Of a DNA stretch of 64,000 nt, positions 1 to 64,000 are shown piece after piece. The stretch comes from Leptonemataceae bacterium. Its GTDB lineage: Bacteria; Spirochaetota; Leptospiria; Leptospirales; Leptonemataceae. The stretch lies in NCBI GenBank assembly GCA_965227295.1, contig OZ245742.1, forward strand, positions 256,001-320,000, in the 5' to 3' direction. Numbering within the stretch: position 1 is the stretch's first letter; the number at the start of each line of letters is the position of its first letter. Under the pieces are notes generated by a model. The model was not told where the DNA came from. It saw only the letters and a list, made by a program, of their open reading frames with translations, and did not search any database. Made by a program: the position numbers and the translations under genes.

Positions 1-182
1 TTGGCCTTCGCCGCGAGATCCGGGCCGCCGCCGGGGGCCACGCGCTCCGCGGCCTCTTCGATGGTTTTGTAGGCCTTGAATTCCGGCGCGAAGGGGACGG
101 CACCGAACATGGTACTGCATAGTTTTACGGAAAGATCGCCTTCGTTGTATTCTGCGAGTTTGCTCTCGAGCTTGCTGGACAT
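1..182 (-). CDS. Partial hypothetical protein (runs off window), paralog of the soluble part of 362..1594
   Basis: ATG at 182 preceded by CAGGAG; reads MSSKLESKLAEYNEGDLSVKLCSTMFGAVPFAPEF, matching VEFKEDDLTVKLCGALFSVMPFAPDF in the neighbour. Confidence 0.8.
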   Translation of the reverse strand, partial: MSSKLESKLAEYNEGDLSVKLCSTMFGAVPFAPEFKAYKTIEEAAERVAPGGGPDLAAKA

Positions 183-361
183 GGAATGCTCCTGTATTGC
201 GTGAAGTAGTTCGACAATAACATCCACGGCCGCGCTAATCTGTAAAACAAAAATCAGTTCGCGAATTCGCAGGAAATATCTTGATCTATTTACGCAAACC
301 TTTCGAAGTTCGTAAACGCAGCGAGTGCTGATATTCGTACAGGCGAGAAGGAGATAAAACT

Positions 362-1594
362 ATGGCGCTGACTTCCCGTGGAACCGGATGGGAGATCTTA
401 CAAACGTGGTACGTGCTTTTGACGCTGCCGTTCGGCCTCTTGAGCTGGGCCGCGTTCTTCTACACCGGCTTTCGTGCCGGTCGCTGGAAGTGGTACGCGG
501 CGGGCCTCTTCTACCTCGTCTGGTTCGTGGCGTTCATTTATTTGACCGACCGCTATCCCTCCGAGGAAGACCGCGCGAACGTCCCCTGGTTCGACGGTTT
601 CATGTGGGGTTACATGTTGTCGTGGATCGGATCGATCATTCACTCGCTCATCATTCGCAAAGAATTTCTGCTGCACCTGGACGCCCGCTCCACGAAGAAA
701 GAGCAGAAGACCGATCACATGAAGTCCGCCGTGCAGGCGCAGTACGGGCTCTCCGGCAATCGCGTGGACGAGATGCTCGTCGAGTTCAAAGAAGACGATC
801 TCACCGTAAAACTCTGCGGCGCGTTGTTCAGCGTCATGCCCTTCGCCCCGGACTTTCGCTTTTATCATAACCTGCGCGGTGCGACGGATCGTGCCGGCGG
901 GGACGACCAGGTCTACGAACGCGCGAAGATGCTCGCCACCCGCGACGAATTCGCCGGCGCCACGAAGGTCGTGCGCGGCCTCGACATGGTGGACTCCGGC
1001 CTGGGGATTTATACGGGCTTCAAGAACGTTTACGAACACGTAAAAGAGAAAGACCGCCCGCGCACCTTCGAAGCGGACCCGCAGCAGGCCGCCGACGCCG
1101 CGGTAAAGTTACTCGGCATCGCGTACATGGTCGCGACGCTCTTTCCCGGCGGCGTCAGCGAGAAGGTATCGCAGTTTTTGCAAACGAAAGCCGGCAAAGA
1201 GTTAGCGATCTACTACGCCGGCGTGGAAGTGGCCCTCCCGTTTACGGACAATCTCATGGAAGGCGGCGCCGATCTCGTGGATCGCATCCTGGCCGCGCAA
1301 CCGGGCGATGTCGAACAAAAGTTCGCGGAGTTTTCCGGCGGCACGCCCCTCGACGACGCGCGGCCGGTACTCATGCAACTTAAGGATCAGATCACCGGGC
1401 TCTTATCCCAGGTGAAGATGTACGTGGATCCACTGACCGAACGTGTAAAAACGTTCGTGCCCCAGGCCATGAACGTCGCCGACTCGGCCACGGGAGCAGT
1501 CGCGACGGGACTCGATATGATGCCGACGTATCGTTTCCTCGGTGCGCGGCTGGCGGCGGAGGCGGCCGTGTTGCGGGCGCAGCGGGGGGAGTGA
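362..1594 (+). CDS. Hypothetical protein with N-terminal membrane segments
   Basis: 410-aa ORF, AAGGAG RBS, about three hydrophobic helices at the N-terminus. Confidence 0.85.
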   Translation: MALTSRGTGWEILQTWYVLLTLPFGLLSWAAFFYTGFRAGRWKWYAAGLFYLVWFVAFIYLTDRYPSEEDRANVPWFDGFMWGYMLSWIGSIIHSLIIRKEFLLHLDARSTKKEQKTDHMKSAVQAQYGLSGNRVDEMLVEFKEDDLTVKLCGALFSVMPFAPDFRFYHNLRGATDRAGGDDQVYERAKMLATRDEFAGATKVVRGLDMVDSGLGIYTGFKNVYEHVKEKDRPRTFEADPQQAADAAVKLLGIAYMVATLFPGGVSEKVSQFLQTKAGKELAIYYAGVEVALPFTDNLMEGGADLVDRILAAQPGDVEQKFAEFSGGTPLDDARPVLMQLKDQITGLLSQVKMYVDPLTERVKTFVPQAMNVADSATGAVATGLDMMPTYRFLGARLAAEAAVLRAQRGE

Positions 1595-1618
1595 GGGCGC
1601 GCCCCCGCCTTCACGAAC

Positions 1619-2671
1619 TCACGAACGCTCGCGAATGTAGGCGACTGTATCCCGCAGCGTAACTTCCGGTGAACGCGGGTTAAACCCCAGTTCCCGCTCC
1701 GCCCGCGACGATTCGATGTACCAGAAGTAGTTCGCCATGTCGGCGGACACCGGATCGACGCCGTCCACCGGGGATTTCGCCCGGCCTCCGGAACCGCGAT
1801 CCACGAAGCGCGCGAAACCGGAGAGCAAACGTGCGCCGGCTACGGAAAGCTTCGGGTGTAGCTCCACGTTCGGCGCCTTCACACCGCTGATGCGCTCCAG
1901 CAGATTCATGTACTCCCGAAACGGCAGGTTGGCCGCGCCGAGCAACCAGGTACGATACGGGCCGCCGTTCTCGCCGTCGGTCTTAACTTTTTTCGATGGA
2001 ATCTTAGCCGCCGCCAGGCTTGCCGCGGCAATGTCCCGGGCATCCACGAAGGAAAGCCCCCCCGCGGGAATGCCCGGGATACCGCGATCGAGGAACTGCT
2101 TCACGTCGCCGGTGCTCGAGAACTCGGCGTCCCCCGGCCCCAGGGCGAGACTCGGCCGCAGAATCGACAGCGTGCGCTCGTGTTCCCGGGACCAGGCAAT
2201 GGCAAGTTTTTCCTGGTAGATTTTGGATGAATAGTACGGCCAGCGGAGCGCCGGTTCGAGAGCGTAGGGTGCGTCATCGTCCACCGGTCGGGGTTTCTCG
2301 GAAATGCCCACGGTGCCGCTCGTGGACATGAGCACCACGCGTTCCACGCTTGAGTCCAGAACGGCGTCGAGGAGTCGGCGCGTCCCGTCCACGTGCAACA
2401 TCATCATGCGTCGACGCGACCCGGCGTCGTCGCTGCGATGGACGGCCCCGGCGAGATGAAACAACACGCTTGTTTCGCGCAGGAATTGCGCCAGGTCTTC
2501 GGCGTTCGTAAGATCGCCGCGCACGTACTCCAGGCGTTCGTCGCCCGCAAACTCGTCGATGCGACGACCGCTGCTCGTTAAGATGCGCACCCGCGCGTCG
2601 TCTTCCGCGAGCAGACATCGCACCAGTTCGCGTCCGATGAATCCGTTGCCGCCTGTGACTGCATATATCAT
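1619..2671 (-). CDS. NAD-dependent epimerase/dehydratase (extended SDR)
   Basis: TGGNGFIG Rossmann motif, HLAG, YYSSK (YxxxK); start taken at MIYAVTGG. Confidence 0.9.
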   Translation of the reverse strand: MIYAVTGGNGFIGRELVRCLLAEDDARVRILTSSGRRIDEFAGDERLEYVRGDLTNAEDLAQFLRETSVLFHLAGAVHRSDDAGSRRRMMMLHVDGTRRLLDAVLDSSVERVVLMSTSGTVGISEKPRPVDDDAPYALEPALRWPYYSSKIYQEKLAIAWSREHERTLSILRPSLALGPGDAEFSSTGDVKQFLDRGIPGIPAGGLSFVDARDIAAASLAAAKIPSKKVKTDGENGGPYRTWLLGAANLPFREYMNLLERISGVKAPNVELHPKLSVAGARLLSGFARFVDRGSGGRAKSPVDGVDPVSADMANYFWYIESSRAERELGFNPRSPEVTLRDTVAYIRERS

Positions 2672-2684
2672 ATCAACATCCCAC

Positions 2685-4346
2685 TTAAAGTTGGTCCCGC
2701 ACGTAGCGCGCGTACCGTAGCCCGCTTTCATAGAGAATCATGAAAATCGTATAGCTCATGAGCGCGGACAAAAAGGCATGCAACGTTTGCTGGTACTCGA
2801 TGAAGCGCGTGACGCTGTAGCTGTGCGTCATGGCCACCGCCACGATCACCGCCCCGGCGCACACTGCCAGGACCAAAACGTCACGTACGAGCACGACGAG
2901 CACCGCGTCGCGCAGAAAGATGGGGCCGTACCTCCGCAGCCAGGCCGCGCCAATCAGCGCGACACCGGAGAAAAATAACAGCCAGCGCCCGAAGTACGCC
3001 GCGTCCAACAACGTACGCATCCCGGCCGTAAACGGCGGCGCCGCCGGCACCGGATGCACGAAGTCCGTCGCGGCCAGCTCCGCGCTGCGCTCACAGAATT
3101 TCGCCAACCGCGTCCCGGACGCACAACCGCGTTCCGCACACATTTGATCGCACACGAACGTATCGTACGTATGACGCCGAACCTTCTCGTTATCTACAAG
3201 TCGATCTTCCGCAAAGAAAAACCGCAGTTCGTTCACGACTCGCCGCGCGTAACGCCCCGGCTCCGCCCACAGTGCGCGCCGGACATAGTCCCGGTAGACG
3301 TCCGCCACGCGCTCCGGCGGATACTTCTCGGACAAAAAGCTTGAGTCATAGCGGTCGTCGTAGATCAGGATCTCCGGATTGTAACCGGTCAGAGGAAAGC
3401 CGCCCGCCGGATGAGCCCGGCCGCCGGAAACGCGGCGCAGTAATTCCTTAAGTTCTTCTCGATTTATGTTTATCGTTTGCGAGTGTTCCAGGTCTTCGCG
3501 CAGCAGCGGCTCGATGGCCGCGGCATTAAAGGCAAAGAGCATCTGCGACGCATACATTTTTGAGGCGGGGTCCTTCGCGGCCAGGTGGCGTTCCGGCAGG
3601 AGGATTATGCCGGCGGCGAGCACGGCGCCCAGGAGGACCGGCAAGAGCGGCCTGGTCTCGAAGCGCAACCCTGGTTCGTCGGCGGTTCCGGGACGCACGA
3701 CGGCAACCACCCCGACCAGAGACAACACCGCCGGAACAAGAAAACCCAGAGACGGCTTGATCACGTACCCCGCGCAGGCCAGCAACATCATCCACAGACA
3801 TTCGGCGTAAAAGCGCGGAGAACCCCGGCCGCGTGCATCCAGGGCCGCGTTGTAAGCGATGAACCGCCCGAGAAAGAACACCAGCGCGCTCAGATAAAAG
3901 ACCGCGAACGCCTCGGTGAGAGCCGTGTACTCGTAGTAGATCAAAGAAGGCGAGAGCGCTGTCACGCTGACTACGGCGAGACCCAGGCCGCGATGTACGA
4001 GAGCGGGAACCAACCGCGCCCCCGGCTCACGGTAGCGTTCCCACGCTAACATTAATAAAATACAACCTGACAATCCCAGGCAGCGCTGAATGACGGTGAG
4101 GGTACCGAAATCCCCCGCGGCCAGAGCGGCGGCCACAAAGAGTCCATAACCGTACGGGCGGGCGTTCCGATGTCGAAACTCTCCCTGCTCCAATAAATCC
4201 AGGGCCGGCAGAATGTAGCCGGTGCTGTCCGGTTCCAAAAAGGGCGTCGCTACCGGGGACAGCCGCATGCCGGCGCCGAACAGGAGCAGCACGGCCACGG
4301 CCGCGAAGTAGCCGTAGCCGACCCACTGGACCATTCTGCGTTTCAC
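2685..4346 (-). CDS. Polytopic membrane protein, possibly GT-C glycosyltransferase-like
   Basis: 553-aa ORF with many TM helices; PDSTGY...RPYGY loop and LTE motif resemble ArnT/PMT-like proteins. Confidence 0.65.
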   Translation of the reverse strand: MKRRMVQWVGYGYFAAVAVLLLFGAGMRLSPVATPFLEPDSTGYILPALDLLEQGEFRHRNARPYGYGLFVAAALAAGDFGTLTVIQRCLGLSGCILLMLAWERYREPGARLVPALVHRGLGLAVVSVTALSPSLIYYEYTALTEAFAVFYLSALVFFLGRFIAYNAALDARGRGSPRFYAECLWMMLLACAGYVIKPSLGFLVPAVLSLVGVVAVVRPGTADEPGLRFETRPLLPVLLGAVLAAGIILLPERHLAAKDPASKMYASQMLFAFNAAAIEPLLREDLEHSQTININREELKELLRRVSGGRAHPAGGFPLTGYNPEILIYDDRYDSSFLSEKYPPERVADVYRDYVRRALWAEPGRYARRVVNELRFFFAEDRLVDNEKVRRHTYDTFVCDQMCAERGCASGTRLAKFCERSAELAATDFVHPVPAAPPFTAGMRTLLDAAYFGRWLLFFSGVALIGAAWLRRYGPIFLRDAVLVVLVRDVLVLAVCAGAVIVAVAMTHSYSVTRFIEYQQTLHAFLSALMSYTIFMILYESGLRYARYVRDQL

Positions 4347-5122
4347 GAGGACTGGTCCTCCGAAAACCGGAGGCGGCAGGACAGCGCGCGCAGCTCCAGG
4401 CTCACGGCACGAATGCGCAGCATGGACTCATCGCGCAGCTCCACGACGAAGCCGCTGCTCGTTGTTGTCGTAACAGCTTCCATCACACCGCCCGGCCATG
4501 CTCGTTCAAAGCGCAGGCCCGGCGACGTCACGCTTTTGAAGTCGACCCAGCCGTGGCGCGCATCGTAGGTGAAGCCCAGGTCCCGCGCCGGTTGATACTC
4601 TTCGTCGTACAGTCGCAGTCGCCTTAACTGTAACCGGGCGCAACTTTGTCGAACCGGCACGAACGACAGCAGCCCTGGCTCCACGGCTTGCTGTAACTCA
4701 AAACGCACGGTGAACCAATCGTCCTCCACGGCGATGCTTGTCTCGGTCGTCTGTAGCGGCCCGTACCGGCGCTGCCCGGACGGCGTCGCCGCTGGCTGCA
4801 CTTCGGCGTACTGAAAGATGGCGGATTCGGAATAATCCAGCGTGCGCGCGGCCCACCAGCGCGCGCCGAGCACGACGCCGACAATCAATGCAATGCCCGT
4901 CACTGTCGTCGCCCACAACCGGCGTCGGTCGCGGCGGCGCTCTTCCGGGCCGCGATTTTCCCGGCGCCGGCGAACATAAGCCTCGTTCGCGGCGTGCCAC
5001 TGCGCCCAGGCTTCCGGCGGTACACCGTCGCCGCGGCCGTCCCGGCGCAGGACCTCGGCGCGGCGCAGGACCTCGGCGCGGCGCAGCGCAAGGCGGCGCT
5101 GCTCCAGTTCCGCCCGGGTCAT
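4343..5122 (-). CDS. Hypothetical single-TM protein
   Basis: Stop overlaps start of next gene; one hydrophobic segment; start uncertain. Confidence 0.6.
   Translation of the reverse strand: MTRAELEQRRLALRRAEVLRRAEVLRRDGRGDGVPPEAWAQWHAANEAYVRRRRENRGPEERRRDRRRLWATTVTGIALIVGVVLGARWWAARTLDYSESAIFQYAEVQPAATPSGQRRYGPLQTTETSIAVEDDWFTVRFELQQAVEPGLLSFVPVRQSCARLQLRRLRLYDEEYQPARDLGFTYDARHGWVDFKSVTSPGLRFERAWPGGVMEAVTTTTSSGFVVELRDESMLRIRAVSLELRALSCRLRFSEDQSS
5043..5086. repeat. 18-bp tandem repeat (about 2.4 copies) encoding RRAEVL
   Basis: cggcgcaggacctcggcg x2 plus cggcgcag. Confidence 0.8.
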
Positions 5123-5321
5123 AGACAATTTTTGCTTTTCTTGCACTATATTTAACGCGCACTTCCGGTCGTCGTCGGCACGAGCTGAGCCGGGACCGGG
5201 GGTACTGATGAGCGCTGCCGTTTCTTTTCGCGAGCATTTTTCCCGGATGCCGCGCATTACACCGTGTCAGCCCGAGGATCGGGCTTGACCGGGAACTTCG
5301 CGCCGGGCACGTACCGATAAC

Positions 5322-7004
5322 GTGCGCACCTGGATCGTGTTGTTCTTCGCTCTGCGGATGCTCGTCATCTCGGCGATCGTCTACAACGTAACGCGGTTTC
5401 TGCCGACGGACCTCAGGTCCAGGCTCCGCTATCGGCGCACGCTGCACGGCGCGCGCATGCTGGCGAGTTTCTGTCTGCGTCGCGGCGGCATCTTCCTCAA
5501 GGCCGCGCAGTACTTCTCCACCATCTCGAATCTTTTCGACGCCGAGTTCACCGAGATCTTCGCCGGCGTTCCCGATCGCGCGGAGCCCCAGCCGTACGAA
5601 AAAGTCCGCTATCGTTTTCGCGCGGAGTTCAACGCCGATCCCGAGGAACTCTTCCTGGAATTCGACCGGCGTCCGCTGGCGGCGGCATCCCTGGGACAGG
5701 TTCACGTGGGCCGGATCAAAGACGGTCGCAAGGTCGCCGTGAAGTTCTTGCATCCGAAAATGGAAAGTCTCATTCGCCGGGACCTGCGCGCGCTGAAGTA
5801 CGCCGTCGCGCTCATCCGCTGGTTCTACGGTCATCTCGATTTCCGCGGACACCTCAACGAATTCTCCAACATGATCCAGATGGAGATCGATTATCAGAAC
5901 GAGGCCGAAAACATGCGGCGGGTTCGAGACAACTTCGAGGATGACCCGCGCATCATCGTGCCGGCGGTCATCGACGAACTGAGCCGGTCCACGGTCCTCA
6001 CCACGGAGTACATTGAGGGCATTCCCATTTCGAAGATCGATCAGCTCGATCGTTACGGCGTGGATCGCCGCGCGGTGACCGAACTGCTCGTCGAGGCCTA
6101 CTCGCGCATGATCTTCGAGCATCGCTTTTATCATGCCGATCCCCACGCCGGTAACATCTTCGTGCTCACCGCCGACGCCCTGCATCCGGAGCGCCTGGCC
6201 TTCGTGGACTTCGGCGCCACCCAGATGGTCACCGAAACCATGATGGACACGATGCAGCGGGCCATTGAGATCATGCGGGCCCGGGACATTCAGGCTCTGG
6301 TTCAGTTAGCTTTCGATGCGGGGATCTTAAGGGACGACGCCGACCGCGAGACCTACACGAACCTTACGGAGTTGATCTACGCGCGGCACAGTTCGTTTAA
6401 GCTGGACGAACACTATCGCATCAACCCCGTGCGTTTCGGCCGCATCATCAAGGTCCGGGACCTGGCCGGTGTCGGCCTGCGCCTGCGCGAACTGATCGCC
6501 CAGATTAAGTTACCGCGAAAGTACATTTACCTGGGGCGGACGCTTACATTGATTCTATCTCAGGCCCAGCGCCTGGACGAACGCGTAAACGTCTTTCGCA
6601 CCGCCCGCCCCCACGTGGATCGTTACCTGGGTCTCAAGCGCCGCGGCATTGCGGCGTACTTACGAAAGCGCGGCTGGTCGAAGTTTCTCGATCGGTTGCA
6701 GAATCCCGCGGCGGTGGCGGTGGAAGCCTACGGTTCCACGGGCGCGTTACAAAACGAACGCGAGCGCGCGCGACTGTATTACAGCCTGGGCCAGCAGGCT
6801 TTGTTCTCGGCACTCGGCCTCGGCTTTGCCGGTCTCGGCGTCTGGCTGCAGTTGCAAATCGGCACCGCGGACTTCACGGCGGGTGCGATGATCATCATCG
6901 GCGGCGCGGGACTCGAGGTTTGGGCGGAACGTTGTTTTTATGCGGCCGGGGCGTGCTTTGCGTTTGTGTTGTATCGCATGTGGCGGAGTCGCCGAACACG
7001 ATAG
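5322..7004 (+). CDS. AarF/ABC1/UbiB atypical kinase family protein
   Basis: FLKAAQ, PLAAASLGQVH, VAVK, HADPHAGN, DFG motifs; C-terminal TM helices. Confidence 0.92.
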   Translation: MRTWIVLFFALRMLVISAIVYNVTRFLPTDLRSRLRYRRTLHGARMLASFCLRRGGIFLKAAQYFSTISNLFDAEFTEIFAGVPDRAEPQPYEKVRYRFRAEFNADPEELFLEFDRRPLAAASLGQVHVGRIKDGRKVAVKFLHPKMESLIRRDLRALKYAVALIRWFYGHLDFRGHLNEFSNMIQMEIDYQNEAENMRRVRDNFEDDPRIIVPAVIDELSRSTVLTTEYIEGIPISKIDQLDRYGVDRRAVTELLVEAYSRMIFEHRFYHADPHAGNIFVLTADALHPERLAFVDFGATQMVTETMMDTMQRAIEIMRARDIQALVQLAFDAGILRDDADRETYTNLTELIYARHSSFKLDEHYRINPVRFGRIIKVRDLAGVGLRLRELIAQIKLPRKYIYLGRTLTLILSQAQRLDERVNVFRTARPHVDRYLGLKRRGIAAYLRKRGWSKFLDRLQNPAAVAVEAYGSTGALQNERERARLYYSLGQQALFSALGLGFAGLGVWLQLQIGTADFTAGAMIIIGGAGLEVWAERCFYAAGACFAFVLYRMWRSRRTR

Positions 7005-7040
7005 TCGCAAAAGGCGCGAATCCGTATCCGCCCCGCGGAT

Positions 7041-7406
7041 AGAGCGGGGCTCCGGGGTGCGAATTCGCTTCCTGGATCTTTACGACGAAGACGCCGTTCG
7101 GTGCGCCGTACCACATTCCCCGGCATGACCTCCGTTCGTCAGTTGGAACCAGCCGTCCCCATACAAGGCTTAATGTACACTCACCGCCACTTACACCACG
7201 ATCCGGGGCGTCCGCGAACAACCGATACATTTCTGGTAGTTCAAGAGCTGCAGTTCGCTACCGCCGTCGTGAGAAACATGGAGTAAGTTGCAGTATAGTG
7301 AAGGGGATTTTTTGGCTACAGCTTTGCGGGAGTTGTGGATTTTCGTTTTGTTAAGAATGCTGCGTTCGACCCGGGACGCTGCTTATGCGACTCAGCTACC
7401 GCAACG
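7041..7406 (+). repeat. Dispersed long structured repeat, copy with order leader-B-A
   Basis: Homologous to 41758..42621 (leader gagcggg..gtgcg.attcgcttc.tgga; gacgaagacgccgt; ggtagttcaagagc; gcgactcagctacc). Confidence 0.85.
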
Positions 7407-7410
7407 TGAC

Positions 7411-8247
7411 TCACGAATCACGCAACGCGCGGTTCAGATTCCCGCTCACAAAGCCGCCGAGATCCAGCGCCACGTGCAAGAAGCCGAGCTTGCGTAATTC
7501 CGCGACGACCTTCACGCGGGTTTCAGGCTCCACCAGGCGCGGCACATCGTCCTCGCGCACTTCAATGCGCGCCGTTTGATCGTGATGGCGCACGCGAAAT
7601 TCTTTGAATCCCAACGCGAACAACACGTTCTCCGCGCGCTCGATCTGTGAAAGTTTTTCGACGCTCACGGACATGCCGTACGGAATGCGCGACGCCAGAC
7701 ACGGCGAGGCGGGTTTGTCCCAGATGCGCAGATTGCGCGCGCGGGCCAGAGCGCGCACGTCTTCTTTCGTGAGGCCCAGCTCCAACAACGGCGAACTCAC
7801 CGCGGCTTCTTTGGCCGCGAGCATGCCGGGACGATGATCGCCGGCGTCGTCGGCGTTCGCACCGTTCACCACGACCAGCGGCTCCGGGCCGCGCCAATCG
7901 TTCTTCACGGTGCGCAAAATTTGATACAGCTCCGTTTTGCAATGATAACAACGATCCCCGGCGTTCGCGACGTAGCCCGGTCGTTCGATCTCGTGCGATT
8001 CCACGAAACGATGCGGGGCGCCGATCTCGGCCGCGATCTCCGCGGCGATGCGGCGTTCCCGCTCCGGCACGGCGGCGGAGAGCGCGGTCACTCCCAGCAC
8101 GTTTTCACGGCCCAGGGCCTCACAGGCGGCCAGCAACACGAAGGCACTGTCGATGCCGCCGGAGTACGCAACGATCACTCCGCCGTACTCACGAAACCAG
8201 GCGAGCAGTTCTGCGTAGCGCTCTTCTGTTGTGACGATGCGATTCAT
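7411..8247 (-). CDS. larE: ATP-dependent sulfur transferase LarE
   Basis: PP-loop AYSGGIDS, RCYHCK, NADDAGDHRPG, WDKPASPCLASRIPYG, RVRHH; adjacent to larC/larB. Confidence 0.92.
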   Translation of the reverse strand: MNRIVTTEERYAELLAWFREYGGVIVAYSGGIDSAFVLLAACEALGRENVLGVTALSAAVPERERRIAAEIAAEIGAPHRFVESHEIERPGYVANAGDRCYHCKTELYQILRTVKNDWRGPEPLVVVNGANADDAGDHRPGMLAAKEAAVSSPLLELGLTKEDVRALARARNLRIWDKPASPCLASRIPYGMSVSVEKLSQIERAENVLFALGFKEFRVRHHDQTARIEVREDDVPRLVEPETRVKVVAELRKLGFLHVALDLGGFVSGNLNRALRDS

Positions 8248-8275
8248 GTTTGCGACAGTTGCCGGCGCACTGCTT

Positions 8276-9526
8276 TCAGGAAAGCCGTCGGCGTGCCGCC
8301 TCAAGCGCGGCGGCGTGCACCTCTTTCAGGGCGACGCCGTGTTCATCGGCGCGGCTCGCGCAATCATCGTACTCCGGCGCAAGATTGTAAACAGATTCCC
8401 GGGCCGCGTCGCGGCCGACCTTCACGCGGATGCTTCCGTACGCGGTCTCCACAACGATCGTTTCGCGCTGCAACTTACGCCGCTCCACGATTTCCCGGCG
8501 CACGCCGATGGTCGTCGTCTCGCGAAAGAGGACCTCCAGTACGGCGTCTTCATCTCCGGGCACGCACAACAAACTCAGCACCACGCCGGGACGATTCTTT
8601 TTCATCAGTACCGGGGTGCTCCAGACCTCCAGGGCCCCGGCGGCGTACAGGGCATCCACGGCCCGCCCGATCCATTGCGGACTGCTGTCGTCTAAGTTGC
8701 ACTCAAATCGTGTTACGATATCACCGAGGAATTGCTTCGTAGTTGCGGAGGATGCGGCAACGCCGATCGTAACGCGCAGGAGATTGGGCACATCCAGCGC
8801 ATGTTCTCCGGCGCCGTAGCCGATGTCATCGATGGACTGCAACGCCGGCAGCGCGCCGAAGATCGACTCCACGCCGGCCGCCCGGCCGAGTTCGGTGAAT
8901 GCCGCCAACAACGCCGCACCCGTGGGCGTCGTGAGTTCCTTTTGAATTTCGGAGGAATACACCGGCGCTCTGGCCGTGCGCAACAACGCCGCCGTGGCCG
9001 GCGCGGGGACCGGCATGAGTCCGTGACGACAGCGCACGGTACCGCTCCCCGTGTTGATCGCCGAGGCATGCACGCGCTCCACGCCCAGTTGTTCGAGACC
9101 GATCCAGGTCCCGCAGATGTCGACGATGGCGTCGACGGCGCCGACCTCGTGAAAGTGGATGCGATCCACCGTGGTGTTGTGAATCGCCGCCTCCGCCTCG
9201 CCGAGCAGTCGGAACGTGCGCAGGGCGTACCGCTTTACGTACTCCGACAGGGCGCTACCGCGAATGATTTTTTCAATGTCGCCCAGGCCGCGGTGGGGAT
9301 GGTGTTCATCACAGTGTACTTTCACCCGCGTTCCTGAGATGCCGTGCTCGACGATCTTTTCGCTTTCGATCTTCCAGCCGGAGACGCCCAGGGCACGTAA
9401 CTGCTCTTCCAGGTAAGTTAGCGACAAGCCGGCGTCGATCAGAGAGCCGAGCACCATGGAGCCGCAGATGCCGGCGGGACAGTCGAAGTAGGCGATGCGG
9501 CTTGTGCTATTCATACTGTGATTCAT
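8276..9526 (-). CDS. larC: Nickel-pincer cofactor cyclometallase LarC
   Basis: YFDCPAGICGSM, HFHEVGAVDAIVD, ELTTPTGAA, ECNLDD, MKKNRPG, ETTTIGVR, PEYDD; ATGA overlap with larB. Confidence 0.93.
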   Translation of the reverse strand: MNHSMNSTSRIAYFDCPAGICGSMVLGSLIDAGLSLTYLEEQLRALGVSGWKIESEKIVEHGISGTRVKVHCDEHHPHRGLGDIEKIIRGSALSEYVKRYALRTFRLLGEAEAAIHNTTVDRIHFHEVGAVDAIVDICGTWIGLEQLGVERVHASAINTGSGTVRCRHGLMPVPAPATAALLRTARAPVYSSEIQKELTTPTGAALLAAFTELGRAAGVESIFGALPALQSIDDIGYGAGEHALDVPNLLRVTIGVAASSATTKQFLGDIVTRFECNLDDSSPQWIGRAVDALYAAGALEVWSTPVLMKKNRPGVVLSLLCVPGDEDAVLEVLFRETTTIGVRREIVERRKLQRETIVVETAYGSIRVKVGRDAARESVYNLAPEYDDCASRADEHGVALKEVHAAALEAARRRLS

Positions 9527-10305
9527 GGGACCGGTGCCTCGCTGATCGTCGCCGCCAGGTAACCGGCGCCGAAGCCGTTGTCGATATTCACCACGGCCAC
9601 GCCCGGCGAGCAACTGTTGAGCATGGCAAGCAACGCACTGAGTCCGCCGAAGGCAGCGCCGTAGCCCGTGGATACCGGCACCGCAATCAACGGCGCGCGC
9701 ACGAGCCCGGCGATGACCGACGGCAACGCCCCGTCCATGCCGGCGCAGACCACGAGCACCCGTGCCGCACGCAGGCGATCCAGGTTCGCCAGCGTGCGAT
9801 GGAGTCCGGCCACGCCGACGTCGTAGATGCGTTCGACACGTCGGCCGAAAACCTCGGCGGTAACCGCTGCTTCTTCGGCGACCGGTACATCCGAAGTTCC
9901 GGCCGCGGCCACGCAGACTAGGCCGGAGCGCTCGTCCACGGGACGCCGCCTGCCGACTAACATCATTCGCGCGTCAGTTAGATGTTCCGCGTTCGGGGCG
10001 ACTTCGAGGATCGCGGCGGCGTGTTCGGGCTGCACGCGACTGACCAGGACCAGTTCCTCCTGCTCGCGAAATACCTGTACGATCCGCGCAACCTGGGCCG
10101 GAGTTTTGCCCTCGCACAGAATCGTCTCCGGATAGCCGCGACGACGGGAGCGGTCGGTGTCGATGCGGGCAAAGCCCAGGTCCGTGAATCCGGGATCCGC
10201 CGCGGACGACTGCGGCAGGCCGGCAAGTTCTTGCAGGGCCGCGTTCACGTCGCTGCGACCGGCGGCGACGTCGTTCAGGAGCTTGCGCAGTTCATCGGTA
10301 TTCAT
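9523..10305 (-). CDS. larB: NaAD carboxylase/hydrolase LarB
   Basis: GYPETILCEGKT, AGTSD, DVGVAGLHR, AGMDGALPS, VPVSTGYG, AMLNSC, VVNIDNGFGAG. Confidence 0.95.
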   Translation of the reverse strand: MNTDELRKLLNDVAAGRSDVNAALQELAGLPQSSAADPGFTDLGFARIDTDRSRRRGYPETILCEGKTPAQVARIVQVFREQEELVLVSRVQPEHAAAILEVAPNAEHLTDARMMLVGRRRPVDERSGLVCVAAAGTSDVPVAEEAAVTAEVFGRRVERIYDVGVAGLHRTLANLDRLRAARVLVVCAGMDGALPSVIAGLVRAPLIAVPVSTGYGAAFGGLSALLAMLNSCSPGVAVVNIDNGFGAGYLAATISEAPVP

Positions 10306-10317
10306 GCGTAAATCTGA

Positions 10318-11118
10318 CTAACTTCCGCTGAATTGCGGTTTACGTTTTTCCAGGAAGGCGCGCACGCCCTCCTCGTAGTCCGCGCTCTTGAAACAGGCCT
10401 CCGCCGCTTCGCTGACGGTTGCGGCGTCGGGCCCGCCCGCGCCCGCGGCATGACGCACGGAAAGCTTCGCGGCTTTCACGGTGAGCGGAGCGTTCGCGGC
10501 AATGCGTCGCGCGTACTTCGCCGCGTACTCGAAGAGCTCGTGGTTCGCCACGCGCCGGTGAATCAAACCCAGGCGCAGGGCTTCTGCGCTGTCGTAGACG
10601 TTCGCGGTGAAAAGCATTTCGCGGGCCGCCCCGGCGCCGAGCTCCTGGACGAGACGCCGGGTATTCGCGGCGCCGTACGCAAGGCCGAGCTTCGCCGCCG
10701 GAATGCAGTACTGCGAATCGTCCGAACCAATGCGCAGGTCCGCCGACAGAATGATGGCGCAACCACCGCCGAAACAAAAGCCGCGCACCGCGGCGATTAC
10801 GGGTTTCGTGCTTTCGCGCAGGGATCGCAGGGCGGCATCGGTGACGGCGTCGTAACGCTTCGCGCCTTCGGCCCCCTGGCGAATGCTTTCGAATTCCGAG
10901 ATATCGGCGCCGGCGGCGAAGGCCTCCTCTCCGGCGCCACGAATCAGAATACTCCGCACCGCGGGATCGGAGTCGAGTTCGTGGACGGCGTCCGTGAGGT
11001 CGCGCCACATCTGTAGCGACATGGCGTTGCGTTTCCCGGCATGGTCGATGATCAAACGAGCGATACGCGCATCATCCTGCTCATCGCGCTCAACAACAAT
11101 GCGACCGCCCGCGCTCAT
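10318..11118 (-). CDS. Enoyl-CoA hydratase/isomerase (crotonase) family
   Basis: AFAAGADI, KPVIAAVRGFCFGGG, EGVRAFLEKRKPQF; ATGA overlap with upstream gene. Confidence 0.92.
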   Translation of the reverse strand: MSAGGRIVVERDEQDDARIARLIIDHAGKRNAMSLQMWRDLTDAVHELDSDPAVRSILIRGAGEEAFAAGADISEFESIRQGAEGAKRYDAVTDAALRSLRESTKPVIAAVRGFCFGGGCAIILSADLRIGSDDSQYCIPAAKLGLAYGAANTRRLVQELGAGAAREMLFTANVYDSAEALRLGLIHRRVANHELFEYAAKYARRIAANAPLTVKAAKLSVRHAAGAGGPDAATVSEAAEACFKSADYEEGVRAFLEKRKPQFSGS

Positions 11119-11759
11119 AGACCGCCGAACTCGACGGCCACACCGCATAGCGCAACAATCACCCCGGCCGCCGCGTGACCATAGCGGGCGAGACCCCGGG
11201 CAAACGAAGCGTTGCCACTGAAACGCGCGAGGCTGAAGGTCGCCGGCACGATGATGACCAGCATCGTTGCAAGGGTCGTGAGTGTGAACGCGCTGACCGC
11301 ACCGATCGCGGCCGTGAGTCCTTCGACGCCGCCCGCGTACATTACGAAGGGAATCAGCGGTTCGCACGGTCCGAAGAAGAATATCAAAAATAGACTGATG
11401 CCCATGAGCGAAATGCTCGCACTCTCTTCGCCGTTGTGACGGCGCGCGCGGTACAGACCCCAGAGGGCGTAGACCGTGCCGGCGAAGATCAGCGCCCAGG
11501 CAGCGATGCCGGCCCGGGTTTCGTCGATGTACAAAAGATCTCCGAGACTGCGGCCGAGGGCGAGGCCGCCGATGCCGAGCAGGACGGCGGTAAAGGCGTG
11601 GGCCAGACCGCAGAGTACGGTGAAGACGACGGTCCGGCGCACGTTCCAATTCCGCGCCCGGGCGAGGGCGATGAACGGCAGGTAGTGATCGGGACCGAGG
11701 ACGGTGTGCAGCACGCCGGTACCGGCGGCGGCGAGGCTTAGTGCAAAGATGGATTCCAT
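11115..11759 (-). CDS. Nickel/cobalt transporter-like membrane protein (HoxN/NicO/UreH-like)
   Basis: HTVLGPDH motif in TM1, GLAH, PCEP, about 6 TM helices; upstream of lar genes. Confidence 0.7.
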   Translation of the reverse strand: MESIFALSLAAAGTGVLHTVLGPDHYLPFIALARARNWNVRRTVVFTVLCGLAHAFTAVLLGIGGLALGRSLGDLLYIDETRAGIAAWALIFAGTVYALWGLYRARRHNGEESASISLMGISLFLIFFFGPCEPLIPFVMYAGGVEGLTAAIGAVSAFTLTTLATMLVIIVPATFSLARFSGNASFARGLARYGHAAAGVIVALCGVAVEFGGL

Positions 11760-11797
11760 AGATTTTGTTTACTAACTATTTCCCGTTGTGTATTAAT

Positions 11798-12619
11798 TTA
11801 TGAGAGCGTGCCGAACTTCGCGCGGAACTCGTCCCTGGAAAGGCCGCTGGCCTTCCACTCGCGTTCGAAGCGATCGCGGCGGGACTCGTACTCCTCGCTC
11901 AGAGGAATCTCCAACCGGGCTATGGTTTCGCCGTAGCGGCGGCTGGAGTAGAGCGCGAAGTGATGACGATCGATGCCGGTCTGATCCAGCAGAATGCCCA
12001 CGAGGGTGAGTCCCATGCCGGCGCCCTCGGTCTCGTCGCCGTGGGCCAGGTAGAACTGCATGAGGTCGGTGAAGTCCTGGGCGTCGCGGAACTTCGTGCG
12101 GATGCGCTCCTCTTCCACGGGCCACAATGTGAACACGTTCTTGACCTTGATCTTCAGCGCCTGAAAGGGCTCGTAGTAAAACGTAATCGTCACCGGAAGA
12201 TTGTACTCCCGAAACAGCGGCTTGTAATGGCGGATGCGTTTTTCGGGCAGGTTCTTTTTGAATACGACCATGCCTTCTTCGTATTGTTGCGGGTCCAGCG
12301 GGTCGAGGCCCAGTTCGTCGAAGATGATGCGCTTGAGGTTCGCCTTGCCCGCGTTCATTACGAGTTCTTTCAGCGACGTGTAGAGAATGTCGAGCAGGTC
12401 GGGACGATTGAAGCGCGCGAGGATGCGACTCACGATGATATGCAGGGCCTGCTCGCCGGCGTCGGAAAGATAGTAGGTTACGAGAGAGATGGCCTTGTTC
12501 GAGGCCAGCGCCTGATCGACGAGGGCCGTCAGCTCTTCCGCGGGTTGCCGGGCCAGGGCGTCGGCACGGTTTCGCAGGGCTTCCAGTCGCTCCTTTCCGT
12601 TCGCCCCCGCCCCGGACAT
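11798..12619 (-). CDS. GHKL/HATPase-like (anti-sigma kinase-like) protein
   Basis: ELVMNAGKAN (N box) and EGAGMGL (G2 box). Confidence 0.65.
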   Translation of the reverse strand: MSGAGANGKERLEALRNRADALARQPAEELTALVDQALASNKAISLVTYYLSDAGEQALHIIVSRILARFNRPDLLDILYTSLKELVMNAGKANLKRIIFDELGLDPLDPQQYEEGMVVFKKNLPEKRIRHYKPLFREYNLPVTITFYYEPFQALKIKVKNVFTLWPVEEERIRTKFRDAQDFTDLMQFYLAHGDETEGAGMGLTLVGILLDQTGIDRHHFALYSSRRYGETIARLEIPLSEEYESRRDRFEREWKASGLSRDEFRAKFGTLS

Positions 12620-12634
12620 GCGCAGTACCGCGCG

Positions 12635-14242
12635 TTACACGCGCGCGGCCTCCTGTTCACGCTGGTATTCAATGTACTCGTCGTAGGTGCAGAGCTTATC
12701 GAACGCGCCGCCGCCGTCTTTGAACTCGATGACGCGGTTGGCCACAGTGTTGCTTAGTTCGTGGTCGTAACTTGTAAACAGGATGACGCCGGGGAATTCG
12801 ATCATGCCCTGGTTGAGGGCCGTGATGGATTCCAGGTCCAGGTGGTTCGTGGGTTCGTCGAAGATCAAAAGATTGGCGCCCGAGAGCATCATGCGGGAGA
12901 GCATGCAGCGAACCTTTTCGCCGCCGGACAGTACGCTGCATTTCTTCAGGGCTTCGTCGCCGGAGAACAGCATGCGTCCCAGAAAACCGCGGATGTAGCC
13001 TTCGTCCTGATCTTTGGAGTACTGGCGCAACCAGTCGACGAGGTTCAGATCTTTCTCGAAGTACTCATCGTGGTCTTTCGGAAAATAGGCCGGGGTGATG
13101 GTGACGCCCCATTTGAACTCGCCGGCGTCCGCTTGCTCTTCTCCCATGAGAATTTTAAAGAACATGGACTTCGCAAGGCCGTCGTCGCCGACGAAGGCGA
13201 TCTTATCTTCCTCACGCACGCGAAAGCTCACGTCCTTGAACAACTCCACCCCGTCCACGGTTTTGGACAGGCCGTCCACCGTGAGGATATCGTTGCCCGG
13301 ATCGCGTTCGGGTTTGAAGTTGATGTACGGGTACTTGCGCGACGAAGGTTTGATGTCGTCGATGGTGATCTTTTCCAGCAGCTTCTTGCGCGAGGTGGCC
13401 TGTTTGGACTTGGAGGCGTTGGCACTGAAGCGGGCGATGAACTCCTTGAGTTCTTTGACCTTATCTTCTTTCTTTTTGTTTTCGTCTTTGCGCTGCTGCA
13501 TGGCGAGCTGCGACGAAAGATACCAGAAGTCGTAGTTGCCGACGTAGATCTGCATTTTGCCGAAGTCCAGGTCCGCGATGTGCGTGCATACGCGGTTCAG
13601 GAAGTGGCGGTCGTGGGAAACGACGATCACGGTGTTCTTGAAATCGTAGAGGAACTCTTCCAGCCACACGATGGAACTCACGTCCAGGTGGTTCGTGGGT
13701 TCGTCCAGCAGCAGGATGTCCGGATTGCCGAAGAGGGCCTGCGCGAGCAACACGCGGACCTTGTCGTCGTCTTCCAGCTCCTTCATGAGCTTCGCGTGCA
13801 TAGCCTCTTTGATGCCCAGGCCGGTCAGCAGCGTGGCCGCCTCGGACTCGGCTTCCCAGCCGCCGAGGTCGGCGAACTGCTCTTCCAGTTCCGCGGCGCG
13901 GATGCCGTCCTCGTCGGACATGTCGGCTTTGGCGTAGATCGCATCGCGCTCTTCCATGATGGCGTAGAGATCTTTGTGGCCCATGATGACGGTCTTCAGG
14001 ACCTCGAAGTCGTTGTACTCGTAGTGGTTCTGCTTCAGCACGGCCATGCGCTGATCGCCGGGGATGAGGACCTCGCCGGAAGTGGGCTCCTCGACGCCGG
14101 AGAGGATTTTGATGAAGGTGGACTTGCCGGCGCCGTTCGCGCCGATGAGGCCGTAGCAATTGCCGGGCGCGAACTTGAGATTGACGTTCTCGAAGAGGGT
14201 GCGCTGGCCGTATTTGAGGGTGAGGTTCTGTACGTTGATCAC
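12635..14242 (-). CDS. ABC-F family ATPase (YbiT/YkpA-like)
   Basis: Two ABC domains (GANGAGKST, LLLDEPTNHLD, LSGGEKVR, FDEPTNHLD), no TM segments. Confidence 0.93.
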   Translation of the reverse strand: MINVQNLTLKYGQRTLFENVNLKFAPGNCYGLIGANGAGKSTFIKILSGVEEPTSGEVLIPGDQRMAVLKQNHYEYNDFEVLKTVIMGHKDLYAIMEERDAIYAKADMSDEDGIRAAELEEQFADLGGWEAESEAATLLTGLGIKEAMHAKLMKELEDDDKVRVLLAQALFGNPDILLLDEPTNHLDVSSIVWLEEFLYDFKNTVIVVSHDRHFLNRVCTHIADLDFGKMQIYVGNYDFWYLSSQLAMQQRKDENKKKEDKVKELKEFIARFSANASKSKQATSRKKLLEKITIDDIKPSSRKYPYINFKPERDPGNDILTVDGLSKTVDGVELFKDVSFRVREEDKIAFVGDDGLAKSMFFKILMGEEQADAGEFKWGVTITPAYFPKDHDEYFEKDLNLVDWLRQYSKDQDEGYIRGFLGRMLFSGDEALKKCSVLSGGEKVRCMLSRMMLSGANLLIFDEPTNHLDLESITALNQGMIEFPGVILFTSYDHELSNTVANRVIEFKDGGGAFDKLCTYDEYIEYQREQEAARV

Positions 14243-14477
14243 GATCTACCTGCTTGCCGCCCGAACGATTTACAAATTACAGCGAAGATGGAAGACACGG
14301 GGACCGGGCGGGCTTTCACGGGATTCGTGACCACATTTTATGAGACGCCGCCCGGGTCGAGAATCTTACAACGTCCATTCTCTTCTATAGTTACAGTGTC
14401 TTTTCTACGATCCCGGGCGGAATCCGCCAGCGGTTTTTGCGGGCCCTGTCCGGCCTTCCCGACGGCGGCTGCGACGC

Positions 14478-14867
14478 CTACGCGCCGCGGATGGCGGCCA
14501 CGGTCTCGGCGAACTCGGCGTCGCTTAATTCCAGGCGCGGTCCGGTGAAGTTCGTGTCGCTCAGTTGATCGAGGGGGATCAGGTGAATGTGCACGTGCGG
14601 GACTTCCAGGCCCACCACGGCCATGCCGACCTTACGGCATTCGATGGCCGCGTCGATCTTCCGCGCCACACCGGCCGCGAACTTATGCAGGGCGGCCAGT
14701 TCGTCTTCGGGCATGTCGAAGATGTAATCGACCTCGCGCTTCGGCACGACCAGGGTGTGTCCGCGTTTCAGCGGCTTCACGTCGAGAAAGGCGATGTGCG
14801 CCTCGTCCTCGGCGATCTTGTGGCACGGGATTTCGCCGGAGATGATTTTGGTGAAGATGGTGGGCAT
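14478..14867 (-). CDS. HIT family nucleotide hydrolase
   Basis: TIFTKII, GHTLVVPK, VPHVHIHLIP histidine triad. Confidence 0.95.
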   Translation of the reverse strand: MPTIFTKIISGEIPCHKIAEDEAHIAFLDVKPLKRGHTLVVPKREVDYIFDMPEDELAALHKFAAGVARKIDAAIECRKVGMAVVGLEVPHVHIHLIPLDQLSDTNFTGPRLELSDAEFAETVAAIRGA

Positions 14868-15551
14868 GGTACGATCTGCGCCGCCCCGGATTGTGAGGTA
14901 AATCTTTTTTGGGCGTGTCCCTCCGCGCTTCGGGGGCTGGCGAAAACTCCCATACGACAGGCCAGTTATCGGAAAGTGACATCTATAGAACGCAGGGCTC
15001 TTTGCGTCAGGGATCGGAAGAGTTGCGCCGGAAAGCGGACGCCAGTGTCGGGGCTGACCAATAAGTGGCCTGCCAGGAAAGATAAGGCATTCATTTTAGT
15101 GGGGGAGCTCCGCTCCCCCTGGCTCCGACCTGCGTCGCTACGCGAACGCCCGGGCCTCGCCTTCGGCGACCGGCTCACCCTCCGGGCAAGCCTGGCCCGG
15201 GCTCGCGGTTCTCCGCCACCCCCTCGGTGTGCAGCATCCGTTCGCGACTCGTTCTTAAATATGGGCAATAATCCGGCGTCGGCTTGTGCTCCGGCAAGGC
15301 GAGTCGCTACACTCGCGGCGAGGCACCCAAAAAGTCTTGCTTTAATTTTATCATGATTTCAAGCCAAAAATCGCAACGCTAACTTACAGTGCAGTAGTGC
15401 TTGTATGGGCGTCTCCCTCCAATCGCTAACGCGAAGAGCCGAACACATTCGCACCCGATCAGTCCACGTTTCTTTTCATTCTTCCCTCGGCTCCTCGGTC
15501 CTCGGAGTAAATTCTTCTTCCCACCCACGCCGCCGATCGATACGATCCACC

Positions 15552-17441
15552 GTGCGCGCCCTCATCATTCGTGGAACGTTTGCCGCCCTGTTGCTCATCT
15601 CCGGTTGCTACACCGGCATGCTGAACACCGGCGGCAACGTCGTAACGATTACGCCCGATCGACCGCTGCATCCGCCGCTGACGATGCCCGAGGGCAAAGC
15701 GCTCACGGTGACGGGCAGCCTGGGCGAATTCCGGCGCGTGCACTTTCATTACGGCCTGGACTTTTCAACGGGCGGCCAGGTGGGATTGCCGGTGCACGCC
15801 GTCGAGGACGGCATCGTGCGGCGGGTAATGTTCGGGCGCTACGGCATCGGCAACGCGCTGTGGATCGAACATCCGAACGGCTTAGTTTCCAAGTACGGAC
15901 ACTTAGACGGCTTCGCGGAGAGCCTCCTCGCACACGAGAGCTTCGCACCGATTCTGGACTCGATCCGGCTGCGAAAAGAATTCAGCCATCATCCTTCGAA
16001 GGATGCGGCGCCCGTCGTAAAACGCGGCGATGTGATCGCGTACTCCGGCGAAACCGGCGTAGGTTATCCGCATTTGCACTTTGAGTTACTGGAAGGCGAC
16101 GGGCGCACGACGATCAATCCCCTGCTCTACGGCCTGGAACTGCCGGACACCACGCCGCCGGAGTTACTGGAGATCGTCCTGGAACCGGCGGCGCCGACGT
16201 CCCGCATCAACGGCAGGTACGAAACGCTGAGCATTCCGCTACAGCCCGGTGCCGTCAGCGAAAGCGAGCAGCGCCGTACGCGCACGTTCGTCCCGCATCC
16301 GGGCGATCGGCGTAGGCCGGCGGCTCCGGGAACGGCGAATGATCCGGTCGTCGTGGCCGGGGCGGTGCAGGTCAAAGTGGCGGCCTACGACCCTTCCGAA
16401 TCCGGCGGCCGCTCGCGGCTCTCCTTAACCTCCGGCGATCTTACATTAGATGCGCAGCGCATCTTCGAGTTTCGCTTCGATCGCCTGCCCTGGATGCCGC
16501 AGCGGCGCCATCTGTTGTTTTACGATCTGGAACGCACGAAACTCCGCGGCGGCGCCGAGTACATGCAACTCTTCTACGAACGCCTGAACCGTGAGCTGCC
16601 GTTCATTGACAGCACCGAGCGCGGCATCGTCACCCTGCCGGCGCGCGCATCGAAGGTTCTGCACGAGCTGCGCATCAACGGCGCGGATGCCGCCGGCAAT
16701 CGATCGACGGTTACGTTAAGACTGCGCCGGGACGGCAGCGAGCATCCGCCGGTCGCCGCACCGGAGCCGAATACCTTTGCCGGACGCACTACGGATCTTA
16801 CGAGCGAAGACGGGGCCTTGCGCTTAACTTTCGGCGAGCGCGCCTTATTCGAAGATCGGCGTTTCTTCATTCAGCGCGGCCGGGTATCGCCGGCGCTGCC
16901 GAAGGGCCTGCGGCCGTTGTCGTTCGCGTACGGCGTGGGCCCGGCGTATTTGAATTTCCTGGACGGCTTCGACGGCGAGATTCGCACGGCCGTGCTTTCG
17001 AAGAAGGCATCCGCGTACATCGTCGCCGGCCGGCGCGCCATTCCCCTCATGAAACCGGGCGCCGAACGCATCGACGATCCGAACGGCGATACGAAGGCCA
17101 GGGCGTTGTATCGCTTCACGGCCCACAACACCGGTTACTTCGCCGTCATTGAAGACAACGCGCCGCCGGAGTTTCTTAAGATGCGGCGAAATTCATTTAG
17201 CGGCGAGTTTCGTATTTTTCTGAAACCCCGCGACGTGGGCAGCGGGATTGATTACGAAAGCCTGCGCGTGACGGTGGACGGGATTGTCTGCGCGACGGAC
17301 CACGATCCGGATTACGATCATGTGGAGGTGTTTTTTCCGGAGCACATTTATAAACGCGGGGCGCATGTGCTGCGGGCGGATGTGATGGATCGCGCGGGGA
17401 ACAAGGCGGCGACGTTGGTGTGGCGGTATCGGGTGCGGTGA
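15552..17441 (+). CDS. M23 family metallopeptidase, probable lipoprotein
   Basis: HYGLDF, YGHLD, SGETGVGYPHLHFE; signal ending LISGC; start at GTG 15552 inferred (ORF open from 15405). Confidence 0.85.
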   Translation: MRALIIRGTFAALLLISGCYTGMLNTGGNVVTITPDRPLHPPLTMPEGKALTVTGSLGEFRRVHFHYGLDFSTGGQVGLPVHAVEDGIVRRVMFGRYGIGNALWIEHPNGLVSKYGHLDGFAESLLAHESFAPILDSIRLRKEFSHHPSKDAAPVVKRGDVIAYSGETGVGYPHLHFELLEGDGRTTINPLLYGLELPDTTPPELLEIVLEPAAPTSRINGRYETLSIPLQPGAVSESEQRRTRTFVPHPGDRRRPAAPGTANDPVVVAGAVQVKVAAYDPSESGGRSRLSLTSGDLTLDAQRIFEFRFDRLPWMPQRRHLLFYDLERTKLRGGAEYMQLFYERLNRELPFIDSTERGIVTLPARASKVLHELRINGADAAGNRSTVTLRLRRDGSEHPPVAAPEPNTFAGRTTDLTSEDGALRLTFGERALFEDRRFFIQRGRVSPALPKGLRPLSFAYGVGPAYLNFLDGFDGEIRTAVLSKKASAYIVAGRRAIPLMKPGAERIDDPNGDTKARALYRFTAHNTGYFAVIEDNAPPEFLKMRRNSFSGEFRIFLKPRDVGSGIDYESLRVTVDGIVCATDHDPDYDHVEVFFPEHIYKRGAHVLRADVMDRAGNKAATLVWRYRVR

Positions 17442-17454
17442 GCGTTTCGTTTTT

Positions 17455-17646
17455 TGCGCGATACGCCCCATACACCAGGCGTGAGCGATGCGCAGGGTCG
17501 CGCGCCAGCGCGAGTCTCGCGCCCTCGCGAGACCGAAGCGAAGCGGAGCCCGGAGCAGCGCGACGGCCCGCCGCCTCAGAGGGGAGTGATCAAACAGCGG
17601 CCCGACCAGCGGGCCTTGTTGGCAGCCGCGGGCCGGCACGCCCAAA
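17455..17646 (-). repeat. REP-like palindromic element family 1
   Basis: TTTGGGCG...GGGCTCCGCTTCGCTTCGGTCTCGCG..CGCGAGAC...ATCGCT..CGC on the minus strand. Confidence 0.8.
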
Positions 17647-17776
17647 TCAAATATTTTATGGAACGCGGAGGCGAATCAATTGAAATAGAATCGCGTGGTG
17701 AAATCTTTTCTAAGATTCACTGATACCATCTTTAAGATATTCGACAACGACTGCACGCAACGACAATCACCAGGTT

Positions 17777-18988
17777 TTACACCGCCACCCCCACATACTT
17801 CGCCCGCGGTCGAATCAGCAGCCCGCTCTCATACTGCTCCATGGCATGCGCAATCCAGCCGGCCGCACGCCCGGCCGCAAAGATCGCGAGACCGGCCCCC
17901 GGCGGTAACATCAACACACGGCACATTAGCGCCAACCCGAAGTCGACCGTGGGATAATCCATCAACGTCCGCCGCACATATTGAACGAGCGAACGCGCGC
18001 GGCGCACCTCGGCGTGACCGGGAAACGCGGCGGCACAGAGATCGATCAACGCACGGCCGCGCGGGTCGCCGTCGGGATACAGCGGATGACCGAAGCCGGG
18101 CACAGACTCGCCGCGACGCAGGATTTTCTGAATCGTTTCCGGCCCGCCGTGTTCGGCGACGGCGTCGAGAAACTCGATCGTACGCTCCGTAAGCAAACCG
18201 TGGCGCGGACCCGACAACGCGGCGAGGCCGGCGCATACGGCCTGGTAAATGCCGGCCCCGCCGGACGCGACGCAGCGCACGGTGAACGATGAAAGATTCA
18301 ACTCGTGATCCGCCATGAGCACGAGCGCCGCGTTCAGCATCGACTCCGCCCGCTGTCGCCCGCTGCGCACCCATGCCGACGCCAGCGCGCCGGCCAGACT
18401 CCCGTTCGGTTTCGTTTCTAATGTAAGATAAATACACATTAACCGAAGCAGGCGCGCGCCCACCAAACGCACGGAGGCTGCTTCCGTGCGATACGCGGCG
18501 GGATCCCGAGACCCGGCGGCCACGAGCATCATCCGGCACCGATCCATCGGTGTAAGCTCTGCGGCCTGTTGTAGATGGCGCTCGCTCCGCCGCGATAATC
18601 GCGGCCAGACCTCGCGCGCGAACAGATCGCCGTCCGCCTGCCAGAGAAACGCCGCCACCGTTTCGAAGTCCTCGTCGCGCAGATCCAGAACGTTGCGCCC
18701 GCGATAGTAGAGCGCGCCGTCGGCGATGCAACTGATCGACGACTCCAACACCGGCTGGCCCCAGGTCAACGCGGTGCCGGCAGTGCGCCCGGGCCGCATT
18801 CGTTCTTCCCGGCGTAGCTTCAGTCGTTCCACGTCTTCGCGACGGTAGCGGCGGCTGCGATCCCCCCGGCCGCCCGGCTCCGAATGCAGGTGCCCGCGAC
18901 TGACGTAGGCGTAGATCGTCTCGACTTCCACGCCCAGAAACCGCGCGGCTTCGTGGGCGGTGAGATACGACTTGATGGATCCGTCCAT
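17777..18988 (-). CDS. HTH (excisionase/MerR-like) fused citrate synthase-like protein
   Basis: N-terminal LTAHEAARFLGVEVETIYAYVSRG; ADHELN, GPRHG, PGFGHPLY, GRAAGWIAH. Confidence 0.88.
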   Translation of the reverse strand: MDGSIKSYLTAHEAARFLGVEVETIYAYVSRGHLHSEPGGRGDRSRRYRREDVERLKLRREERMRPGRTAGTALTWGQPVLESSISCIADGALYYRGRNVLDLRDEDFETVAAFLWQADGDLFAREVWPRLSRRSERHLQQAAELTPMDRCRMMLVAAGSRDPAAYRTEAASVRLVGARLLRLMCIYLTLETKPNGSLAGALASAWVRSGRQRAESMLNAALVLMADHELNLSSFTVRCVASGGAGIYQAVCAGLAALSGPRHGLLTERTIEFLDAVAEHGGPETIQKILRRGESVPGFGHPLYPDGDPRGRALIDLCAAAFPGHAEVRRARSLVQYVRRTLMDYPTVDFGLALMCRVLMLPPGAGLAIFAAGRAAGWIAHAMEQYESGLLIRPRAKYVGVAV

Positions 18989-19008
18989 ATATGGACAGAC
19001 TAATCAAC

Positions 19009-19028
19009 ATTGACCGGCTTGCGTCAAT
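19009..19028. promoter_or_regulatory. Palindromic candidate operator ATTGAC-N8-GTCAAT between the divergent citrate synthase genes
   Basis: Perfect 6-bp inverted repeat in a 73-bp divergent spacer. Confidence 0.5.
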
Positions 19029-19061
19029 CGGTTATTCTTCGAAGCGAAACAGGAGAACACC

Positions 19062-20225
19062 ATGAACGCAAACACCCTCACCGCTCCCGCCCCGTCGCAA
19101 TACCGCCCGGGCCTCGAAGGCGTCGTCGCCGCCCGCACGCGACTGTCCCGGGTCGACGGCGTGGCCGGTCGTCTAACCATCGCCGGCTACGAGTTAGAAG
19201 ACTTCGCCCATCGAGCAACCTTCGAAGAGACCCTGCATCTTCTCTGGCACGATCGTCGCCCGGCTCCGGATAACCGGCAGCATTTCAGCGAACAATTGCG
19301 CGCGGCGCGACACTACACGCCCCGCCTGCGCAGGATTTTAGACGAAGCCGTGGACGGCGGCGCTCCGCTCATCGACGTCCTGCGCGTGGGTTGCGCGGCG
19401 TTGTCCGTCGACGCCGGGACCCCGGAACCCGCCGGCGATGCGGAGCGGATTGTAGCGACGTTGCCGTTGATCATCGCTCATGCCGAGCGGCGCAAGCGCG
19501 GCCTCCGCGTTCCGGCACCGCGCGACGACCTCGACCAGGCCGAGAACTTTCTCTACATGTTGGATGGTCACTACAGCGAGAATCTTCCGCGCCGCGCCCG
19601 GGCGTTACACACCTACTGGAACGCCGTCGTGGATCACGGGCTGAACGCCTCGACGTTTACGGCGCGGCTTATCATCAGCACGCGCTCGGACGTGGTCTCC
19701 GCGGTGACGGGGGCGATCGGCGCGTTGAAAGGTCCACTGCACGGCGGAGCGCCGGGGCCGGCGCTGGACATGGTCTTCGAGATCGGCACGGCTGAACGCG
19801 CCGAAGCTTACATTCAACAGAAGTTAGACCGGGGTGAACGTTTGATGGGCTTCGGCCATCGCATCTATCGCGTGCGCGACCCGCGGGCGGACGTGCTGGC
19901 CCGGGCCGCGGCGGAGTTGTATCGCGGGCATCCGGAGCTGGAGTCGTTGTACACTCTCGCGCTGCATGTAGAGCAAACTGCGTTGCGCATCTTACACAAA
20001 CGCAAACCGGAGCGCGTGTTGCAGACGAACGTGGAGTACTACACGGCGCTGTTGCTGCACGGTATCGGCCTCGCGCCGGAGTTGTTCACGCCGGTATTCG
20101 CAGCGGGGCGGGCGGGCGGATGGACGGCCCACTGCCTGGAGTACCTCGCCTCCGGGGAACGCATCCTGCGGCCGGCGTCGGAGTACGCGGGCGCCGAAGG
20201 CCGGCGCTGGGATGCCGGGGTCTGA
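19062..20225 (+). CDS. Citrate synthase/methylcitrate synthase family
   Basis: GLEGVVA, DHGLNASTF, LKGPLHGGA, MGFGHRIY..DPR, NVEYY; AGGAG RBS. Confidence 0.92.
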   Translation: MNANTLTAPAPSQYRPGLEGVVAARTRLSRVDGVAGRLTIAGYELEDFAHRATFEETLHLLWHDRRPAPDNRQHFSEQLRAARHYTPRLRRILDEAVDGGAPLIDVLRVGCAALSVDAGTPEPAGDAERIVATLPLIIAHAERRKRGLRVPAPRDDLDQAENFLYMLDGHYSENLPRRARALHTYWNAVVDHGLNASTFTARLIISTRSDVVSAVTGAIGALKGPLHGGAPGPALDMVFEIGTAERAEAYIQQKLDRGERLMGFGHRIYRVRDPRADVLARAAAELYRGHPELESLYTLALHVEQTALRILHKRKPERVLQTNVEYYTALLLHGIGLAPELFTPVFAAGRAGGWTAHCLEYLASGERILRPASEYAGAEGRRWDAGV

Positions 20226-20345
20226 ACTTGCGAACGAGAGGTTTCTTCCGGGCACGGCGACAGTCGCTCTAAAATCCGAATAAAAAACATGGGAACGAAT
20301 TCGGAATCCTTGACAGACGCTGCCCGGCATTGAGCCTCAGACATT

Positions 20346-21851
20346 ATGTCTCGCCTGGCCGAGATTTTTTCCCCCGCGAATACGGCCGGACTACTGCCGA
20401 ATAATCCCTGGCTCGCTCTCTTCCAGAAGAACGACTGGCCGGAGTATCTCCAGCTCATCGCCCTGCTCTACGACGCCGTCGAAACGGACGGCCCGCGCGT
20501 GGAGTACGACCTCGCCCGGATCATCATCGAACACTTCTACGAAGATCGCGATCCTGACAGCCGGGTACAAAAAGCGAGTCAGTTCTATCGCATGGCCGTC
20601 GACGAGTTGGAGATCTTACGCGAGATCTACAGCAACACCGGCGAGCGATTGGTAATCGCCACGCGCAACGGAAAAAATCTTTTGCGCATCTGCGAAGAAC
20701 TCATCCGTAGCCGCCGCCGTTTTTCCGGCACGGGAGCGGACGTCATGCTCGGCGCACTCAACGAACTTCTGTTGTATCGTCATCCGATTCCGTTACAGGA
20801 TGCGATTGCGCATCACCAACAGCGCATCGCGGAGTACGAACAAGACATGGACCGCATGCGCCGGGGCGGCGTACAGGCCAGTGAGTTTCTCGGCGACGGT
20901 TCTTCGCCGGAAGAACTCTTCGTGCAGGCCGAAGAAGCGGCCCGGCAGATTCTCCTCGCCGGTGAAGACATCAAAGACGCCATCGAAACGGCGCGCCGGG
21001 ATCTGGCGCAGAGCTACCGCAATCCGGAGTTCTCGGCGGGCCAGGCCATCCAGCACGTAGCTGACTTTCATGTTAAGTTACGGAGTAGCCCCGAGTATGC
21101 GAGCTTTCGGCGCGCAAGCGATCTGCTGTCGTTCATCGACGGATTGGGCGGACGCTTTCGCGAAAAGGACGTCTCGCATATCTTTTTTCTACTGGGATCG
21201 CGCGGCACCGTGCCGAAAGATCTTCTGCACAGTAGCGATCTTCGCCGTTTCTCGGATCGCTTCGCCGGTCTGGAACGAGAAATCGCCGCGAAGATCAGCG
21301 AACAGTTGAACATCCTGCGTGTTCAGGTGCATTACGTTCTGGAAAACACGGGCGGTCGCGCGCAGGCGGACCTGAGCGAATGGATGGCGCTGATGAGCAA
21401 CGCCGGCACCGCGGCCCTCGACTTTCTCGGCCGGGAAAGACTGGAGTACAATGTCGGCCTCGACGTCGACATTGGGCCGGTGCAACCGAATCCGCTGGAA
21501 GTCGAGTTCGACGTGACAGCGTATCGCCCGGAGCGCAACGAACTGAACGAGGACGAATGGCGACGGATGCACGAGCTCCTGCTCTCCACGGAAGAAGCGA
21601 CCATCGGTCGGGTCGTCGAGCGCATGCGGGACTATCTTTCGCGCAACGGATCGGTTCGGCTTTCGGAATATCCGATCGAGTCGGGCATACCGGAAATTTA
21701 CATTCTGTCGAACATTGAATCCTACGCGGACGATATCCGTTCCGAGTTTCTAAACTACGCGGACATCGCCTTTCATTCGAAGGCCGGCGCCGAATTCATT
21801 GTTCAGGACCTCGCCGACCGCCGGTTTTCGTTCATGGAGCAGGCATCGTGA
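20346..21851 (+). CDS. jetA: Wadjet JetA (DUF3375-like kleisin)
   Basis: 501-aa helical protein, first in a four-gene operon with jetB/C/D; weak direct motif evidence. Confidence 0.7.
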   Translation: MSRLAEIFSPANTAGLLPNNPWLALFQKNDWPEYLQLIALLYDAVETDGPRVEYDLARIIIEHFYEDRDPDSRVQKASQFYRMAVDELEILREIYSNTGERLVIATRNGKNLLRICEELIRSRRRFSGTGADVMLGALNELLLYRHPIPLQDAIAHHQQRIAEYEQDMDRMRRGGVQASEFLGDGSSPEELFVQAEEAARQILLAGEDIKDAIETARRDLAQSYRNPEFSAGQAIQHVADFHVKLRSSPEYASFRRASDLLSFIDGLGGRFREKDVSHIFFLLGSRGTVPKDLLHSSDLRRFSDRFAGLEREIAAKISEQLNILRVQVHYVLENTGGRAQADLSEWMALMSNAGTAALDFLGRERLEYNVGLDVDIGPVQPNPLEVEFDVTAYRPERNELNEDEWRRMHELLLSTEEATIGRVVERMRDYLSRNGSVRLSEYPIESGIPEIYILSNIESYADDIRSEFLNYADIAFHSKAGAEFIVQDLADRRFSFMEQAS

Positions 21852-22534
21852 CGACGAACGCATCTGAGTTTGAAAAACCTGGCTCCGCCGTCGAGCCCGA
21901 CCTGGCGTTGGCAGGCATCATTCGCGGCTGTCTCTCGCGACGCTTCATCCTGCGATCCGAGCGCCAGAAACTCTTTCTCTCCATTGTCGAACAACGGGGC
22001 GACCTCAGCGATTACTTCAGCCGGATGGGTGCCCGGCTCGTCGTCGACGAAGGCCTGGGCATCGCCTATCTCCAGTCCCTGCCGGAACACGACGAGGACA
22101 TCGACTACCGTCTGGGCCGAACGAAACGCCTGAGCGCGCTCGAAACTCTGTTGCTCTTCGTGCTGCGCTGGTATCGTAACAACTACTTCTTCGGCGACGG
22201 CGAGGCGGACATGGAGATGCCCGTCATCGACGTCGAACGCATCCGCGAAATGCTCGAAGAGTACAAGCCGGCGAAAGCCGAGCGCGCCTTCGAACAAAAA
22301 CTGAAACGTGCCATCGATAATTTCAGCGATCTAAAAATCTTACTGAAGACCGATCATCCCGAACGCTTCGCCGTCTCCCCCGTCACCGACGTCCTGCTGC
22401 CCGCCGACGGCATTGAACGCTCGCTGAACCGGGCCCGTGATTACTTCGCGTCCACGACGCAAGACGAAGCAGATGCACCGTCTTCGGACGAAGACAATGC
22501 GAATCCCGACGCGAACGCGGATTTGGACTCTTAA
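21848..22534 (+). CDS. jetB: Wadjet JetB (DUF4194-like)
   Basis: LSDYFSRMGARLVVDEGLGIAYL...LSALETLLLFVLR pattern typical of DUF4194; GTGA overlap. Confidence 0.8.
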   Translation: MTTNASEFEKPGSAVEPDLALAGIIRGCLSRRFILRSERQKLFLSIVEQRGDLSDYFSRMGARLVVDEGLGIAYLQSLPEHDEDIDYRLGRTKRLSALETLLLFVLRWYRNNYFFGDGEADMEMPVIDVERIREMLEEYKPAKAERAFEQKLKRAIDNFSDLKILLKTDHPERFAVSPVTDVLLPADGIERSLNRARDYFASTTQDEADAPSSDEDNANPDANADLDS

Positions 22535-22547
22535 CAGGAACCCCGGT

Positions 22548-25500
22548 TTGAACGCGAACAACAACGGAAAGACCGAGAAGAACGGGCATCACGGAAATCG
22601 CCCGGTCAACATAAGCCTCGGTTACACGTTGCAGCGCGTCGAAACTCTCGACTGGGGCAACTTACGCGGCTGGCAGCCCATTGAACTGAGTCTCGCCGAC
22701 GGCGGCTCGCGCCTGTCGTTGATCGCGGGCATCAACGGCTCCGGTAAGTCCACCATCATCGACGGCATCATGACGGTGCTGCTCCCGTTCAAGCAGCTCC
22801 TGCAACTCGGCGTGACCCACGACTTCGAAGAAGGCCGGTCCGGTTCTCGGAACGTCGATGACTACCTGCTCGGCAAACACGCGGCGACGGGCGGTGATGC
22901 CGTCGAAGACGATCAGGTCTACAGCCGCGACACCGGCGTTTCGTGCATTCTCCTGGTCTTTCGGCACAACGAAAATCCCGAACGCTGGCTGAGCCTGGCG
23001 CGCGTGTGGTGGTACGCCGGTCGCAAGATCCGCGAAGATTCAGCGAATATCATCGCCCGGGAAAATCTGACGATCGGTGCGAGCGACGCGCGCACGCCGG
23101 AAGACGAGGGCGGCGGCCTCTTTCAAACGCCGCGACTCAGTCTGTGCGACGATGCCGGTCACATGTTCGCGAGTCTCGCCGCCATGAAGCGCGGCCTGCC
23201 GCAAAAGAGCGACCGCATTCAGGTCTTCGACCGCGTGAACCAGTACTTCGAAACGCTGCGCAAGTATCTCGGCGGCGTCAGCAAAGAAGATCTGCGCATG
23301 CTCAATCGCGCCTTCTACATGAAGTCCATCGGCCACATCGACCGCTTCATTCGCGAGCACATGCTCACCGAGATGGAGCACGAATCGATTCACTCTTTGA
23401 TTCAACATGTCAAGCAGGCCGCGGAGATTTCCCGGGACATCGCCAGAAGCGAAGAGCGCGTCGTAGCACTCAAGGTGATCACCGGCAACCTGCGCACGTT
23501 TCGCGAACACCAGATTCGCATCGAAGCATGCCGGCTGGAAATTCGACTCCTGCGAATCTACGAAAAATGGGCGGAACGCCGGGACATCGAACTCGAACTG
23601 ACGAAACTGGGGCACGGCATCGAGACGGCGGAGGCGCAGCTCCCCGGACTTCGGCAACGCGTGGATGATGCCGAACGGGAGTCCAACAAACTCCAGCAGG
23701 AGCTGAACGCCAGCGAAGGCATCCTGCGCCTGGAACGCCTCAAGGACGATCGCAAGAATCTCGAGAAAGACATGAATCTCATGCGCCGGGAGCGCGAGAC
23801 CGTGGAAGAACGCTGCGTTCGTCTCGGACTGGAGCGGCCGAAATCCTTCGAGGGGCTGCCCGCGTTCCGGGAGGCCGTGAAAGAAGTTCGTAGCGGCCTG
23901 GTAAACGAGGCCGCGGAATTTGCGGCACATCAAAAACAGGTGCACATCCGCGAAGGCGAGCTACGCACGGAGACGGAACGCGTACGCGGTGAGATCGAGT
24001 TTCTCTCGAAGAACCGCACCGTCATCGATGAGCAGACCTACCGGATAAAAACGCGCTGCTTCGAGGAACTCGGCTTAAGTAATACGGATTTGATGTTTGT
24101 GGGCGAGCTCATTCGCGTGAAAGCGGACGCCCATCAGTACCGCCGCGCGGTGGAATCGGTGCTCGCCCCCATCTCTCGCAACCTGCTCTGCGCTCCGCAT
24201 TGCCTGGACGATGTCACCGAATGGTTGAATCGCACGCAGCTCCGCCGCACCGTCGTAATGAAGCGCATCCGATCGGAAGAACTCGAGGCCCGGCCGGCGG
24301 AGAAGGCCGCAAAGGATTCCATCCTGAATCGCATCGAGCTGCGACCGCGCGAAGACCATCCGTTCTACGACTATCTCTGGAACTGGTTGCGCGCGGAGTT
24401 TTATCATCGCGTCGTCGGCGTCGAAGAACTCCGCAGCAGCGTCGACCGCGCGGTTACCGTCGAAGGCCTGGTAAAATCGGACCGCCGGACGCAACGAAAG
24501 TACAAAGAAAAGCTGGAGTACAGTTTAGGCTGGGACAGCCGGGAACGCCAGGCAGAACTCGTCCGGAATTTGAACGCGCTCCAACGAGAAGACGAGCAGA
24601 TTCGCGCGGAAAACGCCGCCCTTGAAGAACGTCGGCGGGACCTGTCCGCCCGGGAACGCGATGCGGACGATTTGCTCAAAGAAGCCCACGAATACCTCGG
24701 TCTCCCGGAGCACGAAGAACGCTATGTCCGGCTGGAACAGGAAATCCTCGTTCTGGAACGAGACGACACGGATTTGAACGCCCTGCGGGAACTTGCCGAA
24801 GAAAGCAAACGCCGCTACGGCATGCGACAACGCGAATTGGTCCAGCTCGAACAGAACCTCGAACACGATCAGCGGAACCGGGAGAAGCTGACAAACGAAC
24901 GCGCGGATCTGGAATCGATCATCAATGATCGCCTGGGAGTTCCCCCGGAAGGAGATCGGCGGCCGCTCCGCGAGGCGGTCCCGGACTGGGAGGAGCGTCT
25001 TAAGTCTATTCAGCAAATTCTTAGTGTAAAGAATCTACAGGTTCACGAATACGAACGCGAGATTGAATCGGAGATCAACAGCCGCACGCTGAGTCGCAAC
25101 AATACGCACGTCCGGGATCGCTTGAAAAACTACCAGGAGGATCATCACGATCCGAATTTGCCGGCAGACTTTCATCCCGAAACCGTCACCGTGGACGGCA
25201 TCGATCGTTTCCTGGAAGCGTGGAACGAAGCCCTGGAACGCCTGGAATCGACCGGACTGCCGGCCGCTCGCGAAAAATGGACGCGCTTTTACAATGACAC
25301 GCTCATCGACGCCATTAAGGCCGCCGTCAACGAAATCCGCACGCAGCAACGCGAAGTCGAAACGAACATCGCCAGCATCAACTCGGTGCTGCGCGGGGTG
25401 GACTTCGAACGTCTGCCGGAGGGCAATCGTTATCTTAAGATCGAGGCGCAACGCAGCAACGATACCCGCGTCCGTCGTTTTCTGAAAGACGTCAAAGAAG

Positions 25501-26132
25501 TCGAGGGTGTTCTCGCCGGAGATATTCGCGGTCTCGGAGCGTCCGAAAACGCAAAACAAACGATGGCGGTGCTGGAACCGTTCGTCGAAAGCCTGACGGA
25601 AGATCCGAATTATCAGGCCTACGTCGTCGACGTGCGCAATCATCGCACGTTCCAGGTGCACTCGCTGCGCCGCAATCCCGACGGCGAAGACGTAGTCGTC
25701 GAACGCTTTGCGGGCGCGCGGACGGATTCCAAGTCGTCGGCGCAGACCGCGCAGCTGGCGTACACTCTGCTCGCGTCTTCGCTGGCGTATCGTTTTCATT
25801 TTCATACGCCGGCGCGCGGGCAGGACAGCTTGCGGCTGATCATCCTCGACGAGTTCACGAGCAAGTTCGATAACGAGAAACCCCACGACGTCATTCGCCT
25901 GCTGACCGACATGGGCTTCCAGGCCCTGCTGGTAAGTCCGCTGGACAAGGCCGATCTCCTGGCCGAGCACATCAATCGGCTGGTCTTCGTGTTCAAGGTT
26001 TCGGCCGAGGAATCCAAGGCGTATTCGCATCCGATTCGTTCACGCAAAGACTACGATCGCCTCATGGAAAATGCCAGGCAAATCATGCGTGCCGGGCAAC
26101 CGGCTGGAACCGAGCGAAATGCGGGAGCGTAA
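22548..26132 (+). CDS. jetC: Wadjet JetC SMC-like ATPase
   Basis: DWGN, Walker A GINGSGKST, long coiled coils, LAYTLLASSLAY, Walker B IILDE; TTG start inferred. Confidence 0.88.
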   Translation: MNANNNGKTEKNGHHGNRPVNISLGYTLQRVETLDWGNLRGWQPIELSLADGGSRLSLIAGINGSGKSTIIDGIMTVLLPFKQLLQLGVTHDFEEGRSGSRNVDDYLLGKHAATGGDAVEDDQVYSRDTGVSCILLVFRHNENPERWLSLARVWWYAGRKIREDSANIIARENLTIGASDARTPEDEGGGLFQTPRLSLCDDAGHMFASLAAMKRGLPQKSDRIQVFDRVNQYFETLRKYLGGVSKEDLRMLNRAFYMKSIGHIDRFIREHMLTEMEHESIHSLIQHVKQAAEISRDIARSEERVVALKVITGNLRTFREHQIRIEACRLEIRLLRIYEKWAERRDIELELTKLGHGIETAEAQLPGLRQRVDDAERESNKLQQELNASEGILRLERLKDDRKNLEKDMNLMRRERETVEERCVRLGLERPKSFEGLPAFREAVKEVRSGLVNEAAEFAAHQKQVHIREGELRTETERVRGEIEFLSKNRTVIDEQTYRIKTRCFEELGLSNTDLMFVGELIRVKADAHQYRRAVESVLAPISRNLLCAPHCLDDVTEWLNRTQLRRTVVMKRIRSEELEARPAEKAAKDSILNRIELRPREDHPFYDYLWNWLRAEFYHRVVGVEELRSSVDRAVTVEGLVKSDRRTQRKYKEKLEYSLGWDSRERQAELVRNLNALQREDEQIRAENAALEERRRDLSARERDADDLLKEAHEYLGLPEHEERYVRLEQEILVLERDDTDLNALRELAEESKRRYGMRQRELVQLEQNLEHDQRNREKLTNERADLESIINDRLGVPPEGDRRPLREAVPDWEERLKSIQQILSVKNLQVHEYEREIESEINSRTLSRNNTHVRDRLKNYQEDHHDPNLPADFHPETVTVDGIDRFLEAWNEALERLESTGLPAAREKWTRFYNDTLIDAIKAAVNEIRTQQREVETNIASINSVLRGVDFERLPEGNRYLKIEAQRSNDTRVRRFLKDVKEVEGVLAGDIRGLGASENAKQTMAVLEPFVESLTEDPNYQAYVVDVRNHRTFQVHSLRRNPDGEDVVVERFAGARTDSKSSAQTAQLAYTLLASSLAYRFHFHTPARGQDSLRLIILDEFTSKFDNEKPHDVIRLLTDMGFQALLVSPLDKADLLAEHINRLVFVFKVSAEESKAYSHPIRSRKDYDRLMENARQIMRAGQPAGTERNAGA

Positions 26133-27293
26133 ATGATAGATGAGATCGAGAAACTTTTCGATCTTGAATCTTATCTCGATCGAGCTGAAAAAGACTTCTT
26201 GTTAAACGGCCGGGAAGAATTTCGGTTCTCCTTGCGTTTTACGCGGCGCGTGAAAGCCGGTCACGATCGCTTCGAAAAAGAAATTCGCGCCTTTGATTTT
26301 CTGCGCTTAGACTACGGTCGCACCGTTCGCAGCGGTCATGTGCGCGTCGGACGTATCAGCGAGATTGCCTTCGACATCGAAGACCTGCTGCGCCTGCGGC
26401 CGGAGTTACGTGTTGTGCGGCGGGCGTTTCTACAGGCATTCGATACGTCGTCGGCTTCCGCGGTGCGCACCTACGTGCAAAACAATTACGCGTTATGCCG
26501 GCGCAAGTTCGAAGTACTGCCGGACTGCGTTGATGTGCTCGAGTACCTGTTCGCGCATCGCGAATCCGTTCGCGGCCGGTACTGCCGGCAAATCCCGCAC
26601 GGAAAATCTACCAAGCTGATTGGACGGGAAGCGCTACTCCTCGGACTCTACGAAGCCGTACGACGCGAGCGCAGCGAAAATTCCGACGGCAATCAGCAGG
26701 CACTGAAAATTCGGTGGAGCGATTTCGTTGCCGACTTTGATCTGAGAACGAAGCCGGCGGCCTTTCTCTTCTGGGCATCCCGGCTTCGCATCGACGGACA
26801 TGCCATCGAAAATTTCGACGCGCTTCTGAGTGACGAAAATATTGATCGATTAACCTTTCCGGAAGTAAAGTTTGCGCTGATCGTAGAAAACGAAGAGACG
26901 TTCTACAGCGTTCGAGACGCCCTGCGAGATTTTTCGGCTCCGGCAGTGTTGATTGCCGGCGGCGGCGCGGCCGTCGGCGGCGCCGGTTTTCTCGCCGGGG
27001 TGCTGCAAGCCCGCCCGCATTATTACTGGGGCGACATGGACGCCTCCGGCTACGAAATCTTTCACGGCGCACGAAGCGTGTTTCCCGCATTGGAACCGCT
27101 GCTGATGAATCATGAAAGCCTGCGTCGCTACGAAAGTGTCACGCAGCAAGTCGCTCCAGTGAACCCCAGAACGGCGCGGGTTCCGCTCCTGGATTCCGAG
27201 TACCGCCGGGTGTGCCGGGACGGGTTGCGCATCGAGCAAGAGCACATTGCCATCGAAGACCTTCTTCAAATCCTCGAAGAATCGCTGCGCTGA
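26133..27293 (+). CDS. jetD: Wadjet JetD Toprim nuclease
   Basis: LIVENEETF, YYWGDMDASGYEI, RIEQEHI (DUF2220-type motifs). Confidence 0.88.
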   Translation: MIDEIEKLFDLESYLDRAEKDFLLNGREEFRFSLRFTRRVKAGHDRFEKEIRAFDFLRLDYGRTVRSGHVRVGRISEIAFDIEDLLRLRPELRVVRRAFLQAFDTSSASAVRTYVQNNYALCRRKFEVLPDCVDVLEYLFAHRESVRGRYCRQIPHGKSTKLIGREALLLGLYEAVRRERSENSDGNQQALKIRWSDFVADFDLRTKPAAFLFWASRLRIDGHAIENFDALLSDENIDRLTFPEVKFALIVENEETFYSVRDALRDFSAPAVLIAGGGAAVGGAGFLAGVLQARPHYYWGDMDASGYEIFHGARSVFPALEPLLMNHESLRRYESVTQQVAPVNPRTARVPLLDSEYRRVCRDGLRIEQEHIAIEDLLQILEESLR

Positions 27294-27322
27294 CGGCGGA
27301 AATCAATCATCGCGTTGGATCT

Positions 27323-27916
27323 TCAATCCACCTCGAACATCTCCGCCCCCTCCGGCCCCACGTTCCACGCCGTCGCACGCTCCTCTTCTAACAGTAATCG
27401 CGCAGAAGTTACGACGCACGCCGCCGTCGTCGTAATGACCGGCAGAAAACCGTCGCCCTCGCACGTCGCCTGGCCGGGCACGTCCTCGGAGTCCACGACG
27501 AACTCACTGTCCGGCCGCACCGCGGCGAAGCTGCCGTCCGCGGCGAGACCGGCGTGAATGCAGGCGATGCCGTGTGCACGCACGAACTCCTGCACGAGCA
27601 ACCGCGATTCCGCGTTATCGAAACATTCGATGACCAGGTCCCGGCCGCCGAGCAACGTCTCCACATTCTCCGGCGCAAGCCGCACGGAATAATCCTGCAA
27701 CTTGCGGCCGAAGAAATTCTGGAACTGCATCTTGAGCGCGACGGCCTTGTTCTTGCCGACCATGGGCTTCACGAACCACTGCGACACCAGGTTCTTCGTC
27801 TCCACACGATCGAAGTCCACGACGGAAAGATCCGCGGCGAGCCCGCGCGCCGCGTAAACGACGTGCGAACCCAGGGCCCCGCCCCCGCAGACAATGATGT
27901 TCTTCGCAGCGCTCAT
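27323..27916 (-). CDS. Stand-alone E1/ThiF-family adenylyltransferase
   Basis: GGGALGS, DFDRVETKNL..Q, GKNKA, ECFDNAESR, candidate catalytic Cys in ATCEG. Confidence 0.9.
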   Translation of the reverse strand: MSAAKNIIVCGGGALGSHVVYAARGLAADLSVVDFDRVETKNLVSQWFVKPMVGKNKAVALKMQFQNFFGRKLQDYSVRLAPENVETLLGGRDLVIECFDNAESRLLVQEFVRAHGIACIHAGLAADGSFAAVRPDSEFVVDSEDVPGQATCEGDGFLPVITTTAACVVTSARLLLEEERATAWNVGPEGAEMFEVD

Positions 27917-27919
27917 TGC

Positions 27920-28174
27920 TTAACCTGCGCCGAACGGAACTTTAGGCCGAATCACGTAACGCGTTTCCCGACCGCGGCCCGCGCGAAAGCGGTCGATCAC
28001 GAAATGATCGAACGCACCCGACGGCACATTCCCGGCGCGGATGCCCGGAACTTCACCGGCACGCACGGCTTCTTCGGCAATGCGGCGGATCGTTTCATCG
28101 TGCACGTTGTCTTCCAGTTCCACCGGGTAGTTGCCCGACTGGCCGTTGTATGTAATGTTCAGAATCACTTTCAT
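27920..28174 (-). CDS. Putative ubiquitin-like (beta-grasp) protein
   Basis: 84 aa, beta-beta-alpha-beta pattern, ends PKVPFGAG; lies between JAB and E1; GAGGT RBS. Confidence 0.65.
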   Translation of the reverse strand: MKVILNITYNGQSGNYPVELEDNVHDETIRRIAEEAVRAGEVPGIRAGNVPSGAFDHFVIDRFRAGRGRETRYVIRPKVPFGAG

Positions 28175-28196
28175 CTTACATGTACCTCGAAAGAGT

Positions 28197-28550
28197 TCAC
28201 GAGCGCCCGAACGAAAGTTCGCGCAGCGTCTCAAGCCACCACGGCGCATCTTTGCGCACACGATTGCGACCCCGGCAACCCCACCGGCTCAAATAGCCGC
28301 TTCGCGTAACCACAGACCAATGAAACTTAAGCCCCGTGGCCGCCTCCACCGCTTCCATCGTCGTGCGGTCCTCCTCCGAAAACCGCAGCATCTCACCGGG
28401 ATGCGTATGCACAATCTCGGCAATGTCCGCGCGGTGTTCCCAGATCGTTTCCCAGCGCTCCCGGGCGTCCGGAATCGCCGCTTCGCTGCCGTAGTAGATC
28501 CTTAAGATCGTACCGGCTTTTGTTAAAATAAAACACACCTCGCGCATCAC
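28197..28550 (-). CDS. JAB/JAMM (MPN+) metallopeptidase
   Basis: N-terminal Glu plus exact HxH-x7-S-x2-D motif (HTHPGEMLRFSEED). Confidence 0.88.
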   Translation of the reverse strand: MMREVCFILTKAGTILRIYYGSEAAIPDARERWETIWEHRADIAEIVHTHPGEMLRFSEEDRTTMEAVEAATGLKFHWSVVTRSGYLSRWGCRGRNRVRKDAPWWLETLRELSFGRS

Positions 28551-28556
28551 ACAAAC

Positions 28557-29471
28557 TCAGCCGCGGCGATACACATGCAGTTGATGCGTGGCGATGGCCT
28601 CGCGCACCGCCGACGGCAGACTCGACAGATTCAACTCCTGGTCCGCCCCGTCGAGACAAATCCCCGCGTCGAGAATCTGCAACGTCGCGCGATCCACGAC
28701 GCACTCGTACTTCTCGCCGCCGAAGCGGTACTTCACGATCGCCTGGTCGCCGCCCTGGCTGCGCCAGTCCACCAGCTCCGCGCCGGTGTGCGCGAGGGCC
28801 GCAATGACACGATCATCGAACGTCTCGTCGCGGCGACGACGATCGCGCACGAGTTCTTCCAGCTCACGTTCCGCGACGGCGCGACGCTCGGCCTCGCGAC
28901 GCAGGTACGCTTCTTCTTCGGCACGCAACCGGGCGAGCTCCGCCGCCTGGTGTTGCAGTTCGCGATCGAAGACCGCGGCCGCGTACGCGCTCGCGAGCGA
29001 AGGCACCACGCCTTTTACGTGATCGATGCCGCGGCCGTCGCGATGTACGCTGCCTTCTTCAAAGGCGTCGCGCACCTGACCTTCGGCTTCGCTCTCGAAA
29101 CCGATGCCGGTAAAAATGTAGTGCCCGTCGTACCACACCCGCGCGGTGATCGGGGCGAAACGTTCCGGCGGTTCGTTCGCATCGATGCCGAAGATGTTTT
29201 TCTGAAACGTATCCCCGACGAAGCGGCCGTTATAAAAGTGACCGCTGACTTCTTTGAGATCCGCATGATCTTCCAGCGCCGTTCGCGCCGTGTCTTCGTC
29301 GAGGGCCTCCGCGACTTCCACGAAGCGGCCCTGTTCGCGGAAACGATACCAGCCCGGCGCCGGTCGTTCTTTCAGGCGATACGCGCGCTCCGCGTCACAC
29401 ACCCGGTCGCCGCCGAAGTACGGCAACACCAGTTCGCGATCGCCGCCCTGTAGAAATGCGCGATAGTCCAT
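28557..29471 (-). CDS. Hypothetical protein (globular N-terminus, coiled coil, C-terminal domain with ILDAGICL)
   Basis: 304 aa from MDYRAFL; 6 bp upstream of the JAB gene; the longer ORF extension overlaps ncRNAs and is rejected. Confidence 0.8.
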   Translation of the reverse strand: MDYRAFLQGGDRELVLPYFGGDRVCDAERAYRLKERPAPGWYRFREQGRFVEVAEALDEDTARTALEDHADLKEVSGHFYNGRFVGDTFQKNIFGIDANEPPERFAPITARVWYDGHYIFTGIGFESEAEGQVRDAFEEGSVHRDGRGIDHVKGVVPSLASAYAAAVFDRELQHQAAELARLRAEEEAYLRREAERRAVAERELEELVRDRRRRDETFDDRVIAALAHTGAELVDWRSQGGDQAIVKYRFGGEKYECVVDRATLQILDAGICLDGADQELNLSSLPSAVREAIATHQLHVYRRG

Positions 29472-29635
29472 AAACGATCTCTGTAACAGAGGCACGCGAG
29501 TGCGAAACAGTTTTTTCCTTCGCAGGAAAATTCCGGATTCGAACCGGAACGGTGGACAACCGTTTGCTCCCATAGCAAATCTCAAATGCTTGTTACTGTA
29601 ATTCCGATTGCATGCCTCTATTGCAGAGATCGTTT
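29472..29635 (-). ncRNA. Y-RNA-like structured RNA 1 with tRNA-like multibranch domain
   Basis: Ends pair over about 25 bp (AAACGATCTCTG.AATAGAGGCATGC / GCGTGCCTCTGTT.CAGAGATCGTTT, G-U pairs favour minus strand); four inner hairpins including T-arm TTCCGG-TTCGAAT-CCGGAA. Confidence 0.75.
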
Positions 29636-29642
29636 CGGTGGA

Positions 29643-29802
29643 GAACAGCGCCGGGGATGGGCACGCGAGTGCGATGCAGTTTCGTTTGGTTACGTGACCG
29701 GAATCGAACCGGCTCCTCAAGATTAGAAGTCTTGTGCTCTACCTGTGAGCTACACATGCTTGTAACTGCGCTCCGATTGCATGCCCATTCCCGGGGCTGT
29801 TC
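29643..29802 (-). ncRNA. Y-RNA-like structured RNA 2 containing a tRNA-Arg(UCU) mimic (29687..29759)
   Basis: About 22-bp closing helix; inner D arm GCTC-ACAGGTA-GAGC, anticodon arm CAAGA-CTTCTAA-TCTTG, T arm GCCGG-TTCGATT-CCGGT, 5-bp acceptor stem, ACCA. Confidence 0.8.
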
Positions 29803-30081
29803 GTCGTTTTCCCTTCTCATCTATTTTGCGCGCGTTCTTTGCAAGATCGGAGCGGTTTTTTCTGCGCCGTCCTTGAAAAACAAGAACGCCCACCCGCCTG
29901 CCGCGCCCGGTTCATCGGCCCGTTTTCGCACCTCATCAACGGTTCGCCGAAACCTCAACCAGCCTCCTATCTCGCAACTCGCGGACACACCGTCCGCATT
30001 CCTCGCAACTGATCATTCCTCCCGTCCGCCCTCGCGGACATTCCTTTTAACATGTTAAAATAACAGGACCGCAGGCGGCCC

Positions 30082-30125
30082 AAAAACGAAAAAACCCTCC
30101 GATGCGCGTGCATTCCGGAGGGTTT
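30082..30125 (-). terminator. Probable intrinsic terminator
   Basis: AAACCCTCCG/CGGAGGGTTT stem followed on the minus strand by a T-rich tract. Confidence 0.6.
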
Positions 30126-30291
30126 CGTGGAATCGAAACGGGTCTTTCGCCGCATCAACTTACACCACAGACCCTCCCGGCATCTTGCCGCAGTCCTCAT
30201 TCGTTTTCCGATGTAAACTTACAGGTCGCATCATCGTGCCTTTCGAGGTTATGAGACGCATGGTTCCGTAAAATTGTTTCAAAAAATTTTT

Positions 30292-30404
30292 ACTCCGAGG
30301 CCCGAGGTACCGAGAAAAAAGAAAAAGGAGGGTGATCATAACCCGCTTGCATGCAGACTACAATCACCCTCCCCAAAAAAACTCGGACCCTCGGTCCTCG
30401 GAGT
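30292..30404. repeat. Inverted pair of ACTCCGAGG(A/C)CCGAG repeats (family 2)
   Basis: actccgaggcccgag...ctcggtcctcggagt. Confidence 0.7.
30315..30372 (-). terminator. Long hairpin plus U-tract downstream of the vWA gene
   Basis: Minus strand GGAGGGTGATTGTAGTCTGC-ATGCAA-GCGGGTTATGATCACCCTCC forms 20 bp with 5 G-U pairs, then TTTTTCTTTTTT. Confidence 0.6.
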
Positions 30405-30417
30405 CCAACTTCTTAAC

Positions 30418-32217
30418 TCAGTACGGCTTCGTCAGCAACTGAGTCCGCAGCACTTCCTCGACGAGAGACAGCTTGCCGCTTTTCAGCGGTTGCGCCTTCA
30501 GGATCGCCTGAAGACTGCGCTGCACCTGGTAGACGTCCGAAAACTGATCGACGTCCACTTCCGTGTACGGCAACTTCATCTCCACGGCCGCCTTGCGCAC
30601 CGTTTCGCCGCGCGACCACGCCACGTTGACAATGTGCGCGAACGCCGAGACATCGAAGCCGCAATCACGAAACGCCTTCGCGAACTCCGCGCCGGACTCA
30701 CCGGCCTCGTCACCGACGGCGAAGACGATCAGGTCCGCGCCGTCCGGAATCGTAACACCGGACTGCTTCAGCGCACGCACGCCGGAGCCGTAGACCGTGC
30801 CGCCGCCCGCTTCGATGCGCGAGAGCATGTGCTCCACGCCGCGCCGCGACGGATGACGCAAACGCAACACGGTGCCCACGGTATCAAAGGCGACGACGTG
30901 CAGTTTCTCCGGCTCGAAGCCCTGCAAAATTCCCGCGAGCGCCTCTTTCGATTTCTCGATGGCGCCGGACATCGAAGCCGACGTGTCGATCAAGAACACG
31001 ATGTGGATGTCCGCGTCTTCCGTCGCTGCGTCCACAGCCTTCTTGACGGCGCCGTCCGCCGCATCTTCCAACGCTGCGACGTTCTCGCGGTTACGCACGT
31101 TCTTTGCGATGTTGCGCGCCCGCTGATCGTCCAGATTCTTAAGTGCATCCTGCCAGCGCTTACGAATCTCCTCGTGCTTCAACAACCCCAGGTCCTCCAG
31201 CGTCGGCGTGAGAATCGCGAGATCCCGATCCGACACACCGCCGGCTTCCAGTACAGCGACGAAGATCGCCGGACTCAGGCCGATCTCCGGCGGCAGCATG
31301 CCCGTGACCTGCTTGTAACCGAGCTGTTTGTCCACGATCAGCGCACAGATTTCCGCTTCGCTCTTGTTTTCGAAAGAAAGGCTCTCGCGATTCAACTCGC
31401 CCAGGCCCACGCTACGGTGACCCTGTTCGTGCTGCTTCTGCGGCCAGTTCAAAATCTCGAAAAAGCGCTGCGACTCCGGCTTGTATCCGACCATGCGCGC
31501 CAGGTTCTTCACCGTCTTCGCGTAACCGGCCTTCTTCAGGCCCTCGAGCAACTGAATGTTCATCTCGCGGAAACGCAGCCAGTCTTCCACGGCCTTGTAA
31601 TAACGGCCCGTAAACGGCTTGCGTTTCTGCACATTGCCGAAGCCCAGTTCCTTGTTGATCGCGACAACGCCAGGCAACGACAATACGTCGCCGATACGCG
31701 CAATCATCTTCGGCGAAAGCATCTTCGCCGAGCCGCGCTCATAGGTCTTCAGCATGGCCTCGCCGACTTCTCGAAAGTCGTCGTCGTGAAACAGCAGTTC
31801 GCGTTTGCCGTTGTTCTCGTCGAACACCGGTTCGCCGCTGCGGTTCTGCACGAGCATGAACGCCGCGCACACGACCTTAATATCCCGCCACGTGGTCTTA
31901 GTCGCCACGTAGGACGCGAGCCGGGCCGCGAGTTCCTCGTTCACCTTGTAAATGTCCGCGATCGTGCCGTAGACCTGCACGATGGCGTGTTCGTTCGGCC
32001 CCGCCGGCTGATAGCGCAGGCCGCGCGGAACCTGGCCGCTTTCGTTGTATCGCTGAAGCGCTTCGCGGTCGTACTTCCAGCGCCCGCTCCCGTCCAGAAA
32101 GCCGGGGCGGTTGTGCCAGAGGTGATCCGGAAAGTTCAGGAACAACTCGAGCAACCGTTCCGCGGGCCCGAGTTCTTCTACCAGGGCCTCGATCTGTTCG
32201 TCGGTTCGTTGACTCAT
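30418..32217 (-). CDS. Helical N-terminal region plus C-terminal vWA domain protein (possible divergent Ro60/TROVE)
   Basis: 599 aa; MIDAS FLIDTSASMS, GGGT, VGDE; GAGGA RBS; vWA domain certain, TROVE identity inferred. Confidence 0.8.
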   Translation of the reverse strand: MSQRTDEQIEALVEELGPAERLLELFLNFPDHLWHNRPGFLDGSGRWKYDREALQRYNESGQVPRGLRYQPAGPNEHAIVQVYGTIADIYKVNEELAARLASYVATKTTWRDIKVVCAAFMLVQNRSGEPVFDENNGKRELLFHDDDFREVGEAMLKTYERGSAKMLSPKMIARIGDVLSLPGVVAINKELGFGNVQKRKPFTGRYYKAVEDWLRFREMNIQLLEGLKKAGYAKTVKNLARMVGYKPESQRFFEILNWPQKQHEQGHRSVGLGELNRESLSFENKSEAEICALIVDKQLGYKQVTGMLPPEIGLSPAIFVAVLEAGGVSDRDLAILTPTLEDLGLLKHEEIRKRWQDALKNLDDQRARNIAKNVRNRENVAALEDAADGAVKKAVDAATEDADIHIVFLIDTSASMSGAIEKSKEALAGILQGFEPEKLHVVAFDTVGTVLRLRHPSRRGVEHMLSRIEAGGGTVYGSGVRALKQSGVTIPDGADLIVFAVGDEAGESGAEFAKAFRDCGFDVSAFAHIVNVAWSRGETVRKAAVEMKLPYTEVDVDQFSDVYQVQRSLQAILKAQPLKSGKLSLVEEVLRTQLLTKPY

Positions 32218-32355
32218 CGTTTGTTCCTCTTTGGTAATCTCCTTTTAGATTATTCTAACGTATTTAGAATTCGCTTCAGCGCGAGGTGTATCAAGGATGA
32301 GACGAAAGAAAGTTGCATGATTCCGAACAATGTGTCGGGAAGGAGGTAAGATTCT

Positions 32356-32472
32356 TTTGGGCGCCTCGCCGCCTTCGGCGGCGACCGGGCTTTGCGGGGC
32401 TCCGCTTCGCTTCGGTCTCGCGCAAGCGCGAGACTGGCGGCTGCGCCGCCACCCCTCCAATCCCTGGCGCGG
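32356..32472 (+). repeat. REP-like palindromic element family 1
   Basis: ttttgggcg...gggctccgcttcgcttcggtctcgcgcaagcgcgagactgg...ccaatccctggcgcg. Confidence 0.8.
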
Positions 32473-32634
32473 AGTCCCGTGGCTGCCTGTTTGAATGAGA
32501 GGATTCACTGATATGCCCGCGGCCGGCCCGGAAAAGCAAGCCGATTTTATCGAACCACCGCCGGCGTACCAATTGATAAACTGGAACGACAGCCTTTCTA
32601 TTCTGAGTTACGTTTCGCAAACAATTCACCCAGG

Positions 32635-33885
32635 ATGAAACCAATGCTCGAAACACAAACCCTGCCCATCACTCCACCGCGCCGCCAGGTCGATCTTTAC
32701 GATGACTGTCTGCTAACCGATGAACTGCGGGCCGTTCGCGACGAAGTCCGGCAATTCGCCGATCGAATCGTTGCGCCCCGGGCCCATGCCATCGGTCACA
32801 CCGACGAAACGTCGGTCGAATTCGCCCACGATGTTTTCCAGGCGATGGCCGACGCGGATCTCTTTCGAATTCCGTTTGGTGCCGGAGACGGCGGGCGCGG
32901 TCTCAAGAATCCGGCGCTCGCCACCGCCCTGGCAATCGAAGAACTCGCGTATCACAGCAACAGCGTTGCCGCGGTCTTCGATGTGCATTGCATCCTCGCC
33001 GGACATGCTCTTGAACGCGGGTCGCCCGAACTGCGGGAACGTTATCTGCGTCCGGTACTGGCCGGCGAAAAAATCGGGAGCTTCGCCACGACCGAGGCCG
33101 AAGCCAGCACGGATCTTTCGCCGGGATCGTTGCAAACGATCGCGCGTGAAGTGGAGGACGGCTATTCCATCTCCGGACAAAAACGATTCATTACGAACAG
33201 TCCCGTGGCCGACTTCGTCGTCCTGCTCTGCCGCGACGGGGAACGCATGACCTTGTTCGTCGTCGACCTGGATCAACCGGGCGTGCGGATCGGACGGCCG
33301 GACCGCAAACTCGGCAACAACGGACAACTCACCGCCGATTTATATTTCGATGACGTTCGAGTTCCGGCGGCCGCCATCGTCGGCGAACGTGGAGCCGGTC
33401 TGCGCATTGCTCTGCAAACGCTGACCTACGGACGCATCGGCATCGCGGCCAGCGGCGTGGGCATGGCCCAGGCAATTTTTGATCACTGCGTTGCACGACT
33501 GAAGACACGCACCGCCTTCGGCAAGGCCCTGGCTCAGTTTCAGCACTGGCAGTTTAAGATCGCCGAGCGTGCGACTCAAATCGAAAACGCCCGCAATCTG
33601 TACTACAAAGCCGCTCTGCAACTGGACGCCGGGCGGGAGTTTCCGGAACCGCTGGCGGCCATGGCCAAGTTCTACGCCACCGATCTGGCCGCATCGTTTG
33701 CGCGCGACGGCGTGCAAATCTTCGGCGGTTACGGATTCATGCGCGAACTCGGCCATGACGCCTCGGTCTATCGCGTCGAAGAGATCTACCGCGATGCAAA
33801 GATCGCGGAGATCTATGAAGGCACGAACGAAATCCAGAAATGGATTGTGGCCCGCGGTATCTTCGGCAAAGAGTTCACCGGCTGA
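32635..33885 (+). CDS. Acyl-CoA dehydrogenase
   Basis: FATTEAEASTD, GQKRFITN, GRIGIAA, FGKALAQFQ, QIFGGYG, IYEGTNEIQ. Confidence 0.95.
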   Translation: MKPMLETQTLPITPPRRQVDLYDDCLLTDELRAVRDEVRQFADRIVAPRAHAIGHTDETSVEFAHDVFQAMADADLFRIPFGAGDGGRGLKNPALATALAIEELAYHSNSVAAVFDVHCILAGHALERGSPELRERYLRPVLAGEKIGSFATTEAEASTDLSPGSLQTIAREVEDGYSISGQKRFITNSPVADFVVLLCRDGERMTLFVVDLDQPGVRIGRPDRKLGNNGQLTADLYFDDVRVPAAAIVGERGAGLRIALQTLTYGRIGIAASGVGMAQAIFDHCVARLKTRTAFGKALAQFQHWQFKIAERATQIENARNLYYKAALQLDAGREFPEPLAAMAKFYATDLAASFARDGVQIFGGYGFMRELGHDASVYRVEEIYRDAKIAEIYEGTNEIQKWIVARGIFGKEFTG

Positions 33886-34948
33886 CGACGGCGTTGCAGA
33901 GCACCGCCCGCCCGTTCACCCGACCCTCCCGGAGATCGTTGAGCACCACGTTCGCGTCTGCGAAAGCAGCTTTCTGAATCGGGACGGACTCCGGCTTCTT
34001 TGCGGCGACCAGAGCCATGAGCTCTTTGAGTTCTGCAAGGGAGCCGGTGAAACTCCCGGCCAACGTCAACGTCTTTAGAACCATCAACGGAGTAAGCAGG
34101 ATCATCTTACCGCCGAACAGGCCGACAAAGATCTGCTTACCGTTTTTACGGAGCAAAGAAAAGCCGAGAACGGCGGTCGCGGAATTGTTTACGAAATCCA
34201 CGACGGCCGCCGGTTCACCGCCCAGAACTTCGCGGATTTTCGCGGCGGCATCTTTCTCGTTTGCCGAGTTTACGACGGCATAACGATCCGAAAAACTCCG
34301 CACGCTTGCGAGTTTCGAATCGTCGATATCAACGAACACCACCTTCGCATCCGTAAGATAGCGCGCGACCTGAGCCGCGAACAAGCCCACGCCTCCCGCC
34401 CCGATAATCACCAGGCCGTCGTCCGCTGACAACGGTAGCGCTTTCTTCAGGGCGCTGTACGCCGTCAGACCGGCACAGGCGTACGAACACGCGATTTCCG
34501 GTGAAAGGTCGCCGATGTCGACCAGCAGTTCGGCATCGGGCACGATCACCATTTCCTGATACCCGCCGTCACGATAGATTCCGAGCGAACTCGGCGCATC
34601 ACAGAGGTGCGAATTTCCCGAGGTGCAATCGTTACATGAACCGCAGCCGGTCCAGGGATACACCAGGCGCAGGTCGCCCGGTTGTACGCCGCGCGCATCG
34701 GGCCCGGCTTTCCGCACGCGCCCGACGATCTCGTGACCGGGAGTCAGGGGCAACTGCACGCCCGTGTCGACGACGTCGAGTTTTTTGCCGCCGCCGAAAC
34801 TATAGAAGCCTTCCCATACGTGCAGGTCCGAGTGGCAGACACCGCAGGCCGCCGTTTCCAGCAGAACCTCGCTGCCCGTGGGCTCCGACACTTCCGCGTC
34901 TTCGTAAACAAGTTCTTCCCCGAAGTTAGTGATTCTCATTCGTTTCAT
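33875..34948 (-). CDS. Zn-dependent alcohol dehydrogenase
   Basis: CGVCHSD, GHEIVG, CGSCNDC..G..HLC, GAGGVG. Confidence 0.95.
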   Translation of the reverse strand: MKRMRITNFGEELVYEDAEVSEPTGSEVLLETAACGVCHSDLHVWEGFYSFGGGKKLDVVDTGVQLPLTPGHEIVGRVRKAGPDARGVQPGDLRLVYPWTGCGSCNDCTSGNSHLCDAPSSLGIYRDGGYQEMVIVPDAELLVDIGDLSPEIACSYACAGLTAYSALKKALPLSADDGLVIIGAGGVGLFAAQVARYLTDAKVVFVDIDDSKLASVRSFSDRYAVVNSANEKDAAAKIREVLGGEPAAVVDFVNNSATAVLGFSLLRKNGKQIFVGLFGGKMILLTPLMVLKTLTLAGSFTGSLAELKELMALVAAKKPESVPIQKAAFADANVVLNDLREGRVNGRAVLCNAVVSR

Positions 34949-34970
34949 AACTTAATATACTCCCGTGAAT

Positions 34971-36074
34971 TCAGGCCGCACCGGCGGCCGGCGCACTCTC
35001 GTGCGTTTGCTGCTGTTGTTTTTCCAGGAAACGATTCCCGTGCAGGATGCTCTTAAAATCGTTAAAGCGGATTCCGTAGCGCCGCAGGGCCGGTCGCACG
35101 TACGGGGCCACGGCCTGCCGCAAATAAAACGGCTGGTTTACCACGAAGTGGTGGATGCCGTGCGTCGCGCCGAAGTTAAAACAAAACAAGTGCAACGGAA
35201 ACACGAGCCACGAATCCAGGACCTGGGTCTGGCGATAGATCCCGCGAATATTTCCATAATAATGCATGTTCGAAGACACGAGCTGGATTGCCGTTTGCCG
35301 CCACCAGCACGGAATCAAATACACGACTGCCGCCGTGTTCAGAACGTTGTGCACCGTGGCCAGCCACGCCGGCTCGGTGAAGGGCGAGCCCAATGCTACA
35401 TTCACCAACGACAGAGCTCCCCAGATCAGGAAGGCGTACCAGGCCAGGTGAAAGATCTGTCGATAGTAACCGATCGTATGCGGCGCTTCGATCCGACGCA
35501 AGAAACGCGCGGCGTCGCGGGCAATCCGGGGCCCCTGAAAACGGCGGGCCATCAAAGGATCGAGCATCGTGAGCAAACGTTGCCAGCCGAAGGCCATGCC
35601 GTTCCCAATAAAACGTTCTTCCATGTCCTCTTTGTTACCGGAGAGTCGATGGTGTAAGAGGTGGACTTCTTTCCGAAACCAGGGATTGATCGCGTTGCAT
35701 CGAAACATCCACACGACCCAGAACATAAAGTTCTGAGCGCGCGAGCCGGCCTTAAAATACAGGCTGTGGATCAGATCATGTTCGATTTCGTGCAGGAATG
35801 ACGCGAGAATCGCGTTCACCACGATGCAGGCCCAGGCCGGAATCATTCCGGCGATGTACAGCCCCGCCGTCGCAATCATGCCGGCCGCCGAGCCCAGAGT
35901 AATCGCCATGCCGATGGCGTTCTGGTGGCGCAGAAACTTGTACTTACGTCGCAGCCGCAGATCGCCGTAGCGGATCCACTTCTGGATGCGGCGCGTACGT
36001 TCGCGTTCGTCCAGGTTGTTTATGTAAGCGGCGTGTTGTTCGCGCGCACTCATTGTTGTGTCTATTGCATTCAT
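34971..36074 (-). CDS. Membrane fatty acid desaturase/hydroxylase family
   Basis: His boxes HEIEHDLIH, HLLHH, HGIHH with TM helices. Confidence 0.88.
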   Translation of the reverse strand: MNAIDTTMSAREQHAAYINNLDERERTRRIQKWIRYGDLRLRRKYKFLRHQNAIGMAITLGSAAGMIATAGLYIAGMIPAWACIVVNAILASFLHEIEHDLIHSLYFKAGSRAQNFMFWVVWMFRCNAINPWFRKEVHLLHHRLSGNKEDMEERFIGNGMAFGWQRLLTMLDPLMARRFQGPRIARDAARFLRRIEAPHTIGYYRQIFHLAWYAFLIWGALSLVNVALGSPFTEPAWLATVHNVLNTAAVVYLIPCWWRQTAIQLVSSNMHYYGNIRGIYRQTQVLDSWLVFPLHLFCFNFGATHGIHHFVVNQPFYLRQAVAPYVRPALRRYGIRFNDFKSILHGNRFLEKQQQQTHESAPAAGAA

Positions 36075-36131
36075 AACCTTCCCTCAAGAGTTGTTATGAA
36101 CCGATGCTACCACACTCAGCGGCGGCTCGTC

Positions 36132-36153
36132 GCACCACTTTATAAAGCGGTAC
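36132..36153. promoter_or_regulatory. 22-bp palindromic operator (TTTATAAA core) upstream of the desaturase
   Basis: GCACCACTTTATAAAGCGGTAC; related sites at 37426 and 37468. Confidence 0.6.
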
Positions 36154-36202
36154 GCTGCGGGAGGTCCCGGCTGCGCGTCGGATCAGGTCGGGGAGAGGGC
36201 AA

Positions 36203-37366
36203 TCAGTCCGTTGCGCCGGCCGGCGGATCCTGTTCACGATAGGCCGAAGGCGAAATGCCGGTAAACTTCACAAAGGCGCGGTGAAACGAAGTTTTGCTCC
36301 GGAATCCGACCTCGTAACCGATGTCCAGAATGGAACGTTCCGGCGCGCGACGCAGGAGCTCCCGGGCCTCGCGGATGCGGTACTCGTTTACGAAGACCGC
36401 AAAGTTCTTTCCAAGCCGATCGTTCATGAATTCCGAAAGCTGGTGAGGAGAAATAGCGAGGTCGTCGGCGAGCGTCGCGAGGCTCAGGTTCTCGTCGCGG
36501 TAGAGACAATCGCGCTCCATGGTCTGCAGCAGATTTTCGCGCAGTATCTCCAGGTCTTCCCCTGCCAGGAGTGAGCGGACATACCGACGCCGGGTAGCCT
36601 GGGCGACTTCGTGCAGATTCTGAAAGTAGGCCGGGTATCTGCGACCGATGAGATAGGAGACGCAATGACTGAGAGCCATCAACGCGGTTCCGGCCAGAAG
36701 AGCCCGCGGATCCCGATCCACGAAATAGAGAATGCACACCGCGTGATTGATGAACGCCGCCACAACGAGATACAATAAGAGCCGGGCCGTCCATTCTTCT
36801 TTCAGCACGGTCCGGGTGAAGAGCATTTTGCTGCCCTGCGCGAGCGCGCTAATATAAAGCAGCAGAATCACGAGCGGCACGAGATACCACAGATCGTTCG
36901 CCTGGAATGTCGGAGCGGAACGAAAGGCATGCAGGCCCGCGACGATGCGTTCTTCCGGCAGACAACACAGCGCAATGTACACGATGCCTGTGCCCGCGGG
37001 AACAATGTGATGTTTGTTCCGGAGTCGGGGCTCATAGCCGGCTTCCCCCGGCGCCTGAATACACTTATGGATTCCGTAAATGACCGGCCCGAGCAAGCCC
37101 AGCACTGGAATGTGCAGTAGCGTCAGCCGCGGAAAAGTTTCGTAACCGCCGAGAACAAAGAGGAGCGTCGTCGCCTGCAATAAGCTGAGGCAAATAAACA
37201 TTACCGCCAGCAGATAGTTGAGCTGCCGTCGGGTCGGCAGGATCCATTGGCCGAGGCACAACAAAGCACCGTGGTAAGCACCGAAGATCGTGAACGAAAG
37301 CAAGAACATCCAATCCAGACTAAGTGTTTCCAACGGAGACTCTCGCAGCGACAGAACCGCCGGCAA
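36203..37366 (-). CDS. Membrane-anchored AraC family regulator
   Basis: About 7 N-terminal TM helices; C-terminal NFAVFVNEYRI...IGYEVGFRSKTSFHRAF..FTGISPS. Confidence 0.92.
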   Translation of the reverse strand: MPAVLSLRESPLETLSLDWMFLLSFTIFGAYHGALLCLGQWILPTRRQLNYLLAVMFICLSLLQATTLLFVLGGYETFPRLTLLHIPVLGLLGPVIYGIHKCIQAPGEAGYEPRLRNKHHIVPAGTGIVYIALCCLPEERIVAGLHAFRSAPTFQANDLWYLVPLVILLLYISALAQGSKMLFTRTVLKEEWTARLLLYLVVAAFINHAVCILYFVDRDPRALLAGTALMALSHCVSYLIGRRYPAYFQNLHEVAQATRRRYVRSLLAGEDLEILRENLLQTMERDCLYRDENLSLATLADDLAISPHQLSEFMNDRLGKNFAVFVNEYRIREARELLRRAPERSILDIGYEVGFRSKTSFHRAFVKFTGISPSAYREQDPPAGATD

Positions 37367-37425
37367 AATTACGCGGCCGGAACACTCCTGTCAATGACTA
37401 ACCCGAACATTCGAGCCGCATTCCG

Positions 37426-37514
37426 GTTTCAATTTATAAACTGAATCTCCGAGGAACCGCACGTGAGGTGCCAGTTTATAGAGCGGTGCGACGCCCGGGC
37501 CGTGCGTGGTATAC
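37426..37514 (+). promoter_or_regulatory. Two operator-like palindromes and an extended -10 (TGG-TATACT) upstream of ALDH
   Basis: GTTTCAATTTATAAACTGAATC (37426) and GTGCCAGTTTATAGAGCGGTGC (37468), 42 bp apart. Confidence 0.55.
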
Positions 37515-37558
37515 TGCAGCCACATTTCGACATACGATAACGAAGAGGTTGCGATCCC

Positions 37559-39049
37559 ATGTCCACTACCACGATACAAACTCAGGCCGACACCACATGG
37601 AACAAGGACGTCTGGCAGCGAAAATTCTACAGCGGCGGCTGGACGAGCCTTTCTGAAACCACGCTGCAAGTTCAGGAACCGGCCACGGGCGAGCTGTTGA
37701 TCGAAGTGGCCGCGGGCGATGCGACGCACATTCGTCAGGCGGCGGCCGCGGCTCGTGCGGCGCAGCGTGACTGGGCCCGGACACCGGGAAAAGAACGTGC
37801 CGCCGTTCTCGAACGAGCGGCCGAATTCTTCGAACAGCACCGGGATGCATGTCTTACCTGGCTCATTCGCGAAAGCGGGAGCGTACGCCCCAAGGCGGAA
37901 CAGGAGTTACATCTTGCCATCAACACACTGCGCACGGCGGCCGAGCTCGCCGACGCCGCACACGAAATCGTATTACCGGCGACGGGCGAATCGCAGAACA
38001 CGGCACGTCGCATTCCCCGGGGCGTCGTGGGATTGATTACGCCGTTTAACTTTCCATTGTCTCTCGCGGTGCGCACGGTGGCGCCGGCCCTGGCCCTGGG
38101 CAATGCCGTCATCCTGAAGCCTGATCCGCGCACACCGTGTTCCGGCGGATTCATACTCGCTTCGGCTCTCGAAGCGGCGGGCCTGTCGGCCGATCTACTG
38201 CATGTGATTCCGGGGACGCACGAAGCCGGCGCCGCGCTCTGCAGCGATCCCGACGTCGCGATGATCTCTTTTACCGGCAGCACCGAAGCCGGTCGCAAAG
38301 TCGGCGCGCTCGCGGCACAACATCTGAAGAAGGTCTCCCTGGAACTTGGCGGCAAAAACGCGTTCGTGGTTCTCGACGATGCGGATTTGAATCTGGCTGT
38401 CTCCCACGCATCTTTCGGATCGTTCTTTCATCAGGGGCAGATCTGCCTCGCAACGGGACGCATCCTCGTACACCGGAACATCGCGAAAGAATTCGTAGAG
38501 CAGCTCGCGAAACGCGCCGGCCGTTTGTCGGTGGGCGATCCCATGGCACCGCGCACGGCACTGGGTCCGCTCATCGACGCAGGCCAGTGCGTGCGCGTGC
38601 ATTCGATCGTGCAGGACTCCGTCGCCGCGGGTGCCGAACTACGAGCCGGTGGAAGCTGCGAAGGGCTGATGTATCAGGCCACCGTACTGGATGGAGTGAA
38701 GCCGGGCATGCGGGCCTTTGACGAAGAAATCTTCGGCCCCGTGGCCGCGGTAACGACGTTCGAATCGGAAGCGCAGGCCGTGGACCTGGTCCACGCTGGC
38801 GGTTACGGTCTCGTCGCGAGCGTCTTCGCCGCTTCGACGGAACGAGCCCTGGAGTTCGGCCGCAATCTGAACGTGGCTATGTTGCATGTAAATCAGCACA
38901 CGATTCAAGAAGAAGCGCACGCGCCCTTCGGCGGCCTCGGCGCCTCCGGCAACGGCAGCAGCCAGGGCGGTCCCGCGAATCTCGACGAATTCACGACGTG
39001 GCATTGGATCACGGTCGAGGCTGCGCCGCGCCGCATGACGCCGTTTTGA
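37559..39049 (+). CDS. Aldehyde dehydrogenase (benzaldehyde DH-like)
   Basis: ITPFNFP, FTGSTEAG, LELGGKN, HQGQIC, EEIFGPV. Confidence 0.93.
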   Translation: MSTTTIQTQADTTWNKDVWQRKFYSGGWTSLSETTLQVQEPATGELLIEVAAGDATHIRQAAAAARAAQRDWARTPGKERAAVLERAAEFFEQHRDACLTWLIRESGSVRPKAEQELHLAINTLRTAAELADAAHEIVLPATGESQNTARRIPRGVVGLITPFNFPLSLAVRTVAPALALGNAVILKPDPRTPCSGGFILASALEAAGLSADLLHVIPGTHEAGAALCSDPDVAMISFTGSTEAGRKVGALAAQHLKKVSLELGGKNAFVVLDDADLNLAVSHASFGSFFHQGQICLATGRILVHRNIAKEFVEQLAKRAGRLSVGDPMAPRTALGPLIDAGQCVRVHSIVQDSVAAGAELRAGGSCEGLMYQATVLDGVKPGMRAFDEEIFGPVAAVTTFESEAQAVDLVHAGGYGLVASVFAASTERALEFGRNLNVAMLHVNQHTIQEEAHAPFGGLGASGNGSSQGGPANLDEFTTWHWITVEAAPRRMTPF

Positions 39050-39124
39050 AGGCGGCCAATCCGGGCACGCTCCCACCGCGTTTTTCGCTACCCGCGTTAC
39101 GATACGATCCGCCTCCTGACCGGC

Positions 39125-40693
39125 ATGTGCGGCATTGCCCTCATTGCCGGCGGCAGCGAAGACCATCGCAACGAACTGCGCCACATGCTCGCGCAAATGC
39201 AACACCGCGGCGAACTGACCGGCGTCCACTATGCGCCCGGTCTCGCCGCCGGTGTCCGCCGCCTGCCCATCGTCGACCGCCAGCACAACCATCAACCACG
39301 CATCTCGTCCGAACGCGTCCTCGTCTTCAACGGCGAGATCTACAACTACCAGGCGCTACGCCGCGAACTCGCCGGCCGGGACTTTCAGGGCGACGGCGAT
39401 ACCGAAGTCCTGCTGCGCGCGTTCGAAACCCACGGCCCCGACTGCGTCCACGCACTGGACGGCCAGTTCGCCTTCGTCATCGCCGGGCGCGAGCAACTCT
39501 TTTTCGCGCGCGATCCCCTGGGCATCAAACCGCTCTACTACGTAACATGTGCTGATTCGACATTAGCACCGATCTTTTACTTCGCCTCCGAGATCAAAGC
39601 CCTCACGTTCCTCGGCCGGCCGATCCGCTCGGTACCGCCCGGGCATCGCGGCACGGCGGATTTGCAGAGCGGCCGCGTTACGACCCGGGCCTGGTTCCAG
39701 GCAAAGCCCGGCAAACAACAGTCCGACGAAGCCGCCGCCGTCGACGAAGTCCGTACGTTGCTGGACCAGGCCGTGCGCAAACGCGTCGCCACCGATCTGC
39801 CCGTCGGCGTCGTCTACAGCGGCGGCATCGACAGCAGCATCGTCCTGCATCACGCACGCAAACATCACGACAACGTCACCGCTTTCACCGTCGTGAGTGA
39901 TCATCCGCGCCGCCCCGGGGCGGACCTGGCCTTCGCACGACGCTACTGCGAAGAACACGGCGTGCGCCATGTTATTGTTAACCTTCGCGCGCAAGATCTT
40001 AGCGCGGCTGCTGTACGCGCCGCCGTTCATTCCGGTGAACTCTCCGAGTACGGTGACGTCATCAACGCCCTCATCAGCCTGCCGCTGTTTCGGGCCGTGC
40101 GCGACGCCGGCATCAAAATCGCGCTCACCGGTGACGGTTCCGACGAACTTTTCGCCGGCTACGACATGTACGCCCGCGCCACGAACGGCAAAACCTCCGC
40201 GGCCCGGCTGTCCGCGCACAAACTCGCGAACCTGCATCGCACGGAACTGCAACGCGTGGATCGCTGTGCCATGGCGGCCGGTGTGGAAGCGCGCACCCCG
40301 TTCCTCGACGCGGCACTGATTCGATTCGCCGCCGACCTTCCGGACGATCTGAAGCTCCGGCCCAGCGCGGACGGCGTGGCCGAAAAGTACATCTTGCGTG
40401 CGGCCTTCGCGGACGAGTTGCCGGAGTACATCCTCCGGCGCCGCAAGAACGCGCTCTCTTACTCCAGCGGCCTGCACGAAATCGGGCGGTACTACAAACC
40501 GGCCTTTGCAAAACTCCACCGCGCGCGGCGCTACGAACTGCACGAGCCGCTGCACCGGGATTTCTCGCGGGCGCTGCGCCTGGCCGACGGCGACGTCGAT
40601 CGCGCCGCGGCGGAAATCACCGCCGGCCGAACTGAATCGATGTACTATCTGTATCGGGAGCGCCTGGCCGCGTGGCTGCGCCTGCGATTTTAG
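39125..40693 (+). CDS. asnB: Asparagine synthase (glutamine-hydrolysing) family amidotransferase
   Basis: MCGI N-terminal Cys, FNGEIYNY, RDPLGIKPLY, SGGIDSS, TGDGSDELFAGY, EARTPFLD. Confidence 0.88.
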   Translation: MCGIALIAGGSEDHRNELRHMLAQMQHRGELTGVHYAPGLAAGVRRLPIVDRQHNHQPRISSERVLVFNGEIYNYQALRRELAGRDFQGDGDTEVLLRAFETHGPDCVHALDGQFAFVIAGREQLFFARDPLGIKPLYYVTCADSTLAPIFYFASEIKALTFLGRPIRSVPPGHRGTADLQSGRVTTRAWFQAKPGKQQSDEAAAVDEVRTLLDQAVRKRVATDLPVGVVYSGGIDSSIVLHHARKHHDNVTAFTVVSDHPRRPGADLAFARRYCEEHGVRHVIVNLRAQDLSAAAVRAAVHSGELSEYGDVINALISLPLFRAVRDAGIKIALTGDGSDELFAGYDMYARATNGKTSAARLSAHKLANLHRTELQRVDRCAMAAGVEARTPFLDAALIRFAADLPDDLKLRPSADGVAEKYILRAAFADELPEYILRRRKNALSYSSGLHEIGRYYKPAFAKLHRARRYELHEPLHRDFSRALRLADGDVDRAAAEITAGRTESMYYLYRERLAAWLRLRF

Positions 40694-40756
40694 CGTTGCG
40701 CGATCCGGAGCATCTGACAAACTTCGGATATCACGCCGTTTTGCCGGAGTTCCATC

Positions 40757-41044
40757 ATGCTCACTCGCTATCTTTTCCTGATTCTACTGGCCGCCGTTGT
40801 TGTGCTGAGCCCCGTCCTGGCACAGAACGGCCAGGACGCAAGCCCGGCGCAGATGGACGAGTTCGACGCGCCCTACGGACCCTACGGCCCGCCGGCCGAC
40901 GACGACTACTACGGCCCGTATGGACCTTACGGGCCCTACGGTCCCGACGATGAAGGCGAAGATTACTACGGTCCGTATGGACCCTACGGACCGTATGGCC
41001 CTTACGACGAGGGCGAAGATTTCTACGGCCCGTACGGACCCTGA
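40757..41044 (+). CDS. Small secreted protein with (YGP)n repeats and acidic spacers
   Basis: Signal peptide ending VLA-Q; GGAG RBS; repeats vary at synonymous third positions. Confidence 0.8.
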   Translation: MLTRYLFLILLAAVVVLSPVLAQNGQDASPAQMDEFDAPYGPYGPPADDDYYGPYGPYGPYGPDDEGEDYYGPYGPYGPYGPYDEGEDFYGPYGP

Positions 41045-41070
41045 GGCCCTTAATTTCTAATTAAAAAATG

Positions 41071-41694
41071 TTAGTCGTCTTCGAATTCGAAGTGAAAGAA
41101 GTTCTTTAAGCGAACGATCGTATACAGTTCGCTCACGCTCGTCGTGGTGAACAGCGCCATGTATACGTCTTCTTTCATGCGGGCGACCGGCACATCGCGC
41201 ACGGCCCCGTCCTCTTCGTAGAACCGAAACGTCTCAATGCTCATGTGATAGTAGCGGTCGTCTTCACGATCGGCGTCGCTCGCGCCCACGTGATTCACCA
41301 CCCCGTGACCGATCACCAACAGGCCGGACTCGTAGGTCTCCCCCGCAACGCGGGCGGTGAAGTTGTAGCCCGGGTCCTGGATGTTATCGAGGGCGGCGGC
41401 GTCCGTCGACGCCAGGATCGAGAAAACGCCCGAGCTGAAGATCTCTTTCGGAACGCGCACGTCAATGGCGTGACCGCGCAAGAGCGGCACCCGATAGATG
41501 CCGGGATCGTCGGCGCCTTCCGGGTAAAGATTGCGGCGATCGCCGTTCTGCCAGATCTCCACGCCCGAAACGGTACGCAAGAATCCCCGCGCCGCGCCCC
41601 GGCGACGCATGTAGCTTTCGTACAAACGGCCACCGGCAAACGAAAGCCCGCCGGCGATCAGGGCAATACCCAGATACAAAAAGATATCGAGCAC
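41071..41694 (-). CDS. Hypothetical protein with N-terminal membrane anchor
   Basis: 207-aa ORF, hydrophobic N-terminus. Confidence 0.7.
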   Translation of the reverse strand: MLDIFLYLGIALIAGGLSFAGGRLYESYMRRRGAARGFLRTVSGVEIWQNGDRRNLYPEGADDPGIYRVPLLRGHAIDVRVPKEIFSSGVFSILASTDAAALDNIQDPGYNFTARVAGETYESGLLVIGHGVVNHVGASDADREDDRYYHMSIETFRFYEEDGAVRDVPVARMKEDVYMALFTTTSVSELYTIVRLKNFFHFEFEDD

Positions 41695-41757
41695 GTTCCG
41701 GTACGAAGCGAAAAAACCACCGGAGTGTCCAGCTTTTTCCGCGGGCGCCGGTAAATG

Positions 41758-42621
41758 AGAGCGGGCCCCGGGTGCGGATTCGCTTCATGGAATTTCCGGT
41801 AGTTCAAGAGCTGCCATTCGTTGCGTTGGCCGTGAACAACAGAAAGTAAGTCGGCAAATGCTGAAGGGCTTTTTTTGGCTACAGCTGAGCGGGAGCCTCA
41901 ATCTCGCTTCGGCGAGATTGAGGGATAGGCCGGGACATGTCCGCCTTCAAAAACGTTGTGGAGTTTCGTTTTGCTAAGTTATTCCGCCTCGACCCGGACG
42001 CTGGTTGTGCGACTCATCTCCCGTCGCGTTTCTTGCGGCGAAGACGCCGTCCCGGTGCGCCTTACCACATCCCCCGACACGACCTCCGTTCATCTGCTGG
42101 AACCAGCCGTACCCAAAAAAGTCTTAATGCAAACTGGCCACTACTTACACCACGATTCGGGGCGTGCTTGAACGACTAAAAACTTTCCGGTAGTTCAAGA
42201 GCCGCGGTTCGCAACGGTTGCCGCGAGAAACATGAGGTAAGTTGCGCAACCGTGAAATGCCTTTTTTGGCTACGGCTGAGCGGGAGCCTCAATCTCGCTT
42301 CGGCGAGATTGAGGGATAGGCCGGGACATGTCCGCCTTCAAAAACGTTGTGGAGTTTCGTTTTGTTAAGACAGTCCGCCAGTGGGGAACCAACTGCCGCG
42401 GCCCCAACAAGTGGGGCCTTGCCGACACCGGACGCGGATTTGCGACTCAGCTACCATAGCGATTCTTGCGACGAAGACGCCGTTCCGGTGCGCCTTACCA
42501 CATCCCCCGGCACGACCTCCGTTCATCTGCTGGAACCAGCTGTACCCATAAAAGGCTTAATACAAACTGGCCGCCACTTACTTCACGATCCGGGGCGTGC
42601 TCGAACGCACAGAAATTCTCC
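41758..42621 (+). repeat. Leader plus two tandem long structured units (period 391 bp)
   Basis: ggtagttcaagagc at 41798 and 42189; 90-nt identical block 41884..41973 = 42275..42364. Confidence 0.9.
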
Positions 42622-42632
42622 GCTTCCGCCGG

Positions 42633-44135
42633 TTATTCCCGTAAAAACACCGGCCGCACCTGCGAAACGTTGCGCCAGTTGCGCAGGTACGCCGCACTAA
42701 CGTTCGGCGGCAGTGCCTTAAGCAAACGCTGCCAGTCTTCTTCTTTCAACAGGGCGTAAAACGCCGGGAGATAGCGCACGTCGGCCCGACCCAGAAACCG
42801 CTCGAACACCCGGCGCGGGACGCCGTGGGCCAGGCGAAACAGCGGCCGCTCCGTGTGTCCCCGCTCCGGCGCGAACCGAAAGGCATCCTTACCGGTACGA
42901 TAATAATAAAAATTATCGAGGCCCTGGTGGGCAATGAGGATCGAGTCGTCCGGCAGATTCAAATCGTCCACGAAGCGCGCATAAACGTCGTACCGGATGT
43001 TCGAAGGATGCTGAAAGCTCGCCCGGGCATAAACCTGAAAACCGAGCAGGGCAAGCACCATCACGGCGAGCGTCCCGCCCCCGAACCGACTGCCGGCATC
43101 GAGTTCGCGGAGGACCAGGGCCAGGCCCAGCCCGGCGGGTACGAAGATCAGCAGGTACAGGCGAAAGGCCAGATCGAGGCGGTCGAAGCGCAGAAACGGG
43201 AAAATCACTAATCCATACAAAACAAACACCAGCAGCACGAGCACGTCCGGCCGGGCGCGCCGGCGGTAAGCCGCGAGGACTGCAAAACACGACGCCACGA
43301 TCGGCAGCACGCCGAAGAGCAGCGCCTCGGTGTATTGCGGCTGCGGCGGATGCATCAAATCAATGAACGACCACGGAGCGAACTGCGGCGATGCGAAGAC
43401 GCCCTGAAAACGCGCGAAGTCCGCCACGGAAAGGACGCCCGGCACGACGAACAACAGCGCACCGAGAAGGAGCGCACCGCCGATCAGAGCCGTCGCAAGC
43501 AAACGCACGTCCCGACGTAACGCATACAGTCCCGTCACCGCAAGCAAGATCAACGCCAGTCCGCCGGTGAGTTTGTGCGTAATGAGCGAAAGCAGCGCGA
43601 ACACCGTCGCGGGCCAGGCGCGCTCCACGACGGCCACCGCCGTGGCAAAGGGCGAGGCGCGATGTACGTCCGCGTGCATCAGTCGCGGCAGCATCGCGAG
43701 CGAAAACAAAAACCAGAAGATGCCGGCCAGGTTCTTAATGAACTCGAACGCGAAGTAAATTGCAAACGAGTTCCCGCAAACGAAGGCGGCAAGCACGGCC
43801 CCGGTCGCGGCGTGCCGGCCAAAGTTTCGCCCGGTAAGATACGCCGGCCAGGCCAGGGCGGCCGAAAGCACGGCCACCGCGATCTTATTCGAGAAGACGT
43901 AGTCGTTCGTGAAAAATGAAAAGCCCAGGAGATACGGCAACACGAGCGAGTAGTCCGGCGCGAAGAAACTTCCGCGCTCGTGGAGGTGCTTCATCTGCGC
44001 GGCGTAGTAGTACCCGTCCGCGCCGAAGGCGTGAGTCGACGACAGTAGATCGGAGAGGCCGAGCAGAAACGTGAGCCCGGCCGTAAGGATCGTAAGCAAG
44101 AGCCAGACATTCAGACGGGGCACGCCACAGTGCAC
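42633..44135 (-). CDS. Polytopic membrane protein (GT-C-like?)
   Basis: More than 10 TM helices; GADGYYY loop after TM1. Confidence 0.7.
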   Translation of the reverse strand: MHCGVPRLNVWLLLTILTAGLTFLLGLSDLLSSTHAFGADGYYYAAQMKHLHERGSFFAPDYSLVLPYLLGFSFFTNDYVFSNKIAVAVLSAALAWPAYLTGRNFGRHAATGAVLAAFVCGNSFAIYFAFEFIKNLAGIFWFLFSLAMLPRLMHADVHRASPFATAVAVVERAWPATVFALLSLITHKLTGGLALILLAVTGLYALRRDVRLLATALIGGALLLGALLFVVPGVLSVADFARFQGVFASPQFAPWSFIDLMHPPQPQYTEALLFGVLPIVASCFAVLAAYRRRARPDVLVLLVFVLYGLVIFPFLRFDRLDLAFRLYLLIFVPAGLGLALVLRELDAGSRFGGGTLAVMVLALLGFQVYARASFQHPSNIRYDVYARFVDDLNLPDDSILIAHQGLDNFYYYRTGKDAFRFAPERGHTERPLFRLAHGVPRRVFERFLGRADVRYLPAFYALLKEEDWQRLLKALPPNVSAAYLRNWRNVSQVRPVFLRE

Positions 44136-44159
44136 GGCCCGCCTTAATTTTCTGCAAGC

Positions 44160-44576
44160 TTATTCGGCGTATTCGAATCCGGCGTTGATGAGTTTGTCGC
44201 TCAGAAGCATGCGCCAGCGCACGACGGCGATCCGCGGCGCATCCGTCCCGCGTTGCAGCACAACCCGCGAATGGACTTTCAGATAGCCCTTCACCGGTTC
44301 GCCGTTCTCGTCCTCCGGACGCTGGACCACGAGACTGCAACCGCCGTCGGATTCATCGAGGACTATGGCGTAGCGCCGATCGCTTTCGCGGATTTCACCG
44401 TGTTCCTCGAAGTCCGCCACATCCACGGACACGGCGTTGAACTGGTAGCGCTCCGGCACCCGCCGCGGTTCCCGACGGCGCTCACCCACCGCAAAGGCCC
44501 CGGACTGCTCGCGCACGTAGTCCTTCGCGTTCATCAATTCTTGCGTGCCATTGTGTTTTTCTGCTTTTGCGTTCAT
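44160..44576 (-). CDS. PilZ domain protein
   Basis: RREPR (RxxxR) and DESDGG (DxSxxG) motifs, then VVRW. Confidence 0.7.
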   Translation of the reverse strand: MNAKAEKHNGTQELMNAKDYVREQSGAFAVGERRREPRRVPERYQFNAVSVDVADFEEHGEIRESDRRYAIVLDESDGGCSLVVQRPEDENGEPVKGYLKVHSRVVLQRGTDAPRIAVVRWRMLLSDKLINAGFEYAE

Positions 44577-44882
44577 GGAATCACCCCTAACAGTATCCTA
44601 ACAATGCAGTCCCTTCCCAAAAGGTCAACGCAAAGGCCTATAAACAAAGGGATTTTTGTGAATATTTTTCGAAGTCTGTAATACTTATGGCCTACGGAGT
44701 TACTGTGGAAGTACTTACTTTCTTACGGCGGTCCCCGCGCGGCGGGACGGAAGGCTGTCCCTTCATCGCCGGGCGCGAATCGCGGTGAGGCCCGCCGCGA
44801 GAGTCCTGCTCGATATTTCTCACCGCAAAGTGCGTGGTATTATTATGCTTGTGGCGAATCCACGTCCCGGAGAAACACCTGC

Positions 44883-45746
44883 ATGCAGTCGAACACCGTC
44901 ACCGTCGGCCTCATTCAGCTCAGCGCGAGCAACGATTCCACCGACAACCTCCGCCGCACCGTCGCCGAAATTCGCAACGCCGCCGACCGCGGCGCGCAGA
45001 TCATCTGCACCCAGGAACTCTTCTTAACACAGTATTTTTGCCAGTCCGAGCGCGCCGAGATCTTCGACCTCGCCGAAGCGATTCCCGGCCCCACCGTCGA
45101 AGCCCTGCAAAACGTCGCCCAGGAAAAACAGGTCGTCATCGTGGCCTCGCTCTTCGAACGGCGCATGGCCGGCCTCTATCACAACACGGCTGCAATCATT
45201 GATGCCGGCGGTGAATTTCTGGGCATGTACCGAAAAATGCACATCCCCGACGATCCGGAGTACTACGAAAAATACTACTTCACCCCCGGCGACCTGGGCT
45301 ATCGCGCGTGGGATACACGCTACGGTCGCATCGGCGTGTTGATCTGCTGGGACCAGTGGTTCCCGGAAGCGGCGCGCGCCACGGCCTTGCAGGGCGCCGA
45401 CATATTGTTTTATCCCACGGCCATCGGCTGGCACGACCATGAACGGCTAAACGTCGGCGACGCTCAGCACGACGCCTGGGAGACCGCGCAGCGCGCCCAT
45501 GCCATCGCCAACGGCGTGCACGTTTGTTCCATTAACCGCGTCGGCCGCGAAGGGGAACTCACGTTCTGGGGCCGCTCGTTCATTGCGGATCCGTTCGGTC
45601 GCCTCATCTACCGCGCCTCGGAAAACGCCGAGACCATCGTGCAGGAACTCGACCTGTCGCTTAACGAGAGCATTCGCCGGGACTGGCCGTTTCTGCGCGA
45701 TCGGCGCATCGAGACGTACGACGTGTTGCAGGCGCGGGGCGTGTAA
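44883..45746 (+). CDS. aguB: Carbon-nitrogen hydrolase (N-carbamoylputrescine amidase-like)
   Basis: QELF, YRKMHIPDDP..YEKYYFTPGD, ICWDQWFPEAAR, YPTAIG. Confidence 0.85.
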   Translation: MQSNTVTVGLIQLSASNDSTDNLRRTVAEIRNAADRGAQIICTQELFLTQYFCQSERAEIFDLAEAIPGPTVEALQNVAQEKQVVIVASLFERRMAGLYHNTAAIIDAGGEFLGMYRKMHIPDDPEYYEKYYFTPGDLGYRAWDTRYGRIGVLICWDQWFPEAARATALQGADILFYPTAIGWHDHERLNVGDAQHDAWETAQRAHAIANGVHVCSINRVGREGELTFWGRSFIADPFGRLIYRASENAETIVQELDLSLNESIRRDWPFLRDRRIETYDVLQARGV

Positions 45747-45766
45747 GTGCTGCGGAACAGATATTA

Positions 45767-47269
45767 GTGCAAGAGGAAGAAATCATTTGGGCGCCCCCGC
45801 CGCGTTGCGGCGGTCGGGCTTTCCAGGGCTCCGCTGTCGCTGCGGTCTCGCTGCGCGAGACTGGCCTTCGGCCACCCTTCCAATCCCTGGCGCAACTTTT
45901 CTTAACCATCACCCTTTTATCATTAACCGCTCTCCCACTCGCGGCACAGAAAACCGAAGACGCATCGGAAGAACCCGACCTGAATTCTTTCGTGCCCCTG
46001 CCCGTCCCCGTGGCGAGTTCCGACATCGGTACCGGCCTCGCCGGCCTGCTCATCTATACACGCACGAACCCCGACGGCGACAACGCCGCGCCTTACTCGT
46101 TCCAATCCAACGTGTCCGCCCTCCGCACGGACACGGGCTTCGAGATCTATTCCGTCCGCGCCGATTGGGTGAACGCCTTCGGGCTGCCGTTTCGCCTTGA
46201 AGGCGGCACGGGGTACATCCGCAACCTCAACGCCAACTACTTCGGCTACGGCAACGATCAGAATATCGCGGAGAACCGGCGCATCCAGCGCGGCGAGCAA
46301 GCGGTACAGGGCAACCTTCCGACACACCCGACCTGGATTCAGGGCGAGGAGGCGTCCATTAATACGAACGTCGTGCCGGCCGTACTCGATGGCGAGCCGC
46401 TCCGCGCCGTAAGTCCAGGTCGCCGCGTGTTAACGGAAAGCCAGGATAAATTCTACAACTTCGACATCGTGCGCCGCCAGTTCAATCTTGCTCTCGGAAG
46501 CTGGATCGGCAACACGAACTTTCGCTGGAAGGTCGGCGGCGTCTTTCAGCGCGTCCGCGTGCTCTCGTACCAGGGCGACACCGAAAACAACAACACCGTC
46601 CCGAACGTGCCGACCCTGCTCGATCTCGACCGCCCCGTCGGATACAATGCCACGCAGGACGTGCAGTACGCCAACGAGGTACGCTTCGTCCTGGTGTACG
46701 ACAGCACCCCGCGCCTGCGTGAGGTCCATCCGGACGAAGGCTTTCGCCTGGGCGCCTCGGCAGCGTCCAGCGGCGAAGGCATCGGCTCGCACTACGGCTA
46801 CGAACGTTATACGATCTTCTGGAATCATTACCTGGAACTTTTTGAAAGCACGTTCGCCCCGCGGGAACGCGAACTGATCCTGGCCGTGCGACTTTACGGC
46901 ATCGAGTCCACGGGAGACTTACCCTTCTTTCAAGAGCCCGGCCTCGGCGGGCGCACCCTGCGCGGCTATCCGGCACGGCAGTTCGTCGACAACGTAACGG
47001 TCTTCGGCTCCGTGGAACTGCGCTACACGTTCGCGAAGTCGGTGGAGGTCTTCGGCGGCACCGACTTCATGGCCGTCGCCTTCGTGGACCGCGGCCGGGT
47101 GGCGCCGTCGAAACAGGAACTTACCACGGAAGACTGGCACGACGCCGCGGGCGGAGGCCTGGGCATGCTGATCAACGAAAACGCGCTCCTGGAATTCGCG
47201 GTGGGGTACTCGCGGTACGAGAGTTACTTTGAGTTATCGTTCGGGCATACGTTTAAGTTGCGGGATTGA
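45767..47269 (+). CDS. Omp85/BamA-TamA family outer-membrane beta-barrel
   Basis: LGGRTLRGY motif, ELRY, FVDRGRV, aromatic C-terminal strand; start uncertain because a repeat overlaps the N-terminus. Confidence 0.8.
   Translation: MQEEEIIWAPPPRCGGRAFQGSAVAAVSLRETGLRPPFQSLAQLFLTITLLSLTALPLAAQKTEDASEEPDLNSFVPLPVPVASSDIGTGLAGLLIYTRTNPDGDNAAPYSFQSNVSALRTDTGFEIYSVRADWVNAFGLPFRLEGGTGYIRNLNANYFGYGNDQNIAENRRIQRGEQAVQGNLPTHPTWIQGEEASINTNVVPAVLDGEPLRAVSPGRRVLTESQDKFYNFDIVRRQFNLALGSWIGNTNFRWKVGGVFQRVRVLSYQGDTENNNTVPNVPTLLDLDRPVGYNATQDVQYANEVRFVLVYDSTPRLREVHPDEGFRLGASAASSGEGIGSHYGYERYTIFWNHYLELFESTFAPRERELILAVRLYGIESTGDLPFFQEPGLGGRTLRGYPARQFVDNVTVFGSVELRYTFAKSVEVFGGTDFMAVAFVDRGRVAPSKQELTTEDWHDAAGGGLGMLINENALLEFAVGYSRYESYFELSFGHTFKLRD
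45786..45892 (+). repeat. REP-like element family 1 overlapping the Omp85 5' end
   Basis: tttgggcg...gggctccgctgtcgctgcggtctcgctgcgcgagactggccttcggcca...ccaatccctggcgc. Confidence 0.8.
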
Positions 47270-47312
47270 GGGGAATTGACTCCGAGAACCGAGGTCATGC
47301 AAATCTCGGTGG

Positions 47313-49301
47313 TCAATCCTTCCCCACCCGCACCCCGAAGCCCCGCAGCCCCGCCAGCCAGCTCCGCCTGCCCGAATGATTCAACGTCACCGCGTAACTT
47401 CCACCCGCCGCATCTTTACGCAACACCCGTTCCACCGCCGCCCCGAGAAACCGGAACGTTATGCCAGCGTCTCTTAACGCCCGCCGGTAAAACAGCACCA
47501 GACTCAACTGCCCCGGCGACGTGCCGCAGTAATAGACCGTGCCCTGCCCGTGCCGCCGCCGCGTGATCGCCGCGGCGCCCCGGTAGAACTTCCGCCGGTC
47601 GGTGTAGCGCGCCACGACCTCCACATCCGGCGAGCGCGGTTCCACGATCTCGCACATCTTCGTCGCCCGGCCGGGCAACAAGCGAAAGCGCATCTTCACC
47701 GATTGCGACTCGTCGAGGCCCTCGAACTGCCGCACACGTACGCCTGCCATCTCCGCGAACGGGCCGGGCACCTGATCGTCGCGCATCCAGGCGTTCGTGT
47801 ACTCTTTCAAACCGGCGCGGTAACCGAGAAGCAGCGTACCGCCCGCGCGTACCCAGGCGTCGAGCTTCGCGACGAAGTCGTCGTCGGCCATCCAGTAGAG
47901 CGGGAGGACAATAAACTTATAGTCATCTAAAGTTACATGACTTGCCGGGCGTACGTGACAACCGGCGTTCAGCACGTTCAGCCCGCCGAACCAGGTGGCC
48001 AGCTCCACGTCATAGCCGACGTTCGCGTACGGCACCGGCCGGTACTCCAGCGCCTTGCTGATGGGCTGGATCTTGCAATTGCGCACGTTTTCTATGTCGT
48101 AGACGACGGCGCACGGCGCCGGGGGCGGCTCATCGGCAAACTCCGCGGCGCCGGCGTCGCGGAGCTCCTGCATGGCCGCCCGTAACTCTCGCGCGCGAGA
48201 AGTTAGTTCCTTGTCGTGGTCCAGCAAACCGTAGCACAGTTGCTCCTGGCCGTAATGTGCCGTACGATATCGAAAAAAGTAGACCTGGTTCGCCCCGTGA
48301 GCCACGGCGTGTTTCAGCCACATGCCCACCTGGCCCGGCGGCGGCAAATAGCCCAGCATCCGGTGCCCCTGGAAACCGCAGATCTGCTCCATGACCGTAA
48401 ACGCCCGGTTCTTGAGACCGCGCGCGTACTCGTGCATGAACGACACCAGCGGATGCGGATACGGCGCCGCCATGTCGCCCCACACCGGATAGTTGTCCCA
48501 GGAGATGTAGTCCAGCTCTTCGGCGATCACGGCCCAGTCATAGATCGGCAAAAACGGCGACGGATACAGGTTCGTGGTAATCGCGCGACCGGGGCTGTGC
48601 TTGCGCAGGATCTGCGCCTGGGAGCGCACGAAACTCAGCGCCAGGTCGCTATGATAACGATAAAAATCCTGGAGCATGGACGGCGGGAAGTCCGATTGTA
48701 CATGGACGCCGGGCGTCGGAATCTCGTCCCAGTTCGTATACAGGATGCCCCAGAACCTGCCGCCCCAGGCCTCGTTCAAATTCTTAATGTTCTTGTACTG
48801 AATCTTAAGCCAGGCCCGAAAGCCGGCCAGGGCGGCCGGCCCCTCGTCGATGTCCGAGCCCTCGTGACCCAATTCATTGTCGATCTGCCAGGCAACTACG
48901 GCCGGGTGTTTGCCCAGGGCCTGCGCCATTTTCGTTACAATGCGTTCGCACGCTAAGCGATACTGTTTCGAAGCTAAGGCCGCCTGACGCCGTCCGCCGA
49001 TCTGCCGCACGATGCCCTGGCGCGTAGCCAGCACTTCCGGATGTTTCTTCGCGAGCCAGGGCGGAAACGTGGCCGTGGGCGTTCCGAGAATCGCCGTCAT
49101 GTTCGCGGCCTGCAGCTTATCCAGAACGCGCTCAAAAAACGAGAAATCGTAACGGCCCGGCTTCGGTTCCATGAGCGCCCAGGCGAACTCCCCCAGACGC
49201 ACGGACGTCAGCCCCAGGTCCTGCATGATGCGCAGGTCCTCGTCGAGATCGTGCGGGGACCAGTGTTCCGGATAATAATCGGCGCCGAAGGTGAGAGACA
49301 T
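47313..49301 (-). CDS. Beta-galactosidase, GH42
   Basis: FGADYYPEHW, VRLGEFAW, GTPTATFPPW, WQIDNE, SWDNYP, VMEQ. Confidence 0.93.
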   Translation of the reverse strand: MSLTFGADYYPEHWSPHDLDEDLRIMQDLGLTSVRLGEFAWALMEPKPGRYDFSFFERVLDKLQAANMTAILGTPTATFPPWLAKKHPEVLATRQGIVRQIGGRRQAALASKQYRLACERIVTKMAQALGKHPAVVAWQIDNELGHEGSDIDEGPAALAGFRAWLKIQYKNIKNLNEAWGGRFWGILYTNWDEIPTPGVHVQSDFPPSMLQDFYRYHSDLALSFVRSQAQILRKHSPGRAITTNLYPSPFLPIYDWAVIAEELDYISWDNYPVWGDMAAPYPHPLVSFMHEYARGLKNRAFTVMEQICGFQGHRMLGYLPPPGQVGMWLKHAVAHGANQVYFFRYRTAHYGQEQLCYGLLDHDKELTSRARELRAAMQELRDAGAAEFADEPPPAPCAVVYDIENVRNCKIQPISKALEYRPVPYANVGYDVELATWFGGLNVLNAGCHVRPASHVTLDDYKFIVLPLYWMADDDFVAKLDAWVRAGGTLLLGYRAGLKEYTNAWMRDDQVPGPFAEMAGVRVRQFEGLDESQSVKMRFRLLPGRATKMCEIVEPRSPDVEVVARYTDRRKFYRGAAAITRRRHGQGTVYYCGTSPGQLSLVLFYRRALRDAGITFRFLGAAVERVLRKDAAGGSYAVTLNHSGRRSWLAGLRGFGVRVGKD

Positions 49302-49508
49302 CGCGACAGCTGCGCGCGCCGGACCGCGCAGGCATACGCAAAAATCCCGGTACAGAGCCGTTCCGGACCACCGCCAAACCTTCCAGCAACTGGAGTGTCG
49401 CACAAGATTGGACAAAAAAGTCACGACATTTGACGTTTTTGAGCGGGCGCCCGGTCGAATCCAGGCTTGATTGTATCAAAGTCAGTTTGTCTCTCTCAGG
49501 AGCTTCCC

Positions 49509-49895
49509 ATGAACACGACCCCGACCAAAACCAAAACCGTTATGATTGTAGATGATTCCGCATCCATTCGCAAAGTCGTCGACATTGCGCTGCGCGCCGA
49601 AGGTTTCGCGACCAGAGCCGCGGTGGACGGTGCGGACGCCCTGGAGCAATTGCAGTCTTCCACGGACATAGACGCCATCCTCTGTGATATGAACATGCCC
49701 GGCCTGGACGGCCTCGGATTCATCGGTCGTCTGCGCCTGAACGATGATCATCGCTTTACGCCGGTCATCATGCTGACCACCGAGGCAGCCGAGCAGCACA
49801 TCCACCGCGCCCGCGCCGTGGGTGTTTCGGGCTGGGTGGAAAAACCCTTCAATGCGGATCAGTTGCTCGGCGCGGTTCGCCGCGTCGTGGCCTAA
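49509..49895 (+). CDS. CheY-like single-domain response regulator
   Basis: IVDDS, DMNMPGLDG, MLTT, KPF; AGGAG RBS. Confidence 0.92.
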   Translation: MNTTPTKTKTVMIVDDSASIRKVVDIALRAEGFATRAAVDGADALEQLQSSTDIDAILCDMNMPGLDGLGFIGRLRLNDDHRFTPVIMLTTEAAEQHIHRARAVGVSGWVEKPFNADQLLGAVRRVVA

Positions 49896-49897
49896 GC

Positions 49898-50569
49898 TCA
49901 GACCAGGCCCTGATTCAAACGGCTCCCGAGAAAGCTCTCCAGGCTTTCCCCGGGAGCAAGATGATCGCGCGCAAGGGCCGCCATCCCCGCTTCGGCCATT
50001 GCCTGGAAGCTGCGCCGCCGCGCCGGAACCGCCGACAGGGCCGCGGGTCCGGCGCCGAAATCCAGAACACCCCACAGGGATTGATAGGCGTACGCATCAT
50101 CAAGCCGGCCCCCGCCCTCCACGTCCAGACGCACAGGCCCGAAGTGCACGAACTCGTAGTTCCGCCCGACGGCCTCGGTGGCGTGCATGATCTCCAACTG
50201 CACCGCATTAAGGTACAGTACGAAGATGTTAACGATCGTCCCCGGTGAGGCAGACAACGTGGCGGGGATTGCGCCGTATCCGCTCACGTGATTCGAGTAC
50301 ACGGAGTCGTAGTCGTGCAACTCCCCCCGCACGGCCGGGATCGGCCCGGGATTGCGCCCGGCGAATTTGCGAACGATCTGCTCCGGCGCGCAGTTCGAGC
50401 CGGCGCCGATGACGGGCGTGCGACGTTCCGCGCGAAATTCCGCTGACGCAAAATAGGCGGCGGGATCGGCGAGGACGCGCGTGGTACCGTTCTCGTACAG
50501 GAAGGAGTGTGATGGGATGGCGTAGGGATACGCCAGGGCGCGGTGTAGATCGAAATCGATCACGCCCAC
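49898..50569 (-). CDS. Hypothetical protein (possibly GGCT/AIG2-like fold)
   Basis: GAGSN near the N-terminus and HATE..NY; family call weak. Confidence 0.6.
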   Translation of the reverse strand: MGVIDFDLHRALAYPYAIPSHSFLYENGTTRVLADPAAYFASAEFRAERRTPVIGAGSNCAPEQIVRKFAGRNPGPIPAVRGELHDYDSVYSNHVSGYGAIPATLSASPGTIVNIFVLYLNAVQLEIMHATEAVGRNYEFVHFGPVRLDVEGGGRLDDAYAYQSLWGVLDFGAGPAALSAVPARRRSFQAMAEAGMAALARDHLAPGESLESFLGSRLNQGLV

Positions 50570-51198
50570 AACTTCAGCTCGTACCGATCAGCCGCCTGGC
50601 CGTCACGTTTAGCATCATCGTACAAACTATTAGCGGACTGATTCTTCTCCGGATCCCGCGCCTGCTGCATGGCCTCGCCTTCCATGGCCGCCGCGTCGCC
50701 TGCGGCGGCCATGTCGGCGCCGGAGGGATCGCCGGGGGCCAGGGCCGCCGCGGCAATGCGGCGCGCTTTCTGCGCCGTGGCCTCGGGATCGCCGGCAACC
50801 GGAGACGTATCGATGCGCACTTCCCCGCCCACGGCGTAGGGTTTGCCGTCGGGACCGATCTGATACGTATAGTGCGGGCCGCTGGTGACGAGTTCGCCGG
50901 CCACCGCCATGTGCTTCTGTTCGTGAGTGCGAACCTCGCGATCGCGGGCCTTCAGTTCGTCCACTACCTTCTGTTCATCTTCAGTTAGCTGGTGGTCGGC
51001 GACCGGACCGCTGTTCGCACCGGAGCGGCCGTTCCGCACGGCCTTGCCGGAAACTTCGTCGCGACGATGCTGCAACGCCTCCGCCGGCGAGAGCGGCGTG
51101 CCGTCGGCGCGCTCCTTGTGCATCACCAGCGCGTGTTCGCCGGTGCCGAGCAGGACCGCGGAGGGGTCCGCGAGGATCTTTGCGAGGGCCTGGAGCAT
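50560..51198 (-). CDS. SprA-related family protein
   Basis: LKARDREVRTHEQKH, GPDGKPYAVGGEVRID, AALAPGDPSGAD. Confidence 0.85.
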   Translation of the reverse strand: MLQALAKILADPSAVLLGTGEHALVMHKERADGTPLSPAEALQHRRDEVSGKAVRNGRSGANSGPVADHQLTEDEQKVVDELKARDREVRTHEQKHMAVAGELVTSGPHYTYQIGPDGKPYAVGGEVRIDTSPVAGDPEATAQKARRIAAAALAPGDPSGADMAAAGDAAAMEGEAMQQARDPEKNQSANSLYDDAKRDGQAADRYELKLWA

Positions 51199-51296
51199 CC
51201 CGGTTCGTACTATCGGCGGGCGCGCAGGCGTACTTTATAGGCGCCGGTCCACCGGATTCCTGCTTGCCACCGGGAACGTTCATTCCACAATCCCGC

Positions 51297-52784
51297 ATGA
51301 CCCAGGCCGCCGCGCGTCTATCCACCCGCCTCAAAACGCTCTACAGCACCGGCGACCTCGCCACCTCGATCCCCATCACCATCATCATGTACTTCCGCTT
51401 CGTCTTTCTCGCGGACATCGCGGGATTGGGACCGGCGCTCGCGGGCTGGGTCGTGCTGATCGGCCGGCTGTGGGACGCCGTAAACGATCCGCTGATCGGC
51501 CAGTGGTCGGACCGCATTCGCTCGCGCTTCGGTCGACGGCGCGTGCTGCTGCTCTTCGGTTCGCTGCCGCTGGGATTGTCGTTCGTGATGATGTGGCTCG
51601 TACCGTTCGGCGAAAATCAGGTGATGGCCCTGGCCGTTTATTATACGCTCACGTTCATCGCCTTCGATACGATGTACACCGTCATTCACCTGGGCTACAA
51701 CTCGCTCACACCCGAGCTCACGACAGACTACGACGAACGTTCCTCGCTCAACGGCTACCGCATGGCCTACAGCATCGGCGGCGCCCTGGGGGCCATCATC
51801 CTGAAGACGGTGCTGGGTTGGTACATCACCGATCTCGAAACGCTCTACCAGGTAACGGGCATCGGCCTGGGAGTTTTCATCGTACTGCCGCCGCTGGTGG
51901 TCTTTATCGTCACGAAAGATCACAAGGCGCCGGCGGAACACGACGAGGCGCTTCCCACCTTAGATGCACTTCGGCACACATTAACAAACAAACCGTTCTG
52001 GATGGTGATGGGGCTGTATCTGTTCTCCTGGACCACGGCGTCCATCATGGCGTCCATGCTGGTCTTCTATATTCAGTACTACATGCAATCGCCCGGCCAG
52101 GCGGACTACGTCGTACTCGTGGCACAAAGCGCGGCAATTCTGTTCATCCCCGTCTGCGTCCGGCTCTCACAAAAACTCGACAAGCGCCGCTCGTTCATCG
52201 TCGGTGCGGGCGCCTGGATCGCGGTGCTGCTGGGCATTTCGGGACTCCAGCCGGACCAACTCGGCATCGCCTACATTCTCGCGGGCCTCGCGGGCTTCGG
52301 CATCGCCACGGCCTACGTGGTGCCCTGGTCCATGGTGCCCGACATCATCGAAGAGGATCAAATCAAAACCGGACGGCGACGCGAGGGATCGTTCTACGCC
52401 TTCATTGCATTTTTTCAGAAGTTAGGCACGGCCGTGGCGTTGTGGGCCGTGGGCCAAATGCTCGCCTACTCCGGCTATGTGACGCCGCTGCGCGAGACCA
52501 TCAACGACGGCATCGCGCGTTTCGGCGGCAGCGCGGCCACGGCGCCGGGCATCGACGAGGCCGCGCGCGCGAACATCGCCGCGCTCGTAGATACCATGAC
52601 CGGCCTGCCCGCACAGAGCGCGGCCACGCTGGATACCATGCGCCTGTTCATGGGCCCGGTGCCCGCCGCGTTGTTGCTGCTTGCCATCCTGTGCATCTGG
52701 AACTATCCCATCAGCCGGCAACGACATCAGGACAACCTGGAACAACTGAGCGAAGACGTCGAAGCGACGGTTCCGATTCCGTAA
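51297..52784 (+). CDS. GPH family MFS sugar:cation symporter
   Basis: WDAVNDPLIG..SDR.RSRFGRRR, ELTTDYDERSSL, PDIIE...TGRRREG. Confidence 0.92.
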   Translation: MTQAAARLSTRLKTLYSTGDLATSIPITIIMYFRFVFLADIAGLGPALAGWVVLIGRLWDAVNDPLIGQWSDRIRSRFGRRRVLLLFGSLPLGLSFVMMWLVPFGENQVMALAVYYTLTFIAFDTMYTVIHLGYNSLTPELTTDYDERSSLNGYRMAYSIGGALGAIILKTVLGWYITDLETLYQVTGIGLGVFIVLPPLVVFIVTKDHKAPAEHDEALPTLDALRHTLTNKPFWMVMGLYLFSWTTASIMASMLVFYIQYYMQSPGQADYVVLVAQSAAILFIPVCVRLSQKLDKRRSFIVGAGAWIAVLLGISGLQPDQLGIAYILAGLAGFGIATAYVVPWSMVPDIIEEDQIKTGRRREGSFYAFIAFFQKLGTAVALWAVGQMLAYSGYVTPLRETINDGIARFGGSAATAPGIDEAARANIAALVDTMTGLPAQSAATLDTMRLFMGPVPAALLLLAILCIWNYPISRQRHQDNLEQLSEDVEATVPIP

Positions 52785-52785
52785 C

Positions 52786-53178
52786 GTGGCCCCGCGCAAA
52801 AAGAAAGCCGCGCCGGGGAAAAAACGCACGGCAAAAAAGAAGCGCGCCGTGAAAAAGAAAGTCGCGCCTCGCAAGAAAAGCGGCACATCCAAAAAGAAAA
52901 AGGCTGTACGTAAAAGCGATCCGTGGTATGTTTATATGATCCGCGCGCAAAACGGCGCGTTGTATACCGGCATCACCACGGACCTGGAGCGGCGCCTGGC
53001 CGAACACAAGGCCGGCCCGCGGCGCGGCGGCGCAAAGTACTTCGCGGCGAACGCCCCGGTAAAACTGGTGTATCGCGAAGGCCAGGCGGATCGTTCGTCG
53101 GCAAGCAAACGCGAAGCGGAGATTAAGAAACTGCCGCGCGTTGAAAAGTTACAGTTGATAAAACGACGCGGTATGTGA
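52786..53178 (+). CDS. GIY-YIG nuclease with Lys-rich N-terminal tail
   Basis: WYVYMI...LYTGITTDLERRL.EH..GAKY, REAEIKKL. Confidence 0.88.
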   Translation: MAPRKKKAAPGKKRTAKKKRAVKKKVAPRKKSGTSKKKKAVRKSDPWYVYMIRAQNGALYTGITTDLERRLAEHKAGPRRGGAKYFAANAPVKLVYREGQADRSSASKREAEIKKLPRVEKLQLIKRRGM

Positions 53179-53194
53179 GGGCTCGAGGCCGTTT

Positions 53195-53638
53195 ATGTGG
53201 GAGTACATCGGACCGAACAAAAAAATCCGGCCCGGACGTCCGAATCCGGAGAGCAGCGACATTCACCAGGCGAGCGGTGTCAGTTCAAAGAGCGACGCCG
53301 ACGCCATCGACGGTTCGGAGCACAGTGAACTGGCCGACGAAACGCAACGCCAGCGCCAGGCGCCGCGACGTCGTTTTCGCCCCACGCGAAAACTAACGTG
53401 CCCGGCCTGCGACTCGCCCATGGAAATCGAACAGATCGGCCGTGTGGAGGTGGATCGTTGTACGAACTGCGGCGGCATCTTCCTGGACCCCGGCGAACTG
53501 CGGGAACTTACCGGCACGGGTCTTTCCAGCTATCACCCGGCGCAGCAGAGCGACGAACAGGATCGGGATTTCATCATATATACGCCGCACGGCTTGAGCG
53601 ATCACGTCGTGGATCGCGACCACGATCACGAAGATTAA
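53195..53638 (+). CDS. zf-TFIIB zinc-ribbon protein
   Basis: CPAC..M...VEVDRCTNCGGIFLDPGEL. Confidence 0.8.
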   Translation: MWEYIGPNKKIRPGRPNPESSDIHQASGVSSKSDADAIDGSEHSELADETQRQRQAPRRRFRPTRKLTCPACDSPMEIEQIGRVEVDRCTNCGGIFLDPGELRELTGTGLSSYHPAQQSDEQDRDFIIYTPHGLSDHVVDRDHDHED

Positions 53639-53678
53639 GGCGAACCCTCCGGCCCGGCCCTCGTCGAAAGCAAACAGG

Positions 53679-54377
53679 ATGATTCTTATGAAACGAGTAT
53701 ATCTTTCCATCATGACCGTCGTTGCGTTGTTTTCCGTGCCCCTGGCAGCGCAAGACAACGCGAACGAACCGCAACTCAGCGTCTCCGGCGAGGGCGTCGT
53801 CAGCGTCACCGCGACGCATGCACAGATTCAACTCGGCGTATTTTCCGAGGCGAAAAGCGCCAGGGCCGCCCAGGCCGAGACGGCGCGCAAGGCGAACGCC
53901 GTGGTAAACATGCTGCGCGGCGAGGACGCGAGCGACATCGAAACGGTACGCATATCTTTACAGCCGCGCTACGAACGCAAGAAGACCTCCGGCGAAACCG
54001 AGATTGAAGGCTACATCTCCACGAACGTGCTGTCGTTTCGCATTGAACTGAAACGTGCCGGCGAGTTGCTGGACAAGTCCGTGAAGGCGGGCGCGAACCG
54101 CATCGAATCCGTACAGCTAACTGCCGATGATAAAGTATTAAAGCAAGCCCGGGAACGAGCCCTGGCCGCCGCAGCCGTCGACGCCCGGGCGCAGGCAAAG
54201 ATCGTTCTGGACGCGTTGGGTCTCAAGATGAAACGCATCACGCAAATCAACGCCGGCGCGGCCTTCCCCGGCCCGCGACCCTACGCCATCAATCAAATGC
54301 GGGAAAGCGCGGACACCCCGGTCGTCGGCGGCGACTTAGAAGTGCGCGCGAATGTTTCGATGGTCGTGGAATACTGA
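53679..54377 (+). CDS. SIMPL domain (DUF541) periplasmic protein
   Basis: Signal peptide, LSVSGEG, LQPRY, AGANRI, ALAAAAVDARAQA. Confidence 0.88.
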   Translation: MILMKRVYLSIMTVVALFSVPLAAQDNANEPQLSVSGEGVVSVTATHAQIQLGVFSEAKSARAAQAETARKANAVVNMLRGEDASDIETVRISLQPRYERKKTSGETEIEGYISTNVLSFRIELKRAGELLDKSVKAGANRIESVQLTADDKVLKQARERALAAAAVDARAQAKIVLDALGLKMKRITQINAGAAFPGPRPYAINQMRESADTPVVGGDLEVRANVSMVVEY

Positions 54378-54389
54378 GGTCGGTTTTTT

Positions 54390-54564
54390 ACTCCGAGGAC
54401 CGAGATACCGAGATACCGAGATTTTTTTGGGAAAGTATGCGTGTTTGCTTGCAGTCGGCTAATGAAAGCGGATTGACTAAAAGTCAAAGAAACCAGGTTA
54501 GCAAATCAGCATTCTGCCCACGCCACCCTCCCGAATCTTCCCTCGAAATCTCGGTCCTCGGAGT
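54390..54564. repeat. 175-bp segment bounded by inverted ACTCCGAGGACCGAGAT repeats (family 2, MITE-like)
   Basis: actccgaggaccgagat(accgagat)2 ... atctcggtcctcggagt. Confidence 0.7.
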
Positions 54565-56160
54565 CTATCCCCCCACCCGCTCGGATTTCTCGGCGCCCAG
54601 TTTGCGCGCCGCCCGCAGCACGCTGCTCATGGTCGTGATCTGCGGGTTCACCGAGAGCCCCGTCGGAATCCAGGACGCGTCCATCACGAAGATGTTCTCG
54701 TGCCCGTACAACTCGAAGTTCGGCGCAATGGCTCCCTGCTCCGGCGAGGCCGCCGCCTGAATGGAACCGTGGGGATGCGCCGAGCCGATGCCCACGCGAT
54801 TCACCTCGGCACTCTTTTCCAGGACCCAGTCGAAGTTCGTGCCGGGGTTCACCTTCACCGGCTCCGTCATGTCCAGAAAGGGAAAGATCAACTCGCGCGC
54901 GCCCGCCGCGGCCTGGACCTCGGCGAGCATCTTCAGTCCGCGCAACAGATTCTTTTGATCACCCGGCGTGAGTTCGTAGTAGATTTTACGTTTGCCCCAG
55001 GACCATAACACGCTGCCGCCGGTTTCCCCGTCCGCCCCGTCACGAACCAGGACAATGCCGGCGTTCAGCTTGCGATAGTCGCCGGTGTACTTCACGGCGT
55101 TTTTGCCGTAGAACGGCATGAGCGCCGCGGTGAGCGTGGGGCGGAACGGCGCCACCTCCAGCCAGAAACCGTAGCCGGTGTTATCCTGATTGTGGCCGTC
55201 CTTGATGACCACGGACTGCGGCGGACCGGCCCACATGTCGATGTTTTCGTCAAAGACCGCGAAGATCGTCGACGTGGGGTGCAACTTCAAATTGCGGCCC
55301 ACCCAGTCGTTACCGATGTTGCTCCGCTGCAACAGCGCCGGGCCCTCTAAGGCACCGCCACTAACTATTACCACGGGCGCATCAATGCGCATGTTCTCGA
55401 TGATTTGCGAAGGCGCCGCTTCGTACGGATCCACCGTGAATTCGGCGTAGACCGACTTAATTTTACCGTCCAGGATCTTCGACGCGCGCATGTTCGTTAC
55501 GACGATCGCGCCGTGCTCGACGGCGTCGGGGATCCAGGTCAGGTACGTGGTCTGCTTCGCATTCACGGGACAGCCCAGGCCGCAGCGACCGAGGCCGATG
55601 CACTTGCCGTCGTTGTTGTTCAGCAACACTTCCGGATTGAGGCCGCGCTTGCGACCGCCGTTCATCAACACGGCGTTGTTGCGATTCCTCAGATTCTCGG
55701 GCACGGGTTTCACGCCCAGGCGTGCGTGCACTTCCTCGACGAAGGCGCCCATTTCCCCGCGCTCGCGATCGTAGCCGTCCAGGCCGAAGCGATCCCGCCA
55801 CTCGTCGGTAACGTAGTCCGGCGGGTACAGCGAAGTCTGCCAGTTCACCGTGGTCGAACCGCCCAGGGTGCGCCCCTGCACAATGCTGACGGTCTGATTT
55901 TCGCTGAGCGCGTAACCTGCGTCGCGGTACAAACGTGCGTGGGCCAGGAACTCGTCGTTCGGAAACTGGCCGAGGAAGTGCGAGCCCTCTTCGATTAAAA
56001 CGACGCGCCAGCCCTGTTTCGCCAGTTCGGCGGCGGCCACGGCACCACCGGCCCCGGAGCCGATGATGCAGACGTCCGCCTGGAGCCGCCAGTAGGAACC
56101 GACGCCCTCTTCGCGCATAACGCGCGCATGTTCCGCGGGAGTGATGACTACTTTCTTCAT
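54565..56160 (-). CDS. GMC family oxidoreductase
   Basis: IGSGAGG, GRTLGGSTTVN, CGLGCP, SAHPHGS, DAS..PT...VNPQIT. Confidence 0.92.
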   Translation of the reverse strand: MKKVVITPAEHARVMREEGVGSYWRLQADVCIIGSGAGGAVAAAELAKQGWRVVLIEEGSHFLGQFPNDEFLAHARLYRDAGYALSENQTVSIVQGRTLGGSTTVNWQTSLYPPDYVTDEWRDRFGLDGYDRERGEMGAFVEEVHARLGVKPVPENLRNRNNAVLMNGGRKRGLNPEVLLNNNDGKCIGLGRCGLGCPVNAKQTTYLTWIPDAVEHGAIVVTNMRASKILDGKIKSVYAEFTVDPYEAAPSQIIENMRIDAPVVIVSGGALEGPALLQRSNIGNDWVGRNLKLHPTSTIFAVFDENIDMWAGPPQSVVIKDGHNQDNTGYGFWLEVAPFRPTLTAALMPFYGKNAVKYTGDYRKLNAGIVLVRDGADGETGGSVLWSWGKRKIYYELTPGDQKNLLRGLKMLAEVQAAAGARELIFPFLDMTEPVKVNPGTNFDWVLEKSAEVNRVGIGSAHPHGSIQAAASPEQGAIAPNFELYGHENIFVMDASWIPTGLSVNPQITTMSSVLRAARKLGAEKSERVGG

Positions 56161-56726
56161 ACGTGCACCGCCGGGGAGTACGGGCGCAGGCCGCCGTCTA
56201 AGTTATAGCCGGTGAAAGCTACGTATTCGCGACTGGACGACAACAGAAAGTGGCTGGTCTGTTGCATAATCTTGAACAGGCCCATCTTCATTTGATCGCC
56301 GGAGTGTTTCCAGCCAAGCAAACGTTCTTCGCGCGCCTTCACGTCAAGGGCGACCAGCGTCGTGAACGAACCGTCGAGGGCCAGGGCCGCGAGCCAGGAA
56401 GACGGCGCCCCGGCGAGATCATGGACGAGTTGTTTTTTATCGATGGGGTACGGGTGTCCGTAGACGTAGTCGTCCGCGGCTTTGCCCAGATCGAATTCGA
56501 ACGGCAGCTCGGCCAGGAATACTTCGGCGAGCGCGTTCATGTTGTGATACTCCTGCGCGCTCAGGCCGGCGAGTTTCGGCGTTGCCCCGCCCGGTCCGCA
56601 GCGCAGGTTGCTGCCGGCGCCGACTACGAGCGACGTCGCCGCAAAGGCTTTGATGGCCCCGCGCAAAAACGTGCGCCGCGAGAATGGTGTTTGTGTGATT
56701 GTTGCGAAAGGATTGTGTGTATGCAT
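56157..56726 (-). CDS. Twin-arginine-type partner protein of the GMC oxidoreductase
   Basis: SRRTFLRG motif; ATGA overlap with the GMC gene. Confidence 0.7.
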   Translation of the reverse strand: MHTHNPFATITQTPFSRRTFLRGAIKAFAATSLVVGAGSNLRCGPGGATPKLAGLSAQEYHNMNALAEVFLAELPFEFDLGKAADDYVYGHPYPIDKKQLVHDLAGAPSSWLAALALDGSFTTLVALDVKAREERLLGWKHSGDQMKMGLFKIMQQTSHFLLSSSREYVAFTGYNLDGGLRPYSPAVHV

Positions 56727-56828
56727 GAACTTCCCCCGCGAGACTTTACGGAACGGAAATTCATTTGAACAGCGTTTTTTCGATCGGAGAAGACCCTAAT
56801 CAAGAAGAAGTACTTCGTGGAATAATTC

Positions 56829-56941
56829 TTTGGGCGCGTCGGCGCTTCGCGCCGACCGCGCTACTTCGGGCTCCGCTATCGCTGCGGTCTCGCGCAAGCG
56901 CGAGACTGGCGCTACGCGCCACCCTTCGTATCGCTCGCGCG
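56829..56941 (+). repeat. REP-like element family 1
   Basis: tttgggcg...gggctccgctatcgctgcggtctcgcgcaagcgcgagactgg...atcgctcgcgcg. Confidence 0.8.
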
Positions 56942-56974
56942 AAGAGTCTCGATTCAGTTCGAGCGTCTCAAATT

Positions 56975-58486
56975 TTACCGCCGGCAAATGGCTACCTGAT
57001 TCACGCCGCTTTCCACGGTCTTGATCTCCGGCACGTTCGTGAATTTCGAACGATCGAACAGTTCCTGCAACTGCTCCGCATCACGATAGTTGATCTGCCA
57101 TTCGAGGATGTGATCAAGGAAGTACTTATCCGGCATGGTCGGATGATAATTCGTGATCATGACGTCCCGGCCTTCCTGAATGTGATCGAACATCCAGTCC
57201 AGCACGGAGACGGATTGTTCGTCCGAGAGGTAGTCGAAGAGACCGAAGGCGTAAATGAATTCCTGGGGCCGAATCGTAAACTTGCCGCGGCCCTCCGCCA
57301 TGGCGATGACGTTTTCCTGCATGAACGTGAGCCGATGCTGGCAACCGAGGTCTCCCGCCACATTCGAAGCGAAGGCCAGGGCCTCCTGGTCCACATCCAG
57401 GCAGTTCGTCTCGATGACCTTATCGCCGGCCTTCGCGTAGCGATAGACGTCGAAGAGTTCCTCGGAGCAACCGCTGGCCAGGTTCGTCACGTAAAACACG
57501 CCGGTATCGTCGAGGGCTTCCTGTAAGATGATCTTCGCCAGCAACTCGCGGATTTCCCGACGCGCGCGGCAAAACGGGCGCTTGAGAAACCAGGCGTCGA
57601 TGAACGGACCCAGACGGCCGTCGCCCTCCGGCTCGTTGCGATAGATCATCTCGGACGTTTTGTAGTCGTCGGCGAAACCCCGCGGCTTCATGTAGCAGTG
57701 CGCGATGGTCTGCGAAAGCATGAACAGATTGAACGTCTCGCGAAAGATGTACGCCCCCACGCCGACGTCCAGGTGACCGGTATCGCGGAAGGACATGAGG
57801 TCGTCGTAACCGATCTCCACCAGGGCCTCCGGTTGCGTGTACTGGTCGAGCAGTTCGATGATGGTTTCGCAATGCTCGTTAACTTTCGTCTGCACTTCCT
57901 CGTTCCTGATGGAGCGCTGGCGCAGGCCGGAGTTGAGATCGCGCATGCCGGCCTGGAAGGTTTCGATGGCGTCTTCCAGTTGTTCGGGAATTTGCTGATC
58001 GGTAATGTAACCGAGACGCGTGCGGTGAAAACGACTGACCTGGGCAATCTCGTTTAAGTTCAGATCGCCTAAGTTCATGGCGATGTCCCGCAAACGGTGG
58101 GACAGAGTAACGGCGAGTGAATTGTAAAAACGCGCGGAAAAACCCGGCTCCGATGCGAGCAGCGAAGTAAGGTACGGGCCGTCGATGGCATCCACCTCCA
58201 CGTCTTCCTCGGCAATAACCGAGGCACTGGCGTCGGCCTGTTCGAGAAAGGACATCTCTCCGAAGAGTTCCCCGGGACCGAGGCGAGCGTAAGTGAGCAA
58301 CTGGCCGTCGTGATTGCGATCCACACGCACATAACCGGAACGGAGAATGTAGAGAATCTTTTGCTGCGAACCTTCTTCGATGAGGACGTCGTCCTTGCGG
58401 AAGGATTGCCGGCGCGCCTTGTTCAGGAGCTGCTGCCAGTCGGAGTCCGAGAGAAGATGAAAGGTGCCGTCTTTGATTTCTTCCAT
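56975..58486 (-). CDS. cNMP-binding domain fused to a class I SAM methyltransferase (PhcB-like)
   Basis: N-terminal LGPGELFGEMSFL...ASASV; KPRGFADDY..SEMIY, NLASG, LDVD, YAFGLFDYL. Confidence 0.8.
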   Translation of the reverse strand: MEEIKDGTFHLLSDSDWQQLLNKARRQSFRKDDVLIEEGSQQKILYILRSGYVRVDRNHDGQLLTYARLGPGELFGEMSFLEQADASASVIAEEDVEVDAIDGPYLTSLLASEPGFSARFYNSLAVTLSHRLRDIAMNLGDLNLNEIAQVSRFHRTRLGYITDQQIPEQLEDAIETFQAGMRDLNSGLRQRSIRNEEVQTKVNEHCETIIELLDQYTQPEALVEIGYDDLMSFRDTGHLDVGVGAYIFRETFNLFMLSQTIAHCYMKPRGFADDYKTSEMIYRNEPEGDGRLGPFIDAWFLKRPFCRARREIRELLAKIILQEALDDTGVFYVTNLASGCSEELFDVYRYAKAGDKVIETNCLDVDQEALAFASNVAGDLGCQHRLTFMQENVIAMAEGRGKFTIRPQEFIYAFGLFDYLSDEQSVSVLDWMFDHIQEGRDVMITNYHPTMPDKYFLDHILEWQINYRDAEQLQELFDRSKFTNVPEIKTVESGVNQVAICRR

Positions 58487-58541
58487 TGTAGCGTGGTACC
58501 GTCAGCCTGAGTACATTTGAACGTTAAGTGAATCTTGCCGC

Positions 58542-59762
58542 TTATTTGCGCGCCCCTGCCGGCGGCGCCTCGTCTTTCGCTTTTTTGTCTTTCGGACCCA
58601 GGTTCTGCGGCAGGCCGAACTGAGCGGGGCGCCCGGCGAGACCTTTGTCGATGGCGTACTGCCACATGCGCATGCCCGCGTTCTGCGCGAAACGGCGACC
58701 CCCGGGCACTGTTTTACGCAGGACTTCGGTAAAAGCAACGATGATTTTCAGTACGGGCAGGAAGAATCGCCACCAGGTACGCGGATACTGCAACTCGGCG
58801 GCGTTGTCTTTGCCGATGAAATCAAACGAGATTCCGTACAGCGCCCGGGAAACCCAGCGAGTATTCTCCATGCCGATCACATTGTGAGCGGCTTCTTCAC
58901 CGGCGCCCATGAGCGCCTGCACGAGCGTGATGCTGTCGTCGTCCGCAACGTAGCGAGACTCCATGATCAAATTCAACAGACGCCAGCCCTCGACCTCGGT
59001 GGACGCCAGGATCTCCGGTTCAATGCCGCCCAAATAACCGTTGTACTTCCAGAAATGCATGACCGCCTCGCTCTCGCGATCCGTAAACGTCATTCCGGAG
59101 CGACGTAGCGCCTGGAGGACGACGATCGAGAACAGCAGGTTGGTTCCGAGGAAGTCGACCTGGTTGATGGGCGTCCCCCACTCTTCGGACTTCCAGCGAC
59201 CGGAGCGCAGGAGCAATCGCCGGACCTGGGCGTGCATGAGGCGGACACGGGCGGTAATCATGAATCCCGGAGAGTTACGCTCCATACCGCCCGGTTTACA
59301 GACTTCCAGGACAAACCGCGACGTCTCCATGAGCCGACGATAAGCCCGTTGCACGAGCTTCCCGGAAAACACCAGGGGTTTGTTCCCGGCGGGAGCCAGG
59401 TAGCCGTACGGCAGCGAGTAACACAGAAGGGCCATGGAACCCAGGAAGCCGGCCCGCATGAACGTGGCCCCGCCGAGATCGACCATGTCCGGGTCCACCC
59501 ACAGCGGCCGGTGATCCAGCTGATACATGAAGTCGAGCAGGGACTGCGGCGGATTCTGAACGGTGTCGATGCCCTCCCGCAGGGCCTGGTCCAGCATCTT
59601 CGCGCCGCGCCCGGGGGGCAGTTGCGCGAAGGAATCCACGACCGCATCGGCCAGCCGGTCCCCGCGAAAGAAGTACGGCGCCAGCCGATCCACCAGATCC
59701 CCGTAGCGCTCCCGCATTGCGTCAAGGTGCGCATATCGCCCTGGAAATTCCGACCCGGCCAT
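58542..59762 (-). CDS. MpaB/Lcp-like heme oxygenase (DUF2236)
   Basis: RRLMETSRF, RVRLMHAQVR, WGTPINQ.D, HFWKYNGYLGG. Confidence 0.85.
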   Translation of the reverse strand: MAGSEFPGRYAHLDAMRERYGDLVDRLAPYFFRGDRLADAVVDSFAQLPPGRGAKMLDQALREGIDTVQNPPQSLLDFMYQLDHRPLWVDPDMVDLGGATFMRAGFLGSMALLCYSLPYGYLAPAGNKPLVFSGKLVQRAYRRLMETSRFVLEVCKPGGMERNSPGFMITARVRLMHAQVRRLLLRSGRWKSEEWGTPINQVDFLGTNLLFSIVVLQALRRSGMTFTDRESEAVMHFWKYNGYLGGIEPEILASTEVEGWRLLNLIMESRYVADDDSITLVQALMGAGEEAAHNVIGMENTRWVSRALYGISFDFIGKDNAAELQYPRTWWRFFLPVLKIIVAFTEVLRKTVPGGRRFAQNAGMRMWQYAIDKGLAGRPAQFGLPQNLGPKDKKAKDEAPPAGARK

Positions 59763-59872
59763 GTCCTATTATATAACGGCCCCCGGAGTAAGCAATCTTG
59801 ACTGATACTTGTACGAAACTAGTGAAATCAGGGCGTCCACGGAGAAGAAGGCGAACTCTAATGTAAGATCTA

Positions 59873-60135
59873 TTTGGGCGTCTGCCCCGCCGCGCCGCGG
59901 ATGCGGCGGGGCACCGCGCTTTGCGCGACTCCGCTTCGCTGCGGTCTCGGCCTGCGGCCGAGACTGGCCTTCGGCCATCGCTCCAATCGCTGACGCGAAG
60001 AGCCGCGAGTCTCAAGCGCCAGGCATGCGGAGGGTGCCGCGCAGCGGCAGACTCGCGCCCCAGGCGCGAGGCCGAGGACGAAGTCCGAGCCCGGAGCACG
60101 CCGACCCGAGCGCAGCGAGGGGGGCGCCCAAAAAA
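59873..60135. repeat. REP-like element family 1 (extended, with inverted end)
   Basis: tttgggcg...ctccgcttcgctgcggtctcggcctgcggccgagactggccttcggcca...atcgctgacgcg ... cgcccaaaaaa. Confidence 0.75.
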
Positions 60136-60178
60136 GAAGTTTCTGAGTTACTCCCCTGTGATTCGGGGGGCTGCGATA

Positions 60179-60799
60179 TCAGGTCCTCGGAAACCAGGTG
60201 ACCTTGAATTCCTCGGCCTCGCGGCCGGATTCGCCGGAAGCGGTGCCGTGGGAAGTACGCTCGACCTGGGGAAAACGCACGCCGGTCTGCGAAACCAGGC
60301 CGTGAAAGATGCCGAGTTGCAATACCGGATGCACTCGAAGATTGCAGCGGATCACGGCCTCGCGCGCGCCGGACTCCTGGAGGACCCAGCCGCGGTTGTC
60401 CGGATCCCGGAACAGGGCCTTCGTTTCGTGGACCCAGGCCCGCAACGCGTCCACCGGCCCGGCGTCCGAGGACAGTCGTCCGTGAGCCGAGAGTTCGTTG
60501 AAGATGCGTTTCCCCGTGCGTTCGCCGCTGGCCTTCAGGCTCGCGGGGCCGATGTTCTTTTCCAGCCAGGCGCACATACGTCCGTAAAGTTCCAGCGAGA
60601 CCCAGGCGTCAGGATTGCCGAGGTCGCAGGGCTCGGCCAGATCGAAGAGCTCCCGCAGCGGACCGTCTTTCAAGAGCGTATAGTTCCGCAAGAGGTCCGG
60701 CACGAAGGCCGAGCGCAGCACGGACTTACGAAGCGGCAGCTCGCTCTGTTTTTCGCCAGGGTCATTCATTTTTTGATGTGGATTCTCGGTCTGGATCAT
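60179..60799 (-). CDS. Hypothetical protein (V4R/HNOB-like small sensor?)
   Basis: 206-aa ORF; PDAWV..GERTG pattern; family uncertain. Confidence 0.6.
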   Translation of the reverse strand: MIQTENPHQKMNDPGEKQSELPLRKSVLRSAFVPDLLRNYTLLKDGPLRELFDLAEPCDLGNPDAWVSLELYGRMCAWLEKNIGPASLKASGERTGKRIFNELSAHGRLSSDAGPVDALRAWVHETKALFRDPDNRGWVLQESGAREAVIRCNLRVHPVLQLGIFHGLVSQTGVRFPQVERTSHGTASGESGREAEEFKVTWFPRT

Positions 60800-61017
60800 G
60801 ACGGCACGCCTGTGTTAAAAATGTAAATACCATGAAACTTTCCCAACGTTAGCGAAAGTTTACAGTCAGATCCGACCACGATACCGTCTCCGGTCCAGTG
60901 ATTCCCGATGCGCAGATAAAAAAAAGCCCAAACTCGCCCTGTAAATTGCAAAAAACGAACGGCTTTCCGTAACAGCGTGCAGCCGGGACAACACGCGACA
61001 ATCCGGCGCGCCTCGTT

Positions 61018-62955
61018 TCAGTTCACGGACAACTGCGGCGCAATCTCTTCGAGCTTCTCGCGCATCTCATCGGCCTCGCGCTGGCGATTCCACATGGCGG
61101 CATATTCGCCGCCCGCGGCGATCAGCTCCGCATGATTGCCCCGCTCCACCACCCGGCCCTCGCCGAGCACCAGAATTTCATCTGCATGTACAATTGTTGA
61201 CAGGCGATGCGCAATGACCAGAGTCGTGCGATCCCGGGAGACCTCGCGTAGCGACGCCTGAATTTCTTTTTCCGTATGCGAGTCCAGGGCCGAGGTGGCC
61301 TCGTCGAACAGTAAGATGCGCGGATCTTTCAAAATAGTCCGCGCGATGGCAATGCGTTGTTTTTCGCCGCCGCTCACCTTCATGCCGCGTTCGCCGACGA
61401 CGGTGTCGTAGCCGTCCGGCAACGAGGCAATGAACTCATCGATCTTCGCCAGGCGGGCCGCGGCCTCAATCTCCGCCTGCGTCGCGCCCACCCGACCGTA
61501 GGCGATGTTGTAACCGATGGTATCGTTGAACAACACCGTATCCTGCGGAACCACGCCGATCGCCGCGCGCACGGAGGACTGCCGCACGTTGCGTACGTCG
61601 TCGCCGTCGATCAGGATGGCCCCGGAGTCCACGTCGTAGAACCGAAAGAGCAAGCGCGAGATCGTGGACTTGCCGGCGCCGCTTGGGCCCACCAGAGCGA
61701 CGGTCCGGCCCGGCTCCACCGCGAAGCTGACGTCCTTCAGGATGCGCCGATCCGCGCGGTACGAAAAGTTTACGTTGCGAAACTCCACCCGTCCGGAACC
61801 TTCCCGCAACGCCGGCGCCTCCGGATCGTCGTTCACGTCCGTGTGTACGTCCAGGAGTTCGAACATCTTGTCCATGTCCGTGAGCGATTGTTTCATTTCA
61901 CGATACACGAAACCCAGGAAGTTCAGCGGCAGGTACAGCTGAATCAAATACGTATTGATTAATACAAAATCGCCGACAGTTAAGCGGCCGCTCACAACCC
62001 CGCCGGCCGCCATGAGCATGACGATCACGAGGCCGATCCCGATGATCAGTCCCTGGCCGACGTTCAGAAAGGCCAGGCTGCCCTGGGACTGCACCGTGGC
62101 CGCCTCGTAGGATGCGAGGGCTTTGTCGTAGCGTTTGTGTTCGTGCTCCTCGGCGCCGAAGTACTTCACGGTCTCGTAGTTCAAGAGCGAGTCCACGGCC
62201 TTGGTGTTGGCCTCGGTATCGCTTTGGTTCATTTTGCGGCGAAACTTCAACCGCCACTCGGTAATAATCAACGTAAAGACGATGTAACCAACGATCGTGG
62301 TGAACGTTACGCCGGCGAAGGCGAAGTCGTAGAAATAAAGCAACACCGCCGTAACGAGCAGAATCTCGAGCAGGGTCGGCAGAATGTTAAAGAGCATGAA
62401 CATCAGCACGAAGCTGATGCCGCGCGTGCCGCGTTCGATGACGCGCGAGAGCCCGCCCGTTTGCCGATCCAGGTGAAAGGCCAACGAGAGGGCGTGCAGA
62501 TGTTGAAAGGTCTTTAACGCCACCGTACGCTGGGCGTGCTGGCCCACGTGCACGAAGATGAAGTCCCGCAGTTCATTGAAGATCTGCACCAGCACCCGGG
62601 CCCCGCCGTAGGCGATGAGGATGGCCACCGGAACGACGGCCACCCCGGCGGGCAACAGCGCGGTGATCAGCGCGTCACCTTCGATCGGCGGAGACTCCGG
62701 GCCGCCCTTCGCCGCCGACGACGCGGCACCGAGCAAATCCACGGCGGCCTTGTAGACGAACGGGGCGTAGACGTTCGCAAGCTTCGCGCAGGCGAGGAAG
62801 AACATGGCGAAAATTACCCGCACACGCAGATCCGTCCGACTCGCCGGCCAGAGATAACGTGCCAGGGTGCCGAGCGTTCGAAAATGATTCGTGTTACGCG
62901 CGTCCTGCTGGGCCTGGAACGGAGAGCGAGCGGGCGATGCAGAGGACGGAGCCAT
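61018..62955 (-). CDS. Atm1/HMT1-type ABC exporter
   Basis: FHLDRQTG, DSLLNYETVKYF, GPSGAGKST, FRFYDV, VSGGEKQR, DEATSALD. Confidence 0.93.
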   Translation of the reverse strand: MAPSSASPARSPFQAQQDARNTNHFRTLGTLARYLWPASRTDLRVRVIFAMFFLACAKLANVYAPFVYKAAVDLLGAASSAAKGGPESPPIEGDALITALLPAGVAVVPVAILIAYGGARVLVQIFNELRDFIFVHVGQHAQRTVALKTFQHLHALSLAFHLDRQTGGLSRVIERGTRGISFVLMFMLFNILPTLLEILLVTAVLLYFYDFAFAGVTFTTIVGYIVFTLIITEWRLKFRRKMNQSDTEANTKAVDSLLNYETVKYFGAEEHEHKRYDKALASYEAATVQSQGSLAFLNVGQGLIIGIGLVIVMLMAAGGVVSGRLTVGDFVLINTYLIQLYLPLNFLGFVYREMKQSLTDMDKMFELLDVHTDVNDDPEAPALREGSGRVEFRNVNFSYRADRRILKDVSFAVEPGRTVALVGPSGAGKSTISRLLFRFYDVDSGAILIDGDDVRNVRQSSVRAAIGVVPQDTVLFNDTIGYNIAYGRVGATQAEIEAAARLAKIDEFIASLPDGYDTVVGERGMKVSGGEKQRIAIARTILKDPRILLFDEATSALDSHTEKEIQASLREVSRDRTTLVIAHRLSTIVHADEILVLGEGRVVERGNHAELIAAGGEYAAMWNRQREADEMREKLEEIAPQLSVN

Positions 62956-63125
62956 TACCACAGTAAGGTCATGATTCGCCGCGTGTGGAACCAGCGTTTT
63001 TTGTCAAGAAGCACGGGGCGAACGGAACGCCCGCGAACGCCCCCGTGCGGGCCTTTTGCGTTGACACCTGCCGTATCCGGGTTCTTTTTAAGAGAATCGC
63101 GGCCGTGCGCCGTCACGAGGGAACC

Positions 63126-64000
63126 ATGATCACCGAAGCCAAACACGACACCAACGAAATCGCATCGCTGGAGCTCGAACGCATCGATCGAATTTTTGAC
63201 GCACAGATTCAAAATCGATTCCACATCGCGAATACCACGGCAAAAGAGCGCATCAACAAACTCAAACGGATGCTGCGTTGGGTGGAATCCAACAAACAGA
63301 AAATCCGCGACGCCCTCACGGCGGACTTCAAGAAACCGGAGCCGGAGACGGACCTCACGGAATCTTTCTACGTCACCACCGAACTCAAGCACACCATCGC
63401 TCACCTGCGCGGCTGGATGAAACCGCAACCGGTTTCGCCGACGATGGCCTATCTCACGGCCCGCGCCGAGGTGCGCTACGAACCCAAGGGCGTGTGCCTC
63501 ATCATCGCCCCCTGGAACTTCCCGTTCAACCTGACCATCGGCCCGCTGGTGGCCGCGGTGGCCGCGGGCAACACGGTCATGCTCAAACCGTCCGAGTACA
63601 CGCCGAACACCACGCGGCTCATCAAAGGCATGATCGCCGATCTCTTTCCGGAAAACGAGGTCGCCGTCTTTGAGGGCGCCGTAGAAGTTTCTCAGGCATT
63701 GTTAAAGAAACCGTTTCATCACATCTTCTTCACCGGCTCGCCCGAGGTCGGCAAGATCGTCATGAAGGCTGCGGCCGAACACCTGGCCACCGTCACCCTC
63801 GAACTGGGCGGCAAGTCACCGGCCATCGTGGACGAAAGCGCGAACCTGGACGACGCCGCGGCGAAGATCGCCTGGGGTAAGTGGACGAACAACGGCCAGA
63901 CCTGCATCGCCCCGGACTATCTCATGGTCCACGAGAAGAAGTACGACGCTTTCATGGAGAAACTGAAAGCGAACGTGGAGAAGTCCTACGGCAAGAGCGA
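63126..64000 (+). CDS. Aldehyde dehydrogenase (class 3-like), partial
   Basis: Read manually from ATG 63126: EPKGVCLIIAPWNFP, KPSE, FTGS, LELGGKSP, GQTCIAPDY; runs off window. Confidence 0.92.
   Translation, partial: MITEAKHDTNEIASLELERIDRIFDAQIQNRFHIANTTAKERINKLKRMLRWVESNKQKIRDALTADFKKPEPETDLTESFYVTTELKHTIAHLRGWMKPQPVSPTMAYLTARAEVRYEPKGVCLIIAPWNFPFNLTIGPLVAAVAAGNTVMLKPSEYTPNTTRLIKGMIADLFPENEVAVFEGAVEVSQALLKKPFHHIFFTGSPEVGKIVMKAAAEHLATVTLELGGKSPAIVDESANLDDAAAKIAWGKWTNNGQTCIAPDYLMVHEKKYDAFMEKLKANVEKSYGKS

Follow-up and report, generated by a model that had tools for sequence, protein, structure and literature searches.

The window analysed here, a 64,000-nt stretch of a Leptonemataceae genome, carries five genes and two structured RNAs on its minus strand between positions 27323 and 32217, all of them at the coordinates and in the arrangement given by an initial annotation (Table 1). 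The four genes of the putative ubiquitin-like (Ubl) module are separated by gaps of only 6, 22 and 3 bp, as had been described. Homologues of the 304-aa protein encoded by the first of them begin with MDY, and its true start is therefore the ATG at 29471. Genes for JetD and JetC of the Wadjet system, recognised with Pfam, adjoin the cassette, and the two lie together in an insertion of approximately 12 kb flanked by metabolic genes; no tRNA array is adjacent to the cassette in the window. Two terminator-like hairpins with U-runs lie just 3′ of the Ro60-like gene, as called by a scan that is consensus-based only and whose regional total does not exceed shuffle expectation. A T-arm-like stretch at approximately 30129-30144 was considered as a third RNA unit and rejected, as it is part of a terminator-like hairpin.

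Table 1. Genes and other features of the cassette, with the evidence for each.
Feature	Position	Strand	Evidence
Ro60-like vWA protein gene	30418..32217	-	599 aa ORF
Two terminator-like hairpins with U-runs	30327..30397	-	consensus scan
Y-RNA-like unit 1	29640..29805	-	Rfam tRNA, Aragorn, inverted repeat I1, fold z, model R1
Y-RNA-like unit 2	29470..29638	-	inverted repeat I3, fold z, model R1
E2-like 304-aa protein gene	28557..29471	-	alignment A2 of homologues
JAMM/JAB metallopeptidase gene	28197..28550	-	117 aa; weak Pfam Prok-JAB and HxHx7SxxD
Putative pro-Ubl gene	27920..28174	-	84 aa; ends ...PFGAG
Minimal ThiF-type E1 gene	27323..27916	-	197 aa; Pfam ThiF 1.1e-20

The 599-aa protein contains a vWA domain at residues 399-507 (Pfam), and its predicted fold combines an N-terminal helical, TROVE-like region with a C-terminal vWA domain bearing a MIDAS motif (DxSxS...T...D), the residues of which (D411, S413, S415, T474 and D503) are invariant across 32 sequences. 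When the whole AlphaFold model (pLDDT 82.3; pTM just 0.48), helical and vWA parts together, served as the Foldseek query against the PDB, ranks 1-12 were all Ro60/TROVE structures, matched over 521-633 alignment columns with E 1.2e-7 to 3.6e-6 and TMq 0.34-0.49 (best 9nfa_A, E 1.2e-7, TMq 0.49). VIA-align placed the model on 9kop with Z 14.0, 421 aligned residues and an rmsd of 5.7, and alignments of the model to Ro60 have rmsd values of 7-11 Å. At the sequence level, the protein lacks a TROVE match (Pfam PF05731) at E<=0.1 and a vWA_Ro60 match, TROVE was found in 0 of 20 family members at E<=0.01 (Pfam; distant members included), and an hhalign comparison of the family profile with a canonical TROVE protein (L012, 5460-6785) returned a probability of 6.4%. 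The description of this protein as Ro60-like thus holds for the predicted fold but not for TROVE membership by sequence; judged by its model, it is a diverged Ro60-like protein that by sequence stands outside the TROVE family.

Each of the two RNA units in the window is approximately 165 nt long and consists of a long inverted-repeat stem, an internal loop and a tRNA-like cap. In unit 1 this cap is recognised by the Rfam tRNA model with 53 bits at 29691-29759 (threshold 29) and is also called by Aragorn, with a D arm, an anticodon arm (UCU) and a T arm all present; the internal loop reads AAUCGG / CACUC. The acceptor part of unit 1 contains two non-standard pairs and lacks a complete 7-bp stem with free ends, the tRNA module sitting instead within a long scaffold stem common to 22 aligned units, most of which keep merely 3-4 bp of acceptor stem. 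Unit 2 shares the scaffold of unit 1 and has a degenerate tRNA-like module that retains the T arm, while the 3′ arm of its stem finishes at the start codon of the E2-like gene. Both units are more stably folded than their shuffles (z of -4.83 for unit 1 and -7.73 for unit 2, equalled by 0 of 200 shuffles), and a covariance model built from related loci (R1), in whose own alignment both window units are rows, gives 91.9 bits to unit 1 at 29652-29793 and 60.3 bits to unit 2 at 29483-29624. That two related structured non-coding elements lie here, as first proposed, is thereby borne out.

Across the relatives, 94.4% of the cells in the RNA alignment are paired, against 36-50% in slid controls, and 15 pairs show compensatory changes, against 3-6 in the same controls; neither value is attained by any of 500 shuffles. 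The full scaffold is also matched in phage and clade-B loci. Some relatives belong to a permuted class in which the arms follow the order T arm, closed acceptor-like stem, D arm, with compensatory changes in 16 of 32 predicted pairs and, in alignment A6, in all seven acceptor pairs, whereas the window units belong to the class with normal tRNA arm order. Permuted units of locus L003 match the Rfam YrlA family (RF02553) over model positions 29-81 with 32.2 and 28.2 bits, below the gathering threshold of 69 bits, and the window itself contains no YrlA match at E<=10. These sub-threshold matches in permuted relatives support the proposal that units 1 and 2 are tRNA mimics of Y-RNA type. The internal loop hardly varies (0.04 bits), and the greatest variability in the RNA falls in the anticodon loop (1.12 bits), although this variability may reflect a plain absence of constraint.

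The 304-aa protein, described at first as unknown, has no match in Pfam, the PDB or Atlas and belongs to no known family. Its model (pLDDT 90.9) predicts two OB-like beta-barrels, for which there are weak fold matches to OB/S1/TRAM domains, followed by a long helix/coiled coil and a C-terminal alpha/beta domain with a cysteine, Cys272 (DAGICL). This cysteine is invariant, the motif DxG[IV]CL being present in 40 of 40 homologues, and we take the motif to resemble the active-site motif of UBC proteins. Residues 217-296 align to the FANCL central domain, Ubc9 and the Tsg101 UEV domain with Z 4.3-4.7, within the noise range stated for the tool. From these fold matches and the invariant cysteine, the protein is probably the E2 of the Ubl module.

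The other three genes encode further candidate components of such a module. The JAB protein matches Pfam Prok-JAB with E 5.3e-5 and 23.5 bits, under the cutoff of 25, and the JAMM motif H.H.{6,9}S..D occurs in 34 of 34 homologous JAB ORFs (HxHx7SxxD in the window). The putative Ubl, in which no Pfam family was found in any of 17 members, has a conserved C-terminus (...RPKVPFG) with an invariant Gly82, beyond which the tail is AG in the window and 0-16 residues long among the homologues; loci L001 and L002 lack the JAB gene, and their Ubls stop exactly at the conserved glycine. In the E1 (alignment A4) the residues GxGALGS, D34, D36, K57, D100, N101, R105, T151 and C152 are invariant, the adenylation site is intact, and the E1 motifs are present in 23 of 23 homologues. 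PRTRC membership is not indicated, the E1 scoring 36 bits with TIGR03736 against a cutoff of 144.75 and the other four proteins having no PRTRC match. The grouping of the four genes as one Ubl module, with the formerly unknown gene probably as its E2, is supported by these findings.

Small C-terminal-glycine proteins paired with ThiF-type enzymes may also act as sulfur carriers of the Urm1/SAMP/TtuB type, in which case a Ubl thiocarboxylate would thiolate tRNA or the tRNA-like RNAs, with the Cys protein as a persulfide relay. Such a reading would draw on the tRNA context, on the invariant cysteines in the E1 and the 304-aa protein, and on the fact that the E1 is nearest to ThiF/MoeB models, although its scores with all NCBIfam ThiF/MoeB models (24-71 bits) are far under their cutoffs (152-647). 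Moreover, neither the five module proteins nor the conserved neighbours contain rhodanese, cysteine desulfurase or PP-loop (thiolase) domains, and the C-terminus of the Ubl is not GG but FG, followed by a tail that would have to be removed. We therefore find little support for the RNA thiolation suggested earlier and regard a sulfur carrier as highly improbable; conjugation, rather than sulfur transfer, may be the business of the module.

The co-occurrence of the vWA gene with the Ubl module had been named beforehand as the point on which the annotation could fail, and it was found in 39 of 40 related loci, in which the E2-like gene follows the Ro60-like gene (loci with at least 1500 nt downstream). 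Among the 26 loci with at least 3500 nt downstream, the E2-like gene is present in 25, JAB in 23, Ubl in 24 and E1 in 22. At just 28-39% identity, the gene order persists both in three jumbo-phage contigs (402, 288 and 82 kb) and in the 197-kb GenBank phage KX853510.1. Within the phylum of the host, the Ro60-like protein occurs in one of 401 sampled genomes, namely that of the window itself. It could be argued that the Ro60-like ribonucleoprotein and the Ubl operon are independent systems that merely travel together on mobile DNA, given that the terminator-like hairpins part the Ro60-like gene from the rest in the window and that in some loci the spacers reach 3.9 kb or kinase, homing-endonuclease or integrase genes are inserted. 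This is very unlikely, as order and linkage are kept from 60% to approximately 37% identity in bacteria and phages, the two halves lie 0-66 nt apart in most clade-B loci, and the E2-like family never appeared outside the module context in two protein searches (of near-length and of shorter proteins), which returned no genomic context. The Ro60-like gene, the RNAs and the four Ubl genes are one conserved, horizontally mobile module.

In phages and in one bacterial clade, the module immediately follows arrays of 5-31 tRNA genes. More specifically, many clade-A loci have same-strand arrays of 5-17 tRNA genes directly upstream (11 in L001, 14 in L002, 17 in L012), and there are 14 tRNA genes in the array of L013 and 31 in that of KX853510.1. 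A gene of metallo-beta-lactamase fold is found within the L013 array. Approximately 20 clade-B loci have all five genes without tRNA arrays, and a Y-like RNA was detected in two of them (L055 and L070); the link to tRNA is therefore not universal. The module might serve quality control or maturation of the array tRNAs, the particle handing misfolded or surplus transcripts to host exonucleases and the Ubl regulating its assembly or turnover. The same-strand position directly behind the arrays in phages and clade A would fit, as would the metallo-beta-lactamase-fold gene and the reports that Ro60 and Y RNA tether PNPase for degradation of structured RNA (PMC4201824) and that phage Ro60 and Yrl RNAs bind host PNPase in vitro (PMC12135203). 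We nevertheless consider this unlikely: clade B and the window have no adjacent array, the module has no conserved gene for an exonuclease or an RNA ligase, and the full E1/E2/JAB/Ubl set would be left unexplained.

A role in defence had been read solely from the Wadjet genes next to the cassette in this one genome. A host anti-phage system of Bil type, in which the particle would sense phage-induced tRNA damage or phage tRNA-like RNA, the Ubl would be conjugated to phage proteins and phages would use their own copies against competing phages, could account for that neighbourhood within the 12-kb insertion and for the sporadic distribution. The other bacterial loci, however, have no recurrent defence neighbours, and in PADLOC the E1 matches solely CBASS E1-E2 models, weakly (best E 2.4e-12), with no match for the remaining components. 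Furthermore, the jumbo-phage copies lie among tRNAs and, in L016, not far from genes for the tail sheath and tube, which suits a phage function equally or better, and an anti-phage system of this kind seems to us improbable.

The explanation that we tentatively prefer, as a possible one, is that a mobile particle of Ro60-like protein and Y-like RNA is linked to Ubl conjugation of Bil type and acts in tRNA-centred conflicts. The Ro60-like vWA/MIDAS ring would bind one to five Y-RNA-like RNAs via a stem that is particular to the family and contains an invariant internal loop, every RNA presenting a tRNA-shaped module. The JAMM peptidase would trim the pro-Ubl to its C-terminal glycine, the minimal E1 would adenylate the trimmed Ubl, and the E2-like Cys protein, with two OB-like barrels that may bind nucleic acid, would transfer it. 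The tRNA mimic would recruit or report tRNA-handling proteins (anticodon nucleases, for instance, or enzymes that process or modify tRNA), and either one of these proteins or the particle could then be tagged by the Ubl cascade. In this way the module would act in a phage-host conflict over the tRNA pool; carriage by jumbo phages and the position behind tRNA arrays point to a mobile, tRNA-centred function, be it in defence or in counter-defence. That the particle senses or decoys tRNA-targeting activity, as the initial annotation supposed, is conceivable.

The combination of a Ro60-like protein, tRNA-mimic RNAs and a Ubl set is not described in PADLOC, NCBIfam or the literature searched, in agreement with the initial view that this is not a characterised system, but each of its parts can be compared with known ones. 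With Urm1/SAMP/TtuB-TtuC it shares a small C-terminal-Gly protein, a ThiF-type E1 and a tRNA context, but partners that mobilise sulfur or act as thiolases are absent, its Ubl does not end in GG, and it contains a JAB and an E2-like Cys protein. With type II CBASS (Cap2/Cap3) it has a JAB peptidase and, putatively, catalysis of E1 and E2 type in common, but it lacks a CD-NTase and an E1-E2 fusion and has a separate Ubl. The tRNA array units that jumbo phages, mycobacteria and plasmids carry, described as a putative antidefence system (PMC12803027), resemble the dense same-strand sets of 5-31 tRNA genes found on mobile DNA beside the module, but a Ro60-like or Ubl neighbour goes unmentioned in the abstracts consulted, and the window cassette is arrayless.

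The closest resemblances are to Ro60/Y RNA and to Bil. As in Ro60 (Rsr), the module protein has, by predicted fold, a helical ring and a vWA/MIDAS domain, and beside the gene lies at least one small RNA whose 5′ and 3′ ends pair into a long stem that bears a tRNA-like module; unlike Ro60/TROVE, it matches neither the TROVE nor the vWA_Ro60 family of Pfam. Ro60 genes usually have RtcB/RtcA as partners, and those of the module are instead E2-like, JAB, Ubl and E1. Phages that encode Ro60 together with Yrl RNAs have been described (PMC12135203; PMC7824862). The permuted units share with YrlA the order of T arm, closed acceptor stem and D arm (PMC4201824), but reach 32 bits against a gathering score of 69, and the conserved stem loop of the module RNAs is AAUCGG (5′) / CACUC (3′), not the GNCGAAN0-1G motif of the Ro-binding stem in known Y RNAs (Chen et al. 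2014, PMC4201824); a second class of module RNA, with normal tRNA arm order and a truncated acceptor stem, is a further difference. Bil operons have separate Ubl, E2, JAB/JAMM and E1 genes (10.1101/2024.11.21.623966), and the module resembles types I and II in having separate Ubl, E2-like, JAB and E1 genes with intact catalytic motifs, a comparison that does not extend to the operon catalogue in Table S1 of that source. It differs from Bil in that its E2-like protein shows no detectable relationship to any family by sequence and has two OB-like barrels at its N-terminus as well as a coiled coil, its E1 is just 197 aa long, its Ubl terminates with Phe followed by a single Gly, and its set of genes is always preceded by the Ro60-like gene and often by Y-like RNAs.

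The composition of the minus-strand module (a gene for a Ro60-like protein, two Y-RNA-like units and genes for an E2-like protein, a JAB protein, a putative ubiquitin-like protein (Ubl) and an E1), the linkage of its parts, the structure of its RNA, its intact catalytic motifs and its mobility are firmly established, and the most economical mechanism would be a functional coupling between a Ro60-like/Y-RNA particle and a Ubl cascade resembling that of the Bil (Bacterial ISG15-like) operons. The ORF coordinates bear out the gaps of 6, 22 and 3 bp that the initial annotation had read between the four packed genes. The start of the 304-aa protein was placed at the ATG at 29471, as in its homologues, and a 387-aa ORF from a TTG at 29720 was rejected, since it overlaps the RNAs and the homologues begin at MDY. 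The proposed adjacency to Wadjet also holds: JetC and JetD were identified on the opposite strand, with an end 30 bp from the cassette, in an operon that is convergent with it and in which JetA and JetB presumably lie upstream. Wadjet and the cassette together form a block of ~12 kb, flanked by genes for citrate synthase and acyl-CoA dehydrogenase. Elsewhere in the window, a tRNA-Arg(GCG) of unusual length was found.

Coordinates of the module, its surroundings and features in related loci (positions without a locus name are those of the window)
Feature	Position	Strand	Basis or remark
599-aa Ro60-like protein	30418-32217	minus	ORF; Pfam vWA at residues 399-507
304-aa protein (E2-like)	28557-29471	minus	ORF; no Pfam match
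117-aa JAB	28197-28550	minus	ORF; Pfam Prok-JAB weak, 23.5 bits against a cutoff of 25
84-aa protein (putative Ubl)	27920-28174	minus	ORF; no Pfam match
197-aa E1	27323-27916	minus	ORF; Pfam ThiF 1.1e-20
tRNA-like element, Arg UCU	29691-29759		Rfam 53 bits; Aragorn
Wadjet operon	20346-27293	plus
JetC	22437-26132	plus
JetD	26133-27293	plus
Citrate synthase	19062-20225
Acyl-CoA dehydrogenase	32635-33885
tRNA-Arg(GCG)	7290-7383	plus	Aragorn; 94 nt
Canonical Ro60	L012:5460-6785		Pfam TROVE 6.5e-16 and vWA_Ro60
PIN gene and phage-type integrase	L010:5378-7286
Rfam Acido-Lenti-1 match	L001:10204-10249		40.8 bits (gathering score 37)
Ser/Thr protein kinase	L056:6753-8813; L067:8811-10781
Proteasome-subunit-like gene	L039:10055-10624		Pfam Proteasome 1.7e-6
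LAGLIDADG homing endonuclease	L016:12868-13815
tRNA island (L087)	G000:C1:4547500-4559600		41 tRNA genes in ~12 kb

The 599-aa protein belongs to a large family (990 matches among 7,999 candidates scored; 692 representatives of 50%-identity clusters at E<=0.001) whose members are named only 'VWA domain-containing' or 'hypothetical'. Its AlphaFold model (pLDDT 82.3, pTM 0.48) retrieved Ro60/TROVE structures from Xenopus, human, Deinococcus (Rsr) and the Thermus phage phiLo as all of the best 12 Foldseek matches in the PDB, with alignments of 521-633 columns and TMq of 0.34-0.49, and VIA-align superposed 421 residues on the phiLo structure 9kop with a Z of 14.0. The MIDAS residues are invariant in the family alignment. 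At the sequence level, neither the protein nor 20 relatives matched Pfam TROVE or vWA_Ro60, and hhalign gave a probability of only 6.4% against the canonical TROVE protein of L012, a related locus. The initial annotation of a Ro60-like vWA protein therefore stands for the architecture, and the protein is Ro60-like without being, by sequence, a member of the TROVE family. The canonical Ro60 gene of L012 lies within a tRNA array just upstream of a diverged Ro60-like gene, so that this one element carries two Ro60-type proteins.

Related loci came from three sources: 12 from species genomes, 59 from metagenomes and four, all full-length and including an identical pair, from viral contigs. Where the 3′ end of the Ro60-like gene is complete and at least 1500 nt of downstream sequence is available (40 loci), the E2-like gene comes next in 39, which confirms the co-occurrence of the vWA gene with the Ubl module; where the downstream sequence reaches at least 3500 nt (26 loci), the E2-like gene was found in 25, JAB in 23, Ubl in 24 and E1 in 22. 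The sole exception, the one locus in which no Ubl module follows downstream, is L010. Its array of Y-like RNAs is interrupted by a PIN gene and a phage-type integrase, for which the tRNA-like RNA may have been the integration site. Mere co-travel of the two parts is very unlikely.

The two related structured elements of the initial annotation proved to be two tandem units of ~169 nt, both of which lie within a long inverted repeat of their own. By folding, both have a long basal stem with tRNA-like arms on top, and their z-scores (-4.83 and -7.73) were equalled by 0 of 200 shuffles. A single tRNA-like element with two non-standard acceptor pairs was recognized in this spacer by Rfam and Aragorn. 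Two motifs common to the units recur in related loci. They are always on the gene strand and nearly always in the interval that separates the vWA gene from the gene after it; a scan of 1.16 Mb, counted over both strands, gave ~60 paired matches, and two doubtful ones lay elsewhere. The shared scaffold consists of a helix 1 (NCAYGC/GCGUGN) that extends outwards, an internal loop (AAUC(GG)/(CC)ACUC), a helix 2 (GGAAGU/ACUUCU) and a UACAAGC junction, followed by the tRNA-like module. In the alignment of the normal-order class (22 units, 20 distinct), 94.4% of paired cells can pair, as against 36-50% when the partners are slid, both sides have changed in 15 pairs as against 3-6 in the slid controls, and 0 of 500 shuffles attained any of the observed pairing measures. 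Column entropy is 0.04 bits in the internal loop versus 1.12 bits in the anticodon loop, the most variable part of the RNA.

A second class is circularly permuted, with a T arm, a closed 7-bp acceptor-like stem, a D arm and an anticodon-like arm, and has compensatory changes in 16 of 32 predicted pairs. This order of arms is that given for YrlA by Chen et al. (PMC4201824). The GNCGAA stem motif that they describe for YrlA is replaced by another, nearly invariant loop; against the Rfam YrlA model, the permuted units reached sub-threshold scores of 32.2 and 28.2 bits (gathering score 69), over model positions 29-81 only. R1, a covariance model built from the aligned units of related loci together with those of the window, recovers two units in the window and no more, even when filters are off. 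It also matches, over the full scaffold, jumbo-phage loci and two loci of clade B, one of the two bacterial groups of relatives; in the clade-B loci the match lies upstream of the vWA gene. A supposed third unit (T-arm-like, 30129-30144) was rejected, as R1 scores only 9.9 bits there with filters off, and so were the other full-length R1 matches in the window's genome, which are ordinary tRNAs with flanking hairpins that do not carry the conserved loop. The RNA spacer of L001, a clade-A locus, also contains a match to Rfam Acido-Lenti-1 between two Y-like units.

The 304-aa protein is, with moderate confidence, the putative E2 of the set. Its predicted structure (pLDDT 90.9) comprises two small beta-barrels, a helix of 59 residues and, at the C-terminus, an alpha/beta domain. 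The barrels match OB/S1/TRAM folds weakly (S17, Z 5.9; RumA/RlmCD, Z 5.3-5.5; the Mpa double-OB, Z 5.1) and the C-terminal domain resembles UBC/RWD-type folds (FANCL central domain, Z 4.7; Ubc9, Z 4.4; Tsg101 UEV, Z 4.3), at Z values so low that they can, by the comparison tool's own caution, arise by chance. The C-terminal domain also holds a DxG[IV]CL motif, invariant in 40 of 40 homologues, which may be similar to GxxCL(D/S), the stretch around the active site of UBC enzymes. None of the sequence methods used gave a family link: there was no usable match in the ESM Atlas, a PDB profile search gave coiled-coil noise only, and a comparison of the C-terminal domain with shorter proteins yielded fragments of the same family alone, none of them annotated as an E2. 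Fold searches in BFVD and, by Foldseek, in the PDB gave nothing at E<=0.001.

The E1 keeps its glycine-rich nucleotide-binding loop and an invariant Cys152, together with invariant acidic, Lys and Arg residues that are read from the alignment as adenylation-site residues. All of the NCBIfam ThiF/MoeB models scored far under their cutoffs against it, and a PRTRC identity was excluded by NCBIfam. In the JAB, the motif HxHx7SxxD is present in 34 of 34 homologous ORFs. Of the 29 complete ORFs listed for the 84-aa family, 28 end with RPK(V/T)(P/E)(F/V/Y)G and a variable tail of 0-16 residues. In L001 and L002, the two loci that lack the JAB gene, the homologues stop exactly at the conserved Gly, as a processing role for JAB predicts; the tail is also absent in three loci that have JAB. 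Sulfur transfer as the function of the E1 and the Ubl is scarcely plausible.

The loci of clade A (~60% identical, with mostly Verrucomicrobia labels) have a spacer of 240-2760 nt with one to five Y-like RNAs, and often a same-strand tRNA array directly upstream (11 tRNAs in L001, 14 in L002, 17 in L012 and 10 in L004). In phage contigs of 402, 288 and 82 kb the gene order is kept at 28-39% identity, and tRNA arrays are again present; one of these loci, L016, has genes for tail sheath, tail tube and thymidine kinase. A homing endonuclease gene lies between the Ubl and E1 genes of L016, with HNH endonuclease genes nearby. The only GenBank phage with the family is KX853510.1 (197 kb), which has 31 tRNA genes directly upstream; all of its module genes are annotated as hypothetical, and a ThiF-like gene follows further on. 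That the module polices array transcripts, as a form of tRNA quality control, is an unlikely though tenable reading. The clade-B loci (~50% identical) have the five genes nearly contiguous, with tRNAs absent and unrelated host genes as flanks. Host defence of the Bil type is likewise unlikely. Two clade-B loci carry a kinase gene between the Ro60-like and E2-like genes, and a third has a proteasome-subunit-like gene directly after the E1 gene.

Among 401 sampled genomes of the window's phylum, the protein occurs in the window's own genome only, and horizontal acquisition is therefore concluded. There, the cassette has no adjoining tRNA array, and a separate island with 41 tRNAs is situated 4.26 Mb away. 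This island has no Ro60-like cassette, and its two inverted arrays surround a group II intron reverse transcriptase, duplicated DUF6908 genes and a DDE transposase.

A conflict-centred model, in which a ribonucleoprotein is combined with tagging, is tentatively preferred, at a little short of an even chance; the module might then defend a cell or safeguard the translation of a phage. The tRNA pool is proposed as the arena on three grounds: the recurrent position behind phage and island tRNA arrays, the likeness of the RNAs to tRNA, and an anticodon loop that varies. A more specific version, in which RNA-directed ubiquitin-like tagging guards the tRNA supply of giant phages and mobile islands, is rather improbable: the tRNA-shaped module, with its fast-evolving anticodon loop, would capture enzymes that attack or handle tRNA, such as anticodon nucleases, the OB-fold E2 would dock on the RNA or the MIDAS site, and the captured protein, or even the RNA, would then receive the Ubl from it.

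TROVE has reportedly been placed in RNA-repair operons by Burroughs and Aravind (NAR, 2016). Ro60 of phages and bacteria together with Y RNAs that resemble tRNA (PMC4201824; PMC12135203), ROT/TROVE proteins of some jumbo phages, interpreted as RNA repair (PMC7824862), bacterial Ubl operon families, namely type II CBASS, Bil and Bub (preprint 10.1101/2024.11.21.623966), and tRNA array units (PMC12803027) are already described. A viral Ro60 is named in an Asgard-virus preprint, as are three E1-like genes, but apart and not as one system. No link of Ro60/TROVE or Y RNA with an E1/E2/JAB/Ubl operon was found in the full-text literature searched, and the supplementary catalogues (Bil/Bub, Chen et al.) or Burroughs and Aravind 2016 might list it. 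Work on Ro60/Y-RNA particles is active, as is work on bacterial ubiquitin-like conjugation, and the module touches on open questions of both: the purpose of the Ro60 MIDAS site, tRNA mimicry by bacterial Y RNAs and the choice of targets by bacterial Ubl cascades. It may also be an accessory function of tRNA array units, the role of which is under debate, and the conserved Ro60-like/Ubl link behind giant-phage tRNA arrays provides a testable system in which each half could explain the other. On what was checked, the module joins two known kinds of system in a new form, and its parts include three families that lack annotation: a Ro60-like protein, an OB-OB-coiled-coil-Cys protein and a structured RNA with two topologies.
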